Assembly (NCBI GenBank): GCA_021129655.1
Contig: JAJOLC010000048.1
Location: 1-40,918 of the forward strand
Length of the DNA: 40,918 nucleotides
Source of the DNA: Minisyncoccota bacterium
Lineage (GTDB): Bacteria > Patescibacteriota > Minisyncoccia > Phycocordibacterales > UBA918
Reading direction: 5' to 3'
Notes under the pieces: generated by a model
What the model saw: the letters and a program-made list of their open reading frames with translations, nothing else
What the model was told of the DNA's origin: nothing
Database searches by the model: none
Shown here: positions 1 through 40,918 of the stretch, piece by piece
Position numbering within the stretch: position 1 is the stretch's first letter
Layout: every line of letters begins with the position of its first letter
Made by a program: the position numbers and the translations under genes

Positions 1-496
1 CTGCTTCTCCGTCTCCTACTAAGCAAGCAACGACTAAATCTGGATTATCTAGAACAGCACCGTAGGCAGTAGAGAGTGAATAACCAAGCTCACCTCCTTC
101 AAGGATTACTCCCGGGGCCTCGGGGTTACTGTGACTAGGGTTTCCATAGGGCCAACTAAACTGTTTGGCCATGTGAGCTATTCCAGCAGTATCGTGTGTG
201 ATGTCCTTAAAGTATTTTTCTAATGTACCTTCTAAAAACAAGTTTGCTTGAACAGCAGGAAAACCATGACCAGGACCAAGCACAAACATCATCTCAACAT
301 CGTGCGCAATAATCGCTCGGTTTAAGTGTGCGTAGGTAAAATTAATACCCGGACATGTACCCCAGTGACCAAGTAGTCGAGGCTTTATATGCTCAGGTAA
401 AAGAGGGTCTTCTAATAAGACATTATCTTGTAAATAAATTTGGGCGGCAGACAAATAATTAGCCGCGCGCACGAACTTCTTAAGAACATCACTCAT
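1..496 (-). CDS. xfp: Phosphoketolase (xylulose-5-P/fructose-6-P), N-terminal ~165 aa; the rest lies off-window
   Basis: Not in the ORF track because it runs off the window edge. Hand translation from ATG at 496-494: [83 protein letters not shown]. These are typical phosphoketolase N-terminal ThDP-fold motifs. Confidence 0.85.
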
Positions 497-587
497 TACT
501 TACATTCTAACAGGTTTTTTTTACAAACCTACTTGTAGCTGTGTACACAGCAAACATAGCTCGACTTTCGTAAGTGACGAGTCGAGG

Positions 588-1229
588 TTATGAACTCTCC
601 TCGGCTGACTCCGTTGACTCTTCAGAACTTTCTTCGTTTATTGTAGTACTGCTATCTGACACAGAGTCAGTAGAAGAAGCCGCTTGATCAGTTGTAGTAG
701 CGGTTGATGAGGCTATTTCTGGTATCTGTACGGGCGGTGGAGGTGAGCCTTTAGCTCTTTCGTCCGCAGTTGCTGGACGCAGACCTCCTGATCTAGGATT
801 GCTATTCTGAACTGGCAATTCTACATTAGTTATTAAAGTATCCTTCTCATCAGCCATATTATTTCGGATGCGCTCATTCCTGTCCTCGATAGTCTGAGCA
901 ACGTCAATTTGACCATCATCAATCAAAGCAACTGCGGCTGAAAGCCCGACGCCAACAATCATCACAAATCCCACCATGAGTTTTTGTTTGTTCTTGTGTG
1001 CCCTGTCGGCCTTGGACACTGAAATCGGGGTGGGAGCTTTTCTTGTACGGGAACCAGTTCTAGAAGTAGCTGCGGACGGTCTGGTAGCAGCTACTTTATG
1101 GGGAGCGGTTTCTTTTAAAACTCGCCTTCTAAGCACAGGCTTCTCTTCTGAGGCAGCCACACGCTTAGCTGACGTTCTCTTACGAGGAGTACGCCGTGAT
1201 GACAAAACTTCTTCTGACGAGCTTTTCAT
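588..1229 (-). CDS. Hypothetical single-pass membrane protein with low-complexity ends
   Basis: 213-aa ORF. Arg/Lys/Ser-rich N-terminus, one hydrophobic helix (LMVGFVMIVGVGLSAAVALI), Ser/Thr/Glu-rich C-terminus. A TGGTACAAT extended -10 lies just upstream. I recognise no family. Confidence 0.5.
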   Translation of the reverse strand: MKSSSEEVLSSRRTPRKRTSAKRVAASEEKPVLRRRVLKETAPHKVAATRPSAATSRTGSRTRKAPTPISVSKADRAHKNKQKLMVGFVMIVGVGLSAAVALIDDGQIDVAQTIEDRNERIRNNMADEKDTLITNVELPVQNSNPRSGGLRPATADERAKGSPPPPVQIPEIASSTATTTDQAASSTDSVSDSSTTINEESSEESTESAEESS

Positions 1230-1238
1230 GTGAATTAG

Positions 1239-1247
1239 ATTGTACCA
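1239..1247 (-). promoter_or_regulatory. Extended -10 TGGTACAAT ending 9 nt before the ATG of the 588-1229 gene
   Basis: Reverse complement of attgtacca. Its position implies a leaderless or near-leaderless mRNA. Confidence 0.35.
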
Positions 1248-1320
1248 TTCTCAGCCCTTAAATTACACAATATATAGAGCCTTCTATATCTATATTCTAC
1301 ATTAATCCGTCGGTTCTTCC

Positions 1321-1348
1321 TTGCAAACTAACGTTTTTATGGTACATT
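1321..1348 (+). promoter_or_regulatory. Putative infC promoter
   Basis: TTGCAA (1321-1326), 16 nt, TACATT (1343-1348), preceded by TGg (extended -10). Confidence 0.4.
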
Positions 1349-1413
1349 TTGAAAATCATTGCATCGCGCTCGTTAGAAGCGACATGCAGTTTATTTCATA
1401 ATCAAACACTAAT

Positions 1414-2097
1414 TTGCCAGCTCCACGTCGAAGATACTCAGGACCAGATACCAGAACTCGAATCAACAAAGCTATTCGTGCGTCTGAACTAAGAGTAGTA
1501 GGTCCTGATGGAGAAAACATTGGCACACTGTCATTATCTGATGCGCTCAAGAAAGCTGATGAGATGAAGTTGGACCTAATTGAAATCTCACCCAAAGCCA
1601 AGCCTCCAGTAGCAAAGATTACTGACTACGGGCAATATCGCTACGACACCAAACGAAAAGCTAGTGCTGCTAAAGCTAAGGCACATATAACCGAGACAAA
1701 AAGCGCACAGGTAAAGATTGGTACTGGTGAGCACGACCAGCAACTAAAAGCTAAGAGAATCGCTGGTTGGCTGGAGGAGGGACACCGGGTAAAAGTTGAT
1801 CTATTTCTCTGGGGTAGATACAAATATATGGAGCCTGCTTTCCTAAAAGAAAGACTGGATAGATTTATGAAAATAATCCCAGCTGAATACAAAATAGCTG
1901 ACCCTATCAAAAAAAGTCCTAAAGGATTCACCGCTACGATAGAACGAGTTGGTAAAGTTAAGAAATCTGACAAGCCTAAAATCCTAGAAGACGAGGAAGA
2001 AGTTGAGAAAAAGAAAAAGAAAAAGATTGAAAGTAAGTCTGACAACAAGTCCAAAAAGAAGTCTTTGGACGACCTACTAGAAGGAGGAATGATTTAA
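1414..2097 (+). CDS. infC: Translation initiation factor IF-3 with Lys/Glu-rich C-terminal tail
   Basis: RINKAIRASELRVVGPDGENIG..DLIEISPKAKPPVAKITDYGQYRY matches IF-3 N and C domains. The track start is TTG (non-AUG, as is usual for infC). About 45 extra residues (EEEVEKKKKKKIESKSDNKSKKK) follow the C domain. Confidence 0.9.
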   Translation: MPAPRRRYSGPDTRTRINKAIRASELRVVGPDGENIGTLSLSDALKKADEMKLDLIEISPKAKPPVAKITDYGQYRYDTKRKASAAKAKAHITETKSAQVKIGTGEHDQQLKAKRIAGWLEEGHRVKVDLFLWGRYKYMEPAFLKERLDRFMKIIPAEYKIADPIKKSPKGFTATIERVGKVKKSDKPKILEDEEEVEKKKKKKIESKSDNKSKKKSLDDLLEGGMI

Positions 2098-2102
2098 AAA
2101 GT

Positions 2103-2139
2103 AAAAATCCGGTCAAGACAAACTCTTGACCGGATTTTT
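2103..2139 (+). terminator. Intrinsic terminator after infC
   Basis: 16-bp stem AAAAATCCGGTCAAGA/TCTTGACCGGATTTTT, 5-nt loop, U-run. Confidence 0.8.
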
Positions 2140-2297
2140 ACTGGACTTTTTGTGCTAAATACGTTATATTTTCCCCACTTTGCCACTCCCCTTGTGGCCG
2201 AAGCCCGATCAAACAGTCCAATGATTTTCTCATGAGGAGAAAAAATCAGGACATAAATTCGTAATATATCTTTCGGATATTTACTCATTCAATACTT

Positions 2298-2489
2298 ATG
2301 AAAACCAACAAATCATTCACTAAGCGCATTAAAGTAACCAAGAATGGCAAGCTAGTTGCTCGTCGACCTGGTCAAAACCACTTCAATGCCCGTCAAACTG
2401 GACGACAACGACTAGCGCGAAAGCGTACTCAAGTGTTGACTCTAAGCAAGAGAATCACTCGTCGTTTCCTACCCAAAACTGGCGCTTAA
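2298..2489 (+). CDS. rpmI: 50S ribosomal protein L35
   Basis: 63 aa, MKTNKSFTKRIKVTKNGKLVARRPGQNHF.., in the canonical infC-rpmI-rplT context. Confidence 0.9.
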   Translation: MKTNKSFTKRIKVTKNGKLVARRPGQNHFNARQTGRQRLARKRTQVLTLSKRITRRFLPKTGA

Positions 2490-2509
2490 TCTCTAATTAA
2501 TAATAATTT

Positions 2510-2857
2510 ATGGCACGTGTAAAAGGAGGCTTAATGGCCCAGAAGCGAAAGCGAAATATTCTTGCAGAAGTAAAAGGATATCGTTTTGGACGCTCAACAA
2601 AAAAGGCGCAAGCTCGTGAAGCAATCTACCACGCACAAACATATGCGTTTGCTCACCGAAAGGACAAAAAAGCTGACTTTCGTCGACTTTGGACAGTCCG
2701 AATTAACGCTGCTCTTATGACCCATGGTCTTAAGTACAGCCGGTTCATCAAGCAACTGAAGGACAAGAACATCGAACTAGATCGAAAAATTCTTGCCACT
2801 CTAGCTTATGACAACTCAGAAGCATTTGATCGAGTAGTTACAGAAGTAACTAAATAA
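2510..2857 (+). CDS. rplT: 50S ribosomal protein L20
   Basis: MARVKGG..KRKRNILAEVKGYRFGRS..FRRLWTVRINAA, a typical L20. Confidence 0.95.
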   Translation: MARVKGGLMAQKRKRNILAEVKGYRFGRSTKKAQAREAIYHAQTYAFAHRKDKKADFRRLWTVRINAALMTHGLKYSRFIKQLKDKNIELDRKILATLAYDNSEAFDRVVTEVTK

Positions 2858-2874
2858 GGCTTACGGCTTAAATA

Positions 2875-2908
2875 AAATAACCCCGACTCTTTGAGTCGGG
2901 GTTATTTT
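2875..2908. terminator. Bidirectional terminator between rplT and the GIY-YIG gene
   Basis: AAATAACCCCGACTC tttg AGTCGGGGTTATTT. Confidence 0.8.
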
Positions 2909-3194
2909 ATATTGCACTCAGAATCTGCTCCTTAGTAGTAGATTCAACCAACTCATGTCTTTTGTTTGTACCCATTGCTTTTATTTCCTTTTCTCTTTTT
3001 AAAGCATCTTTCTTAGAAGGAAAACGTTCCAGATGTTGAAGAAAGACAGGCCTTCTTTTACTGGTATATTTACCTCCCTGCCAGAAATACAGACCCACTC
3101 CATTATGCTGATTAATACGACGCCGGATGTTGTTAGTATAGCCAGTATAATAACTACCATCACTACAAGCCATTATGTAAACGTAATATTTCAT
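2907..3194 (-). CDS. Stand-alone GIY-YIG (URI) nuclease-domain protein, YhbQ/UPF0213-like
   Basis: MKYYVYIMACSDGSYYTGYTNNIRRRINQHN...REKEIK: GIY..YxGxT, R, H-N and E motifs. Its start lies 4 nt downstream of the beta-CASP gene stop. Confidence 0.85.
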   Translation of the reverse strand: MKYYVYIMACSDGSYYTGYTNNIRRRINQHNGVGLYFWQGGKYTSKRRPVFLQHLERFPSKKDALKREKEIKAMGTNKRHELVESTTKEQILSAI

Positions 3195-3198
3195 ATAA

Positions 3199-4566
3199 TT
3201 AGAAATCTATCTCAATCTCAGATTCGGGTTCGGGTGTAATCGCATTTACTCCCAAGTAGTCGCGTAGGCGTTGAGTCAAAAATAAAGAGGCACGCTCCTC
3301 CCCCATTGTGACAAACACTTGTTTGGGCTGGTACTCTTCTGAGCCTCCGTACACTAAGTCAATCAATTGGTTTCTGTCGGCATGGCCTGAGTAGCCTCTG
3401 ATAGTAGCTATTTTAGCTCGCACTTTTACATCGGTATTATCTATCCAAACTTGCTTAGCGCCGTCCTGTAGAATGCGTCCTAGACTACCAACTGTCTGAT
3501 ACCCAACTAGGAGCAAAGTTGTGTTGGTATCGCCCAAGAAATGCTTCTCGTGGTCCCTAATTCGCCCGCCATGGCTCATACCAGCTCCAGCAATGATAAT
3601 CTTCGGTCCGTGTTCTTTAGCTATCTTATTGGACTCTTTTACTGTTTCAGTGAAAGACAAACCCTCAAATGAAAATATGTCATCCCCTTTTTCTATCTGC
3701 TCTCTTACCTCGGGTTTTAGATATTTATTTGAGTGTCTGTAAACATCTGTCACACGAATTGCTAGTGGGGAATCTAGATAAGTTTTAATTGGGGGTATAG
3801 TCTCAGTTTCAACTAGATTATTTATTTCAAATAAAATACCTTGGGTTCGCTCTAGTGAAAAAGCCGGAATGATAAGTGTGCCCTCTTTCCGAATAGTTTC
3901 CTCGATGTGATGCTGAAGAATAGCAGAACGCTCTGCCACCTCTTCATGGACTCGGTCTCCATAGACACTTTCCATAACCATATAGTCATACTGCTGAGGT
4001 ACTTGCGGTCGTCCAACTAGTGGCTGAGGATTGTTTCCGACATCACCAGTAAAGACGATTTTCTTACCGTGACGGGTAAACTCAACCATCGCTGAACCCA
4101 GTATATGACCGGCGTCTTTAAACTCCGCTGTCACATCATCTTCTAGCTTTATCAGCTTCTCATAGCCGGTAGTTTTCCATAGTGACAGAGCTAAATCAAT
4201 GTCATTCTGAGCATAGATAGGTTGACGTTTGTCACGCTTAGCCTCCATTTGCATAATATGAAGAGCATCATCGAACATAATTCGTGCCAATTCTAGAGTT
4301 GGTTCGGTAGAATATACTACTCCTCTGAATCCGTCTCGAACCAACTTTGGAATACGACCGATATGGTCAGCGTGAGCGTGTGTGACGAACAAAGCATCTA
4401 CCTTGTCTGGCTCATATACAAAAGGTTTGGCATTAATTTCCTTAGCCTCCTTATCACCTTGAACTAAACCACAGTCAACCAACACTGCTAACTTACCTGT
4501 ATCGAGCATAAAATTTGCTCCAGTTACTGAACCGACTCCTCCGTAAAAACCTAATGTAGAACTCAT
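3199..4566 (-). CDS. Metallo-beta-lactamase / beta-CASP family nuclease
   Basis: HAHADH (motif 2), DAGHILGS, TGDVG, ESVYGDR (beta-CASP motif A), GYSGHAD (motif B). The expected motif C context reads VFVTMGEE. Its start overlaps the upstream gene stop (ATGA). Confidence 0.85.
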   Translation of the reverse strand: MSSTLGFYGGVGSVTGANFMLDTGKLAVLVDCGLVQGDKEAKEINAKPFVYEPDKVDALFVTHAHADHIGRIPKLVRDGFRGVVYSTEPTLELARIMFDDALHIMQMEAKRDKRQPIYAQNDIDLALSLWKTTGYEKLIKLEDDVTAEFKDAGHILGSAMVEFTRHGKKIVFTGDVGNNPQPLVGRPQVPQQYDYMVMESVYGDRVHEEVAERSAILQHHIEETIRKEGTLIIPAFSLERTQGILFEINNLVETETIPPIKTYLDSPLAIRVTDVYRHSNKYLKPEVREQIEKGDDIFSFEGLSFTETVKESNKIAKEHGPKIIIAGAGMSHGGRIRDHEKHFLGDTNTTLLLVGYQTVGSLGRILQDGAKQVWIDNTDVKVRAKIATIRGYSGHADRNQLIDLVYGGSEEYQPKQVFVTMGEERASLFLTQRLRDYLGVNAITPEPESEIEIDF

Positions 4567-4937
4567 GTCTCTATTGTATATTTACTCAAAACGAAATGTG
4601 TCAGTAATCCCCCGCTAAAACCTAATAATATATCTTGGATTGTATCAATTAAATAAGCTTCTGATTGATACAAGTCAGCCCACCACTCAAAAATTTCCCA
4701 AGTTACTGTGATGGAGACTAATACCAAAAGTATTATTGAGAGGGTCGGCTTAAAATTGAATCTACTGAATGTAGCAAGTGAGTGAACACTAAGACCAATC
4801 AGCATCCCTCCCCATAAATGCATAGCCACATCGAACCACCCATAATACCAATACAAGGAAGCCAGTACCGCAAAATAGTGTGCTAAACCAAAAATACTAA
4901 AGAGTATTAAAAATATAACAGTTCTTTTATTAATCAT
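4563..4937 (-). CDS. Small polytopic membrane protein (about 4 TM), unknown family
   Basis: 124 aa with four hydrophobic segments. Translationally coupled (ATGA) to the beta-CASP gene. This is the only complete CDS in the window that ends in TGA. Confidence 0.6.
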   Translation of the reverse strand: MINKRTVIFLILFSIFGLAHYFAVLASLYWYYGWFDVAMHLWGGMLIGLSVHSLATFSRFNFKPTLSIILLVLVSITVTWEIFEWWADLYQSEAYLIDTIQDILLGFSGGLLTHFVLSKYTIET

Positions 4938-4960
4938 TGTTTCTATGATATCAGTAATTG

Positions 4961-5153
4961 AAAAAACACCCTAGAGGGGGTGCCTTTTCAATAGAACCAC
5001 GACGCATGCTCCTGACGCTTAGGCCAAGTGGGCAACCTTTCCGATGAAGTTTTGAAATTCCCGTCTTTTGTTTGGATTCTCAGTACCAATCGAGACTACA
5101 GTCAGCCCTGATGCAATGTATTGAAGAACATACGTAATGTGGTTCCATCTATT
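4961..5153 (-). ncRNA. Candidate structured RNA (sRNA, or cis-regulatory leader of the membrane/beta-CASP/GIY-YIG operon), ending in an intrinsic terminator
   Basis: Minus-strand 5' arm AAUAGAUGGAACCACAUUACGUAUG (5153-5129) pairs colinearly with 3' arm CAUGCGUCGUGGUUCUAUU (5008-4990). That gives about 18 bp in three blocks with one G.U. It is followed by hairpin CACCC/GGGUG plus U6 (4983-4961), 24 nt before the ATG at 4937. I recognise no Rfam family. Confidence 0.3.
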
Positions 5154-5162
5154 ATGGTAGCA

Positions 5163-5193
5163 CAAAGGCCGGCCCCGTAGGGGCCGGCCTTTG
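5163..5193. terminator. GC-rich hairpin after ndk
   Basis: 14-bp stem CAAAGGCCGGCCCC/GGGGCCGGCCTTTG with a 3-nt loop. The U-run is weak. Confidence 0.6.
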
Positions 5194-5210
5194 GATAACA
5201 TATTTTGTAA

Positions 5211-5816
5211 TTACTCAGGTTTACCATCAAGATTTACATCATACATAATTCGCTCTTGCGCAGTTGTGTAGTTCATGATTTCAGACTCATCAAACCAGAT
5301 AGATATTTCTCGCTCGGCCTCTGAGGGAATATCTGAACAATGAATCAAATTTCGGACTGAACGATTTTCATAAGCAGCATGTGAGTATGAATCGATTGTA
5401 TAATCCCCCCGAATTGTTCCCACGTCTGAGGTAGCCGGTTCTGTTGTTCCTACAATCTTAGTTACCACATCTATCGCTTTGTTCCCTTCAATAACCATCA
5501 TCAATACTGGAGCAGCTGTCATATATTTTAGAATCGTTCGGATAATATCCTTACCGTACTCAATCGGTTCACGATCAACCTCCTTCCCTTGCTCCTTTAG
5601 CTCATTAGCAATCCTAGTTCCTTTTTCTAAGAACCAGGCATCGTCTTTATTATAGTGCTGTTGTAGCTGTTCTTCTGTTGGTACTGCCATTTTCATAGCA
5701 GAAATCTTCAAACCAGTTTGCTCAAACCGTTTAATTACCTCTCCCATCAGACTTCGCTGTACTGTATCAGGCTTAAGGATCACAAATGTTCGTTCTTGTT
5801 GTGGATGTTTTGACAT
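5211..5816 (-). CDS. ndk: Nucleoside diphosphate kinase (long form)
   Basis: ERTFVILKPDTVQRSLMGEVIKRFEQTGLKISAMKM ... NLIHCSDIPSEAEREISIWF: NDK fold with the catalytic His context. 201 aa, so it carries insertions relative to the ~140-aa forms. Confidence 0.85.
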   Translation of the reverse strand: MSKHPQQERTFVILKPDTVQRSLMGEVIKRFEQTGLKISAMKMAVPTEEQLQQHYNKDDAWFLEKGTRIANELKEQGKEVDREPIEYGKDIIRTILKYMTAAPVLMMVIEGNKAIDVVTKIVGTTEPATSDVGTIRGDYTIDSYSHAAYENRSVRNLIHCSDIPSEAEREISIWFDESEIMNYTTAQERIMYDVNLDGKPE

Positions 5817-5841
5817 AAAATATATAGTTTAAAGTTCGTGC

Positions 5842-5850
5842 AGTATAGCA
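5842..5850 (-). promoter_or_regulatory. Extended -10 TGCTATACT fused to the U-tract of the map terminator (putative ndk promoter)
   Basis: Minus strand reads ..CCTTTTTGCTATACTGCACG.., 25 nt before the ndk ATG. Confidence 0.3.
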
Positions 5851-5890
5851 AAAAGGACAGGAAACCCAAAGGGTTTCATGTCCTTTTTGC
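5848..5890 (-). terminator. Terminator after map
   Basis: 20-bp stem with one mismatch, GCAAAAAGGACA.GAAACCC. Confidence 0.75.
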
Positions 5891-5901
5891 ATCACACTCT
5901 A

Positions 5902-6672
5902 CTACTTAGTCAAAATCAGCGGACCAGCTTCAGTAATGGCAACCGTATGTTCAAAATGAGCACTCATGGAATCATCCTGAGTGTAGACACTGTATCCATC
6001 TCCTTCATCATCAAAATACACATCAGGCTTACCAACGTTCACAATCGGCTCAATAGCATACACATGGCCGACTTCAATTTTAGGGCCTGTTCCAGCCTTG
6101 CCGTGGTTTGGTATATTTGGTTCTTCATGGATTTCGTACCCCACACCATGTCCACACAACACCTCCACTACGGAAAAGCCTCGCGACTCTACAAACTGCT
6201 GAACTGCTGAACTGATGTCTCCAACATGTCCGCCTGGTTGCGCGGCCTTGATGCCGATTACTAATGCTTCTTGGGTACAAGCCAGTAATCGTCGTGCCTC
6301 ATCACTAATCTCTCCAACTCCAACAGTCAGGCCGGAATCGACCACCATTCCGTTATGAGCAATCGACATGTCTATATTAACCGTATCTCCTTCTTGCAAA
6401 ACCACATCTTTCGAAGGAATACCATGCTGCACACAATTATTCACTGAAATACAAACTGCCGCTGGATAGGGCCGTGGCGCAAAGCCAGGGTGATAGCCCA
6501 GCAATATTGGTTCTACACCATACTCCTCAACTAATTCCATTGCTCTGTCATCTAAATCGAGGGTGGAGGTTCCAGGTACAGCTTCTTTGGCGAGACACTT
6601 TAAAATAGCAGCTAGAATCTTTCCAGCTTCTCGCAGCATTTCTATTTCTTCTGGAGTTTTTTTGTGAATCAT
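5902..6672 (-). CDS. map: Methionine aminopeptidase type I
   Basis: 256 aa. Metal-ligand context: VNIDMSI, GHGVGYEIHEEP, FEHTVAIT. Confidence 0.95.
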   Translation of the reverse strand: MIHKKTPEEIEMLREAGKILAAILKCLAKEAVPGTSTLDLDDRAMELVEEYGVEPILLGYHPGFAPRPYPAAVCISVNNCVQHGIPSKDVVLQEGDTVNIDMSIAHNGMVVDSGLTVGVGEISDEARRLLACTQEALVIGIKAAQPGGHVGDISSAVQQFVESRGFSVVEVLCGHGVGYEIHEEPNIPNHGKAGTGPKIEVGHVYAIEPIVNVGKPDVYFDDEGDGYSVYTQDDSMSAHFEHTVAITEAGPLILTK

Positions 6673-6726
6673 TTAATGAATGAGCAAACACCCAAAGGTG
6701 TATATTGCTAATTTATGAAGCTTACA

Positions 6727-6767
6727 GCAAAAAGGCCGGAAAAGCTATGCTTTTCCGGCCTTTTTGC
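6727..6767. terminator. Terminator after adk
   Basis: GCAAAAAGGCCGGAAAAGC tat GCTTTTCCGGCCTTTTTGC. Confidence 0.8.
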
Positions 6768-6773
6768 TAGGGC

Positions 6774-7370
6774 TTAGTTAAGCTTGAGGGCTTCTAAAAT
6801 CTGTTCATGCACTTCTTCAATAGAAGCGGTCCCTTCGATGTCATGCACTACAGTATCTGGTCTAACTCGATAATAATCAAGTACTGGAAGCGTATCATCT
6901 CGATACCATTTCAACCGTGTCTCGATAGAGTCATCCGTGTCATCTGCTCGCGCTCGCTCCTGCATACGCAGTCGAACAATTTCTTCTGGAGTATCTAAAT
7001 TAACCACATGGATATTGTCTCTATCAAAAAACAGAAAGGCGTCTTCCAGCACCTGTGCTTGAGTCACCGTTCTAGGAAAACCGTCAATCAGCAAGTGACT
7101 TTTAGCATCAAGCTGATCAAGCATAGCCTGACCCCACAAGATATGAGTAAGAAAGTCTGGTTGCAGCGCACCGGTATCCAGAGTTTCTTCAATTTTTCGT
7201 TCAGCAAAAGTCTCGTGTTTAGCGGCCAGCGCTCGAAAACGTCGACCGGTCTGAATATCCACAATTCGTCGCAATGGGTCTTTCTCAGCAATTACCTTAT
7301 ACAACTGCTCAATCTGTGTTCCTTTTCCACTTCCTTGTGGACCGATAAAAATAACTGTCGTTGGTTCCAT
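6774..7370 (-). CDS. adk: Adenylate kinase (short-lid type)
   Basis: IFIGPQGSGKGTQ P-loop, LIDGFPRT, RADD..RL lid. Confidence 0.9.
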   Translation of the reverse strand: MEPTTVIFIGPQGSGKGTQIEQLYKVIAEKDPLRRIVDIQTGRRFRALAAKHETFAERKIEETLDTGALQPDFLTHILWGQAMLDQLDAKSHLLIDGFPRTVTQAQVLEDAFLFFDRDNIHVVNLDTPEEIVRLRMQERARADDTDDSIETRLKWYRDDTLPVLDYYRVRPDTVVHDIEGTASIEEVHEQILEALKLN

Positions 7371-7373
7371 AAT

Positions 7374-7973
7374 TTATGATTTACACTTAGCGTATGCAGC
7401 TTCTATTACTTGATTAAATTCAGCGTGTGCCAGATCTATATCCTCACTGTTATTAATAACTATATCAGCCATTGGTTTAGACTGTTTTTCAATTAAATAC
7501 CTTTGATACCTAGCTTCTAAGTCTGAATCAGACATAGGCGCTCTGGCTTCTGCTCGACCCTTTAACACTTCCCACCCACCTGATTCTATATAAACTACAG
7601 TTATGTGTTCTCGAGGCAGAATATTTAATAACTGCTCTACTCCTTGTAATTCTATCTCAACTACAACCACTTCACATTCTGCTAAGCGTGGCAATATTTC
7701 ACTCTTAAGAGTTCCGTATTTATTACCAGCAAACTCAGCCCATTCAAGAAAATCTCCCGTTTCGACCTTTTTATCAAACTCCTCTGCTGTTACAAAATGA
7801 TACTGCTTACCATCTACATCTCCGGGTCGCATCGCTCTGGAAGTGCATGATATAGTCTGATACAAAGTTGGATATTCTTGTAAGACGTGATGAATAAGAG
7901 TGCCTTTTCCACTACCCATTGGGGCCATAACCAAAACCACATGACCTTTAATATCGCTAATCTCGTTACTCAT
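7374..7973 (-). CDS. gmk: Guanylate kinase
   Basis: VLVMAPMGSGKGTL P-loop, CTSRAMRPGDVDGKQYHFV. The track ORF extends to a GTG at 8003. I prefer the ATG at 7973 (MSNEISDIKGHVV), which leaves room for the divergent cmk promoter. Confidence 0.85.
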   Translation of the reverse strand: MSNEISDIKGHVVLVMAPMGSGKGTLIHHVLQEYPTLYQTISCTSRAMRPGDVDGKQYHFVTAEEFDKKVETGDFLEWAEFAGNKYGTLKSEILPRLAECEVVVVEIELQGVEQLLNILPREHITVVYIESGGWEVLKGRAEARAPMSDSDLEARYQRYLIEKQSKPMADIVINNSEDIDLAHAEFNQVIEAAYAKCKS

Positions 7974-8034
7974 AACCCCATGAGAGTAGCAACTTTTCTT
8001 CACTGGTGCAACAATATGATATTCTTACAAGTAA

Positions 8035-8667
8035 ATGCAAAGAAAGCATATTATTACTATATCTGGAAAGCCTGGCAGCGGTAAATCTTCAACTGCAGAC
8101 AAGGTAGCAGAGCTGCTCGGGTACACTCGTCATTCTTCTGGTGACATGGTTAGACAAGTACTCAAGGATAGCAAAATGACACTCGAAGAGTACAACAAAA
8201 AAGCTACTAGAGACAATAGTTTGGACGATAAAATTGATGAAGAATTACGTAATTTACGTAATAGCCGAGATATCATTGTTGACTCGAGACTCGGATTTTA
8301 TTGGATACCTGAATCCTTCAAGGTTTACTTGGATTTAGATATCGACCTAGCGACTGTGCGTATTTTTAAAGATGCTGTAAGTAACACCTCACGAAGCCTA
8401 GTTGGAACTAGTAACAATTCTCTAGACGAGGTTTCTCGACAAGTTAGAGAAAGAATGATGGCAGAAAGATCACGTTTTCGGAGACACTACAACGTAGACC
8501 TGTACGATACTAATCATTTTGATTTTGTAATTGATACTTCTAGACAAAACCCCCAATCTGTAGCAATTGCAGTATTTGACGCCTACAAGAACTGGTTAGA
8601 AACAGAGGTGTGGGAACCTAAGCGTGAGGAAGTCCCACTAGGCTACTCATTCAAGAATCAGTATTAA
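8035..8667 (+). CDS. cmk: Cytidylate kinase-like P-loop kinase (short, archaeal-like type)
   Basis: IITISGKPGSGKSSTADKVAELLGY..SSGDMVR..DSRLGFYWIP..VYLDLDIDLATVRI..FVIDTS resembles the short CMP-kinase family. Confidence 0.7.
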   Translation: MQRKHIITISGKPGSGKSSTADKVAELLGYTRHSSGDMVRQVLKDSKMTLEEYNKKATRDNSLDDKIDEELRNLRNSRDIIVDSRLGFYWIPESFKVYLDLDIDLATVRIFKDAVSNTSRSLVGTSNNSLDEVSRQVRERMMAERSRFRRHYNVDLYDTNHFDFVIDTSRQNPQSVAIAVFDAYKNWLETEVWEPKREEVPLGYSFKNQY

Positions 8668-8686
8668 AAAATAGTATATTACCTAT

Positions 8687-8717
8687 AAAAACACCCCCAA
8701 CGAATTGGGAGTGTTTC
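8687..8717. terminator. Bidirectional terminator between cmk and the SPFH gene
   Basis: ACACCCCCAA cgaa TTGGGAGTGT, flanked by A and T runs. Confidence 0.65.
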
Positions 8718-8744
8718 AGAACAAAAGAAAATTTATCCTGATTT

Positions 8745-9884
8745 CTATTTTTTACTAGACGAACTTTTAGAACGATTATTTATTTCATTCAAAGAATTTA
8801 ACAGAGAAGCCGGAATACCAGTTTCAGCGCTAGCACCTGTTGAAAGAACAACCGTTGTACCAGGATTTGCAGATGCATCACGGATAGCGTCATTACTATC
8901 AACAACCTTAAAGAATTCTAAGATCATTTCCGGTGAAACATCTATTGTAGGTATGTCTACCCCATCAGTTCCATCAGGCTTGACGAATTTTGCTACCTTT
9001 ATGGTCTCGACATTATCTCCTTCACCGATAGTTTCGTCTTCCCAAGCAACACTAAGCTTACCTTGCATTACCGCAATTGCTGCAGCGTTACCTTCTGCTA
9101 TAAGAAGACGGAAATTAGCTAGAGCAGAACCTTTAAGACGAGTACTTTCAGCTTCTGCACGAGCTGAACCTACCATGCGTACGTACTTTGCTTCTGCTTC
9201 ATGTGTGGCAGCATCTTTATCTAATTCAGCTTCACGAATAGCAGATAGTTTTGTAGCTGTACTTTCAGGCAAATCTGGATCTTGTACAACTAACTCTTTA
9301 ATTGCAATACCAAAACTTTTAAGTTCTTCTGAAACAGTTTCTTGAGTAGCTGATTGTACACTATCTTTATCTCCATACATCTCAAACAAAGTCATATTGT
9401 TCGCTGCCTTACGTATAGCGGCCGTTAACAAATTTTCAGCTTGTCCTTCTGGATTATCGCGTTCGATTGCAAACTTCATTGCATCCATTACGTACCACTG
9501 AGCATTTACAGGAAGATGATATACCAAATTATCACTAGGTTTGACCTGGACTTTTATAGGCATGTCCTGCACATCTGTTGGAACAACTCTATGCGTATAT
9601 CCAAAAGGCCAAGGCAGGGTAAAACGTATTCCTGTCTGTAATTTTTGGACAGGAGTAGTCCCAAGTAAAGTTATTACATGAACTCGTTTCGGCCTAACAA
9701 AACGCACCACCGACGCAATAAACATTCCTCCTAGGAATGAAATACCTGTCCATAATATTGCTGAATGATTAAGCACTGTACTCGAATAACCCTGTCGGTC
9801 AACCATAGTCACCATTAAGGGCTCAAACGGTTGATAGAAAGCAAAGACTGCACCTACGATTACATAGAATATAAAATTTACCAT
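8745..9884 (-). CDS. SPFH/band-7 (stomatin/prohibitin-like) membrane protein
   Basis: N-terminal TM segments, an SPFH-like core (FTLPWPFGY..., IAIKELVVQDPDLP) and an Ala/Glu coiled region (REAELDKDAATHEAEAKY). Strong SD: AAGGAG, then 7 nt, then ATG. Confidence 0.8.
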   Translation of the reverse strand: MVNFIFYVIVGAVFAFYQPFEPLMVTMVDRQGYSSTVLNHSAILWTGISFLGGMFIASVVRFVRPKRVHVITLLGTTPVQKLQTGIRFTLPWPFGYTHRVVPTDVQDMPIKVQVKPSDNLVYHLPVNAQWYVMDAMKFAIERDNPEGQAENLLTAAIRKAANNMTLFEMYGDKDSVQSATQETVSEELKSFGIAIKELVVQDPDLPESTATKLSAIREAELDKDAATHEAEAKYVRMVGSARAEAESTRLKGSALANFRLLIAEGNAAAIAVMQGKLSVAWEDETIGEGDNVETIKVAKFVKPDGTDGVDIPTIDVSPEMILEFFKVVDSNDAIRDASANPGTTVVLSTGASAETGIPASLLNSLNEINNRSKSSSSKK

Positions 9885-9953
9885 TTATTTTCTCCTTTGT
9901 GATTGTAAATTAACAAGATTCACACAACAAAAATTGTTATGTTTCTATTTATC

Positions 9954-9982
9954 ATATAAGCATGAAATTAATGACATGTCAA
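9954..9982 (-). promoter_or_regulatory. Putative promoter of the SPFH gene
   Basis: Minus strand: TTGACA (9982-9977), 17 nt, TTATAT (9959-9954). Confidence 0.4.
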
Positions 9983-10061
9983 GTTTTGTAGTATTGCAAC
10001 GGCTGGCTGGCTCTTTCTTAAACTAAACAACCACCAGCTTCAGCCGGTGCTGGTTAGTTAT

Positions 10062-10414
10062 TTAAAAATTGTTCATTTTTTGGAGCAGGCCTTTTGATGA
10101 TGCGTACTCTATAAAATCGTTAGTCAAGAACTTGAGTGATTTTGATATATTACTTCCTTCCTTATAAACACATAGTATTGGAACATCTACCATAGCAGCT
10201 CTACCTAATTCAATTCCGCTTCCAGTAGCTGGGACAGAATCCTCAGCAATCATTAAATCGATTGATTGTATCATTCCTTTTGTGTTTGTTTTTTCACATC
10301 TTCATGTGGAAGAAAAAAATCATGCTGAACATTCAATATTGAATCCCTGATTGGACGATATAGTTCATTCTCATAATCGATTGATTTGGTATGTGACATA
10401 TATATTTTCATCAT
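10062..10414 (-). pseudogene. Split gene: small nucleoside 2-deoxyribosyltransferase-like fold protein, interrupted by a -1 frame change at an A6 run
   Basis: 47-codon ORF 10271-10414 (MMKIYMSHTKSIDYENELYRPIRDSILNVQHDFFLPHEDVKKQTQKE, ends TGA) overlaps by ATGA with the 70-aa ORF 10062-10274 (..DLMIAEDSVPATGSGIELGRAAMVDVPIL..). The second frame stays open back through the A6 run at 10289-10294, so a 1-nt change there fuses them into a ~117-aa protein. The family assignment is from memory of similar CPR proteins. Confidence 0.55.
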
Positions 10415-10417
10415 GAC

Positions 10418-10426
10418 AGTATAGCA
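10418..10426 (-). promoter_or_regulatory. Extended -10 TGCTATACT fused to the secY terminator, 3 nt before ATGATG of the split gene
   Basis: Same 9-mer and same terminator-fusion context as at 5842-5850. Confidence 0.3.
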
Positions 10427-10451
10427 AAAAGACCCTTACGGGTCTTTTTGC
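10424..10451 (-). terminator. Terminator downstream of secY
   Basis: GCAAAAAGACCC ttac GGGTCTTTTTGC. Confidence 0.75.
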
Positions 10452-10572
10452 TAATTTTCTTAAATTGCTTTAGATGCTAGGCAAGTGAAGAAAAATTTGT
10501 GAGATGTACTGGTTGGTACATTGAATAAATTTTTCTGAAGCTTAACGACGCAGATGAAGTGATTTTAGGAAA

Positions 10573-11844
10573 TTAATACTCGCGCATTGAGACTTGTGCC
10601 TCCAGTCGTCGAATCAAATCGAGAACCACTGACACCACAATCAATACGGCAGTTCCTCCAATCGCTAGCGCTGTTATACCAGTAGCAATTTGCATACCAA
10701 CCGGCAGAACGGCCACGAATCCGAGGAATCCCGCACCGACTAATGTGAGTCGAGTAACCAAGTTTCCTAAGTACTCGGCAGTGTGTGCTCCTGGTCGAAT
10801 ACCAGGAATGAAGCCACCACTTCGCTGCAGATTCCTTGATACCGCGTCTGGATCAAAGGTTACTGCAGTGTAGAAGAATGTGAACAAGAACACTAGAAGG
10901 AAATACACTGCTCCGTAAGACCATTGGTTGTTCAAGAATCCTGTTACTATCTCGTTTGCATTAGCTACCCATGGCATGTTGAATGCTGACAGAATGTTCA
11001 GCACCATCTGAGGGAAAAGCAAAATAGAAAGCGCGAAGATAATTGGAATCACACCAGCCTGGTTCAAACGCATCGGTAAGTATGATGAACTTGTACCGTA
11101 TGTTGAACCACCTCTACTTTGCTTGGCATAAGTAATTGGTACTGGTCGCTCTGCTTCTGTCATCACCACCACAGCGTAGATAATACCTACTGCTACTAGA
11201 GTGAATCCGATATAAAGCGGAAGCTGAGATGGGTCGTAAGTGAAGAATAACTGACTAACCGTAGATGGTAGTGAAGCAACAATACCAGCAAAGATAATGA
11301 TTGAAACACCGTTTCCAACTCCGTATTCAGTAACCATTTCACCAATCCACATCAGTAGGATAGAGCCACAAACAATCAAGATAACATTAACAACGAAATC
11401 AAAAGTGGACAGTCCTGCAATCACACCCTGACTTTGTAGAAGAGTAAGGAAACCAAACCCTTGCAATACTGCCAATGGCAGAGTCAACATACGACTGTAC
11501 TGAGTAAACTTAGCCCTTCCCGCCTCACCTTCTTCTGTGTACAGACTCTTCAGTTTGGTAGACATCACCGTCATCAACTGCATGATGATTGACGCCGTAA
11601 TAAATGGACCAACTCCCAACATAACAATTGAGAGATTAGCTAGCCCACCTCCAGAGAAGATGTTAAGCAATCCAAGGAATTGGTTATTAGAGAAGAATTG
11701 TTCTAGTACCGTCTGGTCAACTCCTGGAATAGGAATTGCTGCAAGCATACGGAAGATAACGAGCGCAAGGAGCACAAAAAGTACTCGGTTACGAATCGCT
11801 GGCTCCGTAAAGATAATTTTTATTTTGTGAAGGAATGTTTGCAT
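10573..11844 (-). CDS. secY: Preprotein translocase subunit SecY
   Basis: 423 aa, 10-TM pattern, follows rplO as in spc operons. Confidence 0.95.
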   Translation of the reverse strand: MQTFLHKIKIIFTEPAIRNRVLFVLLALVIFRMLAAIPIPGVDQTVLEQFFSNNQFLGLLNIFSGGGLANLSIVMLGVGPFITASIIMQLMTVMSTKLKSLYTEEGEAGRAKFTQYSRMLTLPLAVLQGFGFLTLLQSQGVIAGLSTFDFVVNVILIVCGSILLMWIGEMVTEYGVGNGVSIIIFAGIVASLPSTVSQLFFTYDPSQLPLYIGFTLVAVGIIYAVVVMTEAERPVPITYAKQSRGGSTYGTSSSYLPMRLNQAGVIPIIFALSILLFPQMVLNILSAFNMPWVANANEIVTGFLNNQWSYGAVYFLLVFLFTFFYTAVTFDPDAVSRNLQRSGGFIPGIRPGAHTAEYLGNLVTRLTLVGAGFLGFVAVLPVGMQIATGITALAIGGTAVLIVVSVVLDLIRRLEAQVSMREY

Positions 11845-11863
11845 AATGAGATTATTATGCCGT

Positions 11864-12310
11864 TTATTTCACGCTTCCGCCAGCTGCTTCAATCTTTTCT
11901 TGTGCTGACTTAGAAACCTGACAACCTTCAACAGTAAGCTTCTTGGTTAGATTTCCGTTTCCAAGAATCTTTACCGCTGGAGCCTTTCGTCGTACTGAAG
12001 GAATAAGTTCTGCTGTTACTAGTGACTTTGCAGTTACTACTGTGCCTGCTTCTAGTGTTTCAAGTGCTGAAACATTAACTACTAGTGGACGAACTCGGCC
12101 TGAGTTAACTGTTCGAGCTCGGTTTACACCGTGTCCTCGTAGCTTTGGAAGCTTCTTGATAATGTCTCGCATTTCTGGTCGAACACCGTGTCCTCCGTGC
12201 TGCATCTGACCCTTGTGACCTCGTCCTGAAGTCTTACCACGCTTTCCACCACGACCAATTCGCTTAGCAGTCTTTCGAGCCTTTGTAGGCTTTAGTTCAT
12301 GAAGTTGCAT
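11864..12310 (-). CDS. rplO: 50S ribosomal protein L15
   Basis: MQLHELKPTKARKTAKRIGRGGKRGKTSGRGHKGQ.., a typical L15. Confidence 0.95.
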   Translation of the reverse strand: MQLHELKPTKARKTAKRIGRGGKRGKTSGRGHKGQMQHGGHGVRPEMRDIIKKLPKLRGHGVNRARTVNSGRVRPLVVNVSALETLEAGTVVTAKSLVTAELIPSVRRKAPAVKILGNGNLTKKLTVEGCQVSKSAQEKIEAAGGSVK

Positions 12311-12313
12311 AGA

Positions 12314-12988
12314 CTATTTCTTAAGTTGCTTGAGCGCTTCGACTGCAGCGCGTGCGTTGTTAAGTTTGTTCTTACTTCGAGAGAAGAGTTTTGCTGTAAT
12401 GTCTTTAACTCCTGCTAGTTCAAGTACAGTACGAACTGATGAACCGGCCACAAGTCCTCGACCTGCTGCTGGCATCATCATTACTTCACTTGATGCATAC
12501 TTTACGTGCACATCATGAGGAATTCGGTTGTCTTTGTCCATCGGGACGACGATCATGTTTTTCTTTGCATTTCGAACTGCCTTCTCGATAGCCAGTTGAG
12601 TGTCACCGGCCTTTCCGATTCCAACACCAACCTTTCCTTTCTTGTCACCAATAACCATTGAAACTGAGAATGAGAATCTACGTCCTCCAGCCATCACACG
12701 AGTTACTCGTCGAATACTAACAATCTTCTGGTCAAACTCCTGTCGAGGTCGCTCCTGTCGACCACCACGTCGTGGGCGACGTCCGCCACCACCACGTCGG
12801 TTTCCTCCGGCTCCGCCTCGTCGATTGTCATTACCTCCGCGACGTTGACGTGGACCTCGGTCCGAAGTTGTCGCAGCTGGTGCATCGGTTGCTTTCGCCT
12901 TTTCGGGCGTAGCAGCTGCTGGAGTTGCCTCCACGGCAGCATCTGACTTTACGTCAGTTGTAGCTTCCTGCTGTTCTTTTTCTGACAT
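12314..12988 (-). CDS. rpsE: 30S ribosomal protein S5 with ~85-aa N-terminal Ala/Thr plus RGG-repeat extension
   Basis: The core IVSIRRVTRVMAGGRRFSFSVSMVIGDKKGKVGVGIGKA matches S5. The N-terminus contains RRGGNDNRRGGAGGNRRGGGGRRPRRGGRQ. Confidence 0.95.
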   Translation of the reverse strand: MSEKEQQEATTDVKSDAAVEATPAAATPEKAKATDAPAATTSDRGPRQRRGGNDNRRGGAGGNRRGGGGRRPRRGGRQERPRQEFDQKIVSIRRVTRVMAGGRRFSFSVSMVIGDKKGKVGVGIGKAGDTQLAIEKAVRNAKKNMIVVPMDKDNRIPHDVHVKYASSEVMMMPAAGRGLVAGSSVRTVLELAGVKDITAKLFSRSKNKLNNARAAVEALKQLKK

Positions 12989-13051
12989 TTTAAAATGTTT
13001 TAGAATTTAATAATTTGTGAATAGAAACTTTATCTATTCTTTAGAGCTCCC

Positions 13052-13088
13052 GTTAGGCTACATAGTCCCCAGGACTATGTAGCCTAAC
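13052..13088. repeat. Perfect 17-bp hairpin (3-nt loop) in the rplR-rpsE spacer, with no U-run
   Basis: GTTAGGCTACATAGTCC cca GGACTATGTAGCCTAAC. Confidence 0.85.
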
Positions 13089-13146
13089 AAAGTTCGTGCA
13101 ACAGTATTTTTAAAGCTAACGCTTCAAAAATTACTGGCACTCACTT

Positions 13147-13497
13147 TTAGAATTTCAACCCTCCTTCTCGAGCTGCATCAGCTAGGGCTGCAACAATACC
13201 TTGGTAGCTAAATCCTCCTCGATCGAATACGACTTCGGTGATTTTTGTGTCAGCCGCCTTCTTAGCGATTGCTGCTCCTACTGCTTTAGCTTTTTCTACT
13301 CCAGTACCTTTTTTCTCTTTACGAGAATCAACGGCTGCAATAGTCTTTCCTGCCTCATCATCGATGAGTTGTGCATACACGAAAGTATTACTTCGATATA
13401 CCGCAAGACGAGGTCGAGCAGCTGTACCAGAGATTTGTGAACGCAGTCGCTTGTGACGTTGTGTTCGCATCCGTGTTTTGTATTGTGATTTTTCCAT
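13147..13497 (-). CDS. rplR: 50S ribosomal protein L18
   Basis: RHKRLRSQISGTAARPRLAVYRSNTFVYAQLIDD..FDRGGFSYQGIVAALADAAREGGLKF. Confidence 0.95.
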   Translation of the reverse strand: MEKSQYKTRMRTQRHKRLRSQISGTAARPRLAVYRSNTFVYAQLIDDEAGKTIAAVDSRKEKKGTGVEKAKAVGAAIAKKAADTKITEVVFDRGGFSYQGIVAALADAAREGGLKF

Positions 13498-13520
13498 ATT
13501 GAATTGAATTAATTACAAGA

Positions 13521-14051
13521 CTAAACAGCCTTCTTACCTTGCTTACGAATAACATACTCTCCTCGGTATCGAATACCCTTACCTTTATAAGGTTCTGGCT
13601 TCTTAACCTTACGCACGTTAGCAGCAAACTGACCTACTTCGTCCTTGTCTGCGCCAGCGATTGTAATAATGCTCTTCTCTACAGTAGCTGTAATCCCTTC
13701 GGGGATTTCTAGTGGTACCTGATGTGAGAATCCAACATTGAGAATAATCTCATTGCCTTTTACCTCAGCTCGGTAACCAACTCCTTCAATTTCAAGAATC
13801 TTTGTGAAACCTTCTGTCACACCAGTAACCATGTTACGTAGGTGAGCAGCGTAAGTACCCCAAAGCGCTTTAGCTGCGACAGTTTCACCAGGAATCAAAG
13901 TAACTGAGTCACCTTCGATCTTGATATCTACGTCTTTTTTGATAGCTCGAGTCAATGTCGCTTTCGCTCCTTTAACCGTCAGTACGTCATCCGCAAAAGT
14001 AACTGTTACGCCACTTGGGATGCTAACTGGAATTTTTCCTAATCGACTCAT
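13521..14051 (-). CDS. rplF: 50S ribosomal protein L6
   Basis: MSRLGKIPVSIPSGVTV.. is the canonical L6 N-terminus. ATG at 14051-14049, 1 nt after the rpsH stop. The track ORF start at 14081 is an upstream in-frame extension. Confidence 0.9.
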   Translation of the reverse strand: MSRLGKIPVSIPSGVTVTFADDVLTVKGAKATLTRAIKKDVDIKIEGDSVTLIPGETVAAKALWGTYAAHLRNMVTGVTEGFTKILEIEGVGYRAEVKGNEIILNVGFSHQVPLEIPEGITATVEKSIITIAGADKDEVGQFAANVRKVKKPEPYKGKGIRYRGEYVIRKQGKKAV

Positions 14052-14052
14052 A

Positions 14053-14448
14053 TTACCAAATGATGAAAAGTTGCTCACCACCTACTTTCTTATCTCGAGC
14101 TTCGATATTCGTAAGAATTCCTGCTGGAGTAGATAGGATCATGTGCCCCTTTCCAAATTTAACCGGATGAATATCCGCGACCTTAGTGTAGAGACGTCGA
14201 CCGGGCTTTGAAATTCGCTTAACACCAGTAATCCGGTGTTCGTTGTTTTCATAACTTAGTGTCACTTCTAGGGTCTTTTCTTGTACTTTCTTTCCTTTTG
14301 TTGTAATCGCTGAAACGTATCCAGCGTCTACTAGTTTATCTAGAACTGCGTGTCGGAGTTTTGAGTAAGGAACAGAAATTGTTTCCTTACCAACTGCGCC
14401 AGCGTTCTTCAGACGGATAATCAAATCGCCTACTGTATCGCCTACCAT
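14053..14448 (-). CDS. rpsH: 30S ribosomal protein S8
   Basis: [17 protein letters not shown].. is the canonical S8 start. The ATG at 14448 overlaps the last codon and stop of rpsN. The track start at 14511 is an upstream in-frame extension. Confidence 0.9.
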
Positions 14449-14627
14449 GATGATTTTCTTACGCCTGGTATATGTCCTTCGTGTGCTTGTTCGCGGAAAC
14501 AAATTCTGCACATGTCAAAGTCACGCATATATCCGTGTGGTCGCCCACAAAGTTTACACCGTCGGACAACACGAGACTTGAACTTTGGTTCCCGTTCTGC
14601 ACGGAGAATTAAAGCTTTTCTAGCCAC
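14442..14627 (-). CDS. rpsN: 30S ribosomal protein S14, zinc-binding type Z
   Basis: 61 aa, [17 protein letters not shown] (CxxC..CxxC). GTG start at 14627. Confidence 0.9.
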
Positions 14628-14843
14628 AATATTTTGTTGTTAGTCTTCTTTGGATCCGTATCACCAAGATGTGGTGACGTGCTCCTGAATAAATCCGGCT
14701 CGCAAACTCTCGTCTTTCGACTCAAGCAAGCTCGCCTTCAACGACAGGTTGCCCTAAGTAGGCGCCTGTTGTCTTGCCTGCAAATATACCAGAATACCGT
14801 TAAATTGCAAGGATAAATCATTCTTCATCCGCACCATAACAAT

Positions 14844-14878
14844 AGAAAAGGCCGGCTCCTTCGGAGCCGGCCTTTTCT
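14844..14878 (-). terminator. Terminator directly after rplE, inside the spc cluster
   Basis: AGAAAAGGCCGGCTCC ttcg GAGCCGGCCTTTTCT. Confidence 0.8.
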
Positions 14879-14893
14879 ATAAACCACAGGGGT

Positions 14894-15445
14894 TTATTTC
14901 TTTGCTTCTTCAACTTTCTTCAACGGCATGCCTACGTGTCGCAATAGCGCTTCAGATTCTGCTTTGTCACTAGAACTCATCACAATAGTGATAGACATTC
15001 CAAATACATTACGCAGCTCTTCATCTGCAGTTTCAGGGAAAATTGTGTGTTCCTTGATACCCAGAGTGTAGTTACCCATCTCGTCGATTGAAGTAGTCTT
15101 CAGTCCACGAAAGTCTCGTGTTTGTGGGATAGCGATGTGAATCAATCTATCTAGAAATTGAGTCATTCGTTTTCCTCGTAGTGTGACCTGATAACCAACG
15201 ATATCACCTTCTCGTAGCTTAAAAGCTGCGATTGACTGTCGAGCCGCTCGAGGAGCTGCTTTTTGTCCAGTAATCTGCGCTAGTCTATCTTGGATAAGAG
15301 CAATCTTTGCCTTATCATCTACTCTACCGGTACCAACAGATACGATAACTTTTTCAATTGTTGGTGCTTCATTGACATTTTTGTATCCGAAGTCTCCTTT
15401 CAGAGCATCATATACGCTTGTCAGTCGAGCCTGTACTGTTTCCAT
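14894..15445 (-). CDS. rplE: 50S ribosomal protein L5
   Basis: 183 aa. NVNEAPTIEKVIVSVGTG..FRGL..DEMGNYTLGIKEHTIFPE. Confidence 0.95.
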   Translation of the reverse strand: METVQARLTSVYDALKGDFGYKNVNEAPTIEKVIVSVGTGRVDDKAKIALIQDRLAQITGQKAAPRAARQSIAAFKLREGDIVGYQVTLRGKRMTQFLDRLIHIAIPQTRDFRGLKTTSIDEMGNYTLGIKEHTIFPETADEELRNVFGMSITIVMSSSDKAESEALLRHVGMPLKKVEEAKK

Positions 15446-15589
15446 ACTCTATTTAATTAACTTAAAGAAATAATTGCTTTAGTGGAATTCGTGAAGCTTA
15501 GCCGGAGTGAGAAGAAATCGTAGCCTATCTACTACAACTAAGCACCCTAGTGCAGCGACAAAGAAATTCATCGAGCGATTACTTTCTGA

Positions 15590-15901
15590 CTAAATCTTCT
15601 TACCTGAAGGTCGCGCAACACGAACTTTCGTTCGCTTGTCTCCTTCACCCTCAAAAGCGTACCCAGCACGTACTGCTTTATCTCCTTCCATGAGTGACAC
15701 ATTTGAAACGTGAATCGGCATAGCCTTCTCAATAATTTGTCCTTGCGAACGACTTCGTCGATTTTTCTCATGACGTTTTACAACGTTCACATCTTCAATA
15801 ACTACCTGGTCAGTTTCTTTTAGAACAGTCAGGATTGAACCTGTCTTTCCTTTATCCTTACCAGCAATTACTTTTACTGTATCTCCTTTTCTGATTTTCA
15901 T
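15590..15901 (-). CDS. rplX: 50S ribosomal protein L24
   Basis: MKIRKGDTVKVIAGKDKGKTG.. (KOW motif). Confidence 0.95.
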   Translation of the reverse strand: MKIRKGDTVKVIAGKDKGKTGSILTVLKETDQVVIEDVNVVKRHEKNRRSRSQGQIIEKAMPIHVSNVSLMEGDKAVRAGYAFEGEGDKRTKVRVARPSGKKI

Positions 15902-15925
15902 ATTATTGTATTTACAACTTAGTTG

Positions 15926-16297
15926 TTACACGACTTCTGGAGCCAGTGACACAATTTTCTGATAACCAGCTTCGCTAAGTTCTCTGGGGATTGGACCAAA
16001 CACACGGTTTGCTCGCGGCTCACGCTTTTCCTTATCAACAAGCACTACTGCATTGTCATCAAAGCTTACGTATGAACCATCCTTTCGACGATAGGCTTTT
16101 CGCTGTCGCACTACGACACCATACACCACATCTTTTTTCTTAACTTGTTTTCTAGGCTCTGCAGACTGCACAGCTAGCACCACCATTTCTCCAAGTTCAG
16201 CGTAACGCTTCTTAGAACCACCCAGTACTTTGAAAACTCGACCCATCTTTCCTCCTGAGTTGTCAGTAATCTTTACGATTGTTTGTGTCTGAATCAT
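15926..16297 (-). CDS. rplN: 50S ribosomal protein L14
   Basis: MIQTQTIVKITDNSGGK...VFGPIPRE. Confidence 0.95.
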   Translation of the reverse strand: MIQTQTIVKITDNSGGKMGRVFKVLGGSKKRYAELGEMVVLAVQSAEPRKQVKKKDVVYGVVVRQRKAYRRKDGSYVSFDDNAVVLVDKEKREPRANRVFGPIPRELSEAGYQKIVSLAPEVV

Positions 16298-16298
16298 A

Positions 16299-16553
16299 TT
16301 ACTTTGTGGTTACAAGCTCAAATGACTTTCGCTTTGAGATTGGACGTACTTCTTTAATTTCGACCGTTTCACCGATTTTCGCAGTGTTTCCTGCATCATG
16401 TACCAAGAATTTCTTAGTTCGACGTAGGTACTTTTTGTACTTTGGGTGCTTCACGTATCGCTCAACAGCGACTGTAATAGTGTCGTTCATTTTTGATGAC
16501 ACCACTTTTCCGCGGAGCACGCGACCCTTGTTGGTTGTTGTTTCTGTACTCAT
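16299..16553 (-). CDS. rpsQ: 30S ribosomal protein S17
   Basis: [32 protein letters not shown]. Confidence 0.95.
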
Positions 16554-16556
16554 ACG

Positions 16557-16760
16557 CTATTTAGTTTCTTTATTACGTCGAGCTGTAAGCTCTGTAAGAG
16601 CGCGAGCAATTTCAGTTTTTGCGTTTCGGATAACACTAGCCTTTCGACTCATCTTATCTTTGAACCGCTCCTGACGTAATTCGTCGCGACTGGATTGGAC
16701 CAATTCGGTCAATTCAGAGTCTGACTTTTTTTGAATGTCTTGCATTTTTGTCATAGGCAA
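16557..16760 (-). CDS. rpmC: 50S ribosomal protein L29
   Basis: 67 aa, SDSELTELVQSSRDELRQERFK, positioned between rplP and rpsQ. Confidence 0.9.
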   Translation of the reverse strand: MPMTKMQDIQKKSDSELTELVQSSRDELRQERFKDKMSRKASVIRNAKTEIARALTELTARRNKETK

Positions 16761-16770
16761 TCAGGAAAAA

Positions 16771-17205
16771 TTACACGTGTGTGTCTTCACGACGCACGAA
16801 CTTAGTTTTTAATGGAAGCTTCGCAGTGGCCTTTCGAAGGGCTTCACGAGCTATATCTTCTGGTACACCATCGATTTCGAAAAGAATTCTTCCTGGTCGA
16901 ACTTCAAATACAAAGTGATCAGGATCTCCTTTACCTTTACCCATTGGCTGTTCAGCTCCTTTCTGTGTTACTGGTCGGTCAGGGAAAATTCGAATCCATG
17001 ACTTACCCGCCTTACCCATAGTACGAGAGATAACCCGTCGAGCTGCTTCAATTTGGTTTGAGCGTACTCGAGAAGCACTAGTAGCTTTTAATCCATATTC
17101 TCCGTATGCCACTGTGATACCACGAGTGTCTGGACGATTTAAACGAGCTTCACTCTTTCGGCTAGTTTGCCACTTTCGGTGTTTTACTTTTTTTGGAAAT
17201 AACAT
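16771..17205 (-). CDS. rplP: 50S ribosomal protein L16
   Basis: MLFPKKVKHRKWQ..QIEAARRVISR..IRIFPDRPVTQKG. Confidence 0.95.
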   Translation of the reverse strand: MLFPKKVKHRKWQTSRKSEARLNRPDTRGITVAYGEYGLKATSASRVRSNQIEAARRVISRTMGKAGKSWIRIFPDRPVTQKGAEQPMGKGKGDPDHFVFEVRPGRILFEIDGVPEDIAREALRKATAKLPLKTKFVRREDTHV

Positions 17206-17215
17206 ATGTAATTAC

Positions 17216-17917
17216 TTACCGGTTAGTCCGCGCTTCTGTATCTTTTTGCCCAGCCTTTCGGTCAGCGAATACTTCACCGCGATAAATCCAAACTTTGATA
17301 CCAATAGCACCATATGGAAGTCGGGCTGTGACACGAGCAAAGTCGATGTCAGCACGTAGGGTTTGTAGAGGAACTCGACCTTTTTTAAGCTCTTCCTTAC
17401 GAGCCATGTCAGCACCCCCTAGACGACCTGAAAGAGAAATTCGCACTCCTTCTACATCTCGGTTAGCCATCACCTTCTCTGCTGTTTGCTTCATCACACG
17501 ACGGAAAGTCATGCGTTTTTCAAGCCCCTCAGCAATCATTTGCCCAACGATTCGAGCACTTGATTCTGGTGAACGGATTTCTTCAATATCGATTTTTAGT
17601 TCTGGCTTGTCGGTAGTCTTCTGCTTTCGCAAAAACAAATCGATTTCTTTCTTTAATTTATTGATTCCTTCTCCGCTTCGGCCAATTACGATACCTGGGC
17701 GTGAAGTTTTAATGATGATACGAATATCCTTTTCGCTTCGTTCAATTTCTACTGCGTCAACTGACATTCCTTTTAGACGCGTATCTAGCATCTTTCGGAG
17801 TGCTGCATCAACTCGAAGATATTCTCGAAACTTCTTTGGGCTGGTAGTAAACCACCGGCTTCTCCAGTCTCGGTTTATTCCAATCCGTTGGATATATGGA
17901 TGAGCTACGTGTGTCAT
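17216..17917 (-). CDS. rpsC: 30S ribosomal protein S3
   Basis: 233 aa. HPYIQRIGINRDWRSRWF.., with KH and S3-C domains. Confidence 0.95.
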   Translation of the reverse strand: MTHVAHPYIQRIGINRDWRSRWFTTSPKKFREYLRVDAALRKMLDTRLKGMSVDAVEIERSEKDIRIIIKTSRPGIVIGRSGEGINKLKKEIDLFLRKQKTTDKPELKIDIEEIRSPESSARIVGQMIAEGLEKRMTFRRVMKQTAEKVMANRDVEGVRISLSGRLGGADMARKEELKKGRVPLQTLRADIDFARVTARLPYGAIGIKVWIYRGEVFADRKAGQKDTEARTNR

Positions 17918-17920
17918 ATC

Positions 17921-18250
17921 CTATTTTTTCTCGCCAAGTTCAACTAAGATATGGCTGTTACGTTTGTTAATTCGCGATGCAGAACCACGAGCTCGTGGCA
18001 TAGATCGTCTTAGAACGGTTCCTTTGTTGACAGCTACAGTCTTGATAAAGAGCTTATCGGCATCCTTTACTCCTTGGTCTTTTGCGTTAGCAACTGCCGA
18101 CTTAATCACTTTTGCAAATGGGTCAGACGCTCGTTTGTGTACAAACTGGATAGTAGTCAGGGCATCAGAAACGCTCTTACCTCGTACCAAGTCTGCGATT
18201 AAACGCACCTTTCGTGGGGACTGACGATAGTTTTTTAGAAATGCTTTCAT
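17921..18250 (-). CDS. rplV: 50S ribosomal protein L22
   Basis: YRQSPRKVRLIADLVRGKSVSDAL..L..F. Confidence 0.95.
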   Translation of the reverse strand: MKAFLKNYRQSPRKVRLIADLVRGKSVSDALTTIQFVHKRASDPFAKVIKSAVANAKDQGVKDADKLFIKTVAVNKGTVLRRSMPRARGSASRINKRNSHILVELGEKK

Positions 18251-18252
18251 AA

Positions 18253-18579
18253 TTATGCTGCTTTAGCTGCCTTTGCTGCTGTGATTTCAGCTTCCTTCTT
18301 CTTCTGTTCTAGCTCCTTCTGCATCTTACCTCCGTGTCGATGGAACTTCTTAGTTGGAGAAAATTCTCCAAGCTTGTGTCCCACCATTTCTTCTGCGACT
18401 AGAACATCAAGATGATCTCGTCCGTTATGGACACCAAAAGTGAAACCTACCATTTCTGGGGAAATCACGGAATTACGTGCCCAAGTCTTGATGACATCAC
18501 CCTCTCCGGCTTTCTTTCCGGCGATCTTTTTGAGGAGCTTTGCGTCTACGTATGGTCCTTTATAGAGTGATCGTGACAT
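18253..18579 (-). CDS. rpsS: 30S ribosomal protein S19 with Lys/Ala-rich C-terminal tail
   Basis: [35 protein letters not shown]. Tail: [21 protein letters not shown]. Confidence 0.95.
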
Positions 18580-18813
18580 ATTAATTTTTTACGTATAAAT
18601 CCGCACGTAACAGGTGCGGGGGTGAGAATCCCTATTAAAGACAGGTAACGGCCGGCCTTAGAAGAGATTCCCACTCGTTACTTCGGTTTGTACTTGCAAG
18701 CGAGCTGAGAGAAATGAACACAAGTATTCATTTCCAAGCGAGCGCAGCAAGCAAGTTTACTTACTTCAATATGTATCACTAGATAGGTAATACAAATTTG
18801 AGATTGGAACTGC

Positions 18814-19185
18814 ATGAGAATACCTAAAATAACCAGAAAAGTCAACAAAATATGCTATGCTCGACGAATGCCGAAACAACGTGGAAAAGAACACACCACC
18901 CTGACCGAAACTGCCAAATTAGTAGTGAAGGAGATTAAGCGTATTCCGGGGATAAAAATGGTCGCTCCTGGCCAAATTAACGTTACTAAAGGCAGTAACG
19001 CTGGAAAACGCTTCGTTACCGTGGTCTACACTCGAGCCGGTTGTGAGCTGATAATTTCAGGCCAAAGCACCCAAAAAGTAGCTGTGCATATGTCTAATAC
19101 TAAAGATATTATACCGGCTCTGAAAAAAGCTAAATCCTTACGCGAATTCACCTTTAAAGAGAGGGAGCGGAAGCCTGGGATATAA
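18814..19185 (+). CDS. Hypothetical basic 123-aa protein
   Basis: The only plus-strand ORF inside the S10 cluster. It ends at the convergent terminator 19185-19221. The segment GKEHTTLTETAKLVVKEIKRIPGIKMVAPGQI...GCELIISGQSTQKVAVH faintly recalls DUF2103-type proteins, from memory only and unverified. Confidence 0.45.
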   Translation: MRIPKITRKVNKICYARRMPKQRGKEHTTLTETAKLVVKEIKRIPGIKMVAPGQINVTKGSNAGKRFVTVVYTRAGCELIISGQSTQKVAVHMSNTKDIIPALKKAKSLREFTFKERERKPGI

Positions 19186-19221
19186 GAAAAGGCCGGAAAG
19201 CTTTGCTTTCCGGCCTTTTCT
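19185..19221. terminator. Bidirectional terminator between the convergent 123-aa ORF and the acidic protein gene
   Basis: AGAAAAGGCCGGAAAGC ttt GCTTTCCGGCCTTTTCT. Confidence 0.8.
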
Positions 19222-19229
19222 TATACTTT

Positions 19230-20699
19230 CTACAGTTCGTCCATCGCGTCATCAATTGCATCTTCTGCATCCTCTACGTATTCTTCTACATCATCCCAAT
19301 CCTCATCATCGAAGGCATCTTCTGCTTTCTCTAAAAACTCTTCTGCTTCTTCCAGAATCTCTTCGGCGTCCCTGGTGCTATCGCCGTCCTCTTCAGCCTC
19401 TTCTACCTCGTCCCAAGCATCATCCAGCTCGTCCTTCAGGTCATCAATCATTTCTTCGGCATCATCTTCTTCATCTGAACCACCTACTGAATCTAACGCA
19501 TCGTCAATTTCATCTTCTGCCTTCTCTGCAAAATCCAAAGCAGCTTGCCAATCCTCATCATCTTGGGCTGATTCTGCTCGTTTTATATTTCGCTCAGCAT
19601 CGTCAAGCAAATCTTCAGCATCATCCACATCCTCTCCGTCCTCATCTGCTTCGTCAATTTCATCTTCTGCTTCTTCATAAGCATCCTTTGCGTCTTCTAC
19701 CGCATCATTAGCATCTCGTTCAGTCACAATCTCAATTTCATCACGAGCGTCTTCAAGTGATTCTTCTGCATCAAGAGCATCGCTGACGGCCTGTCGATAT
19801 ACGCCGTCGTCAAATGACTCCTCTGCATCCTCCATTAAACGCTCAGCCTTCTTTAGTAGACCCGGAGCATCATTAACATCAATATCGTTATCTTCTGCTT
19901 CTTCAATCAAATCATCAATATCTTCTAACAAGTCCTGGACGTCGTCCAACAAGTCTTCAGCCTCACTCTTTTCAGATTCTCCGCCAGCATCTTCTAGCAC
20001 ATCGGTTGCTTCATCAAGCACCTCATCAGCCAATTTTTCTGCCTCTTCGTAATCACCGTCGAAGTAAAGCATCATAGCGTCAAACAAGTCCTCGACAATA
20101 CCGCGCAAATCATCTTCCATCTCATCAATATCTTCTTCATCATCACCGTCTTCACGGGCATCATCTATCTGATCTTCAGCACCGGTAATCATTTGCATTG
20201 CATCTTCAATAGCATCACCTGCATCTACCCTGTCCTCAGCATCTACATCAATTGATGCTCCTGCCACCTGCGGCTGTGGAACTGGTGAGAGTATTGCAAC
20301 TGGTGCTTGAGCCACTTGTTCAGCTTTCTTGGCCTCTAAACTAGCCAACAAATCAAGCAGATATGCCGCTTGTGATTTAGGACCAAATATTCCACTGGTT
20401 GGAGAAACGCCTTTTGCTTCTTGCCATTTAATTACTCCGGCCTCAGTCAAACTGCCGAATTTATTTGTTTCATTACCAGGTGAACCAGGACCCTCAGTAG
20501 CTAACTGAAAACCAGTAGCATTAAGATACTTCTGCAGGCAGCGGACGTTCTCATTAATTACCCCCATTTCTAGAGTGCCAGAGAAAGAACACTCATTTGC
20601 AGACTGTGCTTGTGATACTGAAGGAAAAACAAAAACTATTGCCAGAATAGCAGCTGCAACGATAAATAATGACGAACGTGAAAAGACTGAGGCTTTCAT
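19230..20699 (-). CDS. Secreted peptidoglycan-binding-domain protein with a ~340-aa hyper-acidic helical-repeat tail
   Basis: Signal peptide (..FVFPSVSQAQS). PG_binding_1-like segment (CLQKYLNATGF...FGSLTEAGVIKWQEAKGVSPTSGIFGPKSQAAYL). The tail is ~47% Asp+Glu by hand count. An F/A-D-D-x-D-W/Y motif recurs four times about 84 residues apart. Confidence 0.75.
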   Translation of the reverse strand: MKASVFSRSSLFIVAAAILAIVFVFPSVSQAQSANECSFSGTLEMGVINENVRCLQKYLNATGFQLATEGPGSPGNETNKFGSLTEAGVIKWQEAKGVSPTSGIFGPKSQAAYLLDLLASLEAKKAEQVAQAPVAILSPVPQPQVAGASIDVDAEDRVDAGDAIEDAMQMITGAEDQIDDAREDGDDEEDIDEMEDDLRGIVEDLFDAMMLYFDGDYEEAEKLADEVLDEATDVLEDAGGESEKSEAEDLLDDVQDLLEDIDDLIEEAEDNDIDVNDAPGLLKKAERLMEDAEESFDDGVYRQAVSDALDAEESLEDARDEIEIVTERDANDAVEDAKDAYEEAEDEIDEADEDGEDVDDAEDLLDDAERNIKRAESAQDDEDWQAALDFAEKAEDEIDDALDSVGGSDEEDDAEEMIDDLKDELDDAWDEVEEAEEDGDSTRDAEEILEEAEEFLEKAEDAFDDEDWDDVEEYVEDAEDAIDDAMDEL

Positions 20700-20731
20700 A
20701 AATAAAAGTAAATTACTGAATAGTTGTGACT

Positions 20732-20740
20732 ATTGTACCA
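20732..20740 (-). promoter_or_regulatory. Extended -10 TGGTACAAT, putative promoter of the acidic PG-binding protein gene
   Basis: Lies between the rplB terminator and the ATG at 20699. Confidence 0.4.
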
Positions 20741-20842
20741 TTTTAGCTTAAACATAAGAGTATGCTTATTTACCAACTTAACAGTGGTTATATTCTTATG
20801 ACTAAGTATCGGTCACAGCTTAAGTCTTTCAGGTATGAGATA

Positions 20843-20881
20843 AAAATAAAAGCCTCGGGCATTGCCCGAGGCTTTTATTTT
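20843..20881 (-). terminator. Terminator directly after rplB
   Basis: AAAATAAAAGCCTCGGGC att GCCCGAGGCTTTTATTTT. Confidence 0.8.
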
Positions 20882-20884
20882 TAT

Positions 20885-21745
20885 CTACCGTTTTCCGCCC
20901 ATGATTCGTCCTGGCTTTCGCCGAGAGATAATGAGTTTATTTGAGTACTTCTTTGGTGAACGAGTCTTCTGACCCTTTCCGGTTGGTCGCCCCTGCTTGG
21001 TTCGCTGGCGACGGTGTCCCCGTGGAGATTTACCTTCACCACCTCCATGTGGGTGATCAACTGCGTTCTTTGCTGCACCACGAGTCTTCGGTCGAAGTCC
21101 CATGTGTCGTGCTCGTCCCGCCTTTCCAATGCTTACCAAACGGTTTTCATCGTTTGATACAACACCGATAGAAGCCCAAGCTGTGTTCATTACCTTACGT
21201 ATTTCCGAAGATGGCATTTTCAATGAAGTGTATTTTGCATCCTGCGCAACAACTTCAACTGAGCTTCCGGCAGAACGTGCGATACGTGAACCTGCTCCAG
21301 GATTTATTTCTACATTGTAGACAGTTGTCCCGACTGGAATTGCTGCTAATGGTAGTCTGTTTCCAGACTGAATTTTTGCTGTTTCAGAAACGATGATTTG
21401 GTCACCCTTCTTCATGTCTTCTGTAGCAATAATGTAGCGTCGCTCACCATCTGCGTAACAGATGAGGGCTACGAAACCAGTTCGGTTCGGGTCGTACTCG
21501 ATAGTTTCTACTGTAGCTGGCACATCCTTCTTGTCGTACTTGAAGTCGACCAGTCGGTATGTTCGCTTATTTCCACCACCACGATAGTGAGTAGTGATTC
21601 GTCCATCACTGTTTCGTCCACCAGTACTTCGCTTACCCTTTGTAAGTGATTTTAGGGGATTACTTTGAGTAGTGGTTAGTTTTTTCCTGTATTCAATGAC
21701 TGACCCATCACGTCGTCCAGGAGATGTTGGTTTGTACTTTTTCAT
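20885..21745 (-). CDS. rplB: 50S ribosomal protein L2
   Basis: 286 aa. GRNSDGRITTHYRGGG.KR.YR.VDF, GGGEGKSPRG. Confidence 0.95.
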   Translation of the reverse strand: MKKYKPTSPGRRDGSVIEYRKKLTTTQSNPLKSLTKGKRSTGGRNSDGRITTHYRGGGNKRTYRLVDFKYDKKDVPATVETIEYDPNRTGFVALICYADGERRYIIATEDMKKGDQIIVSETAKIQSGNRLPLAAIPVGTTVYNVEINPGAGSRIARSAGSSVEVVAQDAKYTSLKMPSSEIRKVMNTAWASIGVVSNDENRLVSIGKAGRARHMGLRPKTRGAAKNAVDHPHGGGEGKSPRGHRRQRTKQGRPTGKGQKTRSPKKYSNKLIISRRKPGRIMGGKR

Positions 21746-21747
21746 AT

Positions 21748-22119
21748 CTAGACAATGTTAATGGTGTCACCCTTTTTAAGATACACGTAGGCTTTTTTCA
21801 TACCCGGAACTTGCTTCATTCGGTTCCGACTACCAACCAAGCGCTTCGCTGGTTTTTTGTTGACGATGTTGATTTTCACCGGCGTCACATTATAGAGCGC
21901 CTTGATAGCATCTCGCACATCGTATTTGTTAGCAGTCCGCTTCACCACGAAGGTGTATACATTTTGCTCACTCATGCCCACTGTCTTTTCAGTGATTCGA
22001 GGTCGTACGATTACAGACGAGAGGTCCCAATCAGTTGATGCGGCTTTCGACACATCTACTTTTGGAGCTTCGACAGCACTCTCTTTTTTGGTTTCTTTCT
22101 TTTTTCCAAAGAGAGCCAT
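21748..22119 (-). CDS. rplW: 50S ribosomal protein L23 with N-terminal extension
   Basis: VIVRPRITEKTVGMSEQNVYTFVVKRTANKYDVRDAIKALYNV. Confidence 0.9.
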   Translation of the reverse strand: MALFGKKKETKKESAVEAPKVDVSKAASTDWDLSSVIVRPRITEKTVGMSEQNVYTFVVKRTANKYDVRDAIKALYNVTPVKINIVNKKPAKRLVGSRNRMKQVPGMKKAYVYLKKGDTINIV

Positions 22120-22121
22120 AA

Positions 22122-22805
22122 TTATTTAGACTTAGGTGTTGCAGGGACGATCCGCTTCTCCAAAACCTCAACTGAAGCTGGTGCATCTGCCACTACAACG
22201 TACTTATAAGTTAGAAGATCAACAGGGTTGATGTCCTTAGCTTGCGCTACTTCTATATTTCCGAAATTTCGGAAACTCTTTTCCACTGCCAGATTTCGTT
22301 CTGACAACACTAGTAGTGCTGCATTTTTTCGCTTTGTTGCTAGAGACTCTTGACCAGTACCTTTTGCAAGGGCTGTCAAAATTTCTTTGGCGGTCTTTGT
22401 CTTTGCCTCATCCATTGCTAGAGAGTCAACAAACAAAACTTCGTTATCTACTAGCTTCTTAGAAAGAACGCTAGCAAGTGCCTTAGCACGAACCTTCTTG
22501 TTTATCTTTACTGAGAAGTCTTTTTCCGAACGTGGTCCGAAAGTTACACCTCCACCAGTCCAGATTGGAGACCGTCGAGAACCGTGTCGCGCACGACCTG
22601 TTCCCTTCTGCTTCCAAGGCTTTCGTCCACCTCCGCGAACTTCACTTCGGTCTTTTGTGTGGGCTGTACCAGCTCGCGCATTCGCTTGCATTCCAACTAC
22701 CACCTCGTGAACCAGGTCGGGATTCCACGAAACAGAAAATACTGCTTCTGGAAGTGTTACATCACCAGTCTCCTTTCCTTCACGAGAATATACTTTTGCA
22801 TTCAT
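22122..22805 (-). CDS. rplD: 50S ribosomal protein L4
   Basis: RSEVRGGGRKPWKQKGTGRARHGSRRSPIWTGGGVTFGP. Confidence 0.95.
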   Translation of the reverse strand: MNAKVYSREGKETGDVTLPEAVFSVSWNPDLVHEVVVGMQANARAGTAHTKDRSEVRGGGRKPWKQKGTGRARHGSRRSPIWTGGGVTFGPRSEKDFSVKINKKVRAKALASVLSKKLVDNEVLFVDSLAMDEAKTKTAKEILTALAKGTGQESLATKRKNAALLVLSERNLAVEKSFRNFGNIEVAQAKDINPVDLLTYKYVVVADAPASVEVLEKRIVPATPKSK

Positions 22806-22816
22806 ATGATTGAAAA

Positions 22817-23440
22817 TTAATTAGTGCTATACACTTCTACTAATGTGCCCTTTCGACCTGGTACTGCTCCTGATACTACGATGATATTTTCATCGGTGTT
22901 TACTTGTAGAACCTTTAGACCTTTCACAGTCACCGTGTCGCTACCCATACGACCACCCATACGTGTCCCTTTCAGAACGTGCCCGATACCGGTCGCACCG
23001 ATTGATCCTGGTTCTCGTTCAGAGTGCTTCTGACCGTGACTTCGACGACCTCCGGCGAAACCGTGTCGCTTCACCACACCCTGAAACCCCTTACCTTTTG
23101 AAATAGCCGAAACTGTGATGTCATCACCTGCTTCAAAGGCAGAAGCGTCTAAGGTAGAACCTTTTTCTACTCCTTCAATCCTTGACTCTTCTCCAGCTCG
23201 TGGACGAAATTCTCGTGCATTTGCTACAGCAGAACCAAAGTGTCCTTTTACTGCCTTGCTAACTCGGTGCTCCTTTTGTTCACCTGATGCCAGCTGGACC
23301 GCTACGTAACCATCAGTCTCAGAAGTTTTCACTTGCGAAATTTTCGCAGGCTCCACTTTGAGGACGGTTGCTGCACGACACACCCCTTCATTGTCGAAGA
23401 CTTGTGTCATACCGGTCTTTGTTCCCAGAATAAATTTCAT
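22817..23440 (-). CDS. rplC: 50S ribosomal protein L3
   Basis: MKFILGTKTGMTQVFDNEG...SKGKGFQGVVKRHGFAGG. Confidence 0.95.
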   Translation of the reverse strand: MKFILGTKTGMTQVFDNEGVCRAATVLKVEPAKISQVKTSETDGYVAVQLASGEQKEHRVSKAVKGHFGSAVANAREFRPRAGEESRIEGVEKGSTLDASAFEAGDDITVSAISKGKGFQGVVKRHGFAGGRRSHGQKHSEREPGSIGATGIGHVLKGTRMGGRMGSDTVTVKGLKVLQVNTDENIIVVSGAVPGRKGTLVEVYSTN

Positions 23441-23484
23441 TCTTGTATGAACCTAATTAATAAAGCGCTTTAATAACATAAAAT

Positions 23485-23650
23485 GTCAGAAGGTGTTTGT
23501 AAAAATTTGAGATACAAAAGTGCTGAAAATCTAGCAAGAAATAATTTTGTAGATTTAAACTGTATTCTTATACAGAGAGAATCTACAAAATAATTTATTA
23601 AAAATTTTGAGTGCTGACTATCCAAATTTTTTCAAATAACTTCTCTAGAC
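23485..23650. repeat. ~165-nt AT-rich nested imperfect palindrome upstream of rplC
   Basis: Outer arms 23485-23509 / 23623-23650. Middle arms AAATAATTTTGTAGATT (23539-23555) / AATCTACAAAATAATTT (23580-23596). Inner stem CTGTAT/ATACAG. Confidence 0.7.
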
Positions 23651-23657
23651 CCATACA

Positions 23658-23713
23658 ACAAATCGCGCCGTTTACTGGCGAGCACAAGCTCGCCGATAAA
23701 CGGCGCGATTTGT
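23658..23713. repeat. GC-rich ~25-bp hairpin with ACAA loop and no U-run
   Basis: ACAAATCGCGCCGTTTA-CTGGCGAGC acaa GCTCGCCGA-TAAACGGCGCGATTTGT. Confidence 0.8.
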
Positions 23714-23812
23714 GCCCATTGGTCCGGAAACTAGTTCCGTACATAGGTCTTTAAAGCTGGGGTTAGTATACGGATTTATCTATAAAACACAAGTCTATTT
23801 TTATCTTTTTGC

Positions 23813-23840
23813 TTGCAATCAAATAAATACTGAGTATAGT
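23813..23840 (+). promoter_or_regulatory. Putative promoter of the 82-aa orphan ORF
   Basis: TTGCAA, 16 nt, TATAGT. Confidence 0.4.
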
Positions 23841-23874
23841 CGTAATTAGAAAAGAAATTTATGAGGAGAATCGT

Positions 23875-24123
23875 ATGAGAAAACTTACAGCTGTAGTAAT
23901 TGCACTTATGGAGATGCCATCGAAAAGGATACCTTCATTACCTCTGAACATCGTGATTACTGATTTGAATATGGATATTGAAAGAATAATCAAAAATTGG
24001 AGAGGCGAAGAAGAGAAGTCAAAAACTAATCAAAGGATGCAGATTAGAACATATGAAGCTAATCAGCGGCACACATTAAGGAAAGTTCATTTAAGAAGAC
24101 AAAATGTCTCACGCGGACATTAA
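23875..24123 (+). CDS. Orphan 82-aa basic ORF with its own promoter and strong SD
   Basis: TTGCAA-16 nt-TATAGT at 23813-23840. GAGGAG lies 6 nt before the ATG. I recognise no family, so the coding status is uncertain. Confidence 0.35.
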   Translation: MRKLTAVVIALMEMPSKRIPSLPLNIVITDLNMDIERIIKNWRGEEEKSKTNQRMQIRTYEANQRHTLRKVHLRRQNVSRGH

Positions 24124-24231
24124 GTAAAATTTGCAGCCCACTGCAAGCTATTTCTCCCCTAGGGAGGGGTCGAAATATCTTAAGTGTCTGCATATTTTCG
24201 CAATAGCTCCTGAGTGGAGCTTTATTCAAAC

Positions 24232-24270
24232 AAAAAAGACCCTGTTTATTTAAACTGGGTCCTTATTTTA
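24232..24270. terminator. Bidirectional terminator between the two orphan small ORFs
   Basis: AAAAAAGACCC..GGGTC, with a U-run on the minus strand. Confidence 0.55.
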
Positions 24271-24287
24271 ATACTATTTTGTATCTC

Positions 24288-24413
24288 TTACCCTACGATT
24301 GCGGGTGCAATTTGCATGTAAGCTAATACGCCAATTGTGGCCAAACTGAGACACTGAACCATCCAGCTATTCTCTGTTTGAAACGTTATATTATTTGGTT
24401 CTAAGTTTTCCAT
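24288..24413 (-). CDS. Possible 41-aa hydrophobic peptide
   Basis: Hand translation: MENLEPNNITFQTENSWMVQCLSLATIGVLAYMQIAPAIVG, TAA stop, followed by terminator 24232-24270. No SD. Below the ORF-track length cutoff. Confidence 0.2.
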   Translation of the reverse strand: MENLEPNNITFQTENSWMVQCLSLATIGVLAYMQIAPAIVG

Positions 24414-24534
24414 AAAACTTTATATTAAAGAACAATTTTTAAAGAACAATTTCTAGGCTTCTCTTCTGATCTCTTCAGATTACTACTAAAGTCTACTTAG
24501 TGACACTTTACTTCTCTTCAAAGCTTGGCGTCTT

Positions 24535-24578
24535 ACAACAGAGAAAGGCGAGCCCTATGCGGGCTCGCCTCCTGTTGT
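24535..24578. repeat. Two-tier hairpin (7 bp + 9 bp) sharing the GGCGAGC/GCTCGCC core with 23658-23713
   Basis: ACAACAG agaaa GGCGAGCCC tatgc GGGCTCGCC tc CTGTTGT. Confidence 0.75.
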
Positions 24579-24637
24579 TCTTATATAGTATATTCTAGCG
24601 GGAATACCGCAACACTGTAATGTGGATAACTACAGAT

Positions 24638-24668
24638 AACAAAAAACACCCGGTGGGTGTTTTTTGTT
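24638..24668. terminator. Strong bidirectional terminator ~170 nt downstream of rpsJ
   Basis: AACAAAAAACACCC ggt GGGTGTTTTTTGTT. Confidence 0.8.
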
Positions 24669-24835
24669 TTAGCATCAGATTGCCAGCTGTACGGAGCGCG
24701 ACAACACTCTGTAAAGAATGATACTGAGCTCCGCTAGCTCAGCGCTACTACTGAGCAATACGAGAGAAATAAAAGTGGCGTTAGTCCTTTTTATTTCCGA
24801 GTGAGCGCTGGTAGAAAGACAAGCTTCAGCTTGGC

Positions 24836-25183
24836 TTACATCATCTTCACATCGATGTTCACTCCAGATGGGAGTGAGAGGTTCGTTAGAGCCTCTACCA
24901 CTTTTGGACTCGGATTGAGAATGTCGATTACTCGTTTGTGAGTACGCATTTCAAACTGTTCTCGCGCGTCCTTGTGCACGAATGTTGACCGGTTAACCGT
25001 GTACTTCTTAATTTCTGTTGGAAGAGGAATCGGTCCAACTACTTCTGCGTCGAAACGCATAGCGGTATCGATAATCTGCTTCACAGATGCATCAAGAATT
25101 TTGTGCTCGTAGGCACGAACTCGGATACGGAGCTTGTTGATTGCTCCTGCTTTGTCTTTAGTTGATGTAGTTTCTGTGGCCAT
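24836..25183 (-). CDS. rpsJ: 30S ribosomal protein S10 (short N-terminal extension)
   Basis: [39 protein letters not shown]. Confidence 0.95.
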
Positions 25184-25209
25184 AATTAGATGTCTTAGTT
25201 AGACATTGC

Positions 25210-26400
25210 TTACGCAACAATCTTTGTTACAACACCAGCTCCTACAGTCTTTCCTCCTTCACGAATAGCGAAGTTTGTTTGCTCTTCCATAGCCACTGGA
25301 GCTACCAACTTCACTTTGAAAGTTGCAGTATCTCCTGGCATAACCATTTCAGTTCCATCAGCTAGAGTTACGTCTCCTGTTACGTCAGTAGTTCGTACGT
25401 AGAACTGAGGCTTGTAACCTGAGAAGAATGGAGTATGTCGTCCCCCTTCATCCTTTGATAGTACGTAAACCTCAGCTTCGAACTCAGTGTGTGGAGTTAC
25501 AGAACCCTTCGCAGCAAGTACTTGACCTCGGTGTACGTCTTCTTTCTTTGTACCTCGCAGAAGAATACCAGCATTGTCTCCAGCCTGAGCCTGATCCAAT
25601 TGCTTGTTGAACATTTCTACTCCAGTAACTGTTGTTAGTGTTGTATCAGAGATACCAACAATTTCAACTTCTTCACCTACTTTTACGATTCCTCGTTCCA
25701 CTCGACCAGTCACTACTGTTCCTCGCCCTTCAATTGAGAAAATGTCCTCAATAGGCATTAGGAATGGCTTGTCTAGGTCTCGTTCTGGTGTTGGGAAGTA
25801 TGCATCCATCGCATCAGCAAGCTCAATAATCTTCGCCTGGTAGTCAGCATCTCCCTCAAGCGCCTTAAGAGCAGAACCCTTGATGATTGGTGCGTTTTCA
25901 CCATCATACCCGGCTGCTGTTAGCATTTCTCGAAGTTCTTCTTCTACTAGTTCAATCATTTCTGCATCGTCAACCATGTCACACTTGTTTAGGAAAACAA
26001 GCATTTGCGGTACACCAACTTGCTTGGCAAGAAGAATGTGCTCACGCGTTTGTGGCATAGCTCCGTCTGTTGCAGCAACAACTAGAACAGCACCGTCCAT
26101 TTGAGCGGCACCTGTAATCATGTTCTTGATGTAGTCGGCGTGACCTGGCGCATCGATGTGTGCGTAGTGTCGAGTTGGAGTTTCGTACTCAGAGTGCGAA
26201 AGCGAAATAGTAATTCCACGAGCTTTTTCTTCAGGAGCCTTATCAATTTCTCCTACGTCTTTTACGTTTGCTGTGTATCCTTCCCCTTTAGCTTTAAGAG
26301 TAGTAAGAATAGCTGCAGTCAAAGTAGTCTTACCGTGGTCAACGTGACCAATGGTTCCTACATTGATGTGCGGCTTTGTTCGGTCATATGCTTCAGCCAT
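25210..26400 (-). CDS. tuf: Elongation factor Tu
   Basis: 396 aa. [22 protein letters not shown]. Confidence 0.98.
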
Positions 26401-26632
26401 AATAATACTTAAATTAGTATAAATAATAATTACCGCACACAGCTTGCTTTAGAAAAAGCTTTGGTCTAAGCGTACAATCGAAACGGCGCGAGAACGCCGC
26501 GCTTCGGTTGTAAACCTAGCGTGTGAAAGAGCAGTATATTTTCGCTCCACCCACAGAGTACCTGTGTGCAGTGGAGCTATACTATCAGAACCGCCTTGTT
26601 TTGCAAGCCTAATGTCTCGGGTTTTTACAAAA

Positions 26633-26662
26633 TAAACCCTCAGTCTTATGACTGAGGGTTTA
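26633..26662 (-). terminator. Terminator after the 171-aa ORF
   Basis: TAAACCCTCAGT cttatg ACTGAGGGTTTA. Confidence 0.75.
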
Positions 26663-26745
26663 ATAAGATGAATCATTTTCGTAAACACATCAATACAATT
26701 TAGCCACAAAGAATCTACTGTAATAATCAAGAATTATCTCAACAA

Positions 26746-27261
26746 TTAATCACTTATTATCCTCGAGAAAAATACTTCATAATAATCAGAGCGCTTAATC
26801 ACTTTCAAATCAAAGCCTTCAGACTTTCTTAAGCCACAATAATCAGACCATTCAGGATGAGAATATAATATCCCATAAGACTCTGGGGTAATTTGCACAA
26901 GCATGTTTTTGTCGGCATATAATTGGTGCAATACATCAGCGGCTTTCACTGCATGGTATAGAAAACTCCAAATCTCTTCATTGGTTTTATAGTCAATCAG
27001 CTTTTGTTCAAAATTTTCATACACAACCACTATAGCCGCAATATTGCCAATTTTATGTTCCCTGTTGATACGAATGACTCTATTTACCCGACCGTTTTTC
27101 ATGTCTGCATTATAGAATTGAAAAATATGCTTAACATTCGTTTCTTTTTCTGGATGATGAAATTCTATCGAATGATCTGAAATCACAAAGCTCGAAAGCG
27201 GATGATTAGCAACCAAATTCCTAGCCTGTTCTAGCGTTAATGGTGATTCAATATCTGCCAC
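26746..27261 (-). CDS. Hypothetical 171-aa protein inserted between fusA and tuf
   Basis: GTG start. Visibly more AT-rich than its neighbours. Own downstream terminator at 26633-26662. I recognise no domain. Confidence 0.5.
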   Translation of the reverse strand: MADIESPLTLEQARNLVANHPLSSFVISDHSIEFHHPEKETNVKHIFQFYNADMKNGRVNRVIRINREHKIGNIAAIVVVYENFEQKLIDYKTNEEIWSFLYHAVKAADVLHQLYADKNMLVQITPESYGILYSHPEWSDYCGLRKSEGFDLKVIKRSDYYEVFFSRIISD

Positions 27262-27334
27262 GTTCTTCTCATTATTTTATTTATTACAAAAACTATCCAA
27301 TGTCTATATAACCATATACAAACTTTTTGTAAAC

Positions 27335-27375
27335 AAAAAAAATAAAAGTTCGGCGTAGAATACCGAACTTTTATT
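27335..27375 (-). terminator. Terminator after fusA
   Basis: AAAAGTTCGG..CCGAACTTTT followed by U8 on the minus strand. Confidence 0.75.
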
Positions 27376-27395
27376 ATTATTTTAATTTCTACAAT

Positions 27396-29576
27396 CTAGT
27401 CTTCGTCACTAACTCCTCGCGCTTTTTTGATTTCAGCAGCAACATTTGGTGGTACTACTTCGTAGTGGTCAAACTCCATTGTCATTGACGCTCGTCCTTG
27501 AGTCATTGAACGTAGAGTATTTGTGTAGCCAAACATTTCTGAAAGAGGAACCTTTGCATTAACAATTGTCTTACCTCCCAACTCTTCAGACCCTTCCACC
27601 TGTCCGCGTTTTGAAGAAATGTTTCCATTAACATCTCCCAGGTATTCCTCTGGAGTTCGCACCTCAACCTTCATGATTGGCTCTAAGATAACTGCATTAG
27701 CTCTCTTTGCACCCTCCTTGAACGCTTGAATACCAGCTAGCTTGAAAGCAATCTCACTTGAGTCGACGTCGTGGAATGAACCATCGTAAAGCTCAACTGA
27801 AACATCTTCCATTTTGTATCCGGCCACCATACCTCGGCTCATAGCTTCTTTACACCCCTTCATTACAGCTGGAATATACTCTTGTGGAATAACACCTCCC
27901 TTAATACTGTTAATGAATTCAAAGTGGTCTTCTCTAGTTACATTCTTTGGCAGCTTCTTTGGCTCTCCGTCGGCATCTAGTTCAAGTGCTTCTAGAGGTT
28001 TGATTCTAATTTTCACATGACCGTACTGACCTCGTCCACCAGACTGCTTAACGTACTTATGTTCTGCCTCAGCCTCTCGTTGAATTGTTTCTCGGTATGC
28101 CACCTGCGGCTTTCCGATATTTGCCTCTACGCCAAACTCTCGCTTCATTCGGTCAACTAAAATGTCTAGATGGAGTTCACCCATTCCTGCAATAATAGTT
28201 TCTAACGTCTCTTCATCAGTAGAAACTTTGAAGGTTGGGTCTTCATCAGATAGCCGCTTTAGAGCAACACCCATTTTTTCCTGATCATTCTTAGTTTTTG
28301 GCTCTACTCGTACTGCCACCACTGGTTCTGGGAAAGTGATAGTTTCAAGTAGAATTTGGTTATCCAAGTCACAAAGAGTGTGTGATGTTTTCACCTCCTT
28401 AATTCCTACTGCTGCAGCAATCTCTCCCGCGTACACTTCCTCTACTTCTTCTCGCTTATCAGCCATTAATCGTACGATACGACCGACTCTTTCTTTATTT
28501 CCAGTTGAAGAATTCACGATGTACGTACCTGACTTAACTACTCCAGAATAAACTCTAAAGAAAGCTAACTGTCCTACAAATTTGTCGTCTTGTAGCTTAA
28601 ACACTAGAGCACTGAAAGGTTCTTCGTCAGAAGGCTTTCGTGTTACGACAACTTCTTCATCCTTAGGGTCGGTTCCTTGTACGTCTTCTAGATCAAGTGG
28701 TGAAGGAAGGTAATCTACCACTGCATCTAGCACAAGTTGTACACCGATGTTTTGAAGTGCTGTTCCAGCCATCACTGGGAAGATTTCGTTAGCCAATACA
28801 GCCTTTCGGAGAGTCTTCTTAAGATCTTCATTTGAAGGTTCGTTACCTTCTAGAAAAGCCTCCATCAATTCGTCATCATGCTCAACTACTCGTTCGATAA
28901 GTTCTGCTCGTCGAGCTTCAGCCTCAGCTTTGAATTCTTCAGGGACATCACCTTCAGTCACATCCATGCCCATTTCTCCAGCAAAAGTGTATGCCTTCAT
29001 GGTAATCAAATCAACCACTCCGCTCATGTTGTCTTCAGCCCCCATCGGGATTTGGATTCGACAAGCTTTTTTGGAAAGACGTTCTTCAATAGATTTAACT
29101 GCTGCATCATAATCAGCCCCCAACTTGTCCATCTTGTTTACAAAACAAATTCTAGGAACATTTGCCTCATCAGCATAACCCCAGTTAGTTTCAGTTTGTG
29201 GCTCTACTCCGGCCGCACCATCAAATACAACCACGGCTCCGTCGAGTACACGCATAGACCGCTTTACTTCAGCAGTAAAATCAATGTGACCTGGTGTGTC
29301 AATAATGTTAAAAGTGAACTGCTTGTCTTTATTATCTCGGTCTGTTTCTAGAGTTTTTGACCAGTTACATGAAATAGCCGCTGCAGTAATAGTAATACCT
29401 CGCTCTCGTTCCTGATCCATCCAGTCGGTAACAGTTTCACCATCGTGAACTTCACCAATCTTGTGACTCATTCCTGTATAAAAAAGAATACGTTCTGAGG
29501 TTGTTGTTTTACCTGCATCTACGTGCGCAACGATACCAAAGTTTCGCAGCTTCTCTAAGGGAAATGCTCGTGCCAT
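27396..29576 (-). CDS. fusA: Elongation factor G
   Basis: 726 aa. AHVDAGKTTTSERIL, DTPGHIDF, NKMDK. Confidence 0.98.
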   Translation of the reverse strand: MARAFPLEKLRNFGIVAHVDAGKTTTSERILFYTGMSHKIGEVHDGETVTDWMDQERERGITITAAAISCNWSKTLETDRDNKDKQFTFNIIDTPGHIDFTAEVKRSMRVLDGAVVVFDGAAGVEPQTETNWGYADEANVPRICFVNKMDKLGADYDAAVKSIEERLSKKACRIQIPMGAEDNMSGVVDLITMKAYTFAGEMGMDVTEGDVPEEFKAEAEARRAELIERVVEHDDELMEAFLEGNEPSNEDLKKTLRKAVLANEIFPVMAGTALQNIGVQLVLDAVVDYLPSPLDLEDVQGTDPKDEEVVVTRKPSDEEPFSALVFKLQDDKFVGQLAFFRVYSGVVKSGTYIVNSSTGNKERVGRIVRLMADKREEVEEVYAGEIAAAVGIKEVKTSHTLCDLDNQILLETITFPEPVVAVRVEPKTKNDQEKMGVALKRLSDEDPTFKVSTDEETLETIIAGMGELHLDILVDRMKREFGVEANIGKPQVAYRETIQREAEAEHKYVKQSGGRGQYGHVKIRIKPLEALELDADGEPKKLPKNVTREDHFEFINSIKGGVIPQEYIPAVMKGCKEAMSRGMVAGYKMEDVSVELYDGSFHDVDSSEIAFKLAGIQAFKEGAKRANAVILEPIMKVEVRTPEEYLGDVNGNISSKRGQVEGSEELGGKTIVNAKVPLSEMFGYTNTLRSMTQGRASMTMEFDHYEVVPPNVAAEIKKARGVSDED

Positions 29577-29763
29577 AAATAATGTGTATTTATACTTTTA
29601 ATAAATCTGTCGATCGAAGCAATACAACTAGCGCTCCTGTCCGACATAACATAAATGAAACATAGTCGCTGACGCTCTTTGTTTACACCTATTAATTACC
29701 TTCCTAATACAACCTAATTTTAGATATGCGTAATAGAAAACTGCCCGAAGGCAAGATGGCGCA

Positions 29764-29792
29764 ACTATACGTCATCCAAGATAAAATTTCAA
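29764..29792 (-). promoter_or_regulatory. Putative fusA promoter
   Basis: Minus strand: TTGAAA (29792-29787), 17 nt, TATAGT (29769-29764). It is followed by a small UUCG hairpin plus U-run and a ~190-nt leader. Confidence 0.45.
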
Positions 29793-29857
29793 CCGTCAAA
29801 ATCCTAATTTAGGGTTATTTGAAAGAAAAAATACTCCTGTTCGTATGTAAAGTTAAG

Positions 29858-29887
29858 TTGACGGAAGTTGGTTTTTCTCGGTAGGAT
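29858..29887 (+). promoter_or_regulatory. Putative promoter of the DUF3179 gene
   Basis: TTGACG, 18 nt, TAGGAT. Confidence 0.3.
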
Positions 29888-29914
29888 ACGATTATTAATA
29901 TTGGCCTCAATAAT

Positions 29915-30940
29915 ATGAAAAATAATACTCACAAAAATATCTTAGTCGGTGTCTTTATACTCGCTGTTATTCTATCGTTAGCCTATTTTACCTTGCTAGA
30001 CAGACCTTCTGAAGACAATGCTTTAACCAACTCTGATAAGACAAATACTGTGTCTAATATTCCTATTTATCTACAAGGATTATTTTCAGATACTGACTGG
30101 AGTAAGTCTAACCCTGACTTAAAAGATGCGTTGTCTGGTGGACCAACCAAGGACGGTATTCCAGCGCTAGATAATCCAAAATTTATTTCTCTTAGTGAGT
30201 CTGATTACACTGGCGATATGCAAGCGATTGTTATCAAAGGAACTAGTGAGACTAAAGTATATCCTTACGGAATAATGACTTGGCACGAAATAGTTAATGA
30301 TACCGTCGACGATACTCCCGTCGCAATAACCTTCTGTCCACTGTGTGGCAGCGCTATTGTCTACAATCGAACTCTCCCTACTGAGGAAGTTTCTACTTTT
30401 GGAGTTAGTGGTTCGCTGCTCGAAAGTAATATGATTATGTATGACCGAGCAACTGAAAACCTGTGGCAACAAAGCACCGGAAAGGTGTTAGCCGGTTCAC
30501 ACTTCCCTGCCCAGCTTAAGCTCGTACCTTTTCAGCTAATGACTATTGGAGAAGCCCAAGAGAGTTATCCAGCAGCTGTCGTTCTTAGTAAAGATACTGG
30601 ACATGGTCGTAACTACGACCGCAATCCGTACTCTGGATACGAAACCAACAACCAATTTGTTTTCGAGCCGAGCGCTATAGACGCAACCTTTCCACCAAAA
30701 ACCATAATGGCTGTATTTCGAACCGTTAATGAAACACCTGTTACTGTACCGTGGTTAGCGTTACGAGAAGCAGGCATGACCAGCACCACCATTGATGGCA
30801 TGACTTACTCACTAGTCGTTTCCAACAACGGAGAAATGGTTATTTCTGATTCAGACGGAAACAGTTATCCTTTCTACTTTGAAATGTGGTTCAGCTTTGC
30901 TGTACAACATGGCGACAAGGCCATCGTAATCGAAACCTAA
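29915..30940 (+). CDS. DUF3179-family membrane-anchored protein
   Basis: N-terminal TM. DGIPALDNPKF, FCPLCGSAIVYNR, FGVSGSLLESNMIMYD, LWQQSTG match the DUF3179 pattern as I recall it. Confidence 0.75.
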   Translation: MKNNTHKNILVGVFILAVILSLAYFTLLDRPSEDNALTNSDKTNTVSNIPIYLQGLFSDTDWSKSNPDLKDALSGGPTKDGIPALDNPKFISLSESDYTGDMQAIVIKGTSETKVYPYGIMTWHEIVNDTVDDTPVAITFCPLCGSAIVYNRTLPTEEVSTFGVSGSLLESNMIMYDRATENLWQQSTGKVLAGSHFPAQLKLVPFQLMTIGEAQESYPAAVVLSKDTGHGRNYDRNPYSGYETNNQFVFEPSAIDATFPPKTIMAVFRTVNETPVTVPWLALREAGMTSTTIDGMTYSLVVSNNGEMVISDSDGNSYPFYFEMWFSFAVQHGDKAIVIET

Positions 30941-30995
30941 TCCCTAGCAAAAGGTTACAATGTACTCATTACTTAACTTATAAATAAACTTATTT

Positions 30996-31184
30996 ATGTC
31001 TTGCAAACCCAAGAAAGTAGTTCAAGGATTATTAGCTATCGGTGTAATAGCAGTCGGAGTTTACATGATGTGGAATTTCGCTTGGCCAACCCCGCCGGCA
31101 GTTAGTGGATTAGGATTCCTATTTACTGGCCTAGCGCTTTGGATTCCTCACTGTCCAATAGCTAGAGTGATTTTCGGAGAATAG
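30996..31184 (+). CDS. DUF2892 (YgaP-like) small membrane protein
   Basis: 62 aa, two TM segments, C-terminal HCPIARVIFG motif. Confidence 0.6.
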   Translation: MSCKPKKVVQGLLAIGVIAVGVYMMWNFAWPTPPAVSGLGFLFTGLALWIPHCPIARVIFGE

Positions 31185-31197
31185 TTTCCTTGTAAAA

Positions 31198-31236
31198 CAA
31201 AAGTGGCGCGAACCTTCGGTTCGCGCCACTTTTGTT
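31198..31236. terminator. Bidirectional terminator between the DUF2892 and DUF1905 genes
   Basis: ACAAAAGTGGCGCGAACC ttcg GTTCGCGCCACTTTTGT. Confidence 0.85.
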
Positions 31237-31259
31237 TATACTCCCAACTGTATAGAAAA

Positions 31260-31547
31260 CTATACCTTCTCCCCAACCTCAACGTCTTCCGCTCTACGCA
31301 CCTTAACCTTAATCGGGAGCAGGTATGAACCAGATGATTTACTAGGAAAAATTGAAGTCTTCCAAACAGTTTCACCGATCTTAACTTCTACTGGTAGTGA
31401 ACCAAACCCTCGACTATTTTTTCCATACACTTTTTTAATTTCCTGCCCGTATTTTTTTGTAATCGGTAAAAAGTGCCAATTAGCATTTTCACTTGGGTAG
31501 ATAAACATAGTTTCTGTCATTGAGTAGAAACCTTTCTTTTTTGGCAT
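31260..31547 (-). CDS. DUF1905-family protein
   Basis: WHFLPITKKYGQEIKKVYG..RGFGSLPVEVKIGETVWKTSIFPSKSSGSYLLPIKVKVRR. Confidence 0.7.
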   Translation of the reverse strand: MPKKKGFYSMTETMFIYPSENANWHFLPITKKYGQEIKKVYGKNSRGFGSLPVEVKIGETVWKTSIFPSKSSGSYLLPIKVKVRRAEDVEVGEKV

Positions 31548-31548
31548 G

Positions 31549-32394
31549 TTAATTAGAAATTAAACACTCCCCCTTAGTATACGAATTTACATTCCCTTGA
31601 GCACAAGCAGAGCAGCTATTACTGAATGTTTGTTGGACTGGATAACAAGGGGCTGTAATACATTGCACTGCAACTTCACCACAAACTGGTGCGTACATTT
31701 GATTACACGCTTCAGCCTTTTTCGATTCTGGAGAACATTCAATCGGTAGACCTGGTTCTGATGGAGAACTCGAGCAAGCCGCAAACTCACAATCAGGACC
31801 AAGTCTTCCTACAGCAGAACCGTCGGGGCAAATCCTGGCGTCCATAGTGCAAGCCACTGAATAATCACGAATTGGTGGCACTGTAATAGGTGCGGCATCT
31901 TCTGATGGTTTAGAGTTTCCCTCTACCAGACTTAAGGATTCAATAACATATCCTATTGACGAATTATTTAGACCCACCTGCAAGCGGCTAGTGACGTTGA
32001 CCAGCAATGTTTCTATACCCTCCTCAGTCACAGATTGTGCTGCACTGTGTATTATTTCAACCTTACCTAGCTCGTGAACTAGTTCACTGTTTCTATATTC
32101 ATAGTGACCAATCGTCGCTTCTACACCATCAAAGTCTTGAGGGAGAAGACTTGGAAATACCTGCATGAACATGAACGGTTCAAACCCTTCAATTGGCTGC
32201 CCAAGCTCAGTCCTAACTTTATTTTCAATCTCAAATCTAAACTCTGTCACATCAATAGTAACGTTTTCTGGTGGCAGAACAATCACTACAGGAGACTGGA
32301 GTTCTTGATTAACAACAGTAGTCATATGCCAAAAAACTAATCCCATCAAAAACAAAACTGCAAACCCAAAAATAATCTCTGGTGTCTTTTCCAT
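31549..32394 (-). CDS. Membrane-anchored Cys-rich protein with C-terminal Kazal-like domain
   Basis: N-terminal TM. CTMDARICPDGSAVGRLGPDCEFAAC, then C..MYAPVCGEVAVQC..PC...TFSNSCSAC (Kazal-like C-x-Y-x-PVCG spacing). Confidence 0.6.
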   Translation of the reverse strand: MEKTPEIIFGFAVLFLMGLVFWHMTTVVNQELQSPVVIVLPPENVTIDVTEFRFEIENKVRTELGQPIEGFEPFMFMQVFPSLLPQDFDGVEATIGHYEYRNSELVHELGKVEIIHSAAQSVTEEGIETLLVNVTSRLQVGLNNSSIGYVIESLSLVEGNSKPSEDAAPITVPPIRDYSVACTMDARICPDGSAVGRLGPDCEFAACSSSPSEPGLPIECSPESKKAEACNQMYAPVCGEVAVQCITAPCYPVQQTFSNSCSACAQGNVNSYTKGECLISN

Positions 32395-32456
32395 ATGTAT
32401 AATGATGCCCTTTTCGGGTCAGCTAAGCAAGTCCGATGTACACCAAGCATACCTCC

Positions 32457-32660
32457 CTAAATCAAACCTTCGAGTGCTGAAGTGTATGAACTAATCAGTG
32501 AAGGCAAAGCAAATACTAAAAGTAAGGCTGGCAAAATAATGACAACTATCGTAGTCCAGAATGTCCACTTCATATACTTCTCAGTTTTTCGTACTGATTG
32601 TAAAATATCGCTAATTTTAATCTCTTGTTCATCGAGCTGTTCTTGTACTTTAGGATTCAT
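32457..32660 (-). CDS. Small tail-anchored membrane protein
   Basis: I prefer the start MNPKVQEQL (ATG at 32660) over the track start at 32693. One C-terminal TM (WTFWTTIVVIILPALLLVFALP). Confidence 0.45.
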   Translation of the reverse strand: MNPKVQEQLDEQEIKISDILQSVRKTEKYMKWTFWTTIVVIILPALLLVFALPSLISSYTSALEGLI

Positions 32661-32703
32661 AAAATTTAATTTAACTTTTATACAGTTTAGCAATAAATAA
32701 ACA

Positions 32704-32728
32704 AAAGCCGGCGCTTCGCGCCGGCTTT
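32704..32728 (-). terminator. Terminator after the GIY-YIG-2 / 21-aa ORF
   Basis: AAAGCCGGCGC ttc GCGCCGGCTTT. Confidence 0.75.
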
Positions 32729-32732
32729 ATTT

Positions 32733-32798
32733 CTACTTCTTAATCTTGTCTTTCTTTGGTTTCTTCACCTCTTTTTTTCTGTCTTGTCCTTTTGCCAT
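32733..32798 (-). CDS. Possible 21-aa highly basic peptide
   Basis: Hand translation: MAKGQDRKKEVKKPKKDKIKK, TAG stop, abutting terminator 32704-32728. Downstream of the GIY-YIG gene. No SD. Confidence 0.2.
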   Translation of the reverse strand: MAKGQDRKKEVKKPKKDKIKK

Positions 32799-32855
32799 AA
32801 AATATTTTGATTATGTCTACAGTATAAATCTATTATCCAATAATTAACAGGTGAG

Positions 32856-33137
32856 TTACTGACTCTTATCATTTACTAAGGCAAATTTCTTTTCTCTTCT
32901 CAATTGTTTAATCGCATATTCTCTTTGAGTCGCTTTACTACGAGTATCATACTTCTCGCTATAAATAATCTTGACCGGTCTACGGCCCCTAGTATATTTA
33001 GCCCCAGAGGAACGGGCACTAGCTGTACTTCCGTCTCCGTTATGCTCTGCAAGTCTTTTTTCAAGGTCAGTTGTGTAACCGGTATATAAACTATCATCTG
33101 AACATTTTGCCACATAAACGTAGTGTGCCATGCTCAA
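32856..33137 (-). CDS. Stand-alone GIY-YIG nuclease-domain protein (second copy)
   Basis: HYVYVAKCSDDSLYTGYTTDLEKRLAEHN...REYAIKQL. It begins immediately after the upstream membrane-protein stop. Confidence 0.85.
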   Translation of the reverse strand: MSMAHYVYVAKCSDDSLYTGYTTDLEKRLAEHNGDGSTASARSSGAKYTRGRRPVKIIYSEKYDTRSKATQREYAIKQLRREKKFALVNDKSQ

Positions 33138-33437
33138 TTAATCTTCGAGAGTGTTTTTCCCTCCCCACTGCCACTTAAGCGACTCCCCTGTTCGCCAAAC
33201 AACTATCAAGAATAAAATAGTTGCACCCGCAAGCGGCCCAGCAATCATTATCGGCATGCCGGTTTCTGATACTGGCCCAAAAAATATTACTCCAAACACA
33301 AACGCTATGTAAACAACCAGCACCAGCCAACCTTTTTTCGTGGCAGGAATCCAGCCAATACCGTACATCTTACGCTTAAACCAATACCCCTCTGGATTAT
33401 CTTTAAGATAATCAACACATTCTCTTAAAAGATTCAT
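33138..33437 (-). CDS. Small membrane protein (2-3 TM), unknown family
   Basis: 99 aa with hydrophobic segments WLVLVVYIAFVFGVIFFGP and IMIAGPLAGATILFLIVVW. Confidence 0.55.
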   Translation of the reverse strand: MNLLRECVDYLKDNPEGYWFKRKMYGIGWIPATKKGWLVLVVYIAFVFGVIFFGPVSETGMPIMIAGPLAGATILFLIVVWRTGESLKWQWGGKNTLED

Positions 33438-33516
33438 TGAATTTAGTATGTACCCATATTTTAAAGGTGTAAAGGGTAAATGAACACACTTTCTAAACTA
33501 CGACACACCAGAAAAG

Positions 33517-33547
33517 AAAGGGGGCGGAACCTGAGTTCCGCCCTTTT
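33517..33547 (-). terminator. Terminator after the ABC-F gene
   Basis: GGGGCGGAAC ctga GTTCCGCCCT plus a T-run. Confidence 0.7.
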
Positions 33548-33554
33548 GCTTTCA

Positions 33555-35039
33555 CTACTTTTTCCTATTCTTATTCAAATCCAAAACATCGTCGATTCTA
33601 ATCTTCTCTACAAAGTCAGGAACGTGGGAAACGAGAATCATAGCCCCTTTATACTCATTTAATGCCTCAGCAATAACTGGAATATGTCGGAAGTTAATAT
33701 GGTTAGTTGGCTCATCGAGAATCAGCAGTCCAGGCTCTTCCATCTTCAGCTTCGCAAAAGCTACTAACCCCTTCTGTCCTTCAGACAAATCGCCAACTTT
33801 GGTTTTCATCACATCCCCAAACAACAGAAAGCCAGCAGCGATGGAGCGCATCTCTTCTTCCAGCTTTTTCTTCATAGAGTCCATCAATGTTTCAGAGACA
33901 GACTTGTCAAAATCTAGGTTAGAAAAATCTTGTCGATAGTAGCCAATCTTAATTCCTTCTGTCACCTCTTCACCTTTAGCATGGCCTCCTGCCAGACTTT
34001 CTAGCAAGGTGGTTTTACCAATTCCGTTAGGTCCGATTATCTGCAGGTGTTGTCCACGCTTCAAAACAATGTCACAAGCAACTTCTTTTGGCTCATGATT
34101 CTTGATTACTTGATACGAAGTAAGCTTCACAACTTCCAAAGGAATATCCTTGTGTGGACTAATGGTGAAAGAGCGAATAGTTTTATCCTCTCTTCGTACA
34201 TCAATTTTATTTTCTTCTCCTTCAGCGATTTCGGCTCTCATTTTCTTGGCAATCAAACGCATCTTTCCACCCTTTGCAGCAAAGTAGTTAATTTTATCTT
34301 TGTTAGCCTGAGTCTCTTTGGCAATTTTTGCATTTTGTCTTTTTTCCTTTTCAACTCGAGCCGATATCTCTCTCAATACTGTGTGGTAATTACCATTGTA
34401 TTGTTCAACCTGCCGATTTTGAGTATTCAAATACAAAACTCCGTGCGTAAAAGAGTTAAGGAAGTCAGCATCGTGGGAAATAACAATTACGGTTTTTTTG
34501 TATTCTTTAAGAAAGTCCGTCAGGTGCTCAATTCCCGCCACATCTAGATTGTTAGTTGGCTCATCGAGTAACAAAACATCTGGATTTTGAATCAAAGCTG
34601 AAGCTAGTAGAAGTCTCGCTTGTTGTCCGCCAGAAAAACTACCAATCACTCGATCTTGAAAAGTGTCTTTTATCTTTTCTGAAGGTACTAAATTTACTAC
34701 TTCAAGAATAGTGTTAATTCTTGGCTCAATATCATAAACTTTTTCATCAAACACTTGTTCAAAAAATTCTCGTACAGTTAAAGTCAGTTCGTCGCGGGGA
34801 ATAATTTGTCGTGAGACAGCGATTGAGGTTCTAGGCTGAAGATTGATGTCACCTTCCTCAGGTCGCAACTCGCCGGTAATCATTGAGAACAAAGTTGATT
34901 TCCCTGCGCCGTTCTGACCCATCAGGGTAAGCTTGGCGCCACGTCGCACCACAAAACTAGCCTCTTTAAGAATAGGCTTAGTAGCATCGTGTTCAAACGA
35001 CACATTCTTAAATACAATCAGTCCATCATTCCGTGACAT
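33555..35039 (-). CDS. ABC-F family ATPase (two ABC cassettes, no TM domain)
   Basis: GQNGAGKST / LSGGQQARL / LLLDEPTNNLD, and GPNGIGKTT / LSEGQKG / LILDEPTNHI, with a charged inter-domain linker. Confidence 0.9.
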   Translation of the reverse strand: MSRNDGLIVFKNVSFEHDATKPILKEASFVVRRGAKLTLMGQNGAGKSTLFSMITGELRPEEGDINLQPRTSIAVSRQIIPRDELTLTVREFFEQVFDEKVYDIEPRINTILEVVNLVPSEKIKDTFQDRVIGSFSGGQQARLLLASALIQNPDVLLLDEPTNNLDVAGIEHLTDFLKEYKKTVIVISHDADFLNSFTHGVLYLNTQNRQVEQYNGNYHTVLREISARVEKEKRQNAKIAKETQANKDKINYFAAKGGKMRLIAKKMRAEIAEGEENKIDVRREDKTIRSFTISPHKDIPLEVVKLTSYQVIKNHEPKEVACDIVLKRGQHLQIIGPNGIGKTTLLESLAGGHAKGEEVTEGIKIGYYRQDFSNLDFDKSVSETLMDSMKKKLEEEMRSIAAGFLLFGDVMKTKVGDLSEGQKGLVAFAKLKMEEPGLLILDEPTNHINFRHIPVIAEALNEYKGAMILVSHVPDFVEKIRIDDVLDLNKNRKK

Positions 35040-35100
35040 AGGCGTACACCATACACTAGCTCGGCCTCTAGACCAAGCTATTTTGATGTGTTGTTACCTA

Positions 35101-35137
35101 TCTTAAAAGCCCGAGACGAAGTCTCGGGCTTTTAAGA
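35101..35137 (-). terminator. Terminator after the GH15-like gene
   Basis: TCTTAAAAGCCCGAGAC gaa GTCTCGGGCTTTTAAGA. Confidence 0.8.
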
Positions 35138-35151
35138 TACTTTTATTCACC

Positions 35152-36270
35152 TTACCCCATCTCCTTCACCTTCTGCAAAGCTACAACATACATACTCTCT
35201 GCCCAACCAAGCGGGGTATTCTCGTTTGGAGTATCAGTGTGAGAATAATACAGCTCCGGCATCTTTCCTTCTGCTGTTACAGCTGCCTTTGTCCGTCGTA
35301 GATAATAGTACGCGCGTTCTTTGTCACCACGTTCAGCATAAATAATTGCCAACCAGGCTAGTCCGAAGCACCACTCCGCCTCTTCACTAAAGCCGTCGAT
35401 ATTGTTGTTGTAGTACTTATCTAGCTTGTATCTAATCACACCCTTCTCCTTAACCAAATGATATTCAACGTTCTTTAGGATTTCTGAAGTTTCCTCCTCA
35501 GTGGTAACCGCAAATGGGTATATAAGAGTAAGTAGAGCTAGGTCAGAAAACTTGGTTATGGACTCTCGAGGCAGCAAAGCGCGTAAAGCGTGCTCGCCTC
35601 TTTCGACAGCAACCTCCGGGACTTCTAACCAATCAACTTTACGAGCCTTCCTCAGGGCTGCCACACAAGAACCAATTGAAGAAGCGTGAACTTCCAAATT
35701 TTCTTCCCAAATACCATTATCATCATCATCCCAGTATTCAATTGATATCAGATAGTCGATTATTTTTTGCACCATATCTCGCTCATTTTTTGTCTCAACC
35801 ACACTGGCGTCCATTAACTCTAAGGTAACAATTAGATTCAAAACTTCACCGACTGCATCGTTTTGACTATTGCCCCACTCTTCCCAGTATTCTTCGAAGG
35901 TTTCTGGATGGAAGCGAGCGTGGATGTATTGCCAAGCTTCATGCGGCTTATTTTCAATTGCCCAATTAATTTTATCTTTATGCTTAACAAAAACAGTCAG
36001 CAAGGCTTTAGCTGCATTCTTCGTTGTTTCTATATCTCCGGTCTCAAAAAAACCTAAGGTGATGAAATAAATATCACGAAGCCAGGCTTTATTATAAAAA
36101 GTATCGTCTAGAGAGGCTGTAAAAACACCTGGCTGTCTTTCCAGAGTACGCACAACATCTAGGTGTTGTTTAATTTCTGCATCAAAATCAAAGGTCATAA
36201 AGAACGAAAGAACTAGTAATAAACTACGCTGCGGCCTCAAGCTTTTCCATTTGTTCCGAATGTCGAGCAT
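35152..36270 (-). CDS. Glycoside hydrolase family 15-like (alpha/alpha)6 protein
   Basis: WLRDIYFITLGF, NSQNDAVG, DDDNGIWEE, PELY. The start is ambiguous. ATG at 36270 overlaps the upstream ORF by 47 nt, and an AGGAG lies only 1 nt before it. The alternative is ATG at 36198 (MTFDFDAE). Confidence 0.7.
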   Translation of the reverse strand: MLDIRNKWKSLRPQRSLLLVLSFFMTFDFDAEIKQHLDVVRTLERQPGVFTASLDDTFYNKAWLRDIYFITLGFFETGDIETTKNAAKALLTVFVKHKDKINWAIENKPHEAWQYIHARFHPETFEEYWEEWGNSQNDAVGEVLNLIVTLELMDASVVETKNERDMVQKIIDYLISIEYWDDDDNGIWEENLEVHASSIGSCVAALRKARKVDWLEVPEVAVERGEHALRALLPRESITKFSDLALLTLIYPFAVTTEEETSEILKNVEYHLVKEKGVIRYKLDKYYNNNIDGFSEEAEWCFGLAWLAIIYAERGDKERAYYYLRRTKAAVTAEGKMPELYYSHTDTPNENTPLGWAESMYVVALQKVKEMG

Positions 36271-36520
36271 TCTCCTTAGTTATAGAAAGCTGTAAAGCAA
36301 TTACTTCTGCTGTAAAACGGTTTTTATTATCGTCTGCCAGCTCGGACAAAATGCTTTCTAGAGAGAGAGCTTGTTGTTCATCATCAAGGGATGAAAAATC
36401 TTTAATTGCATCAATCATTTCCTGAGCGTGAACAATCGCCTGCTTCTTAAGCTCTCTCCAGTCAGCCTGATTTTCAACACTTTCTATATTGTCTGGTTCA
36501 GATTTTGGTGCTCCCTCCAT
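36224..36520 (-). CDS. Hypothetical acidic helical 98-aa protein
   Basis: ORF with plausible helical composition. I recognise no family. Confidence 0.4.
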   Translation of the reverse strand: MEGAPKSEPDNIESVENQADWRELKKQAIVHAQEMIDAIKDFSSLDDEQQALSLESILSELADDNKNRFTAEVIALQLSITKENARHSEQMEKLEAAA

Positions 36521-36624
36521 AGAAAAATACTTAGTAAATAATTCTCATTATATCACGCAGAAAACTATTGTCTTTACTACTCATATATGAGAGAGTGGCT
36601 ATGGACAAACAGAGGAGAGTTCTA

Positions 36625-37152
36625 ATGACAAATGAAGAAGTAGAAACAAAACCAGCAATTGAACGGCGTTTCCTTACCAGAAGTAGTGACTGGAAAAAAA
36701 TGCGTAATGAACAGGCTAAACTATTTATTGCTCAGGCTTATCCAGAGAATCTACAAGATAGTGGAAAAGTTGTTAGAGTCCGCCATACTGACGGTATGGG
36801 CAACACGATTTATGAACAGTGTGAAAAAGGCACAACTGTTGGTATTTGTACCCCAGAAAAGGAGTGGCTTATTTCTAAAGCAAATGCTGAAGTATTATTC
36901 TCGAAATGCTTAATACAGTGTGTACGCAAATGGAGATGGCTGATACCTTTAGGTAGTAATTTGATAGCCTTCGTTGATGAATTTACTCATATCAGAAATG
37001 AGAGAAGCACGATGATTATTTCTGAGGTTGAATTTGCTTCAGAGAAACAAGGTCTTGCTTTTATTCCACCAGAGTGGCTGGGTGAAGAAATAACTGGAAA
37101 TAATTTATATTCCAACTTTGGCCTCGCTAAAAATGGTGAGCCGCTGAGGTAG
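36625..37152 (+). CDS. CYTH (triphosphate tunnel metalloenzyme)-like protein with degenerate signature
   Basis: AIERRFL stands where ExExK is expected. VRVRH, ISEVEFASEKQGLAFIPPEWLGEEITGNNLYSNFGLA. Start chosen at ATG 36625 because of AGGAG 7 nt upstream. The track TTG at 36568 is unlikely. Confidence 0.65.
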   Translation: MTNEEVETKPAIERRFLTRSSDWKKMRNEQAKLFIAQAYPENLQDSGKVVRVRHTDGMGNTIYEQCEKGTTVGICTPEKEWLISKANAEVLFSKCLIQCVRKWRWLIPLGSNLIAFVDEFTHIRNERSTMIISEVEFASEKQGLAFIPPEWLGEEITGNNLYSNFGLAKNGEPLR

Positions 37153-37165
37153 CTCTACATTCACA

Positions 37166-37192
37166 ACGCCCGCACATGTGCGGGCGTTTTTA
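37166..37192 (+). terminator. Terminator after CYTH-1
   Basis: AACGCCCGCA catg TGCGGGCGTT plus TTT. Confidence 0.75.
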
Positions 37193-37201
37193 TGTCTTAC
37201 A

Positions 37202-37236
37202 TTTCTAGGATGAAAATATTATTTTCATCCTAGAAA
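37202..37236. promoter_or_regulatory. Perfect 16-bp inverted repeat (3-nt spacer) between the two CYTH genes; candidate operator
   Basis: TTTCTAGGATGAAAAT att ATTTTCATCCTAGAAA. AT-rich, 10 nt after the CYTH-1 terminator and ~85 nt before the CYTH-2 ATG. Confidence 0.5.
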
Positions 37237-37319
37237 ATACGTAATGAGATAAACTAGAATTATTGCTTTTTCTGTCAGTTTGATACATAGTGAAATCAGA
37301 TTAAAAGGAGGATAGTTCT

Positions 37320-37796
37320 ATGATAGTTGAATTTGAAAGAAAGTTTATTCCTAAAGATTATTCATGGCAAATACTAATCGGCCATACTGAACACATAAAA
37401 CAAGGTTACATATCACAAGAAAATGGCAACTCTGTTTATGTATACTCGAATGAATTAGAGGGCGATGTGCAAACCTGTCTTTATATTGAAGGTAACGATT
37501 CTGACTTTGGAAGAATTGAGTATGAGATTCAGGCGCTAGAAAAAGATCAAGGAAATAAGCTATTTAATCTCTGTCCCACAAAGACTCTTGAGATTAAGCG
37601 TCACCACATATTAAACAATCAATTAGAAATCGAGGTTGATGAATTCCTAGGTAAATTAGAAAAACTTTTTGTAATTACCATCATCTTGAAGCATCAGCAT
37701 GAGGAGATAGAATTACCTGGGTGGATAGGAAAAGAAGTTACCGATGACCCTCGTTATTACAACAGAAAGCTGGTAAATATACAGAAAAATATTTAG
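37320..37796 (+). CDS. CYTH-domain protein (intact ExExK)
   Basis: MIVEFERKFIP.. (E-F-E-R-K), QGYISQ, EIEVDEF, LPGWIGKEVTDDPRYYNRKLV. AAGGAGG lies 8 nt before the ATG. Confidence 0.75.
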   Translation: MIVEFERKFIPKDYSWQILIGHTEHIKQGYISQENGNSVYVYSNELEGDVQTCLYIEGNDSDFGRIEYEIQALEKDQGNKLFNLCPTKTLEIKRHHILNNQLEIEVDEFLGKLEKLFVITIILKHQHEEIELPGWIGKEVTDDPRYYNRKLVNIQKNI

Positions 37797-37804
37797 CTGA
37801 TTTC

Positions 37805-37841
37805 AAAAACACCCATCTCATAAATGAGTATGGGTGTTTTT
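37805..37841. terminator. Bidirectional terminator between CYTH-2 and rpsG
   Basis: AAAAACACCCAT..ATGGGTGTTTTT. Confidence 0.75.
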
Positions 37842-37874
37842 CTTTTTCTTAATGGGTAGCGAGGTAAAACTTTC

Positions 37875-38348
37875 TTACCAAGCAAAGTGGGCAAACGCTC
37901 GGTTGGCCTCAGCCATCTTGTGCGTATCCTCCTTCTTTTTCACTGCGTCTCCTTCTTCCTTTGCTGCAAGCATCAGCTCTTTAGCTAGTGACTTATGCAT
38001 TGGAGTTCCTTTCTGCTTACGAGAAACTGCTGTCAGTGACCGTAGCGCTAGTGCTGTTCGTCGTTCCGGTCGTACTTCTCGAGGAACCTGGTAGTTTGCA
38101 CCACCAACTCGTCGTGAACGCACTTCCATTAGAGGACCAGCATTTCGCAATGCAGTTGCGTAAACCTCTAAAGGTTCACCGCCGTCTTCTTTATCATTTT
38201 TGATGGTTTCAAACGCGCTATATACAATCTTGCGTGCGGTCTCCTTCTGACCGTTGAGCATGATGTAGTTGATTAGACGTTCGACATCAACAGAACCGTA
38301 CATAATGTCCGGAGACACTATAGGTCGTTTTTTGATTGGTCGTCGCAT
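37875..38348 (-). CDS. rpsG: 30S ribosomal protein S7
   Basis: 157 aa. LINYIMLNGQKETARKIVYSAF..VEVRSRRVGGANYQVP. Confidence 0.95.
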   Translation of the reverse strand: MRRPIKKRPIVSPDIMYGSVDVERLINYIMLNGQKETARKIVYSAFETIKNDKEDGGEPLEVYATALRNAGPLMEVRSRRVGGANYQVPREVRPERRTALALRSLTAVSRKQKGTPMHKSLAKELMLAAKEEGDAVKKKEDTHKMAEANRAFAHFAW

Positions 38349-38531
38349 TGTAATTTTTTAATTAAGATGCGAATGAGAAATATGACAAGTCATTTTTTTC
38401 ATTCTTCGCATAATTTGATTCCGGAACTCGTGAGAGTTTGAATCGCGTACTATAATCTGTAGCGAATATAAACTATTTGTAATTCAGAGGTCGCTACCTC
38501 TGTGTTCCGCTAAAGGGATGTGCGCGATGCG

Positions 38532-38945
38532 CTATTCACCTTTAGGCTTTTTTGCTCCGTATCGAGACCGACCTTTTCGGCGTTCTTCTACTCCAGTCGC
38601 GTCGTATTTACCACGAACGATTGTGTAGTTGACACCAATATCTTTCACACGTCCTCCTCGTACCAGAACCACTGAGTGCTCTTGAAGAGTGTGCTTCATA
38701 CCTGGGATGTAAGCGGTAATTTCTTGACCATTTGAAAGTCGTACACGAGCAATCTTTCGAATCGCTGAGTTCGGCTTACGGGGAGTCTTAGTAGTTACAC
38801 GGGTACATACACCACGCTTGAAAGGCGAGAAGTATACGTTAGGCTGATTCTTGATTTTGTTAAATCCAGACTCAAGTGCCGCTCGCTTACTTTTTCGCGG
38901 TTTGTCGACTCGCTTCTTACGGGTTAATTGTTGAATTGTTGCCAT
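38532..38945 (-). CDS. rpsL: 30S ribosomal protein S12
   Basis: [12 protein letters not shown]...[27 protein letters not shown]. Confidence 0.97.
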
Positions 38946-39024
38946 AATGTAGCGGGGTCACAATACTATATGTAGGTAAATTTGCAAGCAAAACATACCA
39001 TGTCGCTCGCTACAGTCAGATAAC

Positions 39025-39047
39025 AAAAAACACCGCCGAAGCAGTGT
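39025..39047 (-). terminator. Terminator upstream of rpsL (ends the M50 protease transcript)
   Basis: Minus strand: ACACUGC uucg GCGGUGU plus U6. Confidence 0.6.
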
Positions 39048-39049
39048 AC

Positions 39050-39124
39050 GAGAAGGGTGTGTGCGGAGTGGGAAGCAGCATGCTCTTGAGAAGAACACTC
39101 CGCACACAAAAACACAACCTTCTC
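39050..39124. other. Long interrupted hairpin between the M50 protease gene and the rpsL promoter region
   Basis: GAGAAGG (39050-56) pairs with CCTTCTC (39118-24). GTGTGCGGAGTG (39059-70) pairs with CACTCCGCACAC (39096-107). An internal CTTGAGAAG offers alternative pairing. Confidence 0.6.
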
Positions 39125-39163
39125 AAGAACGATTCATGTATCTATATTTAAACTATCAGACAT

Positions 39164-39820
39164 TTAAAAGCCAATCAAGTTAAAAGTGAGCCAAAGAGTT
39201 AAATTGTAGAGAGGTTGTGCTAAAACAAATACAAACAAAAGTATTACCAGCATAAATGCCACACCAATGTTTTGCTCTAAAGTACGACTCAAACCTTCGT
39301 ATTTGTAAGCCAGTTCTCGTGGCAACAATTTAGGCAGTATCTTTGAGCCATCAAGTGGTGGAATGGGCACCAAGTTGAAGAAGGCCAAAAATATATTTAG
39401 AACAATGACCATAATAGCTAGTTCAACAAATGAAGCAGATAAATTAAGAACTTCAGCACTACGGATTAATCCGGCAAAAACAAGAGCAATTGCTATGTTG
39501 GCGGCTGGTCCGGCTGCCGCGACCATTGCCTCACCCCACTTTTGGTTAGTGAAGTTATAGGGGTTGTAGGGTACAGGCTTAGCTGCGCCAAACAATATCG
39601 GTGAACCTGTCACCAATAGTATCCCCGGTAAAATTACTGACATCATTGGATCAAGATGAGGAATCGGGTTAGCTGTCAGGCGCCCAGCCAAGCGTGCGGT
39701 CGGGTCTCCCAACCAGTTAGCGGCGTAGCCGTGAGCCATCTCATGAATCACAACTGACATAATCAGTATGAAAATCATGGCGATTTGTATTGGTTCCATA
39801 GTGACGTAATAGTAACTCAT
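39164..39820 (-). CDS. Site-2 protease family (peptidase M50) membrane metalloprotease
   Basis: HEMAHG zinc motif in TM1, polytopic, NLVPIPPLDGSK motif. Confidence 0.85.
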   Translation of the reverse strand: MSYYYVTMEPIQIAMIFILIMSVVIHEMAHGYAANWLGDPTARLAGRLTANPIPHLDPMMSVILPGILLVTGSPILFGAAKPVPYNPYNFTNQKWGEAMVAAAGPAANIAIALVFAGLIRSAEVLNLSASFVELAIMVIVLNIFLAFFNLVPIPPLDGSKILPKLLPRELAYKYEGLSRTLEQNIGVAFMLVILLFVFVLAQPLYNLTLWLTFNLIGF

Positions 39821-39874
39821 ATATATACATTAGTAAAAGTTAGTTACAAACGGTGTTTTAGGACCTCTATAAGG

Positions 39875-39902
39875 TTGCGCATTAGGGAGCATATGGTAGT
39901 AT
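39875..39902 (+). promoter_or_regulatory. Putative rpmB promoter
   Basis: TTGCGC, 16 nt, TAGTAT with TGg extended -10. Confidence 0.4.
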
Positions 39903-39925
39903 GGCGCAACAAAACAACATCTTTT

Positions 39926-40168
39926 ATGGCAAAGCAATGCGAAATCACAGGCAAAAAAACCCAAATCGGGGGCAAGTACAGTAACCGTACTCGAGCTACA
40001 CAGTTTAATCCGTGTGGAAAAACTCGGCGACAACCCAACTTACACAAAAAGAGTATTTTCGTTCCTGAACTAGGAAAGTCAATCAAAATCAAAGTTTCTG
40101 CAGCCGCTCTACGAACCATCGCAAAGAACGGAGCATATGCAACTCTGAAGAAGGCAGGACTTATATAA
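39926..40168 (+). CDS. rpmB: 50S ribosomal protein L28
   Basis: MAKQCEITGKKTQIGGKYSNRTRATQ... starting at the internal ATG 39926 of the track ORF 39785-40168. The promoter TTGCGC-16 nt-(TGg)TAGTAT lies just upstream. Confidence 0.9.
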   Translation: MAKQCEITGKKTQIGGKYSNRTRATQFNPCGKTRRQPNLHKKSIFVPELGKSIKIKVSAAALRTIAKNGAYATLKKAGLI

Positions 40169-40180
40169 GTTCGCTACTGA

Positions 40181-40219
40181 AACAAAAAGGCCGGAAGCTT
40201 CGCTTCCGGCCTTTTTGTT
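40181..40219. terminator. Bidirectional terminator between rpmB and the ComEC-like gene
   Basis: AACAAAAAGGCCGGAAGC ttc GCTTCCGGCCTTTTTGTT. Confidence 0.85.
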
Positions 40220-40223
40220 TACC

Positions 40224-40918
40224 CTATTCTACCAACCAGACTTCTCTGCCGTCGGACTCAAAAGCAATAGTCCCCTCAACGGCTGTACTGACTATCTCTA
40301 TCTCTCTTTCCTCCACCCTTTCTATAACCTCGGGGTGAGGGTGGCCATACCGATTATCCAAAGCAGCTGACACTACAGCAAACTCTGGACTCACAGCGTC
40401 AAGGAACGTTTCAGCTGAGGATGTTTTTGAGCCATGGTGCCCTAGCTTCATAACTTCACTTTCCAGCAGCTCGCCAAACTCGCCCACCAGATATTCTTCT
40501 ATCCCTTTCGGGGCGTCACCAGTTAACATAAACTCTATGTCTCCGTATACAATCTGAACTATGACTGAAGCAGAATTGCTGTTCCAGTTTGCAGAGTCTC
40601 CATAGGGAGACAGAATCCTAACTGTTGTTGAGGCGCCCAATTTTATAATCTGCCCGGCTTGAGCAATCACAATATCAAGACCTTCATTGTTAGCAGCGTC
40701 ATCAAAGGCATCAGAAACTGTTGTTTCATGAACCACTGCTGATTCTATAATCAGGCCAACTTCGTACCTTTCCAACACATCTACCAAGCCGCCTACATGG
40801 TCAGCGTCCGGATGAGTCGCCACGACCACATCAATCTTTTTATCAAAGAAGTTTCTTCCGTCTGACAGTTCTCTAAGAACAGCGGCGGATGAACCACCGT
40901 CTATTAGTAATTCATACC
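40224..40918 (-). CDS. ComEC/Rec2-type metallo-beta-lactamase domain protein; the 5' part lies off-window
   Basis: The frame stays open to the window edge (..YELLIDGGSSAAVLRELSDGRNFFDKKIDVVVATHPDADHVGGL..LKLGHHGSKTSS..YGHPHPEV). Confidence 0.75.
   Translation of the reverse strand, partial: YELLIDGGSSAAVLRELSDGRNFFDKKIDVVVATHPDADHVGGLVDVLERYEVGLIIESAVVHETTVSDAFDDAANNEGLDIVIAQAGQIIKLGASTTVRILSPYGDSANWNSNSASVIVQIVYGDIEFMLTGDAPKGIEEYLVGEFGELLESEVMKLGHHGSKTSSAETFLDAVSPEFAVVSAALDNRYGHPHPEVIERVEEREIEIVSTAVEGTIAFESDGREVWLVE

Follow-up and report, generated by a model that had tools for sequence, protein, structure and literature searches.

A conserved break between rplB and rpsS in the ribosomal protein gene cluster of Paceibacteria, with a structured leader RNA ahead of rpsS

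The S10-type ribosomal protein gene cluster in the 40,918-nucleotide stretch of DNA analysed here (the window; Minisyncoccota bacterium, GCA_021129655.1 JAJOLC010000048.1:1-40918) is cut between rplB and rpsS, as a first-pass annotation of this DNA had proposed, and the two genes lie 2.3 kb apart. The break is common to the related Paceibacteria, and rpsS is preceded by a predicted promoter of its own and by a conserved leader RNA. The explanation that we favour, and hold to be probable, is that the S10-spc cluster was re-organised long ago, across the whole lineage, into separate units, with autogenous feedback on the rpsS unit. Few gene arrangements in prokaryotes are as conserved as the S10-spc cluster, and the sets of 16 marker proteins by which uncultured lineages are placed have it as their backbone. 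To our knowledge, the adjacency of rplB and rpsS is near-universal among bacteria.

The gap holds a predicted terminator, a gene for a peptidoglycan (PG)-binding protein with its own predicted promoter, a predicted bidirectional terminator and an antisense gene for a DUF2103-like protein. All elements described at first pass were recovered, at most about 5 nt away from where they had been placed:

20885-21745, minus strand: rplB (ribosomal protein L2; Pfam Ribosomal_L2_N/C, E 2e-32 and 1e-43)
20838-20886, minus strand: perfect palindrome resembling an intrinsic terminator, after rplB (24+24-nt arms, 100% complementary)
20732-20740, minus strand: extended -10 element TGGTACAAT of the PG-binding protein gene, 32 nt before its ATG (20699)
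19230-20699, minus strand: gene for an acidic, predicted secreted protein of 489 aa (PG_binding_1 and DUF4398 matches)
19181-19225, both strands: predicted bidirectional terminator, common to two convergent genes (21-nt arms, 100% complementary)
18868-19185, plus strand: gene for a small basic DUF2103-like protein (105 aa, pI 10.45; Pfam DUF2103)
18817-18845, minus strand: predicted rpsS promoter, TTGACT-17-TATTCT (promoter scan and alignment to relatives)
18253-18579, minus strand: rpsS (S19; Pfam Ribosomal_S19, E 1e-32)

The rplB gene is the last of an rplC-rplD-rplW-rplB unit, and rpsS is the first gene of an rpsS-rplV-rpsC-rplP-rpmC-rpsQ-rplN-rplX-rplE unit. No tRNA or tmRNA gene was found in a search of the whole window.

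The interposed DNA had been taken at first pass for an autonomous insert of two genes, and a chimeric assembly had been a concern. The near-universal adjacency of the two genes and the strong palindromes that bracket the insert would suggest either a chimera of the assembly or a recent insertion private to this organism, such as a mobile element or a horizontally acquired islet. Comparison with relatives argues decisively against both. Genomes were sampled as the 80 nearest relatives by L2 (identity 68-86%), from Paceibacteria, and the split is present in all of them. The gap measures 263-5653 nt in 39/39 of the related genomes that show both genes, so that the break is not a private feature of the window; one of these genomes, L014 (CP060229.1), bears the title of a whole chromosome. 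In a further 11 relatives rpsS does not appear in the 6 kb next to rplB, and the split is also present in 33 metagenome loci with L2 visible. The junctions at both ends of the gap recur identically in a second assembly (ENA ERZ23487779 scaffold_658, 20.4 kb), which differs by 5 SNPs over 11.8 kb. Neither direct repeats nor terminal inverted repeats flank the gap, no integrase, transposase or other mobility gene is present, and the GC content of the gap (0.43-0.46) is like that of the flanks, with no compositional shift. Lacking repeats, mobility domains and a GC shift, and with the break in all relatives, the gap does not have the make-up of a mobile element or genomic island. Private insertion and chimera are effectively refuted by the break common to relatives and by the second assembly, and we accord them next to no probability.

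The shortest gaps (263-414 nt) contain just a terminator, a promoter and the leader, followed by rpsS. Clustering of 303 gap ORFs yielded one widespread family, the DUF2103-like proteins, and 204 singletons.

The strong terminator reported after rplB (20843-20881) is present as the palindrome at 20838-20886, which begins within the rplB stop codon and has a GC core, GCCUCGGGC-AAU-GCCCGAGGC, followed by UUUUAUUUUU. Its fold has a dG of -35.9 kcal/mol (z = -12.2 vs shuffles). A comparable hairpin with a T-run occurs within 150 nt 3' of rplB in 45/79 related loci vs 0/320 coding control segments. Likewise, the bidirectional terminator reported at 19185-19221 corresponds to the palindrome at 19181-19225, with dG values of -35.1 (minus strand) and -34.0 kcal/mol (plus strand), at z about -11. 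Both structures are GC-rich stem-loops with a U-tract at a gene end and are predicted to be intrinsic terminators, judged by sequence and, after rplB, also by conserved position.

The interposed genes appear to have their own signals, as had been claimed. The extended -10 element ahead of the PG-binding protein gene was found as described, and 19/19 distinct homologue loci have a motif TGnTAyAmT some 24-44 nt before the ATG, with an exact match to TGnTAnnWT in 14 of these 19; predicted terminators stand on either side. The encoded protein is acidic (pI 4.05) and has the expected PG_binding_1 match (PF01471, residues 50-108; 31.9 bits, passing the curated cut-off of 23). This domain follows a signal-peptide-like N-terminus and precedes a Pro-rich linker and a D/E-rich helical region of ~340 aa with degenerate in-frame repeats (46.8% D+E in residues 150-489); the C-terminus matches DUF4398 (32.4 bits, cut-off 27.9). 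Homologues in the same position and on the same strand are confined to 11/80 genome loci, the closest ones. Within the gap it is variable cargo, of recent date and restricted to these closest relatives.

The DUF2103-like gene, on the other hand, is an old, long-standing resident of the gap. It is found there in 40/80 genome loci, always antisense, and it is antisense as well in every metagenome locus showing the gene and in 3/3 protein-centred look-ups. The two genes do not form one insert: they are convergent, independent units with different histories (40/80 vs 11/80 loci). The plus-strand ORF of 123 aa noted at first pass exists (18814-19185) but is over-extended. The gene almost certainly starts at M19 (18868), because both the lengths of homologues and the NCBI annotation of the contig indicate 105 aa; in its longer form, the ORF would overlap the predicted rpsS promoter with its first 54 nt. 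A total of 206 homologues were found, and among the 120 listed nearly all are 103-108 aa long. The family is narrow (of 1.84 billion representatives, 23 reached E<=1e-10), with a mean column identity of 70%. Its match to Pfam DUF2103 (PF09876) is a marginal pass (relatives score 20-28 bits), and the weak tail of the profile search consists of ordinary DUF2103 proteins. Only two His residues, H9 and H74, are invariant, and there is no conserved Cys or His cluster. The AF2 model (pLDDT 80) gave no Foldseek match below E 0.07, no PDB relative was found by profile search, and neither an NCBIfam match nor a meaningful PADLOC match was obtained. As a side observation, the conservation of this protein is close to that of ribosomal proteins.

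On the other strand, the predicted rpsS promoter has its -35 hexamer TTGACT at 18840-18845 and its -10 hexamer TATTCT at 18817-18822, with a 17-nt spacer. A motif TTGACN-N16-18-TAnhAT is found at -73 to -354 from the rpsS ATG in 28/40 related loci, and in the closest relatives TTGACTTTT...GTATTCT aligns with the promoter of the window. Given its hexamers, a spacing within 16-18 nt and its positional conservation, the element is predicted to be a sigma70-type promoter and is probably active, although more distant relatives have a stronger -10 hexamer, TAcTAT. A box GTTCC..A..CTC follows the -10 hexamer in 33/40 loci and, judging from the spacing, transcription would start at about 18810. What had been described as a structured divergent spacer of 235 nt before rpsS measures 234 nt (288 nt with the corrected DUF2103-like start) and is indeed structured (dG -69.6 kcal/mol, z = -5.1), but is really the rpsS promoter, as predicted here, together with a conserved leader RNA.

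The leader, of ~230 nt, has a defined anatomy, is conserved, shows covariation and is exclusively associated with rpsS. It lies on the sense strand in the 5' UTR of a ribosomal protein operon, and its structure is supported by compensatory changes in H3 and H4. Its elements, with hairpins H1-H4 taken from the MFE fold, are:

18800-18810, minus strand: conserved box GUUCCAAUCUC, at or near the predicted transcript 5' end
18766-18801, minus strand: hairpin H1, stem GUAUUAC/GUGAUAC, loop CUAUCUA
18691-18753, minus strand: hairpin H2, a long, lineage-variable stem-loop
18622-18674, minus strand: hairpin H3, conserved core of the leader, with an irregular stem of 19 bp and the cap GG-CCGUUA-CC
18591-18619, minus strand: hairpin H4, CCGCAC-cuguuac-GUGCGG with the U-rich tail AUUUAUACGU, attenuator-like

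Hairpins equivalent to H1 occur in relatives, with a loop CUAUCUA(G/A) or CUGGYAG and differing stems, and H2 is missing or different in relatives. The loop CCGUUA of H3 (18646-18651) is invariant. RNAalifold reported compensatory changes in 13/15 pairs of H3. In alignment A1, 86.8% of cells are paired vs about 55% for slid partners (0/500 shuffles), and 14/18 pairs have changed on both sides; in alignment A5 (47 distinct sequences), the corresponding values are 96.8% vs at most 61% (0/500 shuffles) and 16/22 pairs. A covariance model (CM) of the leader matched the window at 18610-18686 (73.3 bits). Strong plus-strand matches numbered at most one per locus, in 26/80 loci and the window (844 kb), every one of them upstream of rpsS or at a locus end where rpsS would be expected. 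Reverse-strand CM scores were 3-4-fold lower and G-U pairs are frequent, so the RNA is assigned to the sense strand of rpsS. When metagenome contigs were scanned blindly with a 20-base pattern, rpsS was located 53-294 nt downstream in 74/74 informative loci; the remainder comprised 6 uninformative loci and 0 in another context. The class-A hairpin is missing in about 15/39 loci, where leaders are built differently and share only (A/C)CCGUUA(C/A).

Searches against Rfam (release 15) gave no gathering-score match anywhere in the window and, at E<=10, no match within 18580-18812. At this same threshold the leaders of rpsS and rplC (see below) both remained without a match in 18400-25400, where the only sub-threshold matches were to terminator-bearing families, on the two palindromes. 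A literature search for ribosomal leaders or S10-operon splits in CPR/Patescibacteria returned nothing relevant. The best likenesses to rRNA were at chance level and are not relied on here, namely GGCCGUUACC, antisense to E. coli 16S 259-268 with 1 mismatch, CCCUGGUAG, similar to 16S around 795, and CCCUGGCAG, similar to 23S around 31; in this comparison with E. coli 16S, 23S and 5S rRNA only, 23-29% of shuffled motifs matched as well as the leader motifs. A strand-swap between the 5' box and H3 was dropped as unsupported: by eye, 5-6 nt of the box recur in the 5' strand of H3 in some sequences (the window, L016, L006) and not in others (L043).

With its promoter, its folded RNA and its terminator-like hairpin, the leader region is built as a short transcript would be, and H3-H4 might be a riboswitch for a small molecule, or else the product of a separate small RNA gene that ends at H4 and lies upstream of rpsS by chance. 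We regard this as very unlikely. The exclusive linkage to rpsS (74/74) argues for a function in cis, no riboswitch family was matched in Rfam, and H3, just one irregular hairpin whose loop has 6 nt, offers no obvious ligand pocket. Moreover, the space between H4 and the ATG is 11-25 nt in many loci (11 nt in the window), too short for another promoter, and rpsS would therefore be expressed by read-through of H4.

A GC hairpin with a U-rich tail follows H3 at a distance of 3-6 nt in 56/87 distinct sequences vs 59/1740 shuffles (3.4%), under strict criteria that miss about a third of sequences, and 4/4 core pairs of H4 covary in alignment A5. As a terminator H4 is weak, with 6 bp and an interrupted U-tract. 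In some relatives a further 170-350 nt separate H4 from the rpsS ATG, and attenuation at H4 is therefore not the whole story everywhere. The weakness of H4 would also suit a scheme in which terminators are leaky, transcripts are mainly long read-through products, and the leader serves RNA processing or stability, for instance as a site for an RNase or as a stem-loop that protects the 5' end. Ribosomal protein stoichiometry favours co-transcription, and long ribosomal protein transcripts are known to be processed internally in model bacteria. Such transcripts, however, would collide with the antisense gene and the bidirectional terminator (dG -35 kcal/mol); a near-consensus promoter stands directly upstream of the leader in 28/40 loci; and in 11 loci rpsS is >6 kb from rplB. 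We consider this scheme quite unlikely.

The DUF2103-like gene raises another alternative, in which the CCGUUA hairpin would be the operator of a dedicated regulator, the DUF2103-like protein, acting on the RNA or on overlapping divergent promoters. The gene is the sole conserved resident of the gap and always antisense. Its product is basic, strongly conserved and lineage-restricted. The distance from the start codon of the gene to the rpsS -35 hexamer is 22 nt (20-26 nt in the window and its closest relatives), a classic regulator-target layout in which the divergent promoters must overlap back to back. Against this, class-A leaders are equally present in gaps without the gene (L043, L054, L072-L074, L078, L081, L082), other genes are located between the gene and the rpsS promoter in many loci, and the structural model suggests no recognisable nucleic-acid-binding fold. 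Overall, regulation by this protein is unlikely. It is about equally unlikely that the split is more than a passive cut, with the protein serving as a lineage-specific ribosome-associated factor or a trans-acting partner of the CCGUUA hairpin, in a dedicated and hitherto undescribed circuit that controls ribosomal protein synthesis in these bacteria with reduced genomes. If true, this circuit, the rplC leader and perhaps a third leader ahead of rpsN would jointly replace the classical L4/S8 feedback.

The cluster is also broken in the same lineage at S10|L3 and L5|S14, and the corresponding signals in the window are:

23647-23770, minus strand: predicted rplC promoter -10 element TATACT (23765-23770) and structured leader
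14844-14878, minus strand: predicted strong terminator after rplE
14783-14810, minus strand: predicted promoter TTGCAA-16-TGgTATATT ahead of rpsN (promoter scan)

The rplC leader, with its core at 23647-23758 and an invariant GACCAAUGGGCAC at 23712-23724, is a larger, multi-stem RNA present in 72/78 sequences with rplC visible (77 loci and the window); compensatory changes were seen in 15 of its 27 predicted pairs, and the predicted rplC promoter is conserved as well. The rpsS unit is taken to end at rplE because a terminator and then a new promoter follow this gene, and the gap between the L5 and S14 genes measures 137-3240 nt in 25/25 related loci. The proposal made at first pass, that rpsS-rplE has become a separate transcription unit, thus looks correct as far as a conserved predicted promoter, a conserved leader and a strong predicted terminator after rplE can indicate.

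Under the re-organisation that we favour, the ribosomal protein genes would be arranged in separately terminated and promoted modules, namely tuf-rpsJ, rplC-rplD-rplW-rplB, rpsS ... rplE and rpsN .... The stretch from the rplB terminator to the rpsS promoter would act as an insulated slot, in which unrelated genes accumulate and turn over; in the window, the slot would be occupied by the two independent convergent genes that share the bidirectional terminator. Transcription of rpsS would start at its own sigma70-type promoter and proceed through the leader, with H3 and then H4. A ribosomal protein from the rpsS unit, when in excess over rRNA, may bind H3 and thereby lower expression of the unit; by the heuristic of the closest gene, the candidate ligand is uS19. 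The most likely route would be increased termination at H4, in the manner of L4 at the E. coli S10 leader. Alternatively, initiation might be blocked at the nearby rpsS start codon, which has no Shine-Dalgarno sequence, such sequences not being used by this lineage.

The Paceibacteria clade examined here thus cuts the S10-spc cluster at three fixed points, S10|L3, L2|S19 and L5|S14, and the order of these genes is therefore less rigid in CPR bacteria than is commonly supposed. Pipelines for binning or for marker genes that rely on contiguity should tolerate multi-kilobase gaps in this lineage. No described ribosomal protein leader from this phylum was found in Rfam release 15 or in the papers searched, and the candidate regulatory RNAs of rpsS and rplC make ribosomal protein homeostasis in this phylum directly testable. 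The cluster is also tied to a conserved small basic protein of the DUF2103-like family.

The S10 leader of E. coli acts by L4-mediated attenuation and translational repression. Like that leader, the RNA described here is a structured 5' leader of a multi-gene ribosomal protein operon, in which H3 adjoins a terminator-like hairpin a few tens of nucleotides before the first ATG. It differs in its position ahead of rpsS, a gene located in the middle of the S10 operon in E. coli, in its unrelated sequence and structure and in the lack of a Shine-Dalgarno sequence, and attenuation is here a proposed route. The L2-Alphaproteobacteria leader candidate, with rplB, rpsS, rplV and rpsC as regulated genes (Eckert & Weinberg 2020, PMC7247131, Table 1), is likewise lineage-specific, located within an S10-type cluster and supported by comparative genomics and covariation, and it too implies an internal point of transcription or regulation near rplB/rpsS. 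That candidate, however, lies upstream of rplB and in another phylum, whereas kilobases of cargo separate the two genes here. The nearest analogue of the rplC leader (23647-23758) is the L4-Archaeoglobi candidate upstream of rplC-rplD-rplW-rplB (PMC7247131), which is followed by the same four genes; it is archaeal and its model gave no match, and the Paceibacteria RNA is larger, multi-stem and marked by the invariant GACCAAUGGGCAC. As to the DUF2103-like protein, Pfam DUF2103 is annotated as "predicted metal-binding protein", and distant relatives have been linked to type III CRISPR-Cas loci and also placed in toxin contexts, in the one paper found to mention DUF2103 (PMC12065111). A CRISPR or toxin link was dropped for the present protein, which has no such contexts. 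The 105-aa protein resembles DUF2103 in scoring above the cut-off (27.2 vs 22.4 bits), and differs in representing a narrow, highly conserved Paceibacteria branch that is fixed inside a ribosomal protein cluster.

The ribosomal protein genes lie on the minus strand in the order tuf, rpsJ, rplC, rplD, rplW, rplB, rpsS, rplV, rpsC, rplP, rpmC, rpsQ, rplN, rplX, rplE, rpsN and onward, and rplB is separated from rpsS by 2305 nt. The first-pass annotation had read this interval as an autonomous two-gene insert of 2.3 kb. All the elements that it had listed between the two genes were found, with one gene start corrected:

20885-21745, minus strand, rplB (Pfam)
20838-20886, minus strand, terminator-like perfect palindrome of 24+24 nt with a GC core and U-tract (dG -35.9 kcal/mol, z -12.2), its first bases lying within the rplB stop codon
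20732-20740, minus strand, TGGTACAAT, extended -10 of the peptidoglycan-binding gene, read from the sequence
19230-20699, minus strand, 489-aa ORF with PG_binding_1 and DUF4398 matches (Pfam)
19181-19225, both strands, perfect palindrome of 21+21 nt, folding equally on either strand
18868-19185, plus strand, DUF2103-like gene, 105 aa
18253-18579, minus strand, rpsS (Pfam)

The spacer ahead of rpsS is strongly structured (dG -69.6 kcal/mol, z -5.1). The plus-strand ORF, previously given as 123 aa, is a gene of 105 aa starting at M19 (position 18868), the length of nearly all DUF2103-like homologues among the 120 listed of 206 found and also that in the NCBI annotation of the same contig. The longer reading adds 54 nt that run into the rpsS promoter.

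The split between rplB and rpsS is neither an artefact nor an insertion private to this genome. Both junctions recur in a separately assembled ENA scaffold, which differs from the window at 5 of 11,777 nt (14923-26699). A scan with the L2 protein, using one genome per GTDB species, yielded the 80 closest loci (L2 identity 68-86%), from Paceibacteria/Parcubacteria-type MAGs, one of them a record titled whole chromosome. The distance from rplB to rpsS was 263-5653 nt in 39/39 loci with both genes visible, so that the gap is not peculiar to this genome; in 11 more, rpsS was not found within 6 kb of rplB, and the canonical adjacency was found in none of the loci scanned. The three shortest gaps, in the related loci L057 (263 nt), L072 (290 nt) and L054 (414 nt), contain just terminator, promoter and leader. 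Flanking repeats and mobility genes were looked for in the interval and none were found, and its GC content is that of the flanks. The break itself and the separate units proposed earlier thus stand, whereas the notion of a discrete two-gene insert is contradicted by a break that is clade-wide.

When 303 gap ORFs of the 80 loci were clustered, a single widespread family emerged, the DUF2103-like one. Clustering places it in 36 loci and tblastn in 40, and it is always antisense to the ribosomal genes. Three of its homologues, used as look-up centres, again lay antisense between rplB and rpsS. The acidic peptidoglycan-binding protein is encoded in the 11 closest loci, always directly after rplB and on the ribosomal strand, and 204 of the 303 ORFs are singletons. 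With one widespread family and otherwise variable cargo, the gap appears to act as an insulated slot where genes come and go around one long-term resident, the DUF2103-like gene. A trio on the ribosomal strand was also seen in 5-7 loci (L021, L023, L027, L028, L044 and others), comprising a sigma70/ECF-like factor of about 200 aa and proteins of about 255 and 340 aa with hydrophobic segments.

In the 489-aa protein, the N-terminus resembles a signal peptide and is followed by a PG_binding_1 domain; a Pro-rich linker then leads to an acidic region of 340 residues (D+E 46.8%), which has degenerate in-frame repeats and the DUF4398 match. Repeats in the acidic two-thirds (19230-20280) form families of 24-87 nt with spacings that are multiples of 3; in relatives, the protein varies in sequence and in length (320-508 aa). 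The extended -10 ahead of its gene is kept in 19/19 distinct homologue loci, which argues for a self-contained unit bounded by two putative terminators. The DUF2103-like protein has a confident predicted model (pLDDT 80), and no PDB relatives were found by structure or sequence. Its family is narrow, with 23 representatives at E<=1e-10 among 1.84 billion, and the weak tail of the search consists of ordinary DUF2103 proteins.

By its conserved sequence patterns, the "structured spacer" before rpsS is a putative promoter followed by a conserved leader RNA. A TTGACN-N16-18-TAnhAT pattern occurs at -73 to -354 from the rpsS ATG in 28/40 loci, with a GTTCC..A..CTC box just 3' of the promoter in 33/40, and the form found in the window is near-identical base for base in the closest relatives. 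The leader is predicted to fold into four hairpins, H1 to H4:

18845-18840 and 18822-18817, minus strand, rpsS promoter, TTGACT / 17 nt / TATTCT, then GTTCCAATCTC (conserved pattern)
18766-18801, minus strand, H1 (predicted fold)
18691-18753, minus strand, H2, lineage-variable (predicted fold)
18622-18674, minus strand, H3, the conserved core (predicted fold, covariation)
18601-18619, minus strand, H4, then the AUUUAUACGU tail (predicted fold)

The irregular stem of H3 ends in a GG-CCGUUA-CC cap, of which CCGUUA is invariant, and the rpsS ATG begins 11 nt past the AUUUAUACGU tail of H4. Compensatory changes affect 13/15 H3 pairs (RNAalifold, 24 sequences). In an 18-pair H3 structure, 86.8% of cells are paired, versus about 55% with slid partners, and 14/18 pairs are altered on both sides; the observed values were reached by 0/500 shuffles. 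A combined H3+H4 alignment of 47 distinct sequences has 96.8% of cells paired versus at most 61% when slid, with 16/22 pairs changed on both sides and 4/4 H4 core pairs covarying. H4 starts 3-6 nt past H3 in 56/87 distinct sequences, compared with 3.4% of shuffles.

A covariance model built from the H3 alignment was run on the window and the 80 loci (844 kb in total). Strong plus-strand matches numbered at most one per locus, in 26 loci and the window. Each match either preceded rpsS or lay at the edge of its locus, where rpsS would be expected to follow. Outside the training set, matches were strong in L031, L040 and L067 and weak in L012 and L027. The 20-base pattern AAGGNNGGCCGTTACCTNTCTTT, searched blind and regardless of context in a metagenome collection, gave 90 stretches and from these 80 loci: rpsS followed on the same strand, 53-294 nt downstream, in 74, the other 6 were too short to judge, and 0 lay in other contexts. 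These data establish the anatomy, conservation, covariation and strand of the leader and its exclusive linkage to rpsS. The class-A hairpin, of the H3 type with CCGUUA, is absent from about 15/39 loci, where leaders are differently built. Nevertheless, 33/39 loci have CCGTTA[AC] in the 400 nt preceding rpsS, against a chance expectation that we estimate at about 0.05 per locus, so that the CCGUUA element looks like the common determinant. Eight loci (L003, L007, L014, L019, L021, L037, L066, L094) carry an extra module between H3-H4 and the rpsS ATG, in which a long hairpin precedes AUAGUCGUUACACUCCUU; the latter is a second element with CGUUAC, near the start codon.

Two further cuts were evident in the cluster, at rpsJ|rplC and rplE|rpsN, with the following elements:

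23647-23770, minus strand, second conserved structured leader, ahead of rplC, with -10 TATACT at 23765-23770 (conserved GTATACT)
14628-14893, minus strand, rplE-rpsN break, with terminator at 14844-14878, TTGCAA at 14805-14810 and TGgTATATT at 14783-14791

Between rpsJ and rplC, the distance is 1395 nt in the window (23441-24835) and 219-4169 nt in relatives. The core of the rplC leader is a large RNA with an invariant GACCAAUGGGCAC at 23712-23724; it is present in 72/78 sequences with rplC visible (77 loci and the window), with compensatory changes in 15 of 27 predicted pairs. Also in the rpsJ-rplC gap are two ORFs, one of 41 aa that includes a hydrophobic stretch and one of 82 aa on the plus strand (23875-24123) without Pfam match, as well as terminator-like hairpins at about 24640-24665 and 24544-24572. 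In the window, about 165 nt of A/T-rich sequence, missing from the close relatives, lie between the leader and a conserved segment of about 40 nt directly upstream of the rplC ATG.

After rplE, a strong putative terminator is followed by a TTGCAA-16-TGgTATATT promoter with an extended -10, a structured spacer of about 150 nt and the rpsN GTG. The L5 to S14 gap measures 137-3240 nt in 25/25 loci, while L24 to L5 is usually below 30 nt. This arrangement is consistent with the earlier suggestion that rpsS to rplE may form a transcription unit of its own. The rplX-rplE spacer is 144 nt in the window (15446-15589). In 57/63 related loci the two genes are no more than 42 nt apart, so that such a long spacer is a trait of this genome and a few relatives only. 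A 158-nt spacer with two long near-perfect hairpins, one with a 17-bp stem, lies at 12989-13146 between putative rplR and rpsE ORFs, identified from gene order only.

The ribosomal protein cluster thus appears to be modularised clade-wide. No Rfam match was obtained for the rplC leader, nor for the rpsS leader even at E<=10; no rpsS leader is among the 20 candidates for ribosomal leaders in a published list, and a literature search returned no account of the rplB-rpsS split or of ribosomal leaders in CPR (Patescibacteria). Candidate regulatory RNAs without Rfam match, together with this modularisation, are what make the region notable.

We propose that the rplB terminator would close one transcription unit, that the slot genes would be expressed on their own, and that a promoter of its own would drive rpsS, the transcript beginning with a leader that serves as feedback sensor. 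By the closest-gene rule, the default guess for the ligand is uS19, the rpsS product. Another candidate to be taken seriously is the DUF2103-like protein, whose divergent gene has its start codon just 22 nt away from the -35 element of rpsS, although class-A leaders are also present in loci whose gap lacks this gene. Matches of the conserved motifs to E. coli rRNA were at chance level.

None of 19 genes checked in the window has a Shine-Dalgarno motif, which suggests that initiation in this organism may be SD-independent and makes classical SD sequestration unlikely; A/U-rich sequence precedes the start codons of these genes. Occlusion of the nearby rpsS start site would be an alternative to attenuation at H4. 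Protein-assisted attenuation at H4 is the mode that we favour, since a protein-sized hairpin with an invariant loop abuts a weak terminator-like hairpin before the start codon. The S10 leader of E. coli likewise places a hairpin beside a terminator-like hairpin close to the start codon, and there termination is promoted by L4.

Follow-up and report, generated by a model that had tools for sequence, protein, structure and literature searches.

Wall teichoic acids and lipoteichoic acids of Firmicutes place a dense, fixed negative charge in the cell wall, where it attracts divalent cations and influences the surface potential. Among proteins, pneumococcal PspA combines a wall-binding module and a Pro-rich linker with an electronegative alpha-helical domain, and calsequestrin is an Asp/Glu-rich Ca2+ store of high capacity and low affinity. 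These two serve here as analogies only; our searches gave neither a sequence nor a fold relation to them. In one Patescibacterium, it has been suggested that a rhamnose polysaccharide may replace teichoic acids (PMC11809585), and no literature on teichoic acids in Parcubacteria specifically was found. LipL71/LruA of Leptospira, which carries DUF4398 and LysM (PMC5406399), unites DUF4398 with a peptidoglycan-binding module in one envelope protein (PMC5406399; PMC8951592) and has been reported as required for virulence. DUF4398, a helical domain of about 80 residues, is of unknown function (PMC12893005), and in the literature searched it is mentioned in three papers, only in lists and tables. 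One example is PA2901 of P. aeruginosa (13 kDa).

Here we describe a gene on contig JAJOLC010000048.1 of a Minisyncoccota bacterium (GCA_021129655.1); the whole analysed stretch of 40,918 nucleotides is called the window. The gene (Table 1) encodes 489 amino acids plus a stop codon. A sequence-only reading had proposed a signal peptide, a PG_binding_1-like module, a linker rich in Ala, Pro, Val and Gln and an acidic tail, and this order of parts was borne out. Support for the domain architecture is good, and the function is an inference. LipL71/LruA, likened by description alone, has LysM in place of PG_binding_1 and is a lipoprotein of a diderm, and neither acidity nor a repeat array has been reported for it. 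Its DUF4398 and LysM suggest independent pairing of DUF4398 with wall-binding modules. Compared with DUF4398 proteins generally, the domain in the window protein is of similar size and helical character, but it is found in tandem, is hyper-acidic and is fused to PG_binding_1.

Table 1. Positions in the window of the acidic repeat gene, its domains and its flanking features
Feature	Position	Strand	Basis
Complete CDS, PG-binding hyper-acidic repeat protein	19230..20699	-	ORF listing; full-length homologues at 42-52% identity
Sec-type signal peptide (putative), residues 1-31	20607..20699	-	Sequence inspection; predicted cleavage
PG_binding_1 domain, residues 35-115	20355..20597	-	Pfam PF01471; AF2; invariant residues
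End of helix 3, then flexible linker, residues 116-152	20244..20354	-	Composition; low pLDDT
Repeat 1, residues 153-239, net charge -34	19983..20243	-	Repeat HMM; AF2 helices 152-183, 188-213, 217-237
Repeat 2, residues 240-323, net charge -29	19731..19982	-	Repeat HMM; AF2 helices 243-270, 278-297, 301-321
Repeat 3, residues 324-406, net charge -32	19482..19730	-	Repeat HMM; AF2 helices 327-353, 359-380, 384-404
Repeat 4, residues 407-489, net charge -44	19233..19481	-	Repeat HMM; single-repeat AF2 model
Extended -10 promoter element (putative) TGGTACAAT, about 32 nt 5' of ATG	20732..20740	-	Sequence inspection; function inferred
Intrinsic terminator after rplB: GCCTCGGGC-AAT-GCCCGAGGC then TTTTATTTTTA	20841..20872	-	Sequence inspection
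Bidirectional terminator hairpin GGCCGGAAAGC-AAA-GCTTTCCGGCC, T-runs on both strands	19187..19219	.	Sequence inspection
Small basic DUF2103-like protein, convergent	18868..19185	+	PF09876, E=3.8e-6
rplB (L2), upstream flank of insertion site	20885..21745	-	ORF listing; Ribosomal_L2 in orthologous loci; tblastn 79-91%
rpsS (S19), downstream flank of insertion site	18253..18579	-	ORF listing; Ribosomal_S19 in orthologous loci; tblastn 82-94%

The N-terminus resembles a signal peptide by inspection, as had been claimed: an n-region MK..R is followed by a hydrophobic core of 15 residues and by S-Q-A ahead of the predicted cleavage site, and AF2 places a helix of low confidence at residues 8-24. 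Of 120 homologues, 106 likewise begin with a hydrophobic segment. The signal peptide shows no Cys of a lipobox, and the sortase motif LPXTG is absent from the window protein and from all 120 homologues. Wall attachment would be non-covalent. The PG_binding_1-like module was confirmed by a PF01471 match over residues 50-108 (E=1.5e-7; 31.9 bits against a curated cutoff of 23), and the AF2 prediction gives the three-helix bundle of about 60-70 residues that characterises this fold, with helices at 50-61, 83-96 and 107-130 (pLDDT 95-98). C37, C54, Q56, W92, Q93 and other residues of the domain are invariant in 65 sequences. Exactly two Cys occur in 96 of 120 homologues, both being the invariant pair inside this domain, and Cys37 and Cys54 probably form a disulfide. 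Like the hydrophobic N-termini, this Cys pair is taken as a sign of an extracytoplasmic location. The domain is predicted to bind peptidoglycan. Its best solved match is the N-terminal PG-binding domain of the Zn D-Ala-D-Ala carboxypeptidase of Streptomyces albus G (1LBU; residues 38-109, E=0.21), also PF01471, in an alignment that takes in SGTL..G..GE.VR.LQ. In 1LBU this domain carries an enzyme, whereas the window protein has no catalytic domain. The linker that had been described is found in composition and in predicted disorder: about two thirds of residues ~124-150 are Ala, Pro, Val or Gln, and pLDDT falls below 50 at residues 137-150. Its identity is 27%, and only the signal peptide is conserved less.

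The tail (residues 151-489) contains 159 Asp and Glu among its 339 residues (46.9%), 19 Lys and Arg and no His, a recount identical to the earlier hand count, and the net charge of the protein is about -140. Asp and Glu make up 4-19% of 24 other tabulated window proteins, so that the acidity is specific to this gene, and acidity of the proteome as in halophiles is ruled out.

The four motif copies that had been seen in the tail start at residues 212, 295, 378 and 462, a spacing of 83, 83 and 84 residues, and the periodicity exceeds that of all shuffles. When the tail is scored against itself with BLOSUM62, the autocorrelation stands out at shift 167 (z=8.8), at shift 84 (z=6.4) and, as a heptad signal, at shift 7 (z=7.0), against a maximum of 5.05 in 1000 composition-preserving shuffles. 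In pairwise local alignment, repeats 1 and 3, 2 and 3, 2 and 4, and 3 and 4 score z=8.6-13.1, and the pairs 1-2 (z=2.0) and 1-4 (z=3.5) are weaker. Together with four repeat-HMM domains, these results uphold the claim of four repeats forming a polyanion. An AE-x-LL helix had been said to precede each motif copy. It lies directly ahead of three of them (residues 285, 361 and 445) and is missing before the first. Repeat 1 is of the N-terminal type with a YFDGDY turn, repeat 2 is an extra repeat that aligns in only 21 of 64 homologues, and repeat 4, the best conserved, ends the protein in DEL, as in 54 of 120 relatives. Identity among the repeats is only 50-57% at the DNA level. Thus, the repeats are old and maintained, and recent duplication at the DNA level is ruled out; TRF detects only short local arrays.

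The units had been taken for helical hairpins, and both AF2 models contradict this, each unit being a predicted three-helix bundle. The full-length model (pLDDT 89.7) contains 12 helices that form four such units after the disordered linker, joined by Gly-containing links of 3-6 residues. Its pTM is only 0.50, so that the arrangement of the bundles relative to one another is undefined. Repeat 4 modelled singly gives three helices with pLDDT 97.1 and pTM 0.85, a confident helical repeat, although such values for idealised helical repeats do not prove that a protein of charge -140 folds in vivo. In the models, bundle cores are made of Ala, Leu and Ile and surfaces almost purely of Asp and Glu.

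Assignment of the repeats to DUF4398 (PF14346) depends on the segment scored. The whole protein reaches 32.4 bits (cutoff 27.9), repeat 4 alone 28.1 bits and the family consensus repeat 29.3 bits, and repeats 1, 2 and 3 taken singly, with 15.1, 16.0 and 20.0 bits, are marginal members. Even so, no family scores higher than DUF4398 on repeat 3, on repeat 4 or on the consensus, and its HMM of 78 positions agrees with repeats of 83-87 residues and three predicted helices. The relation to DUF5667 that had been suggested was not upheld: PF18915 matched repeat 4 only, at E=0.16, and its 12.8 bits are below the cutoff of 27. An NCBIfam search gave only a sub-threshold SEC10/PgrA match (20.5 bits, cutoff 70). 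Some sources use the names HEPN, PTS-IIA, TPR or 'chromosome segregation ATPase'; these too go back to sub-threshold matches of a kind typical of helical bundles. No EF-hand or other metal-binding Pfam family was significant for the whole protein or for single repeats. The strict loop DxDxDG occurs in 18 of 338 family repeats and in none of the window protein, and a relaxed acidic version in 92 of 338, among them repeats 3 and 4 of the window protein. Although enriched over shuffles, such a calcium loop was therefore rejected as a defining feature at 5% strict and 27% relaxed occurrence. Among solved structures, neither the whole protein nor the repeat profile nor the N-terminal domain had a match that was both natural and significant; the matches were designed helical bundles, consensus TPR proteins and, weakly, 1LBU. 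Foldseek against the PDB with the full and single-repeat models found nothing at E<=1e-3, only generic three-helix bundles.

The sequence-only reading knew of no described family with this arrangement. In fact, databases contain at least 236 homologues under the automatic name 'peptidoglycan-binding protein', and for most of them the combination of PG_binding_1 and DUF4398 is already precomputed. No literature treats this Patescibacterial family, which exists as automatic annotation only. It is widespread in Paceibacteria (Parcubacteria), being present in 326 species-representative genomes, all of them Patescibacteria, with 447 representative clusters at E<=1e-10. Homologues are full-length, at 42-52% identity, and keep the hydrophobic register. 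For example, P0001 (Ca. Nomurabacteria, GCA_020632175.1) and P0011 (Ca. Kaiserbacteria, GCA_020428745.1) match the window protein at 48% identity over 100% of the length. The window protein shares with the family its architecture, the hydrophobic N-terminus, the Cys pair C37/C54, the motif [DE]V[RK]CLQx[YF]LN (here NVRCLQKYLN), acidic repeats, here four, the DEL end and the lack of LPXTG. Repeat number among 121 proteins is 2 in 26, 3 in 81 and 4 in 14, so that the window protein exceeds the norm of three. Repeats 1 and 4 are universal and repeats 2 and 3 inserted, and the repeat types are position-specific and conserved. Tails of 120 homologues contain 30-49% Asp and Glu and 1-14% Lys and Arg. 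Net charge averages -28 for a repeat and -80 for a protein, and the window protein at -140 is the most negative of the 121 compared. In 338 aligned repeats, hydrophobic or Ala columns alternate with columns that are 60-80% Asp or Glu, where Lys and Arg are near zero and the top residue reaches only 30-60%. Asp and Glu thus interchange while the charge is kept, which argues that acidity is a selected trait of the family and not drift. The acidic repeat is also attached to other modules: P0121 couples it to a GDSL hydrolase, and P0131 to a beta-propeller.

The gene lies in the gap between rplB and rpsS, where the ribosomal operon is interrupted in a lineage-specific way. One lineage has broken up the normally invariant S10/spc operon, which there has acquired new promoters and candidate RNA leaders. 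A search for homologues in the same operon position found it kept in 17 of 86 fetched related loci, and the closest family members are among those located there. In members at 41% identity or less (about 68 of 80 loci) ribosomal neighbours are absent, and outside the ribosomal clade there are no conserved functional neighbours, only housekeeping genes. The gap also houses unrelated cargo, namely toxin-antitoxin, nuclease, GNAT, PIN-PhoH and PIG-L genes. In the window, as in 13 relatives, the start is preceded at a distance of 25-40 nt by an element TGnTAnAnT; a -35/-10 consensus scan did not recover this extended -10 element. A hairpin and T-run comparable to that after rplB precede the gene in relative loci L006, L007, L009, L010 and L015, and the downstream hairpin is common to the acidic gene and the convergent DUF2103-like gene. 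With its own putative promoter and terminators on both sides, the acidic gene would not be co-transcribed with the ribosomal genes. The DUF2103-like gene, whose true start is probably Met19 of the listed ORF 18814-19185, has orthologues of 58-59% identity at the same position in L003 and L006 and tblastn matches in 15 of 17 split-operon loci. It is a conserved partner in the clade with no evident functional link. Separately, two conserved structured RNA candidates were noted upstream of rpsS and rplC.

Our tentative reading, with a probability of about 0.4, is that the protein is an exported, folded polyanion which is non-covalently bound to the wall, binds cations and sets the surface charge. 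It would be exported via Sec and cleaved near Ala31. The PG_binding_1 three-helix domain of ~85 residues would then dock on murein, and the disordered Ala/Pro/Gln/Val linker of ~35 residues would tether four tandem DUF4398-type three-helix bundles of 83-87 residues. Together these would be a folded polyanion that is fixed in the wall zone, and they may concentrate Mg2+/Ca2+ and protons and create a strongly negative surface potential. Because basic residues are almost absent, intrahelical salt bridges are expected to be scarce, and counter-ions are probably needed for folding of the bundles. The bundles would do the physical job of teichoic acids in Firmicutes, and a protein as their stand-in is plausible by functional analogy, in that a fixed charge would lie in the wall in both cases. 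The charge of -140 and the wall-binding domain are shown for the protein, and its place in the wall is a prediction. However, teichoic acids are flexible polyol-phosphate chains that are ligated to MurNAc by LCP enzymes, whereas the window protein would be a folded rod with carboxylate charges, bound non-covalently through a domain. Neither covalent attachment to peptidoglycan nor a membrane lipid anchor is found in it, and it lacks charge tuning of the D-alanylation type. No teichoic-acid genes lie within the 40.9-kb window. Against this reading, the protein has no recognisable metal-binding motif, and no conserved neighbour in the related loci belongs to cation or wall-polymer metabolism.

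A rigid rod of conserved bundles exceeds the needs of a simple charge carrier, which hints at a specific binding partner. The protein may then be a structural spacer or adaptor, in which four rigid bundles on a flexible tether, a rod of roughly 15 nm as estimated from helix lengths, hold a basic partner at a set distance from the wall. The partner could, for example, belong to an S-layer or a pilus or, in an episymbiont, be a molecule on the surface of the host cell, and the acidity would be a binding surface rather than an ion buffer. Discrete, confidently predicted bundles with short Gly-containing links, a repeat number quantised as expected for a length-tuned rod, position-specific repeat types and fusions to GDSL hydrolase and beta-propeller modules agree with this, as does a weak resemblance to the rod-forming helical-bundle wall proteins Emb/Ebh (6gv8, E=7e-4) and to the EzrA fold. 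It is nevertheless somewhat unlikely, since no adjoining partner gene is conserved among the housekeeping neighbours, the surface keeps charge and not residue identity, which is unusual for a specific interface, and the low pTM leaves the relative placement of the bundles undefined. Extreme negative charge outside the membrane would also suit an electrostatic shield or decoy, an anionic brush that captures or keeps away cationic antimicrobial peptides, lysozyme-like enzymes or phage receptor-binding proteins, or that regulates peptidoglycan hydrolases of the cell itself or of its host. Some relatives adjoin enzymes that act on peptidoglycan (4 loci with Peptidase_M14 pairs, 4 with YceG/MltG), one is a GDSL/SGNH hydrolase fusion, and the fold weakly resembles the pectin methylesterase inhibitor bundle (1x91, TM 0.74, E-value not significant). 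We consider this unlikely, because such enzymes are found at only about 5% of the examined loci and not beside the window gene, and the structural matches are all generic and non-significant.

Polyanions can act as chaperones for basic proteins. A cytoplasmic role, e.g. in assisting basic ribosomal proteins as an acidic chaperone or by mimicking rRNA, would explain why the gene lies on the same strand between rplB and rpsS of the S10/spc cluster and keeps this position in part of the related loci. It is very improbable in view of the signal peptide, the PG_binding_1 domain and the invariant Cys pair. Moreover, the gap accepts unrelated, variable cargo, and a ribosome-linked function drawn from synteny is largely refuted by the putative promoter and the terminators of the gene and by the more distant relatives located elsewhere. 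Finally, biased composition and spurious Ser/Leu/His-rich ORFs on the opposite strand might point to a low-complexity artefact or a decaying ORF. Full-length identity across species with a conserved hydrophobic register, occurrence in hundreds of species and the age of the repeats make this the least credible explanation, and a functionless low-complexity tail is excluded by repeat structure and by conservation among relatives.

If the wall-bound polyanion is the main one of its wall, it would be a protein-based alternative to teichoic acids, and if not, a further uncharacterised surface repeat protein. Paceibacteria have small genomes with little capacity for biosynthesis of envelope polymers. 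A broader and distinctly doubtful proposal is that they may replace teichoic acids by a genetically encoded protein polyanion. Hyper-acidic three-helix bundles that depend on cations would be strung together and docked on peptidoglycan, the number of repeats (2, 3 or 4) would adjust the length and charge of the string, and the string would provide wall cation homeostasis and surface charge. Envelopes of Patescibacteria (CPR) have scant biochemistry, yet they mediate the episymbiotic lifestyle. With 80-170 carboxylates per molecule (120 homologues), predicted to lie on the wall, and hundreds of species, the family offers a cheap, testable entry point. If the proposal is true, these proteins would represent a cell-envelope component of a new class, and they may help to determine how episymbiont and host meet.

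The open reading frame at 19230..20699 (minus strand) encodes 489 residues, and the tail of its product (residues 151-489) has 159 Asp and Glu in 339 positions (46.9%), exactly as counted by hand in the sequence-only reading, with 19 Lys and Arg and no His. Asp and Glu make up 4-19% of the 24 other tabulated proteins in the window, so that acidity is a property of this gene and not of the proteome. The recurrence of the motif [F/A]-D-D-x-D-[W/Y]-x-x-A is also real, with four copies at residues 212, 295, 378 and 462. In BLOSUM62 autocorrelation of the tail, compared with 1000 shuffles, peaks were found at shifts of 167 (z=8.8), 84 (z=6.4) and 7, the heptad (z=7.0). Since the highest z among shuffled tails was 5.05, the repeat is no by-product of composition; an artefact is effectively excluded. 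A repeat HMM built in this analysis places the four units (r1-r4) at 153-239, 240-323, 324-406 and 407-489. Their pairwise alignments give z=8.6-13.1, except for r1-r2 and r1-r4. DNA identity between repeats is just 50-57%, and thus the array is old. The earlier observation of an acidic, repeat-tailed peptidoglycan-binding protein is confirmed.

The proposed peptidoglycan-binding module corresponds to Pfam PG_binding_1 (PF01471; residues 50-108, 31.9 bits against a curated cutoff of 23). The whole protein matches DUF4398 (PF14346) with 32.4 bits against a curated cutoff of 27.9; repeats 1-4 singly score 15.1, 16.0, 20.0 and 28.1 bits and the family consensus repeat 29.3 bits, so that this relation is real but marginal. 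A suggested relation to DUF5667 gained no support from HMM comparison. In the full-length AlphaFold2 model, from an alignment of 65 sequences (pLDDT 89.7, pTM 0.50), a signal-peptide helix is followed by a PG-binding domain of three helices predicted with confidence, by disorder at residues 137-150, and by twelve tail helices that form four units of three, connected by short links with Gly. A single-repeat model from 76 repeat sequences (pLDDT 97.1, pTM 0.85) has helices at 2-31, 37-58 and 62-82. The motif makes the turn from helix 2, the 'AE-x-LL' segment, into helix 3. The 'hairpin' of the sequence-only reading therefore makes up two thirds of a predicted three-helix bundle. No PDB structure is a significant neighbor of either model (non-significant matches are designed bundles, pectin methylesterase inhibitor, PsbQ and EzrA), and sequence and profile searches found no natural homologue there. 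For the N-terminal domain, the PDB yields at best a weak match, to the PG-binding domain of Streptomyces albus Zn DD-peptidase (1LBU).

Judged from sequence signals (see table), the acidic gene is a transcription unit of its own, separate from rplB and rpsS. The extended -10 element is found at equal distance in 13 relatives. Alignment of the convergent DUF2103-like protein, whose orthologues (58-59% identity) keep their position in relatives, indicates that its true start is probably Met19 (18868) and not the listed ATG.

Features around the acidic gene and in the rpsJ-rplC gap
Feature	Position	Strand	Remark
rplB	20885-21745	-	upstream flank of acidic gene, same strand
Strong hairpin and T-run 3' of rplB	20872-20841	-	read from sequence
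Extended -10 element TGGTACAAT	20740-20732	-	about 32 nt upstream of ATG
Hairpin 3' of acidic-gene stop codon	19215-19191		T-runs on both strands; common to convergent DUF2103-like gene
DUF2103-like protein, small, basic	18814-19185	+	convergent to acidic gene
Conserved rpsS promoter TTGACT-N17-TATTCT	18845-18817	-	upstream of rpsS
rpsS leader region	18580-18845	-	hairpins 18673-18623 and 18620-18601
rpsS	18253-18579	-	downstream flank of acidic gene, same strand
rpsJ (S10)-rplC (L3) gap, 1.4 kb	23441-24835	-	conserved blocks about 23793-23634 and about 24467-24301

Two conserved candidate RNAs accompany the ribosomal genes. The rpsS leader forms a stem GGGAAUCUCU/AGGGAUUCUC around a nearly invariant AAGGCCGGCCGUUACC loop, followed by a small hairpin; RNAalifold predicted 16 pairs from 14 sequences, 11 of them with compensatory changes, and Rfam gave no match. 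It is a candidate for a new ribosomal-protein leader of the S19-L22-S3 sub-operon made by the operon split. The rpsJ-rplC gap holds no ORF longer than 82 aa and two non-coding blocks with 69-89% identity to relatives. In the block nearer rplC, a promoter-like CTTG..N17..CCGTATACT precedes a very stable conserved RNA, GGACCAAUGGGCACAAAUCGCGCCG...GCGAGCUUGUGCUCGC...CGGCGCGAUUUGUUGUAUGGGUC (consensus of six sequences at -46 kcal/mol; compensatory changes in 5 of its 32 pairs; no Rfam match at E<=1), a candidate leader of the L3-L4-L23-L2 sub-operon. Unrelated genes break up the str/S10/spc super-operon (about 5000-38950) throughout. Besides the S10-L3 gap and the L2-S19 insertion, about 8 kb with GH15, ABC-F ATPase, DUF3179 and unknown ORFs lie between rpsG (37875-38348) and fusA (27396-29576), a 171-aa unknown ORF separates fusA from tuf, and the secY-adk interval holds extra nucleotide kinases as well as a Band_7/SPFH gene. 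In the window, L30 has no evident gene between S5 and L15.

The architecture had been thought to belong to no described family. However, at least 236 homologues were found, the best with 45-52% identity over the full length; most carry precomputed PF01471 and PF14346 matches and the label 'peptidoglycan-binding protein', and all named sources are Patescibacteria (Ca. Nomurabacteria, Kaiserbacteria, Parcubacteria). The sequence-only interpretation is supported in part: its architecture stands, but the protein is a new member, with the highest charge seen, of a family that joins two Pfam families and is catalogued yet unstudied. When one genome of each species was scanned, the family was present in 326 genomes, and the 80 listed are all Patescibacteria (Paceibacterota, Wolfe-, Vogel-, Kaiser- and Nomurabacteria, Minisyncoccia, and generically labelled MAGs). 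A repeat-profile search matched 1918 representative clusters at a threshold of E<=1e-3 and 447 at the stricter one of E<=1e-10. Among 121 sequences (the query and the top 120 members), 26 have two repeats, 81 three and 14 four; repeats 1 and 4 are universal, and the additional copies are repeats 2 and 3. The acidity is shared by the family: Asp and Glu make up 30-49% of tails and Lys and Arg 1-14%, and net charge averages -28 for a repeat and -80 for a protein, with the window protein at the extreme (about -140). In an alignment of 338 repeats, columns of Ala or hydrophobic residues alternate with columns of 60-80% Asp/Glu, in which the commonest residue reaches just 30-60% and basic residues are almost excluded; on the repeat surface, charge is kept more than residue identity. 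The best conserved region is the PG-binding domain (56% identity), with invariant cysteines C37 and C54. Exactly two Cys occur in 96 of 120 homologues, a hydrophobic N-terminus in 106 and an LPXTG motif in none. The repeat also occurs in a few other architectures, for example PG_binding_1, repeat, GDSL/SGNH hydrolase and repeats, and beta-propeller with repeats (P0121, 977 aa; P0131, 1185 aa); giant proteins of about 2600 aa (P0122, P0123) have up to 31 matched stretches, which could be composition-driven.

The ribosomal neighborhood might suggest a ribosome-related role. Homologues in the same operon position were indeed found: the order rplB/acidic gene/rpsS is kept in relatives at >=43% identity, in 17 of 86 fetched loci (two being copies of another locus), but at none of roughly 68 loci with <=41% identity, where the neighbors are unrelated housekeeping genes. 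Its place among ribosomal genes is therefore an accident of the operon split in one lineage and no functional clue, and such a role is effectively excluded. Peptidoglycan enzymes (M14 peptidases, MltG) adjoin the family gene at a few loci only. Split-operon relatives usually retain the DUF2103-like gene and carry variable extra cargo (ParE/RelB toxin-antitoxin, SNase nuclease, GNAT, PIN-PhoH, PIG-L and pentapeptide proteins). The rplB-rpsS gap, 2.3 kb in the window (the minimal form), extends up to 7.7 kb (L001 260-7983, L003 4621-10072, L007 2199-8838, all loci of relatives), and thus behaves like a small integration hotspot.

We tentatively prefer, with a probability of about 0.4, a wall-fixed polyanion acting in cation binding and surface potential. 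The protein would be exported by Sec and docked non-covalently on murein by PG_binding_1, the linker serving as a flexible tether for a string of four folded bundles with almost purely carboxylate surfaces. Such surfaces would attract counter-ions of necessity, so that a wall-fixed polyanion would be the default physical consequence, and the scarcity of basic residues suggests that bundle folding probably requires these ions. None of the tests run identified specific metal sites, and a DxDxDG metal-site idea failed on family repeats. An adaptor of tuned length for a basic partner seems somewhat unlikely and an electrostatic shield or hydrolase regulator rather doubtful; the quantised repeat number and conserved position-specific repeat types equally fit either. 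Among described proteins, Leptospira LipL71/LruA comes nearest as an analogue, joining DUF4398 to LysM (PMC5406399; PMC8951592), whereas the wall module here is PG_binding_1. The likeness to teichoic acids is functional only, as the two differ in charge chemistry, in attachment and in biosynthesis. One Patescibacterium was proposed to use a rhamnose polysaccharide instead of teichoic acids (PMC11809585), the sole literature hint that an organism carrying the gene may lack them. That Paceibacteria use a protein substitute for teichoic acids is improbable. No literature discussion of this PG_binding_1 and DUF4398 family was found. Already in databases and easy to test, this striking and widespread family is predicted from its sequences to act at the cell envelope.
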